64,000 nucleotides of DNA from Mobula hypostoma. Lineage: Eukaryota. The translations under genes and the position numbers were made by a program. Below, piece by piece: positions 1-64,000 of this stretch. Each line of letters starts with the position of its first letter. The stretch's first letter is position 1. The stretch lies in contig NC_086108.1 in NCBI RefSeq assembly GCF_963921235.1, forward strand, positions 93,002,001-93,066,000, written 5' to 3'. Under the pieces are notes generated by a model. The model did not search any database, was not told where the DNA came from, and saw only the letters and a list, made by a program, of their open reading frames with translations.

Positions 1-59
1 CTAACTTTGAACATTCAAGGAGTTATGAATGGATAGGTGATCGGTAAAATCCCTGTACC

Positions 60-420
60 TGATCCACAGAAGGAGGAGGAAAGGTCATTGCAGATGCAAA
101 TAAAGATGTTTGGGCCTAAGATATTGACTTGTAGAAATCCTGCAATGATATCCAAGGTAGAGACAATTGTCCTCCAGCAACTTCTGCCATTATCTCTAGT
201 CAGAAGAAAGTCCAAGCAACTTCATCTTAGGTAAGGTTCCTTATTGCTGCACTTTGTCAAATGCTCTCTTGAACTTAACTCTGCACATTTCTTGCCACAC
301 CTTTGGATTTCAGTACTTTAGTTGTTATTTGGCAAGGCTTTACGGCATCTTGAGCCACAATCTGTCTGGTTTGTGAATATCTCTCTATGCTCATTAATTT
401 TCTCATTGAGCTGGTCCTGG
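60..420 (-). mobile_element. Ancient decayed LINE (CR1/L2-group) reverse transcriptase fragment
   Basis: Minus ORF 15..215 contains IIAGFLQVNILGPNIFICICNDL, a decayed form of the RT motif xGVPQGSVLGPxxFxxxINDL; neighbouring sequence resembles the AFDxV motif. Confidence 0.55.
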
Positions 421-1189
421 CAGGCTGCCCAGAACACTCTGACAAATGTAGAAGTTGGCTGCAGCGAACCTGAATACTCCCACAATACAGCTTCCAAAGA
501 TAAGTTCAAAACTATGAAATCATTCTTTTTGTACTTTAAAGGTATTTTCAGGGCATTTGATTTATTATAAAAGATCCTAGCTGTACTAGGTTCCAAATGT
601 GACTAACAATTTCTTGTGAAAAAGTAGCATTGTAATTGTGAAAATGACAGTGTTTTATCTGTGTGAATTGCTACATAATCTCTTATCAGTAGTATTTCAG
701 AGCTATAGAATTTCAAATAATATGCCATTAATCCCTGTAAGTATTAAACTCTGTAATTCATTCAATCCAGTTTTTCATCACTTGTCATTACTTCTTCTCT
801 TTGCAAGTTATTTGAATATTTTTAGACCAGAGATAAACTCAGAAAATGTTTCCGTTCATTCCTCATCTTACCCTATTAATTTCTGGTAGAGTTGCCAGAA
901 ATCATCAAAAATTTATCAGAAATAAGCTGTCAGAGGAATTCAGAATGAGATCTTCTTCTCATTCCACCGTGGTTCTGTCCTTCACTATTTTAACTCCCAC
1001 AGAAGGCTCAGGGTGTAACATTAAAGTAACACACACAAAATACTGGAGGAATTCAGCAGGTCAAGCAGCATCTCAAGGCTTAGCTCCATCCCTAAACGAT
1101 GAACAATTTGAAGGTCCAAGAGTGTCTCCCTTACACTCGGGATTTATTTAATCCCTCAAGAGTCTTTGCATGATATGATTATCATCTAG

Positions 1190-1705
1190 TCACAACCAAA
1201 GCAGAGCTCACCTCTCTTAATAACTCATACCTCCCAGTCCCAGTAACATTCTTGTGAATCTTCTCTGCACCCTCTCAAGTTTAATAACATTCTTCTTATG
1301 ATATGGTGCCCAGAATTCCACAGAATATTCCAAGTGTGGTCTGATCAAAGTTTCATAGACCTGTAACATAACTCCCCAGTTTTCCTACTCAGTGCCCCAA
1401 ATGATGAAGCCCAAGTGTGGCACATGCCTTCTTCATCAACCTGTCTACCTGAGTTGCAACTTTCAAGGAACTATGTACCTGTAGCCCTAGGTCTCTCTGT
1501 TCTACAATGCTCCCCAGGATCCTGTCATTCACTGTAGGTGTCCTTTGCAAAATGCATCACTTTGCACTTGTCTGTGTTAAATTCCATGTTCCATTCCCTT
1601 GGCCACTGTCCCTGCTGATCAAGAACCTGTCATAAGTTCAGGCAACCTTCTTCACTGAGCTGTCCACACCACCATATTTGACATTATCTGCAACCTGACT
1701 AATCA
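1190..1705 (-). mobile_element. Decayed CR1 LINE RT C-terminal fragment
   Basis: Reverse complement matches the CR1 LVRPHLEYCVQFW region (ccagaattccacagaatattccaagtgtggtctgatc) with many stops. Confidence 0.7.
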
Positions 1706-2002
1706 AAGTTGTCCAAGAGGATCAGTCTGACACTCTCTGGAATGTAAGGCAGAGTTTTAACCTCCTTGACCTCACCCGTCGATTCTAATGTTTGGCATTT
1801 ATGCAGGTGAACACATCAGAGAGAAACTGATGGTCATCGAGGCTCATGTGTCCCACAGAGTGAGTTCTTGGGACAGTGAAACCTCAGGATTCAGGCCTGT
1901 CACTGTTATGGCCCCAACATTCGCACTGGCAAGCAGAAATTGCCTGTGAAGAACTTCTACTGTGGGAGAGCGTCCAGTGCATAGCCAATAAAGTATTCTA
2001 CT

Positions 2003-2520
2003 GCAACACACAAAATGCTGGAGGAACTCAGCAGGTCAGGCAGTATCTATGGAAATGAATAACCAATTGATGTTTCAGGCCATAATCCTTCTTCAGGACT
2101 GAAAAAGAGAGGATAAGACGCCAAAATGTGGGGAGGGGAGGAGGACAAGCTGGTGGAGCCAGGTGGGTGGGAAAGGTAAAGGGCTGGAGAAGAAGGAATC
2201 TGACAGGAGGACTATAGGAGAAAAGGAAGAAGGAGTGGATCCAGGGGGTAATAATAGGCAGGAGAGAAGAGGTAAAAGGCCAGAATGGGGAAGTGAAGAA
2301 GGGAGAAGGAGGGAGAGGTCGATATTCATGCCATCAGGTTGGAGGCTACTCAGACAGAATGTAAAGTGTTGCTCCTCCACCCTGACCATCTTGGGACATG
2401 AGGAGACCATAGACCGACATGTTGGAATGGGAATGGGAGTCAGAATTGAAATGTCTGGCAACTGGGAAGTTCCACTTTTGGCAAGTGGAGCAGAGGTGAT
2501 CAACTGCAGTCGCTGTAGTA
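2003..2520 (-). mobile_element. Penelope-like element 3' end (GIY-YIG C-terminal remnant, 3' UTR, decayed hammerhead at 2064-2101)
   Basis: Minus ORF contains VEEQHFTFCLSSLQPDGMNID, matching the GIY-YIG C-terminus at 45616-45700; pyrimidine-rich UTR; CUGAAGA...GAAAC-AUC motif. Confidence 0.8.
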
Positions 2521-3371
2521 AAGTAGGAAACACAGAAGACAACCTATGGATTCACTTCTGAGGAATCTACAACTCATGTTCTCATTACTATTGATTGATG
2601 ATTTATTTCTTTTTCACACTTGCACAGCTTGTCTTTTTCTGCACATTGGTTGTTTGTGCATAGTTTTTCATTGATTCTTTTGTACTTCTTTGTTCTGCTG
2701 TGAATGCCTGCAAGAAAATGAATCAGGATGGTAGATGCTGCCATATACGTACTTTGACAATAAATTGACTTTGCACTTTTGAACTTTAAACAGTGAAAGA
2801 AAGGTCATCTCTGCTCACAACAGAGGTTGTGGGTTGGAGAGGGATCTGAGTGGATGGTCCTCAGGGACCACTTTAAAGAAACTGTTTGGAATGAAATGTT
2901 GATTAAGCAATAGGAGGATGTTTCATAGCCATCTGTTGTCATTTAATGTTGAAAGTATTTTCTTTTAAATACTAATGACCTCACCTTCGAGATAGGTTGC
3001 TTCTGGTAGTGCAGGGATCTGAGCCAAGATCATTTATTTCTGTTATCAGCAGGGATTCAGTACTGCTGGAATTTCAACTATGCATGCCAATAGTATAACT
3101 ATTGGTGTGCAACTTCATAACTCTCCCAATCACACAGTGTGTCATCACCATTTATCCTTGTAGGAATTTTGAATATTCTTGAATTAGTGACAAACAGAGA
3201 AACCATTAGCTGGTAACATTGGATTCTAGATTGGCACTTTTCCAGTGAACAAATTAAAGAAATGGTGTGAAGGCTGAGTGTTTCCCAGATAGAATGGCAA
3301 GGAAGGCATGGCAAAAACCCCATGCACCTTATTTCTCTCTCCCATGCTAGTATAATTCCTCCAGCACAGGG

Positions 3372-3640
3372 CATTAGAGCATCAGCTGTAAGATCAGGTC
3401 TCGAGTCCTGCCCTGTCTGTAAGGAGTTTGTATGATCTCCCTCTCACTATCTGGGTTTCCCCTGGGTGCTCTGGTTTCCTCCCACAATCCGAAGACATAT
3501 GGTTAAGGTTAGTGAATTGAGGGCATAGTATATTGGCACCGGAAGCATGGCAACACTTGCACAAAGCTCGCTGATTTAATCTGACACAAGCAATGCATTT
3601 CACCATCTGTTTTGATATACATGTGAGAAATAAAGCTAAC
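3372..3640 (+). mobile_element. tRNA-derived V-domain SINE
   Basis: B-box-like gtctcgagtcc followed by the V-SINE core gggtttcccctgggtgctctggtttcctcccacaatccgaagac. Confidence 0.75.
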
Positions 3641-3740
3641 CATTAAAACTCTCTTTTTTGCCTTAATCCCCAGGGCTTTTCAGGGTGAAAAACTCTTGGA
3701 GATAAAACACACAGAAGAAATTAATCGAACATCACTCAGT

Positions 3741-3878
3741 CAGTCCTGATGAAGGATCTCAGTGTGAAGTGCCAGCTCTTTGTTTCTTTCCATAGATGCT
3801 GCCTGACGTGCTGAATTCCTCCAGCATTTTGTCTGTATTATTCTGGATTTCAAGCATTTGCAGATTCTCTTGTGTTTA
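3741..3878 (+). mobile_element. Penelope terminal (pLTR) fragment with decayed hammerhead
   Basis: cagtc-ctgatga-agg... followed by the family tail gatgctgcctga...ttcctccagcattttg...gcagattctcttgtgttt. Confidence 0.75.
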
Positions 3879-3898
3879 CAATAAATGTGCTGTTTTTT

Positions 3899-5605
3899 AC
3901 ATAGAAACATAGAAAATAGGTGCAGGAGTAGGCCATTTGGCCCCTCGAGCCTGCACCGCCATTTATTATGATCATGGCTGATCATCCAACTCAGAACCCT
4001 GCCCCAGCCTTCCCTCCATACCCCCTGACCCCCGTAGCCACAAGGGCCATATCTAACTCCCTCTTAAATATAGCCAATGAACTGGCCTCAACTGTTTCCT
4101 GTGGCAGAGAATTCCACAGATTCACCACTCTCTGTGTGAAGAAGTTTTTCCTAATCTCGGTCCTAAAAGGCTTCCCCTCTATCCTCAAACTGTGGCCCCT
4201 TGTTCTGGACTTCCCCAACATTGGGAACAATCTTCCTGCATCTAGCCTGTCCAATCCCTTTAGGATCTTATACGTTTCAATCAGATCCCCCCTCAATCTT
4301 CTAAATTCCAACGAGTACAAGCCCAGTTCATCCAGTCTTTCTTCATATGAAAGTCCTGCCATCCCAGGAATCAATCTGGTGAACCTTCTTTGTACTCCCT
4401 CTATGGCAAGGATGTCTTTCCTCAGATTAGGGGACCAAAACTGCACACAGTACTCCAGGTGTGGTCTCACCAAGGCCTTGTACAACTGCAGTAGTACCTC
4501 CCTGCTCCTGTACTCAAATCCTCTCGCTATAAATGCCAGCATACCATTCGCCTTTTTCACCGCCTGCTGTACGTGCACGCCCACTTTCAATGACTGGTGT
4601 ATAATGACACCCAGGTCTCGTTTCACCTCCCCTTTTCACCTCCCCTTTTCCTAATCGGCCACCATTCAGATAATAATCTGTTTTCCTATTTTTGCCACCA
4701 AAGTGGATAACTTCACATTTATCCACATTAAATTGCATCTGCCATGAATTTGCCCACTCACCCAACCTATCCAAGTCACCCTGCATCCTCTTAGCATCCT
4801 CCTCACAGCTAACACTGCCACCCAGCTTCGTGTCATCCGCAAACTTGGAGATGCTGCATTTAATTCCCTCATCCAAGTCATTAATATATATTGTAAACAA
4901 CTGGGGTTCCAGCACTGAGCCTTGCGGTACCCCACTAGTCACCGCCTGCCATTCTGAAAAGGTCCCATTTATTCCCACTCTTTGCTTCCTGTCTGCTAAC
5001 CAATTCTCCACCCACACCAATACCTTACCCCCAATACCGTGTGCTTTAAGTTTGCAGAGTAATCTCCTGTGTGGGACCTTGTCAAAAGCCTTTTGAAAAT
5101 CCAAATATACCACATCCACTGGTTCTCCCCTATCCACTCTACTAGTTACATCCTCAAAAAATTCTATGAGATTCGTCAGACATGATTTTCCTTTCACAAA
5201 TCCATGCTGACTTTGTCCGATGATTTCACTGCTTTCCAAATGTGCTGTTATCACATCTTTGATAACTGACTCCAGCAGTTTCCCCACCACAGACGTTAGG
5301 CTAACCGGTCTATAATTCCCCGGTTTCTCTCTCCCTCCTTTTTTGAAAAGTGGAGTTACATTAGCCACCCTCCAATCCTCAGGAACTAGTCCAGAATCTA
5401 ACGAGCTTTGAAAAATTATCATTAATGCATCCACTATTTCTTGGGCTACTTCCTTAAGCACTCTAGGATGCAGACCATCTGGCTGTGGGGATTTATCTGC
5501 CTTCAATCCCTTCAATTTACCTAACACCACTTCCCTACTAACATGTATTTCGCTCAGTTCCTCCATCTCACTGGACCCTCTGTCCCCTACTATTTCTGGA
5601 AGATT
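3899..5605 (-). mobile_element. Young 5'-truncated CR1 LINE (RT domain and C-terminus of ORF2)
   Basis: ORFs 4514..5608 (PDGLHPRVLKE, YRPVSLTS, YLDFQKAFDKV, GVPQGSVL, KFADDTKL) and 3991..4626 (LVRPHLEYCVQFWSP); 3' tail (tttctatg)n at 3899-3916; frames joined by a 13-bp duplication at about 4621-4646. Confidence 0.95.
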
Positions 5606-5875
5606 CAAGAATCAGTATGTCTTGACACCGTGGATGATGGGAGACCCAATAAGCTTTGGAATGACTCTTGTTTTATACTCTAATTTTCGCACCTCCCTCA
5701 GTTAATTTCCAGAGTTTATTTATGACAGACTGTTTGAAATTGTCTGATTTTGTCATTGGGCTGTTGTATGTGAGTTATATACACTGTGTTGTGCACTTTG
5801 GTCCGGAGGAACGTTGTTTCTTTTGCTGGTATACATGTGTATGGTTGAATGACAATAAACTTGAACTTGAACTGG
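5606..5875 (+). mobile_element. Rex1/Babar-related non-LTR 3' end
   Basis: Tail gacaataaacttgaacttgaact; same 3' end as the elements at 27570 and 30675. Confidence 0.55.
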
Positions 5876-6318
5876 AATTTAAGTATGGCCAGGTGGCAAA
5901 AACAATTCAAAGGAGATTTGACTGGCATGTGAAAGCGAATAGGTAATGGGGATAAAAGCAGAGAGGAATAGGGATTGTGGGACTTCTCTTTTGGAAGTTG
6001 GCATGGACATGTTGGGTCAAATTGCCTCCTTCTTGTGGTCTAATAAGTCAGATATTTGGTAAAGTACCACAGAACTTAGTTGGCATGTGTGAGTGGAAAC
6101 ATATTGGAGGTGATCATGCTCCAGGCTGGGCATTTATTTTCACCTTGTGCTATGCTTAGATTTAATCCACCATTTCTAGAAACGTTTGCGAGGAATCTCT
6201 GCCAATCAAGTACTAGAACATGCCAATAATTTCAGCTTCCTTTCCGGGTGAGTTCACCTCATACTGTCTAACTAAACACCAAAAATTAATTAAATGTTTG
6301 AAACATCTAAAGAAAACA

Positions 6319-6864
6319 GAAATAGTGCTTTCCCAATGTAAATGATGAATAAACTTTTCTCAGGCTTCTAGCTGGGTATAGGTATCAATTTTAACCGATA
6401 TTTCAATGATAAACTTTGCCATCTTCATCAGGGTTGATGCCTGGACATCTCTAGTCCAGTGGTATTTATACTCCCGTCGTCTGTCCCTCCTGATTGGATG
6501 AGGACTAATCAATCAGGTTTCTGCTATCCCATCCTGTTTACAATCAAATTCCAGTTACAGCAAGACCTTTGTCTTTATTAAAATTCTTTTCTAGTTTTAT
6601 TTCAATGGCTTCCTTCACCAGGCAGTCCCAAAGGTGAAGGTCTTGCTCTAAGTAAGAACTGGAAGTCAATTGTAGACAAGGTGGAACAGATGAAACCTGG
6701 TTGGATGAGGACTAACCAATTAGGAGGGATGGATGACGGGGTATAAATACCACCAGACTAGACATCCCAGGCATCATCCCTGGTGAAGGTGGCAGAGGTT
6801 GTCATTCAAACATTGGTTACAATCAATAATCTATACCTGACTGGAAGCCCATGAAGAGTTTATT
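6319..6864. mobile_element. Fold-back Penelope-like insertion (second PLE family), 15-bp TSD
   Basis: Inverted arms about 6344-6570 and 6640-6868; centre reads FWDCLVKEAIEIKLEKNFNKDKG on minus (PLE GIY-YIG C-terminus); direct repeat catctaaagaaaaca at 6304-6318 and 6865-6879. Confidence 0.85.
6393..6435 (-). ncRNA. Minimal type I hammerhead ribozyme motif (PLE-associated)
   Basis: AACC-CUGAUGA-(imperfect stem II AGAUGGCAAAGUUUAUCAUU)-GAAA-U-AUC-GGUU; stem I AACC/GGUU; palindromic stem III AUAU. Confidence 0.65.
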
Positions 6865-7639
6865 CATCTAAAGAAAACATTTGGAAAGACATTATGAGCA
6901 AGTTTGATAATTTCACATTACAGCTTATTCTCTATTGCCTAATAAGGAAGTTGAATATAATTTCAGAAACATTAGTGACACATTTGTTGGCTATGCCCTT
7001 CACAAGATTTATATTTCTCCGAGTTACGTTAATTGTGCATGCTTTACTTAGTCAGACATGACGGTAAGTCAGTAAGTCAATAACTAAGTTGTACGCACTT
7101 CCTTTTTTAATCAGAACACTAGTAGCATGGTGTATGAGTGTTGAGGGTGAAGTAGTAAGGGGTCACAATGCTCATTGTCAGATGGTAATGTGGGACAGTC
7201 TAAATGGTCTTTCGTGATTGGTAATTTTCAAAGTGCTTGCATTTTTAACCAAGAATAAAGTAAACCACAGACAAAAACATATGTGCTCGACCCTTAGTAA
7301 ACAATGATAAAGTTTAGCTGTGCAAAGTACACTGGTCCTATTGTTAGGACACACATCATGACTTCCAAACAGATGCCTCTGTGGTGCAGACTGAAATGTA
7401 TATATTTCAGTTAAATATATCCACAAAGCTTTGGGAAATGAATCAAGCTTACCCCTGTGTGTATCAGACTGTAAGCAATTAAAGTAGCTAGTAGTATATT
7501 GGCTTGATAAACACAGCAAATTACAACTTGGACTGGAGTCTGGGAAGTTTTTGACTTAAAATCTGATTACCAGCTTTCTCAAGTCTAGATCAGATACATT
7601 TTCAACCTCTCACGGCTACGGGTGGAAGTTCCCACTTAC

Positions 7640-9035
7640 TTCATAAAGACAACAATTGTACCAGTGCCTAAGAAGAATAATGTGAGTTCCCTTAATGACT
7701 ATTGTCTGGTGGCACTCACGTCGACAGTGAGAGGTTGGTCATGACTAGACTGAACTCCTGCCTCAGCAAGGACTTGGATCCATTGTAATTTGCCTTTTGT
7801 TACAATAGGTCAATGGCAGACGCAACCTCAATGGCTCACCACATGGCTTTCGACCACCTGGACAACACAAATACCTATGTCAGGATGCCGTTCATTGACA
7901 ATAGCTCAGCATTTAATACCATCTTTCCCTCAATCCTGATTGAGAAGCTGCAGAACCTGGGCCTCTGTACCTCCCTCTGCAATTGGATCCTCGACTTCCT
8001 AACCAGAAGACCACAATCTGTGCGGACTGGTAATAACATATCCTCCTCAATGATGATCAACACTGGTGCACCTCAGGAGTGTGTGCTTAGCCCACTGCTC
8101 TACTCTCCATATACACATGGCTATGTGACTCAAATATCATCTATAAACTTGCTGACGATATAACCATTGTTGGTAGAATCTCAGATGGCGACGAGGGGGC
8201 GTACAGGAGTGAGATATTCCAACTAGTGGAGTGGTGCCACAGCAACAACCTGGCACTCAACGTCAGTAAGATGAAAGAGACTTCAGGAAGCTAAGATGAA
8301 GGAACACATACCAATCCTCAGAGGGATCAGAAGTGGAGAGAGTGAGCAGCTTCAAGTTTCTGGGTGTCAAGATCTCTGAGGATCTAACCTGGTCCCAACA
8401 TATCGATGTAGTTATAAAGAAGGCAAGACAGCGGCTATACTTTATTGGGAGTTTGAAGAGATTTGGCATGTCAACAATACACTCAAAATCTTTTATAGTT
8501 GTACAGTGGAGAGCATTCTGACAGGCTGCATCACTGTCTGGTATGGAGGGTCTACTGCACAGGACCGAAAGAAGCTGCAGAAGGTTGTAAATTTAGTCAG
8601 CTCCATCTTGGATACTAGCCTACAAAGTACCCAGGACATCTTCAGGAAGTGGTGCCTCAGAAAGGCAGCGTCCATTATTAAGGACCTCCAGCTCTTAGGG
8701 CATGCCCTTTTCTCACTGTTACCATCAGGTAGGAGGTACAGAAGCGATTCAGGAACAGTTTCTTCCCCTCCGCCATCCGATTCCTAAATGGACATTAAAT
8801 CTTTGGACACTACCTCACTTTTTTAAAAAATATACGGTATTTCTGTTTTTGCATGGTTTTAAAATCTTTTCAATATATGTAATTGATTTACTTGTTTATT
8901 TATTATTATTATTTTTATTTTATTTATTATTAGTTTTTTTTCTCTCTGCTAGATTATGTATTGCATTGAACTGCTGCTGCTAGGTTAACAAATTTCACAT
9001 CACATGCTGGTGATAATAAACCTGATGCTGATCTG
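7640..9035 (+). mobile_element. Rex1/Babar-type LINE, decayed RT plus C-terminal domain
   Basis: ORFs with [65 protein letters not shown]; tail taataaacctgatgctgatctga. Confidence 0.88.
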
Positions 9036-9436
9036 AGGAATTAGGGAGGAAACCAGAAGGTCCCCTTCAAAAAACTAATACCTCGTATTCTTGTTATAAC
9101 TTCCCGAAGTTAAAAGAAAAGTTATATCCAATCTAAATTTATAGAGCAGATTTCAATTTACCAAAATGTGCTGGGGTCTTATGGAGGAGCTTTCTTAAAG
9201 AGCGTTGAGACAGCCTCAAAAGCATTGAAACTTTGCATGCTCATCAGAGATTTACATGGTTCTGTCTAAATCCTGAATGTCCTAACCAAACAGCATTGCA
9301 GAAGCACCTTCATCAGGAGGTAATTACAGACAAGTGAGCCTAACTTCAATGGAAGAAAATGTATTGGGAAAAGATATCCGACGGATGGAAAGGTGGGGGT
9401 TGACGAGGAATAGTGGAGGTTCTGTCTGCTTCATCT

Positions 9437-10484
9437 GTGGCAGGCGGTGACTAGTGGGGTACCGCAAGGCTCAGTGCTGGGACCCCAGTTGTTTACAATA
9501 TATATTAATGACTTGGATGAGGGAATTAAATGCAGCATCTCCAAGTTTGCGGATGACACGAAGCTGGGTGGCAGTGTTAGCTGTGAGGAGGATGCTAAGA
9601 GGATGCAGGGTGACTTGGATAGGTTGGGTGAGTGGGCAAATTCATGGCAGATGCAATTTAATGTGGATAAATGTGAAGTTATCCACTTTGGTGGCAAAAA
9701 TAGGAAAACAGATTATTATCTGAATGGTGGCCGACTAGGAAAAGGGGAGGTGCAATGAGACCTGGGTGTCATTATACACCAGTCATTGAAAGTGGGCATG
9801 CAGGTACAGCAGGCGGTGAAAAAGGCGAATGGTATGCTGGCATTTATAGCGAGAGGATTCGAGTACAGGAGCAGGGAGGTACTACTGCAGTTGTACAAGG
9901 CCTTGGTGAGACCACACCTGGAGTATTGTGTGCAGTTTTGGTCCCCTAATCTGAGGAAAGACATCTTTGCCATAGAGGGAGTACAAAGAAGGTTCACCAG
10001 ATTGATTCCTGGGATGGCAGGACTTTCATATGAAGAAAGACTGGATGAATTGGGCTTGTACTTGTTGGAATTTAGAAGATTGAGGGGAGATCTGATTGAA
10101 ACATATAAAATCCTAAAGGGATTGGACAGGCTAGATGCAGGAAGATTGTTCCTGATGTTGGGGAAGTCCAGAACAAGGGGTCACAGTTTGAGGATAAAGG
10201 GGAAGCCTTTTAGCACCGAGATTAGGAAAAACTTCTCCACACAGAGAGTGGTGAATCTGTGGAATTCTCTGCCACAGGAAACAGTTGAGGCCAGTTCATT
10301 GGCTATATTTAAGAGGGAGTTAGATATGGCCCTTGTGGCTACGGGGATCAGGGGGTATGGAGGGAAGGCTGGGGCGGGGTTCTGAGTTGGATGATCAGCC
10401 ATGATCATAATAAATGGCGGTGCAGGCTCGAAGGGACGAATGGCCTACTCCTGCACCTATTTTCTATGTTTCTATGTTTCTATG
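9437..10484 (+). mobile_element. Young 5'-truncated CR1 LINE, same family as 3899-5605, opposite orientation
   Basis: ORFs 9447..9758 and 9786..10385 nearly identical in protein to the 3899-5605 copy; CGA>TGA nonsense at 9756-9758; (tttctatg)3 tail. Confidence 0.95.
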
Positions 10485-10635
10485 ATTTTTGAAGAAGTAA
10501 AAAAATGTAGCATAATTTATTCATGATGAGAGTGACCTTGTTATAATTTATATGGAATTCAGGAAATCTTAGACAAGGCTAGTCCAGAAGGTTAAAACCC
10601 ATGGGATCCGAGGAAAGTTGGCAAATTGAATCCAA

Positions 10636-10826
10636 CACACACAAGATGCTGGAGGAACTCAGCAGGCCAGACAGCATCAATGGAAAAGAGTACAGTTGAT
10701 GTTTCAGGCCGAAACCCTTCGGCAAAAGACTGTGCTCTTTTCCACAGATGCCTGACCAGCTGAGTTCCTCCAACCTCTTGTGCGTGTTGCTCGGATTTCC
10801 AGCATCTGCAGATTTTCTCTTGTTTG
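10636..10826. mobile_element. Short Penelope-derived fold-back insertion, 13-bp TSD
   Basis: Arms tgctggaggaactcagc / gctgagttcctccaac; TSD aaattgaatccaa (10623-10635) and aaattggatccaa (10827-10839), one mismatch. Confidence 0.8.
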
Positions 10827-10904
10827 AAATTGGATCCAATGTTAACTTGGGAATAGGAGCAGAAAATGGTGGTGGAAGGCTGGTTTTGTGATTAGAATTT
10901 TGAG

Positions 10905-11135
10905 GCCATGGAAAGATTTTTAACTGGTTGCATCACCTGCTGGTATGTAGGGGCCAGTGCAAAGGATTAGAAAAAGCTGCAGAGGATTAGAAACACAGCA
11001 AGCTCCAACATGGGCACCAGCCTTCCACCATCAAGGACATCTTCAAAAGCCAATATCTCAGCATCTATCATTAAGGACCCCCATCACCCAGGACTTGTTG
11101 TCTTCTTATGCAGCCTGAAGACAGACAGACAGACA

Positions 11136-11171
<36 letters not shown>

Positions 11172-11357
11172 TGTTTTAGGACCAGCTTCTTCTCCTATGC
11201 CATTAGATTTCTGAACGGACAATGAACCAACGCATGAACTGACTATTTTTGTTTTCTTTTTGCACTACATATTTAGTTTGTTTTTTTTTTAAATATACAT
11301 TTCTTATTGCGGCAAAACAACAAATTTCATAACATATATCAATGATATTAAACCTGA
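10905..11357 (+). mobile_element. Rex1/Babar 3' fragment containing an (AGAC)n(AC)n microsatellite at about 11118-11168
   Basis: ASIIKDPHHPG motif; tail gatattaaacctga. Confidence 0.7.
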
Positions 11358-11966
11358 AAAGGAAGTGCAATACCACAGTGATCAGTGCCTGGACTTTTGT
11401 ACTTTATTATATACAGTAATGTCTTGGATGAGATCGTAGGATTATGAAGCTTGGATGAGATTATAGTAGATATGATTACTGAACTTGGAGATGACATGGA
11501 AGTTATTGGTGTAATTGATAGTGAGGATGTTGGTCATAGGGGACAGAATGATATTAATCAGCTGGTAAGTTAAGCAGAGCATTAGCAAGTGGAATGTAAC
11601 CTGATGTATTTTTGGAGAACATACACCATGAATGGTAGGGCCAGAAAGATTATCGAGGAAGAGCGGTGTCCAGTCCATAGATCCCACGGCTTACAACGTA
11701 AAAGCATGGAGGCCATGGCGAAAGCTAATTAAACACTGGTTGGGCCACAAGTGGAGTATTGTGTGCAGTTCTGGTTGTCACATTATGGGAAGGATGTGAT
11801 TATATCTGAGAGGGTCAACAGGAGGTTCACCGGAATGTTGCCTGGGATGGAGCATTTCAGACGTGAGGGGAAACTGGACTGGCTAGTTTGTTTGTCTTTC
11901 TGTAGAGGCACCTGAGAGATACCTGATATATAAAATTATTATAGACATAGATAGGGTAGATAGAAC

Positions 11967-12831
11967 TGTTACTTAACAGGCAACAATGAATATCAATCGA
12001 GACAGGTTATATAAAAACAACCAAACATTTATTAAACACGGATAAACGATAAAAAAGAAACAAATAGAAAATCTTAATCAGAAGTTAACCATTATGCAGC
12101 CATTCAACAAATCGTCACTCGGCACTGGTTCTTAAAGTGCTAAATGCGAAAACAGTTCTTAAAGCGATAAATTCGAAAGTCCAACAGATTTATACGTTCA
12201 ATTGGGAGAGACTTCTCTGGAGAAGGATTTCTTCATAGACGCAACTTTCCTGCTGGTTCTGTCCACAGGATTCACGATGCAGTAAATAAACAGTTTAAAA
12301 CAACTGACTTTAATTTCTTTAGAGAGGGAAAACCTTTGCATGAACTCTTTGTTCTTTTGGCAAGAGTTATCTTCGATGTAGGTCGCTACTCCTTCATTGA
12401 AGACTCAATAAGGTCGATCCTTTGTTAAACTGCCGAACGATACCAACTCCTCTCAATCCTTCGGGTCCTGTACTTCGATAAAGTCTTCACTCTCCCTTCT
12501 ACTGCTGCTGGAATAAGGTACATCAGCACACCTAGCAAAGATTTCCAGTCCAGAAATATTGTACCTTGCAACAGAACGCATAACCGTTTCAAAAATGAAA
12601 CTGTATCACAAAAACAAACACGCAACAGAAACAGAGACACAGCACGTTCTACCTGGAAATTGAAAAACTAAAAACTAACTGCGTCACCTGGGGTCTACCC
12701 TTATATACCTGTGGTGCACATGTCATCACGTGACCTCACATTGGCAGGAAAATTACATCAGGTGACCTTCCAAAAGACCATTACATCATTCTCACAAAAA
12801 AAAATCACAGATCTCCTTGAGGCATGTAACA
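11967..12831 (-). mobile_element. Solo LTR (865 bp) with 4-bp TSD
   Basis: Termini tgttac...gtaaca (TG...CA, 6-bp inverted); TSD gaac at 11963-11966 and 12832-12835; minus-strand TATATAA (12701-12707) upstream of AATAAA (12028-12033). Confidence 0.85.
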
Positions 12832-13490
12832 GAACATAGAACAATACAGCACAGTACAGGCCATTCAGCCCACAATTGCATGCTAACCTTTTAACCTACT
12901 CTGACCAACCTAACACTTCCCTCACATAGCCCTCCATCTTGCTTTTGTCTAAGATTTTCTTAAATGTCCCTAATGTATCTGCCTCCACTCCCAGCCTGCA
13001 GTACATTCCACGCACTTACCACTTTGCGTAAAAAAAGTACCTCTGACTTCCCCCCTGTACTTTCCACCAATCACCTGAAAATTAACGTCCTCTCATAAGA
13101 GCTATTACCACCCTGGGAAAAAGGCACTGCAAGTCTGTTCTATCAATTCCTCTTATCATTTCATACACCTCTATCTAGTCACCTCTCATCTTCCGTCACT
13201 CCAGGGGGGAAATCCCTAGCTCGCTCAGCCTTTCCTCATAGGACATGCTCTCTAATCCGGGTACCATTCTGGTAAATCTCCTCTGCATCCTCTATAAAGC
13301 TTTCACATCCTTACTATAACATGACCAGAAATGAACATAATTCGGCAAGTGTGGTCTAACCAGAGTTTTACGCAACTTGCAGCTCTTGAACTCAATCCAC
13401 GGTTAATGAAGGGCAACACATCATGTGCCTTCATTACCACCTTACCAATTTACGTGGCAACTTTGAGGGATCTATGGATGTGGACCCCAA
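12832..13490 (-). mobile_element. Decayed CR1 3' fragment
   Basis: Tail (agaacat)n, then reverse complement of the LERLGxFPLE and LVRPHL regions. Confidence 0.75.
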
Positions 13491-13569
13491 GTTGAGGAGC
13501 AAGAAGGCAAAAGAGAATTTGAGGAGGAATATTTATATCCAGAATTCACTGCCTGAGGGGTAGTGGGGG

Positions 13570-13980
13570 ACCTGAAGAAGCAACGTGGCAAATTGTAACA
13601 GCGAAACAATGAGCTGCTGGTCTCCCGCTCTCATTTGTTGCGGGAGAGTCCTCTCTCTCTGCCTCGCCAGTGACAGAGAGCCTGTCTGAGACATCAAAGT
13701 GTTGGGTTATGGACTGTAGATGGACTTCAGATCAAGGACTCTTTGGGGGCTTTGATATTGCCTTGCATGGTGTGTTGAGGGGGTCAGTGCTTTTGCTAGA
13801 GCAAGTGGGAGGAGGGTGGATGCTTTTGCTGCCACTTGTGTGTGGGAGAGGAGGGGGCTTTTGGGGGTTCTGACAGTTCTGTCATTCATTCTTTGGGCTT
13901 TTTTTTCTATGTTGTGGATGTCTGTGAAGAGTAAGAATTTCAGGCTGTACACTTTCTCTGATATTAAATTGAAATCGAAC
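13570..13980 (+). mobile_element. Non-autonomous non-LTR repeat of unassigned class (related to 25670-26750 and 60152-60629)
   Basis: Shared body (ctttgggg...ttgcatgg...ggggag) and 3' end tttcaggctgta...ttctctgatattaaat in three copies. Confidence 0.6.
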
Positions 13981-14479
13981 AAATGACTTAATTATTCACT
14001 TCATTGATTGTAATTTGCTAATTGGCACCACATTAATTTAGGAGGATTTTGATATGCTTTGTCAGATGTCTTTCATAGACAATGCCTTCATCACAGATTA
14101 CCATCATTCATCTCATGGTGGGCTGTGGGATCTTGCTGTATTCAACATCGTTGCCATATCTGCTTTTCAAAGTCATTTCTGTTATGTTAAAGACTTGGAG
14201 TGTATGTTCATGGGAAAAGCGGAAAACAGCATTATCATGTTCTTCTTATAGGATTTAGGTTAATCAGCTCACAATTTGTTTATACGAAAAGGAAATTGGT
14301 CTGAATCTGGAGTTCTGATTAATGGTCATTGACCTGAAGCAGGAGTGCAGAGCATATCTGTCATCTTCAGCTTTCCTTTAACATTGTACTTATGCATTGT
14401 AAATCCCATATACTGAGCTGAGCAATTAAGTATTTCTTGGACTTCCATTCTCCATAGAAATATTGCAAATTTTCTCCTC

Positions 14480-15620
14480 AAAGTTCAAAGTAGATTTACT
14501 ATCAAACTACATGGACTGTATGTTACCATATACTACCCTGAGATTCATTTCCTTCCAGGCATTTACAGGAAAAAAGAAATGCAATAGAATTTTATGAAAA
14601 AAATTACAGTACACTTAAACAAAAGCTGACAAACGACCAATGTGCAAAAGACAAACAGTGCAAATAAAAATAATGCTGAGAACATTAAGAATATAGTCCT
14701 AAGGTCAAAAAGGTAAATGGATTTATATATGCCACCATATGCTACCTTGAGATTCACTTTCTTGCAGGCATTTACAGGAAAATAAAGAAATACCGACAGA
14801 ATTTATAAAAACCTATACATGAACGAAGTCTGACAAACATCCAAATGTGCAAGTGAGGGCAAGTCATGAAAATAATAAAAACATGTTAACAAATTATACT
14901 GATAACATGTGTTGTAGAGTCCCTGAAAGTGGTTCTCTAGGTTGTGGAATCTGTTCAACTTTGAGGTGAGCGAAGTGCAGATTTAGCCATGTCTCTGTAC
15001 TTTAAAACACTTTGCTCTTCTAATGTGGTATAATTCTGAATGTATTGCTACTTATTTATACCTGGCAATCATATTAACAGAACATATTTTTACATGGGAT
15101 CAACTTCTAGATATCTTCAGGATTTCCATTTTTCATAGAAACATAAGAACATAAAAAATAGGAGCAGGAGTAGGCCAACTGTCCCGTCAATTCTGCTCTG
15201 CCATTCAATAAGGTCATGGCTGATCTGAGTATGGACTCATCCCCACCTACCTGTATTTTCCTCATAGCCCTTAATTCCCCGACTATGCAAAAATCTATCA
15301 AAACAACGCAAAAGTTCTCCTCTAAGTTCAAAGATAATTTATTAACAAAGTACATATACTGTATATCACCATATATTACATAGAGATTCATTCTCTTTCA
15401 GGCACTTACAGGGAAAAAAGAAATGCCATGGAATTGTTTCAGAACAAATAACTATTGTGCAAAAGAAGACCAATTATGCAAATAAGGACAACTGAGAACA
15501 GGAGTCGTAAGGAGTTGTTGAAAGTGAGTCTGTAGGTCTAGAATTAATTCAGAGTAATAATGAATGAAGTTATCCATACTGTTCAGAAGCCTGATGGTTA
15601 TAACATAAAACTGGAAATAA
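14480..15620 (-). mobile_element. Cluster of Rex1-like 3' UTR fragments with a short CR1 3' end (about 15135-15300)
   Basis: Repeated tcaaagttcaaagta...taccctgagattcatttccttgcaggcatt motif at about 14480, 14740 and 15325. Confidence 0.55.
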
Positions 15621-15790
15621 TTTGGAAAATGTGTAGCTTGGGTGGTTGATGGTTGGATTGAGATGTTCTCCAATCTTGGTAATTTACTTGTAAACATTTC
15701 ATCATCATGAGGGACATCCTCAGTGTGCCGTTAATCGTGGTGTGTGTCCTCCAAAGGCCAAGCATTTTGCATTTAAATCATCATTGCCAC
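15620..15790 (-). mobile_element. Third Penelope-type terminal fragment with decayed hammerhead (15689-15728)
   Basis: Minus strand gcaca-CUGAGGA-uguccc...gau-GAAA-uguu followed by a PLE-like tail. Confidence 0.5.
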
Positions 15791-15859
15791 CCATTGTTAA
15801 TCAGCAAATCATCATTGTTAATGTCCCCAATTCAATAAATCAATGCCATTGAGCCTTAT

Positions 15860-16670
15860 CACTCGCACTCAATGTCAATAAGACCAAGGAACTGATTGTA
15901 GACTTCAGGAGAGGGAAACCAGGGGTCCATGAGCCAGTACTCATCGGAGGATCAGAGTTGGAGAGGGTCAGTAACTTTAAATTCCTGGACGTCACTATCT
16001 CAGAGGGCCTGTCCGAGACCCATCATATAATGATAATTGCAAAGAAAGCACGATAGTGCCTCTACTTCCTCAGGAGTCTCTTGAGATTTGGCATGCCATC
16101 AAAAACCTTTGCAAACTTTTTATAGATGTGTGGTGGAAAGTGTGCCGACTGGCTGCATTACAGCCTGGTGTGGGAACACCAATGCCTTTGAGCAGAAAAT
16201 CCTAAAAAAGGTGGTGGTTTCAGCCCAGTACATCATGGGTAAAGCCTTCTCAACCATTGAGCACATCTACGTGAAACATTGTCATAGAAAAGCAGCATGT
16301 ATCATTAAAGATCCTCATCACCCAGGCCATGCTATTTTCTTGCTGCTGCCATCAGGTAGAAGGTACAAGTGGCTCAGGACCAGGTTCAGGAACAGCTTCT
16401 TCCCTTCAACCATCAGGCTCTTGAACAAAAGGGAATAACTAAACTCATTCTATTTCTGGTGTTCCCACAACTAATGGTTACACCTTAAGGACTCATTATC
16501 TTGTTATTTCATGTTCTTAGTATTTATTGCTATTTATTTATATTTACATTTGCACAATTTGTTATTCATTGATCCCGTTTACCGTAGATTTGCTAAGTAT
16601 GCCAGCAGGAAAAAAGAATCTAAGTATGTGGTCTTATTTATGTGCTCTGATAATAAATTTTACTTTGAAC
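15860..16670 (+). mobile_element. Rex1/Babar LINE 3' fragment
   Basis: FYRCVVESVPTGCITAW, KAACIIKDPHHPGH, LLPSGRRY; tail aataaatttactttgaacttt. Confidence 0.85.
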
Positions 16671-17158
16671 TTTAGGCACACAATGCAAAATACATCTCTG
16701 GATTTCGATCCAATTGTTGATGTGTGGTCTCATTGTAATTCAGTGAACATGATTTACTAAAATACCATTTTAATATGAATTACCAGATGATCTTTGCATG
16801 GAAAACATACTGCTTTTTTGGTTTTAAGATACAACCAGAAGAGAGGAATACTAAACAACAGACGAGGACATCTGAGAAGACCACAGGAAGCAAAATACTC
16901 TGAGTTTTAAAGTTAATTAACTGCAGTTAAAAATAATATGTTTATGTAAGTTTTTCTGGTTTATTCACAAGATCGTAAATTCTCAGTAACTGGGCATTAA
17001 GAACCTTTTGGCTAATCTGGAATTTGCAATAACAGCAACTTGTTCTTGTTAACTGTTTCTTTCACACAGTCAATATTCCTCTCTTTCATCAACTATAATT
17101 GCACCATAATATGGCAGGAAGCTATCATGATTTCAGTCAGCAAGACATGAATTATATA

Positions 17159-19269
<2,111 letters not shown>

Positions 19270-19444
19270 TATAGGTAGCTACAACTTGCAAGCCATATAG
19301 TAGAGAAAATTTCAAACTATTCTCTGTTGTTGAATGAGTCAGGTACTCAAATTGGCTTAATAATATTATTTGACAAACCATTGTAAGGCATGTCATGTAA
19401 ATATCTAATTCATGTTCAACAAAACCATGTTGTACCAAAAGTTG

Positions 19445-19830
19445 TGCTTGCATTGGAGAGGGTCTAGAAGAGGTTCATGAGAACGATCCTAGGATTGAAA
19501 GGGCTAACATACGAGAAGTGTTAGATAGGGTGGATGTGGAGAGAATGTTTCCTGTTGTGGGGAGTCTAGGACCAGAAGGCACAGCCTCCAAATATGTGGG
19601 CATCCATTTAGAACAGAAATTAGGAGGGGTTTCTTTCGATGGAGGTTGGTGAATCTGTGGAATTCATTGCCTCAGATGGTTATGGAGGCCAAGTCATTCA
19701 ATATAGTTAAAGCAGAGGTCAGTAGGGTTTTCACTAGTCAGGGTGTCAAAGGTTACAGGGGTTCAGAGAGATACTTAATCAGCCATGATGAAATGGTAGA
19801 GCAGACTCCTTTGCCCAAATGTTCAATCTA
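19445..19830 (+). mobile_element. Decayed CR1 3' fragment
   Basis: VNLWNSLPQ motif; SRTRxHSL region. Confidence 0.75.
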
Positions 19831-20177
19831 ATCAAATCACAATTCAATTACTAACTAGTAATCATGTATATAAAGAGCAAAACCTTCAGAAAGCTTGAAT
19901 GAAATTTCAGATAGCATATCCTAAAAGGGCTGCCCGTCTGAAAACGAACACCAAATACTTTGGAGATATTTGTGAGATAAAGGGTATCACTGCATGACTC
20001 GACAGAACTGGAGACAATCTTCTGGCTCTCATTGAAAGGTTGCATTATTCACGGATTTGCTAACAAAAGAGCGCTCAAGAACATGGCTCTTTATTTGAAT
20101 TGACTGCCAATGCCGGGCTAAAAGAAAAACGTGAAATGGATTTCCCTTGGAAGCCACAAATAAATCTCCTGTAATAT

Positions 20178-20745
20178 TTCAAGATTCAAGATTGTTTATT
20201 GTCATTCTTCAGTACTTGAGTGTAAAGGAGAACAAAGTGATTGTTACTCTGGATCCAATGCAGAATTTAAAAAAAAAATAAGCATTAAAAACACAATACA
20301 AAAAATAAATATCAATACATAAGGTTAGCTTATAGACATGGACTGATTGTATGTACTGAAAGCAACAGGAGTTAGGTACAAAAGTATCTGTACATAAGGT
20401 GACTCTGTTAGGAAATGATAAAGTAGTGGTGGTGCCGTGGGTCAATGGGTGGAGGTGTTGATCAGCCTGATGGCTTGGGAGAAGTAATTGTTTATGGGTC
20501 TGGTGGTCCTGGAGTGGAGATTCAATAGCCTCTTCCCTGTTGGGAGTGAGACAAACAGTCCATAAGCAGGGTGGATGGGACCCTTCATGATATTGCTGGC
20601 CTCTTTCTGACATCCATGTCCTTGATGGCGGGTAGGCTGGTGCCAGTAATGCCTTGGGCGGTTTTAAATACACGTAGAGCCGTCCTGTCCAATGCAGTGC
20701 AGTTTCCATACCACGCAGTAATGCAGCATGCTAGAATGCTCTCAA
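20178..20745 (-). mobile_element. Rex1/Babar 3' fragment (related copies at about 44945-45170 and 57035-57460)
   Basis: Tail (ttcaaga)2; minus strand reads as ESILACCITAWYGN and IMKDPTHPA. Confidence 0.75.
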
Positions 20746-21711
20746 TTGTGTATCAGCAGGAGGTCTAGAGTATTGATGTGCATAAAACAGCACTCTCAAG
20801 CCCCATCTGAAAGCAGAGCTTTCTTGACTGTGGAAGATATTTTCTGGGTTGTGTAAGATGTGCGCTCCTAGGAGTTGTGTGAAATTAGCAATTGTAAGTG
20901 ATTTGTATAAGATAATCCCTGAGCCTAAAGTGAGTTTGGATCCAAAGTCTATAAAGATTACAGGGGTGGTTTTGTGAACAAGTCCATGCATTGGGAGCAC
21001 ACACAGGAGTGTATGACATTAAATATTACTCATCAACCCATCCCATCAGGTACCCTAGTTTATCTACACATGAATCTGTGGACTCCACGTAGGCTTCCTT
21101 AGTCACCTGAGTGAAAGAGATGTCCTTGATTCTGACAGGAATCTAGAAATGCTTCCTTATTCGGAATTCTTCAAGTATCGGCTTGACCAGACGAAGTTTC
21201 AATCTTTATATTGCCTAATGAAGAACAGTGTATGTTAATAAGGTCCTGTCTAAAATCATGTTAAAACATTTTGCTTTCATATGCCTGAGAGAAGACAAGG
21301 AATTTCCAAATGTGCACCCTGAGTTTAATTCATACGTGTCAGCCTCTGTTGTAACCACTCTACAGTAGTGCATGATTCTCATGTGTAGTTATATTTCTGA
21401 AAATATCTACATTATATATGCATGTGAATATCCTACAAAGATTAGCTTTTGTTATCTGCTTATGTTGCAGTGAACTGTGCCAGTAATCTTTCATTATTAA
21501 TGGGCAGACAGCTTGTTAACCATGTTATCTTTCAACACGTTAACCAGTTCTGCTCCTTAATACGTAAGTAATGTTGGTAGAATTTTCCAGTACCTCTGGG
21601 TCACTATTCTGCTGTTAACATTATTTTGAGACACTCACAGTGATGATTGATAAGGATCCCACCAGATTTTCTGATGGTATGCATACTGTTCAAATTTCAA
21701 TAGCTACTATT

Positions 21712-22404
21712 CTCTCAGTAGCCACTTTTTTTTGGCAACTTGTGTGATTTATTCTGCCTCTGAGTGTACGTTCATGGAATTCTGCTGCTGTAGCCCATCC
21801 ACTTCAAGATTCAATGTGTTGTACCTTCAGAGATGTTCCGCACACCATTGTTGTAACACGTGGTTGCTGCCTTCCTGTCAGCGTGAACCAGTTCTGGCCA
21901 TTTTTCACTGATTAACAGGGCATCTTCAACCACACAATTGCCATTCACTAAGTGTTTTTTTGTTTTTTGCACCATTCTCTGTAAATTCTAGAACCCATTG
22001 TGTGTGAGAATCCCAGGAGATCAGCAGTTTCTGAGATACTCAAACTGCCAAATCAGCACCAACAATCATTCTACTGTACATTCTGATGTCTGGTCTCAAC
22101 AACAACGGAACCTTTTCTCCATGTTCTTGTGTCTGTGCACAACTACATATATATTAAATAAAAGCATGTATGCAGAATATGGCTTTAACATGGGGGGAGA
22201 GGGGGAGAGGGGGGAGGGGGGAGGGGGTTAGATATGTGCAAATGACAAATCAATACATAGTGCTAAGGGATGGGGCGCATAGCTCTAAAAGAAATAGATG
22301 CATACATTACACATGTTTGTATGATTTTATGCACTGAGCTGCTGCCCCAAGATTAGCTGGTTAGATATTCGCATTAATGAGCAGGTGTACATGGCCACTG
22401 AGTG
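21712..22404. mobile_element. Non-autonomous Tc1-derived element with an internal ~190-bp foreign segment
   Basis: Terminal inverted motif ctcagtagccac / ggccactgagtg followed by TA; internal sequence resembles a decayed Tc1 N-terminus on minus; G-rich insert about 22125-22320. Confidence 0.55.
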
Positions 22405-23068
22405 TACTGTTATTCCCAAATAAATAGAGTGAGCAATAGTTTACAGCAGATAGTTTTTAGCCATTTAATCTAGATCTAAGTGCCAATGTAACAAAGTACA
22501 TTTTATAAACCAGACTTAGTGAAATTCCAAATATGAAATAATACACCTTCTCAATGAGACACGATATATACAGCTGATCTGATATAGTTCACATTCCTAA
22601 TAAGACATAGTACTTGTTCTTACTGGGTCCAAGCAAACACTGCCAACAGGAAAGAACATGATGTTTAAAGGAACTAGACCATCTAAAGGGTTAGTGCAGA
22701 TCTAATGAATTGCTTGTGCCAAATTTGCTGATCTTACAAGGATAGGTGGATTAGTAGGGTCGGAGGACAGAAAGAGCATGCAAAGGAATCTATATTCAGT
22801 GGACAATTTCTTTCTGTCTTTGCTCCCCTTCCCTTCTGAGCTATTCAGAGAGGCAGGTAGAACTTACTTAAGCAAGAACTATGAGGAGAAGATTGGTAAG
22901 CTTACATGTCAGACTAAGTGACCGACTGACCTCTTATATCAACATTCCTCTAACAGATGATGTCACAGCATGGTTGACAGGATAATTATAAGTGACATGA
23001 AGTGTGATCCATGCTTGGATCCATTTTGGAATATAAATTTGTGCCACTTGAGTGTGAAAGACAGACCT

Positions 23069-25180
23069 TAAGATATAGAACCAGAATTAGACCTTTTAGC
23101 TCTTGGAGTAAACACCATTTCATCATGGCTAATCCATTTCCTCTCTCAGTTCCAATCCTCTGCCTTCTCCCTGTATCCTTTCATGCCCTGACTAATCAAG
23201 AATTTATCAACCTCTGCCTTAAATATAAATGAAATATCTTTATTGTCATTGCATAGTACAATTTGTCATGCACCAAGACAACGAAAATGAGTTTGCAACT
23301 CTCGTACTCAATGCTATAAAACAACAAATAAAATAACAATAAATAAAATCAAGTAACCAGCCAGTACAAGCAATGTCCAGCAGTACAAAAGCACAGCTCA
23401 GATGCCTGACAGCCATAAAACCAGTATTAAAGCAGCAATATAACAATTTATGGATGATGCTTGATCGATTGGTTCAGAGCAATTATAGCTCTGGGGAAAA
23501 AGCTATTTTTCAGTCTGGAAGTGCGAGCATAGAAAATCTTATAACGTCTGCCAGAGGGAAGAAGTTCAAACAGATGACTGCATGGGTGTGTATTGTCCTT
23601 ACAGATGCTTGTAGCCTTCCTTAGGCAGCGAGAGCTGTAGGTGTCCTCCAGGGCTGGGAGCTGTGTCCCGATGATCTTCTGTGCGCTAGAGACGACCCGC
23701 TGAAGTGCTTTCCTATCAGCTGCTGTACAACCGAGATACCACACAGAGATGCAGTATGTTAAGATGCTCTCTATGGTGCAGCGGTAAAAGGTCGCCAGCA
23801 TCTGTTCAGGTAGACCAGCTTTCTTCAGTGTTCTGAGGAAAAACAAGCATTGCTGTGCTTTCTTAACTATTGTAGTGGTGTTAGTGGACCATGTAAGGTC
23901 TTCTGAGATATGTATTCCCAGAAACCTGAAACTGGACATTCTCTCCACTATGTCTCCGTTAATGTAGACTGGAGCGTAATCATCATCCCGTGACTTTCCA
24001 AAGTTGATAATTAGCTCCTTAGTCTATGCTGCATTAAGAGACAGGTTGTTCTCTGAGCACCAGCTCAGTACGTTCTGTACCTCTACTCTGTACGCTGATT
24101 CGTCTCTGTTGGAGATCAACCCAATCACTGTTGAATCTGCGAATTTGATGATGGTATTGGTGTTAAATGCAGGTACACAGTTGTAAGTGAAGAGGGAGTT
24201 GAGTATGGGACTCAATACACAACCTTGTAGTATACCAGCGTTCAGGATAGTAATGGAGGACAGGTGAGGGCCCAGTCTCAATGCCTGTGAACACTCTGAC
24301 AAGAAATTCAGGACCCGGTTGCAGAGTGATGAGCTGAGGCCTAGCTGGTGGAGTTTGGAAATGAGCTTGCTGGGGATGACAGTATTAAAAGCAGAGCTAT
24401 AATCAACAAACAACATCCTCACATATGTGCCCTTTCGCTCTAGATGTGTCCATATGTAAAGACTTGGGTCCACAGCTGCCTGTGGCAATGGATTCCACAG
24501 TTTCACTACTCTCTGGCTAAAGAAATTCCTTCTCATCTTCATTATAAAAGATCATTCCTTTATTCTGAGGCTGGGTCAGACTCCTACACCACAAGAATCA
24601 TCCTCTCCATATCCAGTCTATTGAGGCCTTTCGATGTTTGATAGGTTTCGATGAGTCCACCCCTCATTCATCTGAATTCCAGTGAGTACTGGCCCAGAGG
24701 CATCAAACACTCCGCAAAGGACAAGCCTTTCAATCCCAGATTTATTTTTGTGAACTTCCTTTGAACCCTCTGCACTGTCAGCACATTCCTTCTGATATAA
24801 GAGGCCCAGAATTGCTCACAGTATTCCCTGTGATGTCTCACCAGTGCTTCATAAAGCCTCATCGTTACATGCTTGCTGTTATGAATGCTAGCATTGCATT
24901 TGCCTTTCTCCACCACCAACTCAACCTGCTAATTAACTTTTAGGGAATCCTGCACGAGGACTCCCAAGTCCCTCTGCACCTCAGAGTTTTAAATTTTCTC
25001 TCCATTTAGAAAATAGTCTGCCCTTTTATTTCTTCTACCAAAGTGCATAACCATATACTTCCCTAAACTAAATTCCACCTGCCACTTTTTTGTCCATTCT
25101 CCTAATCTGCATTAGTCCTCTGTAGCCTCTCTACTTCCTCAAGATTTCCTGCCCCTCCACTTATCTTCGTATCGTCTGCA
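23069..25180 (-). mobile_element. CR1 3' portion split by a Rex1 insertion
   Basis: CR1 tail at 23069-23228 continues at about 24461 (RRNFFSQRVVKLWN; LYEALVRHHREYCEQFW). Confidence 0.82.
23231..24460 (-). mobile_element. Rex1/Babar LINE, 5'-truncated, relatively intact
   Basis: ORFs 24024..24542 (TYVRMLFVDYSSAFNTV, QGCVLSP, IIKFADS) and 23448..23948 (FYRCTIESILTYCISVWY, LLPSGRRY). Confidence 0.9.
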
Positions 25181-25669
25181 ATAATTGCGATTTTTAGTTG
25201 TCACGGTGTAAAATTATAAGGTCCATTTCCTTTAGTCACTTGATTGCAAGAGGAATAGTTTATCTTTCCACTCCATTGGGATAGTTTGCAGGTCAGGATC
25301 ATTTTACCTGGTTCTGTTCCTTGTCAAACTCTCTTGGCAGCAGGTGCATTGGATGTGTCTTAGCACCCACTTGGATCCATCTTCTAACTGGTGCTCTTTT
25401 CTTAGATAATAGGAACAAATCCAATAATAACTAAAATTATGTAATATTCATTGCACAGTCGTCCCAAGACAAACACAAAGAGTTAGCATAGACCAAACCA
25501 CACTTGAATTAAACTTCCAGGACTAAAGACAACTTGTACTCGTACACAACCTTTAAGATATTAAAATGTTCAAAACAGCCGCACAGGAATGTTGGCAAAC
25601 GAGGCTTCTTACAGAGCTGCATGAAAGATTTTGGGATAAATAACCAAAAACTTAGGAGGATGATGGTGC

Positions 25670-26750
25670 CTGGCGGCAAATCCTTTGCTTACATCTTCAG
25701 AAACAGCTCTATTTCTATCTTCAATATCTTTATTTTTCCCTTTCAGGGTTCTTTTGAAGATCCTGACCTGGAGTTACACACTGACTTCGGTTCTTTATGG
25801 GACTCTCGGAGTCTCACGACTGGCCGCTATTCGATACACCAAGGACGCGGCCTAGAAGACCAGCGTGCCTTCAGGGTTCCAGGATTTCGTGGCTCTGGAG
25901 GCAGATGGACTTGAGGTTGGTGCCTGTGCAGGAATTTAGTGTGTCGTGGGAGACGGAAGATCGAAAGCAGCAAGCTGGCTGCTGGCTGTGTGCCCAGAGA
26001 CCCGAGTTCTTTGGGCACAAAGCTCGGAAAAAGCGATGCAACAGACTTTTAACATCATAAATCAGCGAGTTGTTTATTATGTCTCCCCTTTCGCTGTGAA
26101 ACAGGGATACCTCTTCTTTCCTTATTAGGGAGAGAGAGAGCCTGTGGTATGTCAAATTACCGGGTGAACGAGTAGTCTTTGGGGTACTGCAAGTCTGTGT
26201 CTTTATCGATGCTTTGCTGCATACTTGCGTGCTCAGTGGGGGACGCTGATGCTTTTTTTGCTGGTGGGGGAGGGGGGTCATTACCTTGCTGCTGCTTATG
26301 TCTCTGTGGGGGGAGCTGGTGGGGGGGCTTTGGGGTTCAAACATTTAACTATAAGACCATAAGATATAGGAGCAGAAGTAGGCCATTCAGCCCATTGAGT
26401 CTGCTCCACCATTCAATCATGGGCTGATCCAATTCTTCCAGTCATCCCTGCCTTTGATGCCCTGGCTAATGAAGAACCTATTTATCTTTGCCTTAAACAC
26501 ACCCACCATGGCCTCCACTGCCGCTCCACAGATTTACCACCCTCTGACTAAAGTAATTTCTCCGCATCTCTGTTCTAAATGGGCATCCTTCAATCCTGAA
26601 GTCGTGCCCTCTTGTCCTAGACTCCCCTATCATTCATCCTTTGGGGTGCTCCTCTGTTTTCATGGATGGTTACGAAGAAAAAACGTTTCAGGATGTATAT
26701 TGTATACATTTCGCTGACGTTAAATGTACCTTTGAAACCTTTGAAACTTT
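25670..26750 (+). mobile_element. Non-autonomous non-LTR repeat with a CR1 3' end nested at about 26350-26630
   Basis: CpG-retaining body, tail (acctttgaa)n; nested CR1 on minus (taagaccataagatatagg tail) flanked by ctat. Confidence 0.65.
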
Positions 26751-26957
26751 GAAAGGAAGGTCAATGAGGCATCTTTCAAGCATTGTCTGAAAGGAGAGGT
26801 AGAGAGATAGGAAGGTTCAGGGAGGGAATCCAAAGCCAGGGTCAGTGCTGGGAATGATTAAGAGATCAGAGCTGGAGTAAATTTGAGAGAGAGATGGAAA
26901 ATACTGTGTGCTGTATACTGTTGTTCACTGTTCTCCTTTGGGAACAACACTACACTC

Positions 26958-27270
26958 CGCACCACGGTAACAAAGCGGTGACTGCGATGCTGTTACAGCG
27001 GGAGGTGTTCTGGAATTCGGAGTTCAATCCCAGTGCCATTTTGTAAGGGGTCTCTATATGTCCTCCCCATGGAAAGTGTTGGTTTTCCCCAAGACCTCCA
27101 GTTTCTTCCCACAGTCCAAAGACATACCAGGCAGGTTAATTGGTCATTGTAAATCGTCTCATGAATAGGTTAAGGTTAATCGAGTTTATCGGGGGTTTGC
27201 TGGGAGGTGAGGCTCGAAGGGCCAGAAGGGCTTTACTCTTCACTGCTTTGCTAAATAAATAAATAAACAA
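26958..27270 (+). mobile_element. tRNA-derived V-domain SINE
   Basis: B-box gagttcaatccc; V core ...tttcttcccacagtccaaagac; (taaa)n tail. Confidence 0.75.
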
Positions 27271-27569
27271 ACAAAACTGCTGACAGTGCCAAGAATGAAT
27301 GCTTTCCGTGACCCCTATGTGAACTTGTGTATTTATATTATTTCACGATTTTTGGCATAAACACACTTTTATTGTGTACTTTAAAAAGAATGCTGATTGT
27401 GGTTTTGGCACAAGAACATCTTGCCATATCCGCACATCTGTTCCAGGCATTTTCTGTAATAGAACCCAGGTTTGGTAAGCTCATTAATTGTGAATTTCAG
27501 ACCTTATTTTGTCCGGTTAAAATACATGCAGCAATGAAGCAAATTACTCTCATATTTTCCTTTGGGAGT

Positions 27570-28243
27570 CAAGTCCAATTTCAAGTTTAACTGTCATTCA
27601 ACCATACACATGTATACAGCCAAATGAAACAATGTTCCTCTGGGGCCAATGCACAAAACACAATACATAGTCGCACACAGCACATACAGTAACGAGAGCA
27701 CATACAGTCACAAAGATAGTATTAGCACAAGTCCCTGAGTGCATGGCCTGAAGATTGATGGTGCATAGGATGTTGTCCTTGAGCCATGTTTCTGCAAGAA
27801 CAAGTACATAGCAGTTCCTCATCTTTCACTGGGTCATTTGCAGATGGAGGCAATCCAGCTTGTCTCCCAGGAAACGAACAGTAGAAAGCAGCACTGATGG
27901 GAGAGCTGGCCTACAAGGCCCAGTCCCCAACCCAGCACAGATTACAGTGCATCCAGCGCACTTCTGTTCTGTCCCACACTGCCTCCGGTGCGTGCTCCCC
28001 TGAATGGCTGTAACAGCCGACGCTGTGACATGAGGGCCTGGTCCACACAGCAACCAAGGCCACTTAGCTTCCCCCACCACCAGTCTTGTCAATGAACAAA
28101 TGTACCAGACTTGTAGTGTTTTATATTACCAATGTCCAACAGGATCACGTGATCACAAAAATGTTTTTAAGACACACATTTGCACCATTTGTTGGATCCT
28201 GGGAGGCTGCTGCGACCAAGCACGACGCTATCTTACCGGAAGT
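27570..28243 (-). mobile_element. Internally deleted Rex1-type derivative (5' end and endonuclease start fused to 3' tail)
   Basis: 5' end acttccggtaagatagcg; APE motif remnant NCYVLVLAETWL; tail gacagttaaacttgaa; second copy at 30675-31300. Confidence 0.65.
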
Positions 28244-29099
28244 TTTTGATCCCATTAGGTGCCAAGCTAGAAGTAGATGGTTACGTTGAAGGAGCAGGTC
28301 TGAAAACAATAATGCAACTCTGTGCTAAACAATTGTTTGACCCAAAGTTCAGTTTTCAGGGCGTGAGTGGTGGCTAGTTTGCGGTGTGTGGCGAAGCGGG
28401 GAAGAGGGAAGTCACTATCCTTAGGCTCCCATTTTAAGTTGTTATATCTCAAAGGTGAAGTAACATGCAGAGTAAAGAGCTCAGGTTGTCAGTGTGTTGT
28501 AACAGCCACTGCAGGCTGAACATAGGATTAGTTACTGAGATGAATCTGTTGAGATAAAAATCAGCTTACGATCATTTATTTTTGGGTATGGATGGTGTGG
28601 TGGGTTAAGCTAATGTTTTTCTTCTGCCTCTGGGTTCTTGGTTTTAATCTAGCCGTGGCTGATTGAATTAAAGTCTCTTCTCTGGACAGTATCAATTCAA
28701 TTCTTTCTGATGCTGATTTCACAGCACTAAAAACTGCCTATAATTCAAGACTAACTGGCAGTTTAATTCAGATCAGGTACTAGGATGGGTTCAGTTGGTT
28801 TGGAAGTCGATTGGTGCAGCTGGAAGTGCTACTTTTCCATGGTTTTAAGGGTCATTTATGTCCTATTTTTCTTAATTCCCCCCTCTCCCGACACAGACAG
28901 AAATCACCTACCCCATATCCCTTCTGGCTGCTGTAAGTTGCTATGGCACAGAACACAGCTAAGGAACATTCATAGGGAAGAACTTTATTCTCTTTCTGAC
29001 CAGCTGGAAGTGATTTGGAACAAAAATGGTTGACCACCTTGATGTTCCACTTTCGATGGATGGAATGAAGGTGCTTAACCCAACCACCCACCAAAAGCT

Positions 29100-29540
29100 G
29101 AACTTCTCGATGGTCAGACTTTTAAATTCTGAGTCCCATTCCTGTTCTGATTCTTTTGTGCCACAATGAGGCCACCATCAGCGTGGAGGAGCAACACATA
29201 TTCCACCAGGGTAGTCTCCAACATGATGACATGAATATCGATTTCTCCTTGGAGTAAACAAAAATGTTCCTCTACCCTCTCTTCTTCTTCATATTCCCCA
29301 CCCTGGCCTCTTACCTCTTCCCTACCTACTCATCATCTCCCCCTGGTGCCCCTTCTCCTTCCCCTTTTCCCATGGTCCACTCTTCTTTCCTATCAAATTC
29401 CTTCCTCTCCAACCCTTTACCTTTTCCACTTTCACGGCTTTACTTATCACCTTCTAGCAATCTTCCTTCCCTTCCCCCACCTTTTCATTCTGGCATCTTC
29501 CCCCTTCCTTACCAGTCCTGAAGAGGTGTCTTGTTGACCA
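29100..29540 (+). mobile_element. Penelope 3' fragment
   Basis: Decayed EATxxVEEQH / GSLQxDxMNIDF region, pyrimidine-rich UTR, truncated cagtc-ctgaaga motif. Confidence 0.75.
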
Positions 29541-30674
29541 TTCAAAGGAACTAGGTTAGGAAATTCACTACGCAAATTGTAATTAATCGAAGCTCACATT
29601 TTATTGTCTCTGCACAAACACCAACATAACTATGTTGACCCCAGGCAAACAACTTAGAACACGAATTATACTGTGTCCTCTGTACCAATATTCACTCAGA
29701 CCACTTGTCCGACTTATAACACCGAAATAGGGGATCTCCGTTGGCCAGATGACCGATCTTTTCTTCGCCCAGCCCCTGGCGTGGCGTTTCTTCCTTGCCA
29801 TGGTGGGTCTCTTGAGAGACTTACTGCTGATAACACACTTGAAATGTCCACTTTTATACTAATTCCTTATCAATTCAAACATTGGATTGCCGTGTCATTG
29901 GCTGTGGGTCATCTGATTGACTTTTAACATCTCTTTATTGACTCTGCTCCAGGCCAGTATCCATTTATTGCCCTCTTTCCAGCAAGTGACAGTCGGTAAT
30001 TTGTCTTCTTCAGTAACCAGCTCGAATCATTCCAGGCAGGCACCAACCTTAACATTCACAAACCTGCAAGTTATATTATATCAAAGAACACCTCACAAAT
30101 AACTTCTCCGGAAATTATCTCTAGCTCAGCAGATTACCTGAAGCATCATTGTGTCTACTTTACAACACAGAAAATGAAGCAACTCCATCTCACAAAATGG
30201 AGGATGTAAAACAGTTCCACAAAATGGCAGCCTCCATCTCCAAGCAGATGGCAGGAACAAAGACAATTGATCTGTCGGCATCCACTATCCTTGACCCATT
30301 CGAGTTCAATGTTGTCTCCATATTTAAAATCCACCGTGGCCAACAGGTCTCAGACAGAAACGTTGACTATTTGTTCATTTCCATGGATGCTGCCTGACCT
30401 GCTGTGTTATCCCAGCATTTTGTGTGTGTTACACTAGATTTCCAGCATCCGTTCTGTTTGGAAGTTGATGAGAACTCAGGGAGAGGGAATAAAGTAGAAT
30501 AAATGTAAGTGGGTGGTTGACTGTCAACGGCTAGAAGACCTGCTTTCATGCTGTATGTCTCTGACTCTATGATTGGTAGCGGAGTTTTGGTAAGTGAAGA
30601 GAGGGCAGAAAATGAAGGTCTGGTCAGGCATGTGCTGGAAAAGCAAAGACTAGAAGGAACAATAGAATGGATGA

Positions 30675-31300
30675 GAGTTCAAGATCAAGATCAAGTTTAA
30701 GTTTAATTGTTATTCAACTATATACATGTATACAGCTGAACAAAACAGTGTTTCTCCTGGGCCAAAGTGCAAAACACAGTACATAGTCACATATGGGACA
30801 CAACACATTTGCAACGATAGCACATACAGTTCCAAAATAATATTAACACAAGCCTGTGTGGTGTGACCTGAAGATTGATGGTGCATGGGTCGTTGTCCTG
30901 GTGCCATGTTTCTGCAAGAGCAAGCATGAGACATTTTTCTCATCTCCCGCAGCCGCAGACAAAGATGGTCCAGCCAGTCAGCCAGGGAGTGAACACTGCA
31001 GAGCAGCACTGATGGGACAGCCAGCCTGCAAGGGCCAGCATGAACTCCAGCTTGCCCGCCACTCGCCAGGTATTCCCCTCCCACAGCACCTCTGGCGCCC
31101 CCTCCCCTGCATCGCTGTAACTACAGCAAGAGGGCCTAGTCTGCAGAACAACTAAGGGCACACAGCTCCCCACTGTTGGTCTTACCAGTGAATCAGACTT
31201 GCAGGATTTTGTATTATCAGTGTCCAATAGCGTTTTGGGACAAGAAAAATGTTTAAGACAAAAATTTGCACCATTGTTTGGACCCAGAATTTTCTGTGCC
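30675..31300 (-). mobile_element. Internally deleted Rex1-type derivative, second copy
   Basis: Collinear similarity to 27570-28243 (GPCRxAxPSVLL; catgtttctgcaaga; tttgcaccatt). Confidence 0.65.
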
Positions 31301-31320
31301 TTGGTAACCTTGTAGCACTT

Positions 31321-32091
31321 CTGTCTGTCTGTCTAGGTACCATATCCGATGCGGACGTTGGTGACCACTGTTTTCCATATAGATCTATCCTTCGTTTTTT
31401 GGATGACTTCCATTTCCTCGATGTGTAGCCACCTGGCTATGCTTTTGATGTACATAAGCCAAGGTCTTCCTCTAGGTTTGCTCCCCTCAATCTTTTCAGA
31501 GAGTATGAGTTTTTCTAGTGCATCTTTCCACATGATGTGTCCTAGGAATCCGAGTTGTCTTTCTCTTATTGTTGGTATGAGTGATCGAACTGCTTGGGCT
31601 CTTCTGAGAACTTTTTCATTTGATGTGTGTTGGTCCATGATATTTTTAACATTCTCTTGTAGAACCACAATTCAGCTGCTTCTAGTCTCTTTTCCATTGC
31701 TGGGGAAATGGTCCAACATTCACTTCCGTAAGTCAGGATAGAATAAATGTAGCACTGTAGTATTCTGTTTTTAGTGTGCGTGCTCATCTTTCTAACTGTT
31801 AACATGGTCTTCATTTTTTGGAAAGCCTCTTTCGCCATTGCTATTCTGTATTTGATATCTGTGTCGCACCTGCCATTACTCGTTATTAGGCTGCCAAGAT
31901 ATTTGAATTTGTTGACTTGTTTGATGTTTGTATTTCCGACCTTGATCACACGTTGTGGAATGTTTGTCTTTTTGGAGGTGACCATGCTCTCTGTCTTCTT
32001 GGTGTTGATTGAGAGGCCTCTGCGATTACTTTCTGCTGCCACTATAGTAAGTAGTTCTTGAAGTTTTGTTTCTGAGTCAGCTATTAGTATG
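31321..32091 (-). mobile_element. 5'-truncated RTE-clade LINE with 11-bp TSD
   Basis: ORFs with GLSINTKKT, FKYLGSLI, IYSILTYGSECW, RQLGFLGHI, KIEGSKPRGRP; (agac)n tail; TSD ttgtagcactt at 31310-31320 and 32092-32102. Confidence 0.92.
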
Positions 32092-32489
32092 TTGTAGCAC
32101 TTATTGTTACAAAATACTAAATGAATTTGATGCATTACACATTCAGCTGTGGAACACAAAGTACTCAAGATTGACAGTATTTCTGAAAGATTTCAGAGTT
32201 ATTTGTATGGAGCCTTTTTAATAATCTCAACTCTTGAATATGCGAAAGTCTGCAGATGCTGAAAATCCAGAGCAGCATGTGCAAAATGCTGGAGGAACTC
32301 AGCAGGTCAAGGTCACATCTTGAAGCCTTTTCATTTTCTGATGAGTACACCATTGAATTGTTCTTTGACTTTAATCATTTAAATAATTTAATCTTTTTAA
32401 CAGCATTTTTAATCTTTTAACTGGATCTGATAGATCTTGAATTCTTGTGAATTCCAAAGACATTGAGAAATTCCCTATAATAGAAACAG

Positions 32490-32775
32490 ATGTGGGGGAG
32501 TCTAGGGCCAGAGGGCACAGCCTCAGAGTACAAGTACATCCCTTTATAACAGAGATGAGCAGATATTTCTTCAGCCAGACGGTGGTGAGTCTGTAGAATT
32601 CATTGCCACAGATGGTGTGGAGGTTAAGTCTCCAGATATATTTAAAGTTGAAGTTGATAGGTACTTGATTAGTAATTGCATTAAAGGTTATGGGGAGAAG
32701 GCAGGAGAATGGGTTTGCGGTGGAAAATAAATCAGTCATGGCCTAATTCTGCTCCTATGTTTTATGGTCTTATGG
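32490..32775 (+). mobile_element. CR1 3' end
   Basis: GESRARGHSLR region and ggcctaattctgctcctatg...ttatggtcttatgg tail. Confidence 0.8.
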
Positions 32776-33559
32776 ACTTACTTGGTGATGCAGAGAGGAT
32801 CGATTGCTGATAAATTACTTGTCTGTGCGGAGGCTTCAAGTTTCTCCAAGTCTGTACTGGTTTCCTCTGAGTGCCCCAGTGTCCTCTCGCATTCCAGAGA
32901 CATGCTGCTTGTTCACCCTTTAGTGTAGGCTAATGGCAGAAAATTATCAGATTGAGGGGAATTGCTGGACATCTTCCCAGACTCTCTCCTAATAATTTAC
33001 CAAACTCCAATCCCCGATCACCTCCTTGCACCCCTCATGCAGCCTCCTCCTTGAAGCCCTGATCTCTATCATCTCTCCAACGTTCCTCCCAATCATCTGC
33101 CGATATCTTCTCGACTCATCTCTGCACCCACCTTCCCGCCTCTGCAAGAGGGTTTTAAATTTACCAACGCGCATTTGCTCCCACATACCCTGCAGAGGAG
33201 TCTTTCATTCCGTCAGCGGAGACGTACCTCTGTTTGTGAGCTTTTGCCTTAGAGAAAGGATTTCACACACCCTCATGCCCTTCTGCACTCACACACTAAC
33301 ACATTCACAGACACACGGGCTTTAGTAAGGTACAACCTCATCACCTACATATGGGCATTACTGTGCAGAATTGTACTGGAACTCATCTTCCATTACATAA
33401 ACCAATCTTCCACTAATTCTATTCTCTGCACCTTCCCCTCCACCATTAGAACTCTGAACTGACCATGAACTCATGAACAGCACTTCGCTATTCCTCTTCT
33501 ACACTGTTCGCTTATTCTATTGTAACTTGTAGTACGTTTTAATGTCTTACACTGTACTA

Positions 33560-33830
33560 CTGTCTTCCAAGAGGACCACAACATTGCTGAAGGGCTTGGA
33601 GGCTTGCTTGCCTCAGACCTGGAGAATTATGTTGGCTGGAGTCAGGGCCTTGTGCTTTGATTCTTAGTCGTATCACTCATGCCAAATGGGCCAGACTAAG
33701 AGTGGGCTTCCAGGTTTTGGGAGCTCAGCTCGGAGTTAACAACCCCGACTGGTTAAAAACACAATTGTTACGGAAACAGCAATGAAGATGGAGGGCTGCC
33801 CGAAAAATCATGCATTGGTCATGATCTTCC
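33560..33830 (+). mobile_element. Probable RTE-type 5' UTR fragment
   Basis: Recognised by eye from motifs (gagttaacaaccccgactggttaaaaac...gttacggaaac); no ORF support. Confidence 0.35.
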
Positions 33831-33834
33831 ATGA

Positions 33835-34785
33835 TCTTGGCTTTGGGCCTGTACTCACTGGAATTTAGAAGAATGTTGTGGGGGTCTCATTGAAACCTAC
33901 TGAATGTTGAAAAGACTAGATGGAGAGGATGTTTCCTATGGTGAGAGAATCCAGAACTAGAGAGCACAGCCTCAAAACTGAGGGGTGACCCTTTAGAACT
34001 GAGATACGGAGGAATTTTTTTTAGCCAAAGAGTAATAAATCTGTGGAATGCTCTGCCATAGGCTGTGATGGAGGCCGAGACTGTGGGTATATTTAAGGCA
34101 GAAATTGATTGTTTCCTGATCAGTCAGGGCATCAAAGGATATGGCGAGAAGACAGGTGTATGGGGTTGAGTGGGATCTGGGATCAGCCAGGTTGGAGTGG
34201 TGGAGCTGTCTCAATGAGCTAATTCTGCTCCTATATCTTCTGGCCCTCAGCGCCTGCAGCCTAACGGTCAGTCAGTACTGCACTGCTGTCAGAAAACAAC
34301 AAATTTCAGACATATGGTGCTGATAATGTGCTCATGATAATATTCCAAAAATGATTCCAGGATTGAGAGGCTTTTCAAATGAGGAGAGCTTGATGGCTCT
34401 GGGCCTGTACTCACCGAAATTCAGAAGAATGAGGGGTGACCTCAGTGAAACCTCTCGAGTGTTAAAAGGCCTCGATAGAGTGGATGTTTCCTATAGTGGG
34501 GGATTCTAAGACCAGAGGACACAGCCTCAGAATAGAGGAGTGTCCTTTTAGAACAGAGATGAGGAGGAATTTCTTCAGCCAGAGAGAGGTGAATCTGTGG
34601 AATCCGTTGCCACGGGCGGCTGGGAATATTTAGAGCAGAGGCTGACAGATTCTTGATTAGTCAGGTCATCAAGGGATACAGAGAGAAGGCAGGAGATTGG
34701 GTCTGAGAGAGAAATTGATCAGCCATGATGAAATGGCAGGACAGACTCGATGGGCCAAATGGCCTAATATCTTATGGTCTTATAA
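33835..34785 (+). mobile_element. Two tandem CR1 3' fragments (33835-34240 and 34335-34785)
   Basis: Both contain LGLYSxEFRRM and FFSQRxxNLWN remnants and CR1 3' UTRs. Confidence 0.8.
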
Positions 34786-35641
34786 TAAACCTGATTCTGA
34801 TTCTGAAATAGTTGAGAGCACGAGATATTGCAGAGGCTCTGGAACCAGACAACGGGCCAGCTGTATCAATAAGGTTTGCACTCCAAAAGGAACTGAACCA
34901 GCACAGCAATAATACTGACATCAACCAGAAAAAGCGGAACCTTCCCCAGGAATGTCCTGCTCAGAAAATCCTAGACAAATTCATCCTAGCTCATTACTGT
35001 CCAGTCAGTCTATTCCCAATCATTAACAAAACAGGACTATTAAACAGCATTTACTTTCTAGTTAACCAGCCACCATTACCTAATTCAGTTTTTCTAGGAA
35101 CATTTGGTTCCAGAAAGCACCACAGCCATGCTCGGAGTAGTCGATCTGTGGAAAGTTCTGCCATAGACAGTGTTGGAGGCTGTCCATAGGTTTATTTAAG
35201 GCTGAAGTTGTTCGTTTCCTGATTGATTAGGGCATCAAAGGATATGGTGAAGAGGCAGGTGTGTGGGGTTGAGTGGGATACAGGATCAGCCATGATGGAT
35301 TGGCAGAGCAGAATTGATGGGCTGAATGGCCCAATTCTACTCCTACGTCTTATGGTCTTATAGACTGTAGAGCTGAATAGCAGAGGTAAGGCTAGAGTCA
35401 CAGCCGTAAGATTGAGGCAGCATTTGACTGAAAGGAGGATGGTTGTGATTATTGAAAGTAACCATCCTGACCTCAGCAGCTTTTAAAGTCTGTGGCACCG
35501 GCAATATCAAAAGATTTCTCCTGGGACCAGCACATAATTGTCATCATAAATAAAGCACACAACACCCCTGCTTCCATAGGAGTTTGTGTAGATTCAGCAC
35601 ATCATCAAAAGTTTAACAATCTTCTAGAGATGCAGCACGGA

Positions 35642-35882
35642 GCGTCATAGGAAGTCATTCCTGCCTGTGGCCATCAAACTTTACAACTCCTCCCTTGGAG
35701 GGTCAGGCACCCTGAGCCAATAGGCTGGTCCTGGACTTATTTCATAATTTACTGGTATAATTTACATATTACTATTTAACTATTTATGGTTCTATTACTA
35801 TTTATTATTTATGGTGCAACTGTAACGAAAACCAATTTTCCCCGGGATCAATAAAGTATGACTATGACTATGACTATGACTA
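35642..35882 (+). mobile_element. Young Rex1 3' end with (atgact)n tail
   Basis: RHRKSFLPVAIKLYNSS; near-identical to 54468-54809 (inverted). Confidence 0.8.
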
Positions 35883-36012
35883 GTGTCCTAACTGATTGCA
35901 TCACAGCCTGATAGGGAAACAGCAATGACCAAGAATGGAAAAAGATACAGAAAGTGGTGAATACAGCCCAATTAATCACTGGAAAAGCCTTTTCCACCAT
36001 TAAGTACCTTTA

Positions 36013-36712
36013 TAGAAACATAGAAAACATACAGCACCATACAGGCCCTTCGGCCCACAAAGCTGTGCTGAACATGTCCCTACCTTAGAACTACCTAGGC
36101 TTTACCCATAGCCCTCTATTTTTCTAAGCTCTACGTAGCCATCCAGGAGTCTCTTAAAAGACCCTATCGTTTCCGCCTCCACCACCACTGCCGGCAGCCC
36201 ATTCCATGCACTCACCACTCTCTGCGTAAAAAACTTACCCCTGACATCTCCTCTGTACCTACTCCCAAGCACCTTAAAACTATGCCCTCTCATGCTAGCC
36301 ATTTCAGCCCTGGGGAAAGGGAGGAAACATCAACTCAGACCATGAGAGGCCTGCGTCAGGCATTTTCATGCTTTATGAGGAGAAGATTGGAAGTCTGTGT
36401 GGGGCGCCACTCCTCGCACAGACTAGAGCAATGTGTGATTAAGTGCCTTGGGAAAAGCCTCTGACTATCCACATGATCAATGCCTCTCATTATCTTGTAT
36501 ATCTCCATCAGGTCACCTCTCATCCTCCGTCGCTCCAAGGAGAAAAGGCCGAGTTCACTCAACCTATTCTCATAAGGCATGCTCCCCAATCCAGACAACA
36601 TCCATGTGAATCTCCTCTGCACCCTACTATGGTTTCCACGTCCTTCCTATAGTGAGGCGACCAGAAATGAGCACAGTACTCCAAGTGGGGTCTGACCAGG
36701 GTCCTATATAGC
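36013..36712 (-). mobile_element. CR1 3' fragment (family of 62286-63413), nested in Rex1, carrying a short insert
   Basis: LYRTLVRPHLEYCAHFWSPHY, RGHSFKVLGSRYRGDVRGKFF; insert at 36320-36444. Confidence 0.88.
36320..36444 (-). mobile_element. Probable 5'-truncated SINE
   Basis: Flanked by gccctggggaaag (36307-36319) / gccttgggaaaag (36445-36457); ends in gattaagtgcctt, the reverse of a common tRNA-SINE body motif. Confidence 0.5.
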
Positions 36713-37356
36713 TGCCACAAGAAAGCAGCATCCATCATCAAAGACCCCCACCCTCCATCCAGGTAATGTCATTTCTCACCACTATTACCAGACAGAAAGT
36801 ACAGAAACCATAGGTCCCACAACATCAGGACACCTAACTGGTGTGGATAACTTCATTCACTACCACTCTGAACCAATTCTATGATCTAAAGACTCACTTT
36901 GAAGGACTGCTTACCACTCTTGTTCTCTGTATTATTTTTATGTACAGTTTATTTTCTTTTGCACATTGATTGTTTGTCAATCTTTGTCTGTTTATGTATA
37001 TTTTTTGTAAATTCTAATGCATTTCATTTTTTTTCCTGTAAGTGTCCACAAGAAAGTGAATCTCAATGTAATATATGGTAACATCTATACACTTTGAATT
37101 TTGAACTTTGAACTCAGGATATCACTGTAAGAGCTTGTCAGAGCAAGGTCATCAGCCAACCATCTTCAGAGAGTTCATAAATGACTTTCCTTTCAAGATA
37201 AATTAGAAGTGGGAATATTTGGTGATGATTGCCCAATGTTCACCACAGCTGAGTCACATGGAAAGATTGAATAGGTTAGTACTTTATTCCCTGGTGAGCA
37301 GGAGAATGAGGGAAGATCTTACAGAGGTATACCAAATTATGAGGGGTACAGTTAGG

Positions 37357-37748
37357 GTTGGTTCACGAGGTGGAGTTACATCTCTGCCATTGGAGGTCTA
37401 AGGTGCTCCTTCCCTTTGTTAACCAGCAGGTCACCCTTGGGCAAGGTGTAGCACCTGCTTTGTCCCCTGATCAGGGTCACATGAAGCCATGATAGCAGGT
37501 GGTGGATGGTCGTATGAGCAACTGGTGCATATCACAAGTCCTGATTATGAGACCACTGATGCCAGGCAGTCAATCTCTGAAGAACATTGATAATGACTGG
37601 GGTCACTCATCTTGTAAAGACACTGCCCAGAAGGCAGCAATGGCAAACCATTCCTGTAGAAAAATTTACCAAGAATATTCATAATACAGATAGAAGACCA
37701 TAATTGACCACATCGTCCAACATGGCACTTCATGATGATGATGATGAT
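37357..37748 (+). mobile_element. RTE-associated SINE nested in a CR1 fragment (about 37250-38100); second copy about 43625-43945 on minus
   Basis: aatggcaaacca motif typical of RTE/BovB-related elements; (atg)n tail; flanks cagttaggg / tagataggg. Confidence 0.6.
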
Positions 37749-38374
37749 CATAGATAGGGTGAATGCAAGCAGGGTTTCCCCCTCAGATTGGGTGAGACTA
37801 GAGCCAGAGGTCATAGGTTGAGGGCAAAAGGTGAAATATTGAAGGGGAATCTGAGGGGAATTCTTTTCACTCGGGGGTGGTGCGAGTATAGTATGAGTTG
37901 CCAGTGAAAGTGGTAAATGTGGGTTCAGTTGTACTATTTAAGAGAATTTTGGATAGGTACATGGATGTAAGAAAATTGGAGAGATATGGGCTGGGTACTG
38001 GTAGATGGAACTAGGCAGAAGATCGGGCCACTATTGACTAGAAGGGCTGAAGGCTCTCATTCAATGCCACAGTACTCTATGACTTTATGACTCCATGACT
38101 CCTCTGTTCCTGTTTGTAGTAAAATTGGTAGAGTAGAATGTGAACTGGTAAGTAACGTTGGCATTGCAATTGCCAGAGAATGGTCATGTTTAACAAGAGA
38201 GGGTCTAATCACCCACCACAGATATTGGATGGAACTGCCATTGTCCTATCTCCCACCATTAATATCCCAGGTTACACCAATAATCTCAACTGGGCATGAG
38301 TACTGTGATTACAACAGCAGGTCAGAGACTAGGCAAACTTTAGAAATAACTCACTTTCTCTTTCCACCATTTTT

Positions 38375-38780
38375 GGAGCATTTGATGGCCCTGGGCCTGT
38401 ACTCAATGGAGTTCAGAAAGATGGGGTGGGAAGGAAGAAATATCTTTGAAACCTACAGAATTCTGAAGGGTGGACGTGGAGAGGATGTTTCCATCAGTAG
38501 AATCCGAGGGCACAGCATCAGAATAAAGCAAAGTCTCTTCACAACTGAGATGAGCAAGAATTTCTTCAGCCAGACGAGTGATGAATCTGTACAGAGGGCT
38601 GTAGAGACCAAGTCGTTTGGTGTATTTAAGACAGAGATTGAATTTGTAATGGAGTTCTTAATTTGCAAGAGCGTTAAGAGCTACTGGGAAAAAGTTGGAG
38701 AATGTGGTTGAAAATAAAATCAGTCATGATAGAATGTTAGGCAAGACTCAATGGGCCAAATGGCCTTATTCTGCTCCTAT
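38375..38780 (+). mobile_element. CR1 3' fragment
   Basis: LMALGLYSMEFRKM, KNFFSQ in ORF 38229..38711. Confidence 0.78.
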
Positions 38781-39844
38781 GAAGAGCATAGAACACAAAA
38801 CAGCACAACATAGTAAGGGCCCTTCGGACCACAATGTTATGGTGACTTTTATAAACATACTCCATGATTAATCTAATCTTTCCCTCCTACACATCCCATA
38901 AACTTCCATTTTTCTTGCATTATGAGCGTATCTAAGAGTTTCTAATGGTCTTTCAATCTTATGGGTGTATACAGTTCCAATAGCTTTCAAGAAGCCCAAC
39001 AATGATCAGGGCAAAGCAGCTGAATCAATTTTTAACTTGTGAACCGTCCAAAACAATCATTTCCTTCAGCCTCAAAAAACCACGCCTGCAATGTGTATCA
39101 CTTACAAAATACACCAGGTTGATTGAGCTCTATATGTATGGCAACACCTCCCAAACCTACAGCTTCTACCACAAAGAAAGACAAGGACAGCAGGCTTAAA
39201 TAAACACCATCAATACAAGATATCCTGCTGGTGCTGGAAATGCATGTAACAGGCACAAAATGCATGGAGGAATTCAGCAGGCCAGGCAGTGAGTAAACAG
39301 TGGAGATTTTGGGCCTGACACTCTTCTTCAGGACTGAAGGATTGAACACCACCACTTGCAGGTTCTCATTTCTAAGTCACACATTATCCCAAACAGGAAA
39401 TATATCAGCATTCCTTCATCGTCTCTGGGTGCAGATCCTAGAAATCTGTAACCAATGGTAACACAGGAGTGCTTTACTTGAAACAGCTACAGCGATTCAA
39501 GAAGACAGTTGCCCACCATCTTCTCAGGTTTAATCACGATTAAGCAAGAGGCCTGTACGTTGACAACTGACTAAGTTCAAATAAAGCTCTGATCTCTGTT
39601 TTTCATACATATCGCCAATAAAACTTACGAAACACTGCAATAAAAGTAGCAACAGAAAAACTGAGCCCTTCTGATTTGTGTATTTCTAAGGACACATTGA
39701 CCTCTTGGATTCTTACTGCCCTTCCAAATGCTTTCAGTCATTTTATTCTTATGTTCATTTTCTCATTAAGCTTTTCCATTCATTTCATTACATTTTTGTT
39801 CCTGTGAGAATGCATTGTAAGAAAAAAACGATAACTTGCCTTTA

Positions 39845-41460
39845 TGACTACCCCACAATGGCCCTGGCGTCCACCAACATGAAACATGCATGCTTTAACT
39901 CCAGCCTTCCGGACAATCTCAACCCACTGCAATTCACCGAAACACGTCTGTAGTAAACACCATTGTGCAGTGATTTAATATGGTCTCCTACAAGAGGAGG
40001 CATGCTCTTTTGGCACGGGCTTTTGAGAGTGCACGTTTGCATCTCAGTGGCCTTAGTTATTTACCCACACTGCTTGTTGCCCAGAGTGTGCCGTTACTTA
40101 CACGACTTCAGTAAAACTGTTTCATCATACAGCCCGTTGTCATTCTTGCTCCATGCATATGTAAAATTTAGGCCCAAAGGATTCACCTCGTGTGCATTTG
40201 ACACATTCTCACAATCATTCTGATACAGTTCACCTGACACACTGCAATTTACCAACCACTGAAACCATCTCCCTGGCCTTACACTCATCTGGACAGTAAA
40301 GACACCTTCATCAAACTATTGTTTATTGACTACAGTCCCACCTTCAATACTATAATTCCAAGCAAACTCGTCACCAAACAGTGGACCCTGAGAGTCAACG
40401 CCTCGCTCTACAGCTAGATCTTTGACTTCCTGACCAATAGACTGCAATCAGTATGGAAAGGCAGCAAAACCTCCATCATGATTTATTCTAAATACTGCTG
40501 GTCAACAAGGCAATGGGGGCATCCTCAGCCCCCATTCTACTTCCTGTACACCCATGACTGTGTGGCCAGATTTTGCTCTAACTCCATCTACAAGTTTGCA
40601 GATGATACTAACATAGTGGGCTGTATGGCAAATAACAATGAGTCAGAATACAGGAAGGAGATAGTGAGCTTAGTTACAGGGAGTCATGACAACTTTTCAG
40701 TCAATGTCAGCAAAACCAAAGAGCTGGTCATTACATTAGGAAGGGGGACTGTGCACACGCTCCTGTCCAATACGGCTCCTAGGAGTGAACATCACGAATA
40801 TGGAGTCCTAGTCCAGCTATGTTGATGCCATGGTCAAGAAAGCTCACCAATGCCTCTACTTCCTCTGGGGAAAAATGGATATGGCATGTCCCCATTGACC
40901 CTTACCGATTTTTATCGGTGCACCACACAGAACATACTATCTGGATGCATAACAGCTTGGTATAGCAACTGCTCTGCATGTGACTGCAAGAGTTGTGGAC
41001 ACAGCTCAGCACATCATGGAAACCAGTCTCCCCTCCCCGGACTCTCCAAACTTCTCCCTGCCTCAGTAAAGCAGCCCACATAACCAAGACCCCAACCACC
41101 CAAACGTTTTCTCTTCTGTTTGGCAAAAGATACAAAAGTATGAACGTACATACCACCAGGTACAAGGACAGCTTCTTCCCCACTGTTATCAGACTTGTGA
41201 CAGAATGTTTGTATGATAACATTGAATCTTGACCTCATAATCTATCTTGTAATAATCTTGCACTTTACTATTTACCTACACTGCACTTCCTCTGTCATTG
41301 TCACACTTTATTCTGCATTGTATGTATTCTGGCATTTTCTAGTATGTACCCTGTTCTACTTCATTGTACTGTGTAATGATTTGATCTGTTTAAACTGTAT
41401 GCAAGCCAAGCCTTTCATTGCATCTTGCTACATGTGGCAAGAATAAACCAATACCAATGT
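39845..41460 (+). mobile_element. Decayed Rex1/Babar LINE interrupted at about 39939-40239
   Basis: DYPTMALAST...NLNPLQF, resumes at 40240 with LQF...ISLALHS, then LFIDYS, YTHDCVARF..IYKFADDT, KDSFFP; tail aataaaccaataccaat. Confidence 0.8.
40102..40233 (-). other. Exon-like 132-bp open segment of unknown origin
   Basis: tcag|G acceptor-like end, GTAAGT donor at 40101-40096, length divisible by 3, open frame (G)ELYQNDCENVSNAHEVNPLGLNFTYAWSKNDNGLYDETVLLKS; poor polypyrimidine tract; protein not recognised. Confidence 0.4.
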
Positions 41461-41840
41461 CTATACCTTTGCTTTAAAATGCCTAACAAAATTCAAAACT
41501 TACATTCACATGTTCAGCAACTCCACAAACACGTAGTATATTGAGATACTTGGGTGAGTCAGATTCTGCTCTACTATCCTACCTTTCTCTTGGACTTTGT
41601 AGGCAGGATGGAGTTTGTCAGCCACTCTCTGCTGTGCCGTGTCAGCTCTCTCATCCACTTTCTAAAGAAGTATTCAGTTTTGGTAGTTGACACAACAGGC
41701 AAAACTAGTTTTATTGACCATTTGCTATTGCCTAAGGGTCAATAATACTGATTTTGTCTTGAATTGCTGCAACCTGTCATCAATTAAATGCAGCACATGA
41801 TAAAACTTAACAGTCAACAAACCTGTCTTACTATATTTCA

Positions 41841-42327
41841 AGCAACACACATCAAAGTTGCTGGTGAACGCAGCAGGCCAGGCAGCATCTATAGGAAGAG
41901 GCGCAGTCGACGTTTCAGGCCGAGACCCTTCGTCAGGACTAACTGAAGGAAGAGTGAGTAAGGGATTTGAAAGTTGGAGGGGGAGGGGGAGATGCAAAAT
42001 GATTGGAGAAGACAGGAGGGGGAGGGATAGAGCCGAGAGCTGGACAGCTGATAGGCAAAAGGGGATACGAGAGGATCATGGGACAGGAGGTCCGGGAAGA
42101 AAGACAGGGGGGGGGTTGACCCAGAGGATGGGCAAGAGGTATATTCAGAGGGACAGAGGGAGAAAAAGGAGAGTGAGAGAAAGAATGTGTGCATAAAAAT
42201 GAGTAACAGCTGGGGTACGAGGGGGAGGTGGGGCCTAGCGGAAGTTAGAGAAGTCAATGTTCATGCCATCACCAGCAACTTTGATGTGTGTTGCTTGAAT
42301 TTCCAGCATCTGCAGAATTCCTGTTGT
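41841..42327. mobile_element. Young Penelope insertion with inverted segment, 13-bp TSD
   Basis: TSD ttactatatttca at 41828-41840 and 42328-42340; perfect 31-bp inverted repeat 41837-41867 / 42269-42299; minus body encodes DGMNIDFSNFR-stop plus a UTR nearly identical to 45355-45650. Confidence 0.92.
41904..41941 (-). ncRNA. Minimal type I hammerhead ribozyme, core apparently intact
   Basis: UAGUC-CUGACGA-AGG(GUCUCGG)CCU-GAAA-C-GUC-GACUG: stem I UAGUC/GACUG, 3-bp stem II, loopless palindromic stem III (ACGU), GUC cleavage triplet. Confidence 0.8.
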
Positions 42328-42982
42328 TTACTATATTTCATTAGTATTCACAATTAATGTCAAACTCAAAGTCAAATTAAATTTATTACCAAAGTATACA
42401 TACATGTTACCATATACTACCTTGTGATGCATTTTCCTGCAGGCATTTACAAGACAAGAAAGAAATACAATAGATATTATATTTAAAAAAAACAAAAACT
42501 AACAACCAATATGTAAAGGAAGAAAAACTGTGCAAATATAATATAAATAATATGGAGAATATGAGTTCTGTAGAGTCCTTGAAAGTGAGTACATAGGTTG
42601 TGGAATCAGTTCAGTGTTGAAATGAGGGAAGATATCCATATTGGTTCAGGAGCCTAATGGTCATAGGGTAATAGCCGTTCCTGAATCTGCTGGTGTGGGA
42701 CCTCCTGATTCAACCTAAATGAAGACTTACTGCATAGTTTGAAACTAGATTCATTGATTCTTTAGTCTCAAAACTCTTTGATCTATACAACACTTTAGTT
42801 TACTTTCAGAACTTCCAAAGCCCGCTACTTGTTTTCAGATATTAACCACCCTTGATGGACCTGGCCAGGGTTTGATCATGGCAAGGTTTTCTTTGAGTTC
42901 CTGACTCAGGGTCTTCTTCAGTGATTGCTCTCTGAAGTCACTATTGATGTTCCTCTCATAAAGTACCCTTTTATACATTTCA

Positions 42983-43178
42983 AACACAAGAGATTCTGCA
43001 GATGCTGGAAATCCAGAGGAACACAGACAAAATGCTGGAGGAATTCAGCAGATCAGGCAGCATATATGGAAAGGAATAAAGTGTCGACATTTTGGAAGGG
43101 TCTCAGCATGAAGCGTTGACTCTTTATTCCTTTCCATAGATGCTGATTTCCGCCAATAGTTTGTGTGGGTTATTCTGT
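42983..43178. mobile_element. Short Penelope-derived fold-back insertion, 14-bp TSD
   Basis: TSD ttttatacatttca at 42969-42982 and 43179-43192; arms atggaaaggaataaagtgtcgac / gttgactctttattcctttccat. Confidence 0.82.
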
Positions 43179-44074
43179 TTTTATACATTTCATCACATAC
43201 AGTACATTCCAGGCCTTGCTGAATTCTTTATCACTATTCACACAACCATATATCCAATCCTTACCCACCTGAGCACAACTTTCTTTAACTCCAAATTCCT
43301 CCCAACTCCATCCGACTATGATTTTAACTATTTGCTTCATTAATTGCTAGACTGTGCACTGTACTCCATCAAATGTCCTTTTGCTGTTGCCCTGAGATTG
43401 AAATTTTGATATTCATCTTTATTTGAACCAGATATACTTCCTCTAATTGGAGCATTTTCTTCAGTTTTCAATGAAATGATTGGTACTGAGGTTATGCCAT
43501 TTTGCGCCATCATCTGTCTTGATGGGTCAATTGCAAGAAATATGAATAGAATTTTGTACAAGTTCCAAACAGGATTTTTTTTGCAATGTTGTTTACAACA
43601 TGAATGCAAGTTAATTTATTGTTTGTTCCTCATGTGCCATGTTGTATGATGTGGGTGATCATGGTCTTTTGAACATAATTGTTCTTGGCAAATTTTTCTG
43701 CAGAAGTGGTTTGTCATTACCTTCTTCTGGGCAGTGTCTTTAAAAGACGGGTGACCCCAGCCATTATCAATACCCTGGCGTCAGTGGTCACATATCCAGG
43801 ACTTGTGACATTCACTACTGCTCCTATGACCATCCACCACCTGCTCTCATGCTTCATGTGATCCAGATCGGTGGGTCTAAGCAGGCACAACACCTTGCCC
43901 AAGGTTGGCCTGCAGGCTAGTGGAGGGAACCCGCGCCCTAATTTCATTTATAAAGAATAAATTAATGATTCTGCCACAAAGGAAATGATTTTCTTCTCAT
44001 GAATTTTCAAAATACTATGAAATAAGTAACCTGAGAATCTTTTACCATTGGTCTGACTAGATATTCTTTGAAAT

Positions 44075-44303
44075 AAAAAAAACATAATTGCTGGTTGTAC
44101 TCAGCCGGGCAAACAGCATCTATGGAGAGAGAAATAGAGTTAGCCATTCAGATTGCTGACTTTTTGTAAGAATCTTAATGAAGGATTCTTGATCTAAAAT
44201 GTTGACTCTATTTCTCTGCTGCCTGACCTGCTGAGCATTTCCCACACTTCCTGTTTTTATTTCACATTTGCAGCATCTAGAGACACTTTGGTTTCCACTT
44301 AAC
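44075..44303. mobile_element. Older Penelope-derived fold-back insertion, 11-bp TSD
   Basis: TSD ttctttgaaat at 44064-44074 and 44304-44314; arms gagaaatagagtta / tgactctatttctc. Confidence 0.65.
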
Positions 44304-45195
44304 TTCTTTGAAATCGCTTACACTGCCACATCTCTGTTGATCTGGACACATTCATGGCTGATAAATTATTTTATGCTAAATATTGTTATGTTTGTGTATT
44401 GGGTTAAATGAGGTCAGACTTTGATACGTTTACATGTTGCGGGCAAGATGTGAGTCACCACTCCAAACAAATTCGTTGGAGACTAAATTCTGGAATAAAC
44501 GCTTCCAGACATGAAGAAATGGTGAAATGTGCCCAAGAATGCCTGACAAGAAAATTAGCTTGATATAGAAGTTGGCACAATACCAGTAAACGACTTCAGT
44601 TCCAGAGAAGTGACCCCTTGACTAATCTCTGCCATTTAATAAGATCCCAGCTATTCTGATTCTGATCAGCTCCAAGCTCCATCTATCCGTGGTAACCTTT
44701 CACCCCTTTGCTAACAAAAGGTCTATTCAACCCCATCTTTAAAATATTTGGTAACTCTGTTACCACCACCAGTTAAGAAAGAGAAATCTATAGAGGCCTG
44801 GCCCTCTGAGAGAAATAAATTCAGCTCATCTCTCTCTGAATTTTTAAAATGTCACCTCCAATTTGAGATTTTCTGCCAAGTGGAAGATCCTCTCTACAGC
44901 CCCTATTTCATGATCTTGTATGTTTCAATAAGGTCCTCTGTTCAAGTCAAGATTCACGACTCAAACTTATTTGTTGTCATTCTTCAGTACACAAGTGTAA
45001 AGGAGAGAGAAATTAATTTTACTCTGGATCCGACGCAGCATAAAAAACACAAATAAAAACACAATTAAGATAAACATGAAAGCAATTCCGTAAAGCACAA
45101 TGTGCAACTAATGGTTTTTATACATGGTCTGATTGTATGTACATAAAGTGACATTAAATAAACTGTGCTACCTTTCCTCAAGAAAACCTACATAT

Positions 45196-45285
45196 AGCAT
45201 GAGGAGGAAGAGGAGGAGGGGACAAAGGAGAAGGAGGGGGAGAGAGAGGGAGAGGAAGAAGGTGAAGATGAAGAGGAAGGAGTCA
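45196..45285 (+). repeat. Purine-rich low-complexity tract (GAG/AAG-like)
   Basis: About 90 nt almost entirely A/G. Confidence 0.8.
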
Positions 45286-45354
45286 AGTGGCAGCTTCATT
45301 TGCTGTAAGTGGGGTTAAGGAGAGCAATGGAATCAACTCCAACATTCTGCTAAG

Positions 45355-46026
45355 TTCGAGGGGGAGGGGGAGATGCAAAATGATAGGAGAAGACAGGAGG
45401 GGGAGGGATAGAGCCGAGAGCTGGACAGGTGATAGGCAAAAGGGGATACGAGAGGATCATGGGACAGGAGGTCCGGGAAGAAAGACGGGGGGAGGGTGAC
45501 CCAGAGGATGGGCAAGAGGTATATTCAGAGGGACAGAGGGAGAAAAAGGAGAGTGAGAGAAAGAATGTGTGCATAAAAATGAGTAACAGATGGGGTACGA
45601 GGGGGAGGTGGGGCCTTAGCGGAAGTTAGAGAAGTCAATGTTCATGCCATCAGGTTGGAGGCTACCCAGACGGAATATAAGGTGTTGTTCCTCCAACCTG
45701 AGTGTGGCTTCATCTTTACAGTAGAGGAGGCTGTGGATAGACATGTCAGAATGGGAATGGGATGTGGAATTAAAATGTGTGGCCACTGGGAGATCCTGCT
45801 TTCTCTGGCGGACAGGGCGTAGATGTTCAGCAAAGTGGTCTCCCAGTCTGCGTCGGGTCTCACCAATATATAAAAGGCCACATCGGGAGCACCGGACGCA
45901 GTATATCACCCCAGTCGACTCACAGGTGAAGTGATGCCTCACCTGGAAGGACTGTTTGGGGCCCTGAATGGTGGTAAGGGAGGAAGTGTAAGGGCATGTG
46001 TAGCACTTGTTCCGCTTACACGGATT
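45355..46026 (-). mobile_element. Penelope-like element fragment encoding an uninterrupted GIY-YIG endonuclease domain
   Basis: ORF 45616..46059: CKRNKCYTC, GVIYCVRCSRCGLLYIGETRRRL, RLEEQHLIFRLGSLQPDGMN; 3' UTR follows. Confidence 0.93.
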
Positions 46027-46114
46027 ACACAGATCAGAAGGACATAAACATAACCCCACTATTTAAGAGAGGATGAAGAGATAAAATAGGAGACTACAGA
46101 CCAGTTAGCCAACA

Positions 46115-48910
46115 GGCTGAGTATCAAATCATTAAAGATGCAGAGTCAGAAAGGGTAGCAAATTCAGTACTCAAGGTGTTGTATCTAAATGCATGTCGTA
46201 TAAGAAATGTGATCTTGTTGCAATATTACAGATTGCCAGGTATGATGTTGTGGCCATCACTGAATTGTGGCTGGAGGATGGTTGTATTTGGGAGCTGAAT
46301 GTCCAAGGTTACATGTTATATCAGAGGGATAGGAAGGTAGGCGGGGGGGGGGGCGCGGTTGGTGTGGCTCTACAGGTAATGAATTGCATCAAGTCAGTAG
46401 AAAGATGTGACTTAGAAAGATGTGAAGATGTTGAATCCTTGTGGGTTGAGTTAAGAAACTTCAAGAGTTAAAGGATGTTGATGGCAGTTATATACAGGCC
46501 TCCCAACAGTAGCTGGGAGATGGACCACAGGTTACAACGGGAAAGTGAAAAGGTGAGTCAAAAGGGCAACGTTACGGTAGTCATGGGAGATTTTCACATG
46601 CAGGTCGATTGGGAAAATCAGGTTGGTAATGGACCTCAAGAGAGTGAGTTTGTTGAATGCTTAAGAGGTAGTATTTTAGAGCAGTTTGTCGTTGAGCCTA
46701 CCAGGGGATCAGCTATACTAGGTTGGGTTATGTAATGAACCAGAGGTGATAAGGGAGCTGAAGAACCAATGATCACAATATGATTGTGTTCAACTTGAAA
46801 TTTGATAGGGAGAAAGTAAAGTCTGATGTAGCAGTATTTTAGTGGAGTAAAGGAAATTATAGAGGTGTGAGAGAGGAGTTAGCCAAAGTAAAGTGGAAGG
46901 AGATGCTGGCAGGGATGACAGCAGAGCAGCAATGGCTTGAGTTTCCAGGGAAAGTGAGGAAGGTGCAGGTCATGTGTATTCCAAAAATGCTCAGATGGTA
47001 AAATAGTAGAACTGTGGCTGACAAGGGATGTCAAAGCTATTGTAAAAGCAAAAGAAATGGCATACAACAAAGCAAAAATCAGTGGGAAGATAGAGGATTG
47101 GGAAATTTTTAAAAACATACAGAGAGCAACTAAAAAAATCATTAGAAGGGAAAAGATGAAATATGAAAGCAAGCTAGGAAATTATATCAAAGTAGGTAGT
47201 AAAAGTTCTTTCAAGTATTTTAAAAAATAAAAGAGCAATGAAAGTCAATATAGGACCGTTAGAAAATGAGGAAGTAGAAATAATAACGGGGGACAAGGAG
47301 ATGGCTGATTAACTGAATGAGTATTTTGCATCAGTCTTCACTGTGGAAGACACTAGCAGAATGCCTGATGTTATAGTGTGTGAATGAAGAGAAGTGGGTG
47401 CAGTTACTGTTACAAGAGAGAAGGTGCTCAAAAAGCTGAAAGACCTAAAGGTACATAAATCACCCACACCAGAGGAAATGCACCCTAGGGTTCTGAAAGA
47501 GGTAGTGCTAGAGATTGTGGTGGCATTGGAAATGATCTTTCAAAAATCATTGGATTCTGGCATGGTGAAGGAGGACTGGAAATATGCAAATATTACTCCA
47601 CTCTTTAAGAAAGGAGAAAGGCAACAGAAAGGAAATTATAGACCAGTTAGCCCGACCTCAGTGGTTGGGAAGATGTTAGAGTCAATTGTTAAGGATAAGG
47701 CGATGGAGTACTTGGTGACACAGGACAAGATAGACTGCCTTCACATGAAGCTACTTACCAAGTTAAAAGCACATGGTATTACAGGAAAGTTACTAGCGTA
47801 GTTAGAGCATTGGCTGATTGGTAGGAGGCAGTGAGTGGGAATGAAAGGAACCTTTTCTGGTTGGCTGCCATTGGCTAGTGGTGTTCTGCAGGGGTCGGTG
47901 TTGGGATCACTTCTTTTTATGGTGTATATAAATAATTTAGATGATGGAAGAGATGGCTTTGTTGCCAAGTTTGCAGATGATATGAAGATTGGTGGAGGGG
48001 CAGGTAGTGTTGAGGAAACAAGTAGGATGCAGAAGGAATTAGACAGATTAGGAGAATGGGCAAGAAAGTGGCAAATGAAATACAATGTTGGAAAATGCAT
48101 TGTCATGCACTTTGGTAGTAGAAATAAACATGCATATTATTTTCTAAATGGGGAGAAAACCCAGAAATCGGAGATGCAGATGGACTTGGGATTCCTTGTG
48201 CAGAACACCCTGAAGGTTAACTTGCAGGTTGAGTCAGTGGTGAGGAAGGCAAATGCCGTGTTAGCATTCATTTCGAGAGGTCTAGAATACAACAGCAAGG
48301 ATGTGATATTGAGGCTTTATAAGGCACTGGTGAGGCCTCACCTTGAATATAATTTTGGGCACCTCATCTTAGAAAATATGTGCTGGTATTGGAGAGGATC
48401 CAGAGGAGGTTCACAAGGATGATTTCAGGAATGAGAGGGCTTATCATACAAGGAATGTTTGATAGTTCTGGGTCTGTACTCACTAGAATTCAGAAGGATG
48501 AGAGGGGATCTGATTGAAACCTTTCGAATGTTGAAAGGCCTGGACAGAGTAGATGTGGAAAAGAGGTTTCCCATGGTGGGGGGGGGGCGGTCTAGGACAA
48601 GAGGGCACAGCCTCAGGATGGAAGGGTATCCTTTCAAAACAGAGATACAGAGAAATTTCTTTAGCCAGAGGGTGGTGAATTTGTGGAATTTGTTGCCACA
48701 TGCAGCTGTGGAGGCCAGGTCATTGGGTGTATTTAAGGCTGAGATTGATAGGTTCTTGATTCAACATGGCACCAAAGGCTACAGAGTGGAAGGCTGGGAA
48801 CTGGGGTTGAGGAGCAGATGGGAAAAAAAACGATCAGCCATGATTGAATGGCGGAGTAGACTCGATGGGCCAGATGGCCTAATTCTGCTCCTATGTCTTA
48901 TGGGGTTTTA
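46115..48910 (+). mobile_element. Long CR1 ORF2 pseudogene (APE endonuclease plus RT), multiple stops and frameshifts
   Basis: YDVVAITELWL, ESLWVEL, VIYRPPN, VMGDF, HPRVLKE, YRPVS, QGSVLG, KFADD, LVRPHLEY, FFSQRVVNLWN; tail cctatgtcttatgg. Sits in an older CR1 (46040-46112 resuming at 48911). Confidence 0.92.
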
Positions 48911-49900
48911 TATCAGTGGAAGGGGAAATGCTGGATTCCATTCTCAAATAACTGGTTCTGACACACTTAGATAATAATACGATTGGGCAGAGTTAAGGCA
49001 GAGTTAACATGGATTTAGGGAGAAATCATTAAAGCAAATCTATTGATTGTTTTGTAGCTGTGGCAGAATAGATAAGGGTGAACTATTTGATATGGTATAT
49101 TTAGATGTTCAGAAGGTGCAGAATAAGAGAGTGTTAAACCGAATCAATGCAAGGCATTGGGAGTAACATGGTGCATGTTTTGAAGGTGAATTAATGGACA
49201 GAAAATAGAGGGTAGGGGAAAGAAATGGGTTATTTGCAGGTTGGGAGGTTATGACGAGTGATGACCTGGAGGGGTCACACAGGGACCACAGCTGTTTACA
49301 ATAATTTCGAAGAATGGATCACGGATAATGTATCCAGGTTTGATGATGATGCAAAAGCTCGAAGTAAATTTATTACCAAAGTAGATATATGTACCATATA
49401 CTAGCCTGACATACATGCTCTTACTGGCATTCATAGTAGAACAAAGAAATACAATATAATCAATTAAAATATATACAAAAACAAAGACTGACAAACAACC
49501 AATGTGAAAAGAAGGCAAACTGTGCAAATACGAATGGTCATAATAATAATTAAATACATAAATGAATAATTTTGAGAACATGTGTTAGAGTCCTTGAAAG
49601 TGAGTCCATAGGTTGTAAATCAGTTTAGTGTTGATGTGAGTGAAATTATCCACATTGGTTCAGGAGCCTGGTCATTGAAAGGTAATAACTGTTCCTGAAC
49701 TTTGTGGTGTGGGACCTAAGGCTCCTGTACCTCCTCCTGATGACAGCAGCAGGCAGGTGACAGTGTGGATCTAAGGCGGGTGCAGAAGGCCCTCAAGGTA
49801 ATATAGACATGCTCAGTGAATAGGCAAGAATTTGATAATTGGAATATGCTGTGGAAAATTTACAGGCTAATTCATTTATGGGGTTTCTTCAACATGAAGA
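48911..49900 (+). mobile_element. Older CR1 RT remnant with a Rex1-like 3' end nested at about 49355-49750
   Basis: IGQS, DMVYLDVQK, GPQLFTI and FDDDAK remnants. Confidence 0.6.
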
Positions 49901-50754
49901 GCAAAGTATTTTCTGGGGATAACAGGGGAATTTCTGTACCATTGGATTAATTAATTCTGAGACTTGCAGCTCAGACATTAGGTATTGTAGAAGATAATGT
50001 CATGAAACACACATTCAGTCAATAAATATATAACATCACAGAAGAATTTACTGCAACTCACCCAAAATCCAGTTTCTATTTTACAATATATTTTATCCAA
50101 ACACATGAAAGTGAAGATCTACACTGATCTTTACTTCCCTCACAATCTACTCAAAATGTAGTATCCTTATGAGCACACAGAAAGTCGAATGCACAAACAT
50201 TCTACTGGTTGTGAAGAATTCTGAGTATTATTCTTACCCCAATAGCATACATTTCTGTGTTGCCTGATTTCATACAAAGCAAATCACAAGGGGTGGCCAA
50301 ATCGAAAAAAAAAACAAACCATCAGCCAAATTTATTATTAGCCATCTGCAGTTAAATGTCTGTGAATCCTTACAAAGGTAACCCTACAAATAACACTTGT
50401 AATGATGGTCGTACATAATCCTTTCTCTCAATCATCATTTTCATTTCCTGAGAAGACCTTTTCTCCATAGCCTCCAGCCTTATTGTCCCCCTTTCCCACA
50501 CAAAAACAATCTTCCTTTTGTACAAGATCCACGGGCACTACTCTTCATTGTTTTATCTGGCTCCTTTCCCACCAAACCTATTTCTTCTTATCCTGACTGG
50601 ATCTTAGTCAGTTCCAACTTTAATCCTTAACATTTCTTCTGCATTTTGCCAATTTGAAAGATTCCAATTCTTTGGTCTTTACTGAAAATAAACAGCTGGG
50701 GAACTCAGTGTGTGCCAGGCAGCATCTGTGGGGACAAAGTGATGGGTGCCATTT

Positions 50755-51090
50755 TGAACTTAACCCCTTTGGTTCAAGACCTGATGGTTGAGGGGTAATA
50801 ACTGTTCCCTGAACCTGGCGGTGTGAGTCTGAAGCTCTTGTACATTCTTCCTATCAGCAGCAGCAAGTAGAGAGCATGATCTGAGTAGTGGGGATCCCTG
50901 ATGATAGATGCTAATTTTCTGCGACAATGTTCCATGTAGATATGTGCTCAATGGTGGGGAGGGCTTTACCTGTGATGGACTGGACCATATCCACTACTTT
51001 TTGTAGGATTTCCAGTTCAAGGCATTGGTGTTTCCATACTAGGCCGTGATGCAGCCAGTCGATACAGTGTACTCTCCAGCATACATCTAT
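50755..51090 (-). mobile_element. Rex1/Babar C-terminal fragment
   Basis: Minus strand reads as TGCITAxYGN and IIRDPHYSDHA. Confidence 0.7.
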
Positions 51091-51892
51091 AGATCATTTT
51101 CTCACTCTTTCTAACTGCTCTTTTAAGCTATCAATCAGATGACCTCTACAACTTATTACCATGGCAACTCTGGTTCTACTCTATCAGAGACAATCCCTTT
51201 GTCATGGAACATAAAGCATAAAACAGTGCAACATAGTAACAGACACTTCAGCCCATATTGTTCAAACTTGTACTTACGTGCATAACTAATCACCTTTGCT
51301 CAAACAAGATCCATAATCCTTCCATTCTCTGCACATTCATGTGCCTATGCAAGCACATCTTGAACACTTCTATCATATTTTCCTCTACTATCACAGCTGG
51401 TAGTCCAATCCAGGAACCCGCCAGCCTTTGTGTAGTAAAACTTGCCCCATCCCACACACTCTTTAAACATCCCCTCTCATCTTTAATGCATTCCCTCTGG
51501 TATTAGACTGGCCCCATCTCCTTCTCCCCTCAGCAATTTTAAACTACCTTGAAAAAGGATTTTTGACCTAAAACGTTAGCTGTGGAAGTTAGGCTGTTCC
51601 AGGTCATTGGTTCATGGGATTGGATGTATGTGGAGCAGGAGGCACGAGGAGGCCCAAGGGCAAGAGAATAATGCACCCGGAGTTCAAGCCTGAAGTTTGG
51701 AGTCCCATCATCAGTTAGTCCGAGGTACGATACCAAAGATCGAAGCGTAGCAGTAAAAATGTGAACCAGGGTGTAACACTTGAATTTTACATTCTATGAC
51801 TGCCGATATTCATCCACATTGCTCATAAGTATAAGGCTGATTAGGACTGATATAGGGCTTTGGCCTGAAACGCTGACAAGTCCATTCCACCA

Positions 51893-52150
51893 ACACAAGA
51901 TATTCTGCAGATGCTGGAAATCTAGAGAACCACGCACAAAATGCTGGAGGAACTCAACAAGTCAGGCAGCATCTCTGAAGGGGAATCAATAGTCAACTTT
52001 TTGGGCTGAGACTCTTCGGCAGGACTCATGAAGAAGCATCTCTACCCCAAACATCGACTGTTTATTCCTTTCCACCTTTTGATGATGCTCGACTCCCTGA
52101 GTTCCTCCAGCAGATTGTTTGTTGCTCCAGATTCCAGTACCTCTTGTGCA
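51893..52150. mobile_element. Decayed Penelope-derived fold-back
   Basis: Arms tgctggaggaactca / tgagttcctccagca with back-to-back decayed hammerhead cores at about 51990-52060; no TSD seen. Confidence 0.7.
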
Positions 52151-53514
52151 TCAAGAAAGTCTGTGACATCAGAGAAAGAAAATGGAAATTTTAGGGATTT
52201 AAAAAAATACAGACTTTACAACCTTGGCAGCTGAAAGCATGGCCACCAATGGTGAAGGAATTAAAATCAACCATACACAAGAGACTACAATTGGAAGAGC
52301 ACAGAGATCCTGATGCTTCTATTACTGAAATAAGATGTTATTGTGGGAAGGGACTGCAGGGTGGGATATTGGAAAAGGAAAAAAAAAACATGTAGAGATG
52401 AAAGCTGAGGATTTTAAAATGGATTGTATAGGCTACCAAACATAGCTTTGTTTGGGGTAGTGCAGCCAGGTAAGCATTTTAATTGTCCAGAGGCGATAAA
52501 TGTTTGCATCAGGAGAAAAATTGGGCAAAGCTTCAGAGATGGAAATAGGCAATTTTAGTGATGGAACTGGCAAATGGAAAATAGATTGGCTCTGTGTCAA
52601 ACACAACAACAATTCTGTGTTCGGTTCCATTCCTGAGATGGGAGTAGGGAACAAAGAGGCGACTATGTTGCACAAACCAAAAAGTGACTTCAATCTGTCC
52701 CAAATCTGGTTATAAGAGGTTTCTATGAATTCACTATTGGATGTTTACTCGACTATATGATGAAGCCACGTCAATGGAGTGTTACAGATTGTCCTTTGAG
52801 AGGTAGAGCTGAGTATTACCATTGTGCACTTAAAGTCCTCCCTCCATGTAAGGTAATCTAGTGCTATTAAATTCTCAGTTCTATAAAGATTCACATATCT
52901 CGAATTTAAATCAGTCTCAGATTGCAAGCTTTAAATGATTAAATAGTTAATTAATTAAAATGGCATAACTGAGCTTATTCTGCAATCTATTATCCATTAT
53001 ATTGGCTATTTCTGTCCACTATTTATGAGTAATTCTCAAGAATGGCTACTTCTGAGATTTTGAGATAATAGAATAGTTGTTTTTCACATCAAAAATCTGG
53101 CTTACTTTTTTCCATATTTATCATTTACCCAGTTATGTGCAAATTCTAATTAGTAGCTGCTTAAGAGCTGGTTTGATGCAGAACAGTCCATTGGGTCTAA
53201 TATTCCAAGAAATAGAACAGTAAACCACAACGTTGATGCAGAGAAATCAGACACAGCTGTAGTGCCAAGCTATTGTTCGCATTGCGGGCACGTTATGATG
53301 GCACCGGAATGCATAGTGACACTTGTGGGCTGCCACAATCGCCTCCCTGAGTTGTGTTGGTTGTTAATGCAAACGACGCATTTCACTATACGTTTCAATG
53401 TACGTGTAAGAAATAAATAATCCTGAATCTGAATCTGAGTCTGGATACTGATCTCAAAGTGGTTTGGACATGAGGCTTGCATAATGTGACCAGCTGCTAC
53501 AGATTAGAGCAAGA

Positions 53515-53622
53515 CTGGGGCGGGGTTCTGAGTTGGATGATCAGCCATGATCATAATAAATGGCGGTGCAGGCTCGAAGGGCCGAATGGCCTACTCCTGC
53601 ACCTATTTTCTATGTTTCTATG
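53515..53622 (+). mobile_element. About 110-bp 3' stub of the young CR1 family at 3899 and 9437
   Basis: Near-identical to 10369-10476. Confidence 0.88.
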
Positions 53623-54467
53623 ATTATATACAGTATGTTGTATATAGTTAAATTACAATAAAATTGACTTGACTTGACCTGATTGGGCTATTTTCATACA
53701 GTTTCTTCACAATGATCATTTCAAGCCAAAAGTAACGTTAGATTTATGAGCTACTGCGGTCAAGAGCCAATGGGAAAGAATTTAGACTTGCAGACTAAAC
53801 TAATATGTTCAACATCCTTTGCAGTTACTATAATAACCTTGCATGAGATTTCATACCAAAACAAATGAATAAAGGATTTAATATGAAGTTAAAAACTGCT
53901 GGTATTCTGAAAGAACCAGCAACCTTAAACAGAAGATAGAACAGTTCAATCTTATGTCTCCGAGTTTGGGAAGGCAGGGAGAGATCATATGACCAAGCAC
54001 TAACTAGAGCATAGAACATAGAAAATTATAGCACAGTATAGGCTCTTCAGTGCATGGGGCCATGTTGATCTACATAAACATACTCCACAATCAATCTAAA
54101 CCTTCCTTCCTACACAACATACTACTCCTACACTACTCAGCAAGTCAGGCAGCATCTATGGAAATGAATAAACAGTCAACATTTCAGCCGAGGTGCTTCA
54201 TCAAGACTGGAAAGGAAAGGGAATGATTCCAGAATAAGAAGGTTGAGGGAGGGGAAGAAGGACAAGCTAGTACTGCGTCAACAACCAATGCAATCTGAGG
54301 ATGCACTGAGGCAGCCCGCAAGTGTCGCCATGCTTCCAGTGCCTACAGAGGATGTTCTCAACTTATTAACCCTAACCCATAAGTCTTTATAATATAGAAG
54401 GAAACCGGAGCATCCATTGGAAACCCATACAGTCACAGGAAGAACATACAAACTCCTTACCGTTAGT

Positions 54468-54809
54468 TATAGTCATAGTCATAGTCATACTTTATTGATC
54501 CCAGGGGAAATTGGTTTTCATTACAGTTGCACCATAAATAATTAAATAGTAATAAAACCATAAACAGTTAAATAGTAATATCTAAATTAAGCCAGAAAAT
54601 AAGTCCAGGACCAGCCTATTGGCTCAGGGTGTCTGACCCTCCAAGGGAGGAGTTGTAAAGTTTGATGGCCACAGGCAGGAATGACTTCCTATGACGCTCT
54701 GTGTTGCATCTCGGTGGAATGAGTCTCTGGCTAAATGTACTCCTGTGCCCAACCAGTACATTATGTAGTGGATGGGAGACATTGACCAAGATGGCATGCA
54801 ACTTGGACA
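54468..54809 (-). mobile_element. Young Rex1 3' end nested in a minus-strand V-SINE (about 54275-54890)
   Basis: HPLHNVL...RCNTERHRKSFLPVAIKLYN; (catagt)n tail; SINE halves on both sides. Confidence 0.8.
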
Positions 54810-54899
54810 GCAGCAGAAATTGAACCCTGAGCTTCCAATCTCTGACACTGCAAAGCGTTATGCTAACTGCTACCCTACCATACTGCCCTTTGAATACAG

Positions 54900-55270
54900 G
54901 AGAAGTAAGGATGACCTCACAGAGGTGTTTAAAATTTTGAAGGAGATAAATATGGTGAATGTGCATAGTTTCCCACGATAGGGAAAGTAAAACCGAGAGG
55001 CCATAGGTTAAAGGTGAGGTGAGAAAGATTTAGAAGGGGCCTGAGGGGAAACTTCTTCACTCAGAGGGTGGTGTGTGTATGGAATGAACTGCCGAAAGAA
55101 GTGGCTGAGGCAGGTACAACAATAATATTAAAAAGACACTTAGGTTAGTACATGGAAAGGAGCAGTTTAGAGGGGTCTGGGTCAAACACAGGCAGATGAG
55201 ACGAGCTAGTGGGCACCATGGCTAGCAAGGGTGGGCTGGGCCGAGGGGTTGGTTTCCATGCTCTATGACT
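54900..55270 (+). mobile_element. CR1 3' fragment
   Basis: DLTEVFKILK, GNFFTQRVVxVWNELP remnants. Confidence 0.75.
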
Positions 55271-55607
55271 TTAAACATCTGTAATCCATAATGTGAAATC
55301 TGTGAGTTGTGGCAAATTTTTATTTATATTTCTTGACCTGCATTTCACTAGGAAGGCCATAATTTATTTCCTATCTCTAATTTCCCTTTGACCAATTGGA
55401 TTGTGAGGGAATTTCCAAATTAACATTTGTGTTTCTGGAACCCATACAGGACAGCAGATATTGTTCTCTGAAGAACATTACTGAACCAGTAGTTTTGTGT
55501 TTTTCACTATTAATTAATAGTTTTAATCATAATTCCAGATTATAAAATGAATTTAATTTTCACATCTTCTTTATTGAGATTTGAACTCAGGTTTCTGTAT
55601 TGAAGGA

Positions 55608-55895
55608 AGCACGGTAGTATAGTGGTTAGCAAAATGCTGTACGGTACAGGTGATCTGGGTTCAATTCCCATTGCTGCCTGTAAGGAGTTTGTATGTTCTC
55701 CCTGTGACCGTGTGGGTTTCCTGCAGAAGCTTTAGCTGCAGAAGCTTTAGTTTCCTCCCACAGTCCAAAGACCTACTAGTTGGTGGGTTAACCGGTCATG
55801 GTGAATTGTCCTGTGTTAGGCTTGGATTAAACTGGGTGGCACGGCTTGAAGGGCTGGAGGGGCTTATTCCGCACTGTATATCAATAATAAATAAA
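55608..55895 (+). mobile_element. tRNA-derived V-domain SINE
   Basis: A-box ggtagtatagtgg, B-box ggttcaattcc, V core containing a 15-bp tandem duplication (ctgcagaagctttag x2). Confidence 0.82.
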
Positions 55896-58453
55896 ATCAG
55901 GCTTCTGAAAAACGGTCCTTGAAAAGGAAACATATACCACCACTACCATACCTATATAGTTTGAGGTCAGGTCAATTCAGCAGCAAACTGAAATGCATGT
56001 GTTAACATTCCAGTATCAAATTGGAAGTACTTCCTCGATTGTTTCTTCATTTCACCTCTATAACCACATGAACCAACATGTTTCTGGATAAAGAGAGCTG
56101 CTCATTAATTTAGAGATTTATGATTTTCATAAAAACTGATGAAAGGTGATCTACTTCGAGTGAGAACTTGTACTCCCTGCACCAGCAAGCAGCCACATTT
56201 GTATGACAAAACTTAATGAACTGGTGTAACGCAACCTTTTGTTTAATCTGTGTGAGAGATGGAAAAGATTAAGAGGAATGAAAGAACTAAGGGACGCCGA
56301 AGGTAACAGAGAGAATGGAGTTGAGAGGGAAAATAAATCAGCCATGATCGAATGTCAGAGCAGACTTGAAGTGCCGAATGGCCTAATTCTGCTCCTGTGA
56401 CTTATGGTCTGATGCAATGAGCATAGTGAGTAAACAATTCATTGTAAGAAGAGAAAGAGATGAGAAGTTTGAAAAGGCTTGGGGGCAAGGTTAGAAAGAG
56501 GTAGCATAATCATGACAGGACTGGCTTCTTGTGGATGTACAAGGGGAGAGCGCAGGCAGAAATCCAGAACTGAAGGAGAGAAGCAGGCACAAGCATATTC
56601 CCAGCAAATGTGTTCACTTGCTTCATTGGTGTTGTCAATGCACACAGATTAGTGCATCAAAGCACTGACTGACAAGGCTGTGTGAAGAGCGAAAAAGAAA
56701 CAAATTCCATAGATTAAAGGCAGTTCTGACTTACAGGAGTATTTGGGCAATGTTTGTAAACTACTGATAAATCATAATCATGTCATTTAAGAAATCCTTC
56801 CAGAATTAAAACTTGATGCCAACACCTGGGAAATGGAAAATTTCCAGGCTTGAACAAAAAGATTCTTCTTGAATGACTTTCAGAACAGAGGTATCATCGC
56901 TGATTTCAAGTGCCCAGACCTGACAAATACCCTGACAGAGAGTAAGTACGACCTATCAGGAATGATCGTTTAAATTTAAAATGGAGAACAAGAAATGGCT
57001 GAGGAAGTAAACAAAGTTCGTGTTTTGTTTTCAATCAAGAATCAAAAATCAAAATGATTTCATGTCACTTCCAGTACACAAGTGTAAAGTAGAACAAAAT
57101 AATTGTTACTCCAGATCCAATCCAACAAAAAAACAATAAGACAAAGGACACAATAATAAAAAGTTCATAAATATAAAGACATGAGATAGCTTATGTACAT
57201 ATGTCCATAAAGTGATGCTAGGCACGGGGGTGTCTGTATGTAAAGTGACTCAGACAGGAAATGATGAAGTAGTGGTGTTGGGGGATATGGTGTGGTGGGT
57301 TAGTGGGTGGAGGTGTTGATCAGCCTTACTGCTTGGGGAATGTAATTGTTTTAGAGTCTGGTGGGAGTGGGGCTATCAGTCCATGAGCAGGATGGGTAGG
57401 ATCCTTCATGATGTTACTGATCCTTTTCTGGTACCTTTCAGCATATGTCCTTGATGGTGGACTTCAATGACAAATAAATTGATCTTGAACTTGAATTATA
57501 TACAGACATATTCTGTATATATGTCTTGATTTGTTCATAGAAGATAACAGAAATACCTGTCCAGAAATTTTGGAAGCAAGAGCCTAATTAAATGAAATTT
57601 GTGAAAAATTAGTGGTGAAAGAATTTATGGAGCTGAAAGCCAATAAATCCCCAGGGACAATGACATGCATTGTAAAGAATTGAAAGAGGTAACCTTTGAA
57701 ACAGTGAATGCTTTGGTCGTCTCCTTTCAAAATTCAATTGATTATGTTCCTTGTGGCAGGTCAAAGCTGATTATTGAGTTGTTAGGTGAAGTACGAGCTG
57801 CTTTCTTGTATACAGGTTTTCAGTCCAGCTTTCTTCCAGGATTTTGCAATGTTGTGGAAACTTCGAGAGATCACGTATTGAATTGGGAAGTATTGATTAA
57901 GGATCAACTTTATTCTTTATTTATAAAGAATTGCGTAGAAAGTAAAGCCAGAGGTTAAAGTACAGATATGGAATAAAATGTACATAAATACATAAATACC
58001 AGCAAGCAGCATTATAAAAAGTGGTTTAACATGTTTACAGTGCAGTGAAGTGACTGAGATCTGCCATGGTCAGACTTGATGGGATGAATGGTCGAATTCT
58101 GCTCTTATGTCTCATGGTTTTATCTTTTATGGCTTGGTGTTATATTTCCCTAATGCTTCTGTAATGTTTTACTGTGGAGTGAGCCTCTGGCAGCTGACTC
58201 CCCAGCAGTACCCACCTACACTATATACAAGTAGGAAAGCTGGCGTGCCTGGTGGGAGGTTAACAACTGCATGCCCCGACTTGTGATGTAAACTATTCCA
58301 CAGCCTTTCCACAGAGATGAAAGAGCAGCTTGCTTCCACCCAGGATAGAGGGTGTCGAGGGAAGAGCGGCGAGTGACTAACTAGAATAGTTGATCGGAAT
58401 AACTACCTGGGGTCTTTGTGAGTAGAAATGTCAGAGTTATTATTCATGCTTCA

Positions 58454-58645
58454 GTGCACACTTCCCAATCCCATTAAAGCCAAGTGTGCACACTTCCCAA
58501 TCCCGTTAAACCCAAGTGTGCACACTTCCCAATCCCGTTAAACCCAAGTGTGCACACTTCCCAATCCCATTAAAGCCAAGTGTGCACACTTCCCAATCCC
58601 ATTAAAGCAAAGTGTGCACACTTCCCAATTCCGTTAAAGCCAAGT
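58454..58645. repeat. Minisatellite, 6 x 32 bp
   Basis: Unit gtgtgcacacttcccaatcccRttaaaSccaa, head-to-tail with no spacers. Confidence 0.95.
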
Positions 58646-60151
58646 ACAGCATTATTCAAATGGAATGATAGACACTGGACTTGAGTAGATTGTATTGTTC
58701 CACAGACTGCCCTCATCACGGAATGGAATTATTTTTGATGATTGTGGAGGGCCAAATTGAAGCCCAGAAAGGAATGCATTGTCCATTCATGGAGTCAGAG
58801 AGAAATACAGTGCAGAAGCAGGTCCTACAGCACACGGAGCAAGGATAGGCAGCAACACCTGTTGTGTATTTAATATTCCAGTAATATTTGAGTAATATTG
58901 TAAATAGATTGCTTGATTAAGCATTCTTTGTTTAAGTAATTCATTATGGGTTATATGTAAAAGTACATTAATGGTATTTGTCAGTACGTCACTATGTCCT
59001 AAGAGCGTACCTCACTAAAAATAAAAATGAAGTAGACACATTATCCCTGGCCACCCATGTATTTGTTTTGATTACTTTGACGATTTGGAGCTACAAAACA
59101 TAACAGTGGAGACAAGGAGGTTTTAAAATGAACCCAAGATGACTATCTACCTGTTAAAGCGCAGCCAGACATTTTGAGTTTTTAAAAAAAGCACAACATG
59201 CTTTCTTTGCAAGATGAGAGAAACGGTCGGGTAAAAAAAGTGCAACACTTCTTTTTCTTTATGAGGGAACAGAGACGTTCAAGTTAAAAAAAGGCAGAAA
59301 GCTGACAAATTCACAGGTTCATAAACAGCAAGTACCAGTTGATAATAATCATACATGTTTAAAAAAGAGCAGAAATGGTTGGCTACTTCAGAAAGATGAA
59401 CACATTTAATTGAGCAACCAATAACTGGCTAGTGTATATTGAGCGTATTAAGCAGCATTCTGAAGCAATTAAATAGCCACTGAGAAAGGAGTGCCAGTTT
59501 TGCTGGGTGCAATAAGTGGAAGAGCGTACGGTATACTTAGAAGGTTGATTGCTCTAACCAAATCAGCTAAAATGAGCTTTGTTGCTATCCTGAAAGTAAT
59601 GCAGGAACATTCTAGGTTTCATAAGCGGAATCAATGGAAGGGGAATCCATTTCAGCTTACGTGGCTGAGTTGAAGAAGCTGTCTCAGCATTATCAGTTCA
59701 GTGATGGGGCTTAATGTTGCACTGAGAGATAATATATTTTGTGGAATTTTGCAAGAAAGCATTAAAAATGGCTTACAACTGAAACACAATTCACATTTAA
59801 AGGAGCAGTTGAAATCACCGTTTCAATGGAAGTGGCAGCCAGAAATTTAATTGAGTTGCAGTCAAGAATGAAAGTGACTATGAACAGAATTGCAATGTCT
59901 AATCTGAAACCTGTGGCAGAGGCTTATATACACCAGACCAATGCACGTTTATAGGTAAAACTTGCAGGAAATGCAGCGAAGTATGACAAATACAAAAAGC
60001 ACGTCAGGCAGACAAAAATAAATGTACTGCACAGGGAAGAGAACCAGTCTGCATGCAGTTGATGAAAAATCTGATAATGACAAGGACTGGGTAGCCTTGA
60101 AATTTATAATGTGAAAACTAACAAGATACAACCAATATGGCTTACACCAGA

Positions 60152-60629
60152 GCACTGTGGATGAACCGATTCCTTGCTGGTGTTGCTGACTGAAGTGTTG
60201 TGGCAGATCAGAACATCGAGACAGCAGTGTTCACTGCTGTCAAAATAAGTGGCGCAGCAGACGGTAACACCTCCCTCGTCAGTGAGAGAGAGAGAGAACC
60301 AGTGGCACGTTGAAGTTTTGGGATGAACAGCGTTTTTTTTCGATGGACTCTGAATTGTGGCCCCTTTGGGGTCTTTGCTATTGCTTGTATGGCAGGTGAT
60401 GGGGAGGGGGGTCTGAAGCTTTCACTGAGGCAGGTGGAGGGAGGGGGAGGGGGAAGATTGATGCTATGTGGCTGCCTGTGTGTGGGTGGGGGAGAGGTCT
60501 TTAGGCTTCTAACATTTTTCTGTCCTTCATTCTCTAGGTTTTTTACTTCTGTTTCGTGGATGTCTGCGAAGAGTAACAATTTCAGGTTGTATATTGGATA
60601 CATTCTCTGATATTAAATAGAGCCATTGA
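60152..60629 (+). mobile_element. Non-autonomous non-LTR repeat nested in the Gypsy gag-protease junction
   Basis: Flanked by accaga direct repeat; removal restores WLTPEVN; same family as 13570-13980. Confidence 0.7.
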
Positions 60630-62285
60630 ACCAGAAGTGAACAGCAAATTAACTAAAATGGAATTGGACACTGGCTCAGCTGTTTCAGTCATTTCACAAA
60701 ATGAGTTTGAAGGTATTTCAAAGATGCTGAACTGAAGGCTGCAGCTATCTAATACTAGAGAAAAGATAACTCCTGTGGAAATGACACTTGTAACTGTGAA
60801 ATAAAACAACCAACAAGCCACATTGGGCTTGCATGTGGTAATATGGGGCTGTGATTAGCTGAGAGAGCTTCACTGGGGATCCATCCACCATTTACATGCC
60901 ACTTCCCTTACAACAAAGTCAACTGAATGTGAATTAACAAAGGTACAGGATGTTGCAGTGTTCAAGGATAGCACTGGAGAACTCAAACATATCAAGGATA
61001 AAAAGTGTTAAATAAAAATGTCACATCGATGTTATACAAAGCCCACCCAGTTCCTTGTACCATCCTTGACTAAGTAGCTAGTGAGCTAGAGTGCACGGAT
61101 GCTGAAGGAATTATTTCCAAGGTTGAGTGGAGCCCATGGGCAATGCCTGTGGTACCAGTAGCCCTGAAGAATGTATCTGTCAGAATCTGTGGTGCTTTTA
61201 ATGTCATCATCAACCCAGCACTGAAAGTAGATAATACCCTCTGCCCAGGATGGAAGATAACTTTGCAAGCCTTTTTGGAGGGAAACACTTCAGCAAAGTT
61301 GACTTAGCTGAGGGTTAACGACAGGTGGAGATGGAGGAAGAGTTCAAGGTGCTTCTCAGCGCTCTGGCCGAAAGCGATGGATCAGGGGCTGCAAGGCTGC
61401 CCAGGCACTCAGTGTTACCTGGATGGCATCATTGTCACCAGTGAGGATGACAAACAACATCTCCAAAATCTCAAGGCAGTGATAAAAACATTAGAAGGTT
61501 ATGGGCTCAGAGCACGACTCAGCAAGTGCCAATTCTTTAAAACAAGCATCACTTGTTGTGGTCACACTATTGACGCACAAGCATTACACAAGTGTGCTGG
61601 GAAAATTCAAGCAGTGGTGGATGCCCCAAGGTCAAAGGACCTGTCACAGTTCCAGTCCTTTTTAAGATTTGTCAATTACTATAACAGGTTCCCGCCAAAC
61701 CTGGCTACTGTGCTCCACCCCTTGAACTCATTACCACACATTGGGAAAAAATGGCAATGGACAAACCAGTGTGAGGTGGCTTTCCAAAAGGTACAGGAAA
61801 TGGTGACAGTAGACATTGTCTTCACACATTATGATCCACATCATCCAGTGAATCTTACCTGTGACATCTGGTTTTATGGTATAGGTGTGGTCACGTCACA
61901 TGTTATGAGTGATGGAAGTGAATGCCCTGTAGCCTTTGTGTCATGTTTCCTTACTGCTGCAGAGAAAAATTATGCACAGATTGACAGAGAGACCTCGAGC
62001 CTGGTTTGGGATGTAAAATGTTTCAAACAGTGCTTGTATTGGAGCAAGTTTACCCTGATTACCGATCACGAACTACTAGTGTCAATTTTCAATACACAGC
62101 AGCTGTTCTGCCAACAGCAGCAGCACAAAAGCAGAAATGGCCTCTGTTTCTTGGAGGACACAATTACAAGATCGAACTGAAGAGGACAACTCATCATGGA
62201 AATGCTGGTAAATTGTCCCATTTACCCTTGGACAAGGAAATACCTGAAAAATTTACAAAAGATAATTCACAAAAATTTACAAAAA

Positions 62286-63413
62286 ATGGATTTCAGCAAG
62301 GCACTTGATAAGGTACCCCATACCAGGCTTATTGAGAAAGTAAGGAGGCATTGGATCTAAGGGGACATTGCTTTGTGGATCCAGAACTGGCATGCCCACA
62401 GAAGGCAAAGAGTGATTGTAGACGGGTCATATTCTGCATGGAGGTCGGTGACCAGTGGTGTGTCTCAGGGATATGTTTTGGGACCCTTACTCTTCGTGAT
62501 TTTTATAAATGACCTGGATGAGGAAGTGGAGGGATGGGTTAGTAAGATTGCTGATGACACAAAGGTTGGGGGTGTTGTGAATAGTCTGGAGAGCTGTCAG
62601 AGGTTACAGCGGGACATTGATAGGATGCAAAACTGGGCTGAGAAGTGGCAGATGGGGTTCTACCCAGATAAGTGTGAAGTGGTTCATTTTGGTAGGTCAA
62701 ATATGATGGCAGAATATAGTATTAATGGTAAGACTCTTGGCAGTGTGGAGGATCAGAGATCCGAGTCCATAGGATGCTCAAAACAGCTGCGCAGGTTGAC
62801 TCTGTGGTTAAGAAGGCATATGGTGTATTGGCCTTCATCAATCGTGGGATTGAGCTTAAGAACCGAGAGGTAATGTTGCAGCTATATAGGACTCTGGTCA
62901 GACCTCACTTGGAGTACTGTGCTCAGTTCTGGTCGCCTCACTACAGGAAGGATGTGGAAACCATAGAAAGGGTGCAGAGGAGATTTACAAGGGTGTTGCC
63001 TGGATTGGGGAGCATGCCTTATGAAATTAGGTTGAGTGAACTCGGCCTTTTCTGCTTGGAGCGACTGAGGATGAGAAGTGACCTGACAGAGGTGTATAAG
63101 ATGATGAGAGGCATTGATCGTGTGGATAGTCAGAGGCTTTTTCCCAGGGCTGAAATGTTTGCCACAAGAGGACACAGGTTTAAGGTGCTGGGGAGTAGGT
63201 ACAGAGGAGATGTCAGGGGTAAGTTTTTTATGCAGAGAGTGGTGAGTGCATGGAATGGGCTGCCAGCAACAGTGGTGGAGGCGGATACGAGAGGGTCTTT
63301 TAAGAGACTTTTGGGTAGGTACGTGGAGCTTAGAAAAGTAGAGGGTTATGGGTAACCCTAGTAATTTCTAAGGTAGGGACATGTTCGACACAACTTTGGT
63401 TTTCTATGTTTCT
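62286..63413 (+). mobile_element. 5'-truncated CR1 nested in Gypsy pol
   Basis: ORFs 62373..62873 and 62774..63355 (SGVSQGYVLGPLLF, KIADDTK, LVRPHLEYCAQFWSPHY); TSD aagataattc (62259-62268) / aagacaattc (63414-63423). Confidence 0.92.
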
Positions 63414-64000
63414 AAGACAATTCTCCTTCTGATGTATTCTCCCTTAACACAAATTGGACGTCTCTCTATTACAGCAGAGATGATCCAAAGGGAAACCAGT
63501 AAAGACAGTTCCACATGGAAACCCAAAATGGCTGAAAAATGCAGCAGGAATTTCAGTTTCCCCATTTTTACCAGCACTGGGATGAACTTGTCCTTGACGG
63601 GGGTTGCCTTATGTGGGGATTGAGAGCATCCAAGCTGAGAGCTAAAGCATTGTATGAGCTACACACTGGTCATCTAGGCATGGTCAAAATGAAAGCATTG
63701 GCTTGAGGCTTTGTCTGGTGGCCTGGTGTAGATCAGCAGATCGAGCAGCTTTCCATGCACCGTTCGGGATGCCAACACATCCTGAAGAAAAGGGTCCGGA
63801 GCTGTCAAAACCATTTCCCCTGCTGTCCTAGAGTCAACTTCTACAACCAGCATGAAGGAGACCCCAGAACCTGAGATTGTTTGGTGGCCACAAGTCTCAC
63901 CTGCCAAGCAGAGTGACCCCCTCCCCCCCACAACTTGTCAGGAAAGATGTTATCCCACAAGAATAAAGAATCCTCCATAGTGATCAAATTTTTAAGCCTG

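Follow-up and report, generated by a model that had tools for sequence, protein, structure and literature searches.

What is a 38-nt minimal hammerhead motif doing on the minus strand of this part of the Mobula hypostoma genome? Does it cut transcripts of the locus, is it a chance resemblance or a structural mark, or is it simply cargo? In the window (the whole stretch of DNA analysed, 64 kb), the motif occupies 41941-41904, with the letters given in a preliminary description. Very probably it is the hammerhead that a young Penelope-like family of Neptune type, very abundant in a ray, has in its pseudo-LTR (pLTR), brought here as a passenger of a 5'-truncated insertion, and cleavage at the locus is unlikely. 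The parts of the motif are as follows.

41941-41937, minus strand: 5' strand of stem I
41936-41930, minus strand: core positions C3 to A9
41929, minus strand: extra A between positions 9 and 10.1
41928-41925 with 41920-41917, minus strand: stem II, 4 bp, with a loop of 4 nt
41916-41914, minus strand: core positions G12 to A14
41913-41910, minus strand: A15.1-C-G-U16.1, the loopless palindrome ACGU
41909, minus strand: C17, with the predicted cut at 41909/41908
41908-41904, minus strand: 3' strand of stem I

All 11 fixed core positions of minimal hammerheads (min-HHRs) are present, and H17 is C. Stem I has 5 bp, its terminal pair being U·G, and both it and the 4-bp stem II can form when the isolated 38-mer is folded. 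The palindromic C15.2-G16.2 is present, loop 3 is absent, and the extra nucleotide between 9 and 10.1 is the A at 41929. The core, stems I and II, the GUC triplet and the loopless ACGU are therefore where the preliminary description had placed them, and its cut position, 41909/41908, agrees with the one predicted from the numbering. What it had overlooked is the pair 10.1-11.1, which is G·U, whereas G-C is highly conserved in min-HHRs.

A strict minimal-hammerhead descriptor finds two sites on the two strands of the window, at 41936 and 6431; the conserved G10.1-C11.1 pair is described as such but stands outside this descriptor. The descriptor search that had been suggested thus recovers the hammerhead at 41936. 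The other site belongs to a second, unrelated minimal hammerhead at 6436-6394 on the minus strand (core from 6431), with the palindrome AUAU and a G10.1·U11.1 pair of its own. It follows a frame that ends in LVKEAIEIKLEKNFNKDKG, belongs to an inverted pair of 70% identity (inverted self-match 6344-6868), and is probably from another Penelope-like family; we take the end of that frame to resemble Penelope/Poseidon endonuclease ends.

The motif at 41941-41904 lies inside an insertion with recognizable parts, and a close relative of this insertion is found nearby.

41841-42327, minus strand: whole insertion, 487 bp, a 5'-truncated Penelope-like copy (apparently Neptune-type) with an inverted, tail-bearing arm
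41828-41840: left target-site duplication (TSD), 13/13 identical to the right copy, with a 4-nt microhomology to the element end
42328-42340: right TSD
42235-42271, minus strand: last 11 codons and stop of the GIY-YIG endonuclease frame (DGMNIDFSNFR*), an end shared with the sister frame and with protein P0002
41942-42234, minus strand: pyrimidine-rich 3' UTR / pLTR body, upstream of the hammerhead
41841-41903, minus strand: pLTR end (63 nt) downstream of the hammerhead, up to the tail-less end point
42269-42327, plus strand: inverted arm, 59 nt, a copy of the element 3' end plus a "tail" of ~32 nt (42296-42327)
45352-46062, minus strand: sister copy of the same subfamily, 3.4 kb away, with 8 differences in 301 nt (97% identical)

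Read along the minus strand, the order is inverted arm, last codons, 3' UTR, hammerhead and 63 bases. A 3-nt microhomology (42269-42271) links the inverted arm with the direct part, the stop codon of the GIY-YIG frame lies 294 nt ahead of the hammerhead, and C+T make up 78% of 42240-41937. No tandem array was found at the locus. The insertion has an inverted pLTR, a tail of the 30-40-bp type on one arm and a TSD, and this layout matches the inverted-pLTR/tail/TSD arrangement already described (PMC3846280; PMC8557442).

Pyrimidine-tract + AG stretches flank the hammerhead on the minus strand, at 41959-41939 and 41903-41889 (AGs at 41943, 41939 and 41889); one stretch ends inside the 5' strand of stem I, like the D. 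virilis intron. A branch-point-like TACTCAC lies at 41960-41954, with a C-to-A variant at 41956 in 37-87% of contig depth. As for a D. virilis-like intron ending at the hammerhead, no strong donor was seen upstream by eye, and no spliced joint was among those displayed. No host exon was recognized by eye among the 101 stop-to-stop frames of at least 90 aa in the window.

To which family does the insertion belong? The sister copy stops 30 nt ahead of the hammerhead and so misses the motif; its frame (45616-46062) is open over 148 codons. Against Pfam GIY-YIG this frame scores E=0.001 and 19.8 bits, below the 22.6 cut-off, and it has two cysteines (CXXC) between the GIY- and YIG-like motifs. Together with protein P0001 it gives a linker C-X4-C-X2-C, which fits CX2-5CxxC, the zinc-finger-like linker before the endonuclease that marks Neptune and Nematis and is missing in Poseidon (PMC8557442). 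A search with the sister frame for longer proteins gave 12 matches among 147 candidates, the best five being 79-90% identical and coming from Mobula hypostoma and Hypanus sabinus. P0001, the best match (90% identical), extends upstream into the reverse-transcriptase (RT) "YIDD" region, and RT is absent from both 5'-truncated window copies, 41841-42327 and the sister. The family would thus be Neptune-type, an assignment made by linker motif and linker length rather than by an RT tree.

Pieces of the endonuclease frame also occur in the ray proteins P0004, P0005, P0011 and P0012, three of which are named as host-gene isoforms (mucin-2, divergent protein kinase domain 1C and chitinase domain-containing 1), through exonization or as an annotation artefact. 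The sister (45352-46062, minus) and another copy at 29224-29533 (plus) have abrupt, tail-less 3' ends, the former 30 nt before the hammerhead and the latter inside it. Such ends are unusual if copying begins at the tail.

The family is crowded even within this window, where a profile search detects 20 arms at 15 loci, including five inverted pairs. Three of these pairs (41841-42327, 10623-10839 and 42969-43192) have one tailed and one tail-less arm and are flanked by 13-14-bp duplications; as a control, 1/150 random position pairs scored as high as 11. Flanking duplications were absent at 4/8 loci tested. Beyond the window, 146,901 contigs of public run X1 and 116,590 of X5 were placed on 791 bp. 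Their summed depth reaches ~1e7 over the motif, as compared with 14-94 in the left flank (14-29 for X1), a figure that is not a copy number.

Four older copies are palindromic (10623-10839, 42969-43192, 44086-44291 and 51892-52148), with the inversion junction inside the hammerhead or at its 5' edge. Copies of this palindromic form might be mistaken for microRNA hairpins or enter small-RNA pathways. The best Rfam match in the window, to mir-3202 at 43060-43143 (42.5 bits, with a gathering score of 90) was rejected as a microRNA, being the centre of the inverted pair 42969-43192. Elsewhere in the window, 58454-58645 is a 32-bp tandem repeat of six copies with 95% matches.

Several observations bear on the age of the insertion. 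The 41841-42327 copy departs from the majority at four positions where the sister has the majority allele, ~1.3%, and a local duplication of the sister was rejected as its origin on this ground. CpG observed/expected is 0.46 in the element and 0.27 in the window. A contig of organism A at the left flank continues 20 nt into the element, while one of organism B departs from the window sequence at 41827, the edge of the duplication, with 68 further letters. This departure is how an empty site would be reported; the joint is not among the 15 of 469 shown. Taken together, these points suggest a young, lineage-specific insertion. The preliminary description had called the copy young, with CpGs retained: the 4 CpGs in the motif and the CpG ratio agree with this, but position 11.1-12 reads TG where the inferred ancestor has CG.

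Is the motif maintained? Diverged copies have loose ends at either edge of the hammerhead, at 41904 (X1, X5 and X10) and at 41940 (X1 and X5); 24 of 1,890 rows are shown. Among 40 variant rows shown of 82, one lies inside the hammerhead, U11.1 to C, with C at 21%, 31%, 20% and 18% of contig depth in four runs and U at 69-82%. The hammerhead is apparently a block shared by diverged subfamilies and conserved between source lineages. Low variation is not unique to it, as 41841-41890 is likewise without a shown variant row.

After insertion, upkeep of the motif is apparently nil. Among 15 aligned window segments (one, misaligned, was dropped), two keep all 11 core bases, and only 41904-41941 also keeps the palindrome. 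Positions 15.2-16.2 read CG in 4 segments, CA in 3, TG in 4 and other in 3, as neutral CpG decay predicts. Position 11.1-12 reads TG in 8 of 14 aligned segments, CA in 3 and other in 3, from a presumed ancestral CG; the pair 10.1-11.1, in the 14 segments with letters, is GU 8 times, GC 4 times, AU once and unpaired once. That U11.1 might be private CpG decay of the 41841-42327 copy was dropped, given its 69-82% share of depth in four runs. It is probably a subfamily state, though the ancestral state is inferred as CG.

Could the motif be no more than a hammerhead look-alike that arose by chance inside a repeat? The odds of this are close to nil. The covariance-model search that the preliminary description had suggested did not return a hammerhead: an Rfam scan of the window at E<=1 gives four matches, none of them to a hammerhead family. 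The folding z-score of the 38-mer is modest (-1.24), and stem covariation over 16 mostly decayed window segments scores 0.153, a value reached by 182/500 shuffles. These results would suit a coincidence, but the Rfam miss and the modest z-score are unsurprising because the motif is without stem III. Against coincidence, the strict descriptor finds no site in 150 dinucleotide-matched simulated windows, the motif sits in the pLTR as described for such elements, and its edges are the boundary of between-subfamily conservation. The simulated windows and the coincidence of this boundary with the motif largely rule out chance: the motif at 41904-41941 is a genuine minimal type I hammerhead of a Penelope-like element. 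Supported, too, is the earlier assignment to the Penelope-like kind that is proposed to act as a dimer.

Another question is whether such a hammerhead can act where it now lies. The preliminary description saw a conditional cleavage site in any minus-strand transcript. Taken as a switch, the motif would cut minus-strand RNA, from the host or driven by the pLTR, once another family RNA pairs with it in trans through ACGU. Core and palindrome are intact, the family is abundant enough that partners in trans could exist, and the motif is present in contigs of X10 (a run guessed to be RNA). X10 has no coverage in the unique left flank, which counts neither way. D. virilis Penelope suggests, by analogy, that an internal promoter might lie in the pLTR (PMC2377424). 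The predicted energies, however, speak against a switch, and a 4-bp stem III provides little affinity. The monomer folds best at -11.0 kcal/mol, with G5-G8 paired to the cleavage triplet, and the active dimer has -11.5 kcal/mol; two monomers have -22.0 and the best dimer -30.3. Forming the active dimer would therefore cost 10.5 kcal/mol relative to two inactive monomers and 18.8 relative to the best dimer, in nearest-neighbour terms that omit Mg2+-dependent core contacts and help from proteins. Within 91 or 160 nt of context, the predicted probability of stems I and II is about zero. The pair 10.1-11.1 matters for hammerhead activity; with C11.1 the active dimer would reach -16.7 kcal/mol, so that G10.1·U11.1 costs ~5 kcal/mol per dimer. 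A literature search found no rate data for G·U at this pair.

Intact partners are also missing nearby: the window has no second intact motif of the same family, the nearest same-strand remnants are broken, and the sister is without the motif. Older window copies show decay both in the core and at CpGs, and nothing points to their upkeep. Published dimers cleave weakly (PMC4209133), and at the cut site of PAc, the Poseidon element of Anolis carolinensis, RNA-seq showed no RNA ends (Frangieh et al. 2024, PMC11167929). A locus switch is conceivable in principle but unsupported because of the dimer energies, the inactive folds in context and the lack of an intact partner. We regard it as very unlikely, and the claim of conditional cleavage in any minus-strand transcript is not borne out. 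As the passenger of an insertion, the single motif would most likely be without meaningful cleavage at this locus, as far as predicted folds can tell.

If the local copy is a passenger, why does the family keep the hammerhead? It is possible, although doubtful, that the motif is kept mainly for a structural role in replication (protein binding, or a mark at which RT stops or switches), with cleavage minor or absent. This alternative concerns the biology of the family and is compatible with most of the passenger explanation. The 5' starts of 12/20 arms fall at the equivalent of 41917-41954, with five further upstream and three downstream, and none of the 20 starts comes within 5 nt of the cut; a count like this easily misses short arms. 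In the four older inverted pairs, 8/8 arms start at 41917-41946, an edge set by the junction, give or take some bases. The most favourable exponential null gives a tail probability of 1e-4, or of 0.007 if each pair counts once, for an interval picked after seeing the data. Among the 15 joints shown (of 469) from public runs, nine start at 41928-41942, which partly reflects the alignment limits of old subfamilies, whose edges also fall at 41940. PAc insertion, too, is independent of cleavage and proceeds from uncut RNA (PMC11167929). Conversely, diverged subfamilies share the catalytic core and not the stems alone, and transcription starting just upstream, with an RNA 5' end there, would produce a like pile-up.

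Arm starts pile up at the hammerhead; therefore the copies were made from RNA still holding the core. Behind the pile-up there may be a stall or strand switch at the fold, or a transcript that starts nearby. A more specific proposal, which we consider somewhat less likely still, is that the hammerhead marks copy ends rather than an RNA cut, with RT on uncut RNA stopping or switching at the fold, or the transcript starting just upstream. If this were true, copy-end marking would mass-produce palindromic, tail-asymmetric, TSD-flanked elements of ~150-250 bp centred on a ribozyme. The source lineages would have tolerated G10.1·U11.1, and the family would offer a genome-scale readout of Penelope hammerhead action in vivo. 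Among openly accessible papers, our literature search found none on rays and none on a pile-up of this kind. Head-to-head inverted repeats with palindromic junctions (PMC3846280) and opposite-strand hammerhead pairs 100-700 bp apart (PMC4209133) have already been described.

How might copies of this kind be made? As published work suggests, the element protein would nick both strands of an AT-rich target ~13 nt apart, and reverse transcription would be primed at two sites ~32 nt apart on uncut element RNA. The two primings would yield a tailed arm and a tail-less one, with microhomology at their joint. If the source element is tandem (pLTR-ORF-pLTR), two of its hammerheads could pair via ACGU into a shared 4-bp stem III, probably with the help of the element protein, and slowly trim the multimeric RNA. 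This dimer step is taken from the literature, and the window contains no full-length tandem element. The asymmetry of tailed and tail-less arms in the three inverted pairs matches the two RT start sites of PAc (PMC11167929).

Minimal, dimer-type hammerheads in Penelope-like repeats, including fish Neptune, are not new. They were described in 2014 in the pLTRs of metazoan Penelope-like elements, among them Xena, Poseidon and Neptune of fishes (Cervera & De la Pena 2014, PMC4209133). They are mostly single; monomers failed to cleave, and dimers cleaved at a low level (PMC4209133; reviewed in PMC6765202). The ray motif resembles them in being of type I, without loop 3, with a palindromic 15.2-16.2 and an extra nucleotide at 9/10.1; helix I of 4-5 bp, the location in a pLTR and the mostly single copies in truncated elements are also shared (PMC4209133). 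It differs in having G10.1·U11.1 for G-C, U holding the larger share of depth in four runs, and in a helix II of 4 bp, as compared with 6-8 bp in Schistosoma and Drosophila (PMC4209133). Judged by its letters, the motif has every defining feature of Penelope-like min-HHRs that was tested, except the G10.1-C11.1 pair. No cartilaginous fish is named in those sections of PMC4209133 and of its supplement text that the search covered. Likewise, no ray family with a Penelope hammerhead is named in the literature searched, which included the 2014 supplement text.

Non-LTR retrozymes of animals, reported in the one chondrichthyan sampled (bioRxiv 10.64898/2026.07.22.740005), are likewise non-autonomous, pLTR-derived pieces with a type I hammerhead. 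Retrozymes, however, are tandem, with a hammerhead in consecutive units, whereas the ray copy is single and carries ORF sequence. A retrozyme identity was rejected, as the locus has no tandem units and the window no second intact family motif.

The closest mechanistic relative is PAc, in which both target strands are nicked and extended, RT starts at two sites bounding the tail, and insertion proceeds from uncut RNA (PMC11167929). The ray family shares with it two end points ~30 nt apart that define the tail, an AT-rich target and copies apparently made from uncut RNA, but it belongs to a different clade, having the CX2-5CxxC linker that Poseidon lacks. The PAc hammerhead cleaves only with the element protein (PMC11167929).

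The role of Penelope hammerheads is still an open question (PMC8557442; PMC11167929). For this question the single copy at 41841-42327 matters little, as it is one of very many passengers. Its family could be of use: it is young and of very high copy number, its TSDs are sharp, its inverted arms differ in the tail and position 11.1 occurs in two states, so that computation alone could address whether copies begin at the cut site or elsewhere and whether source lineages conserve the core.
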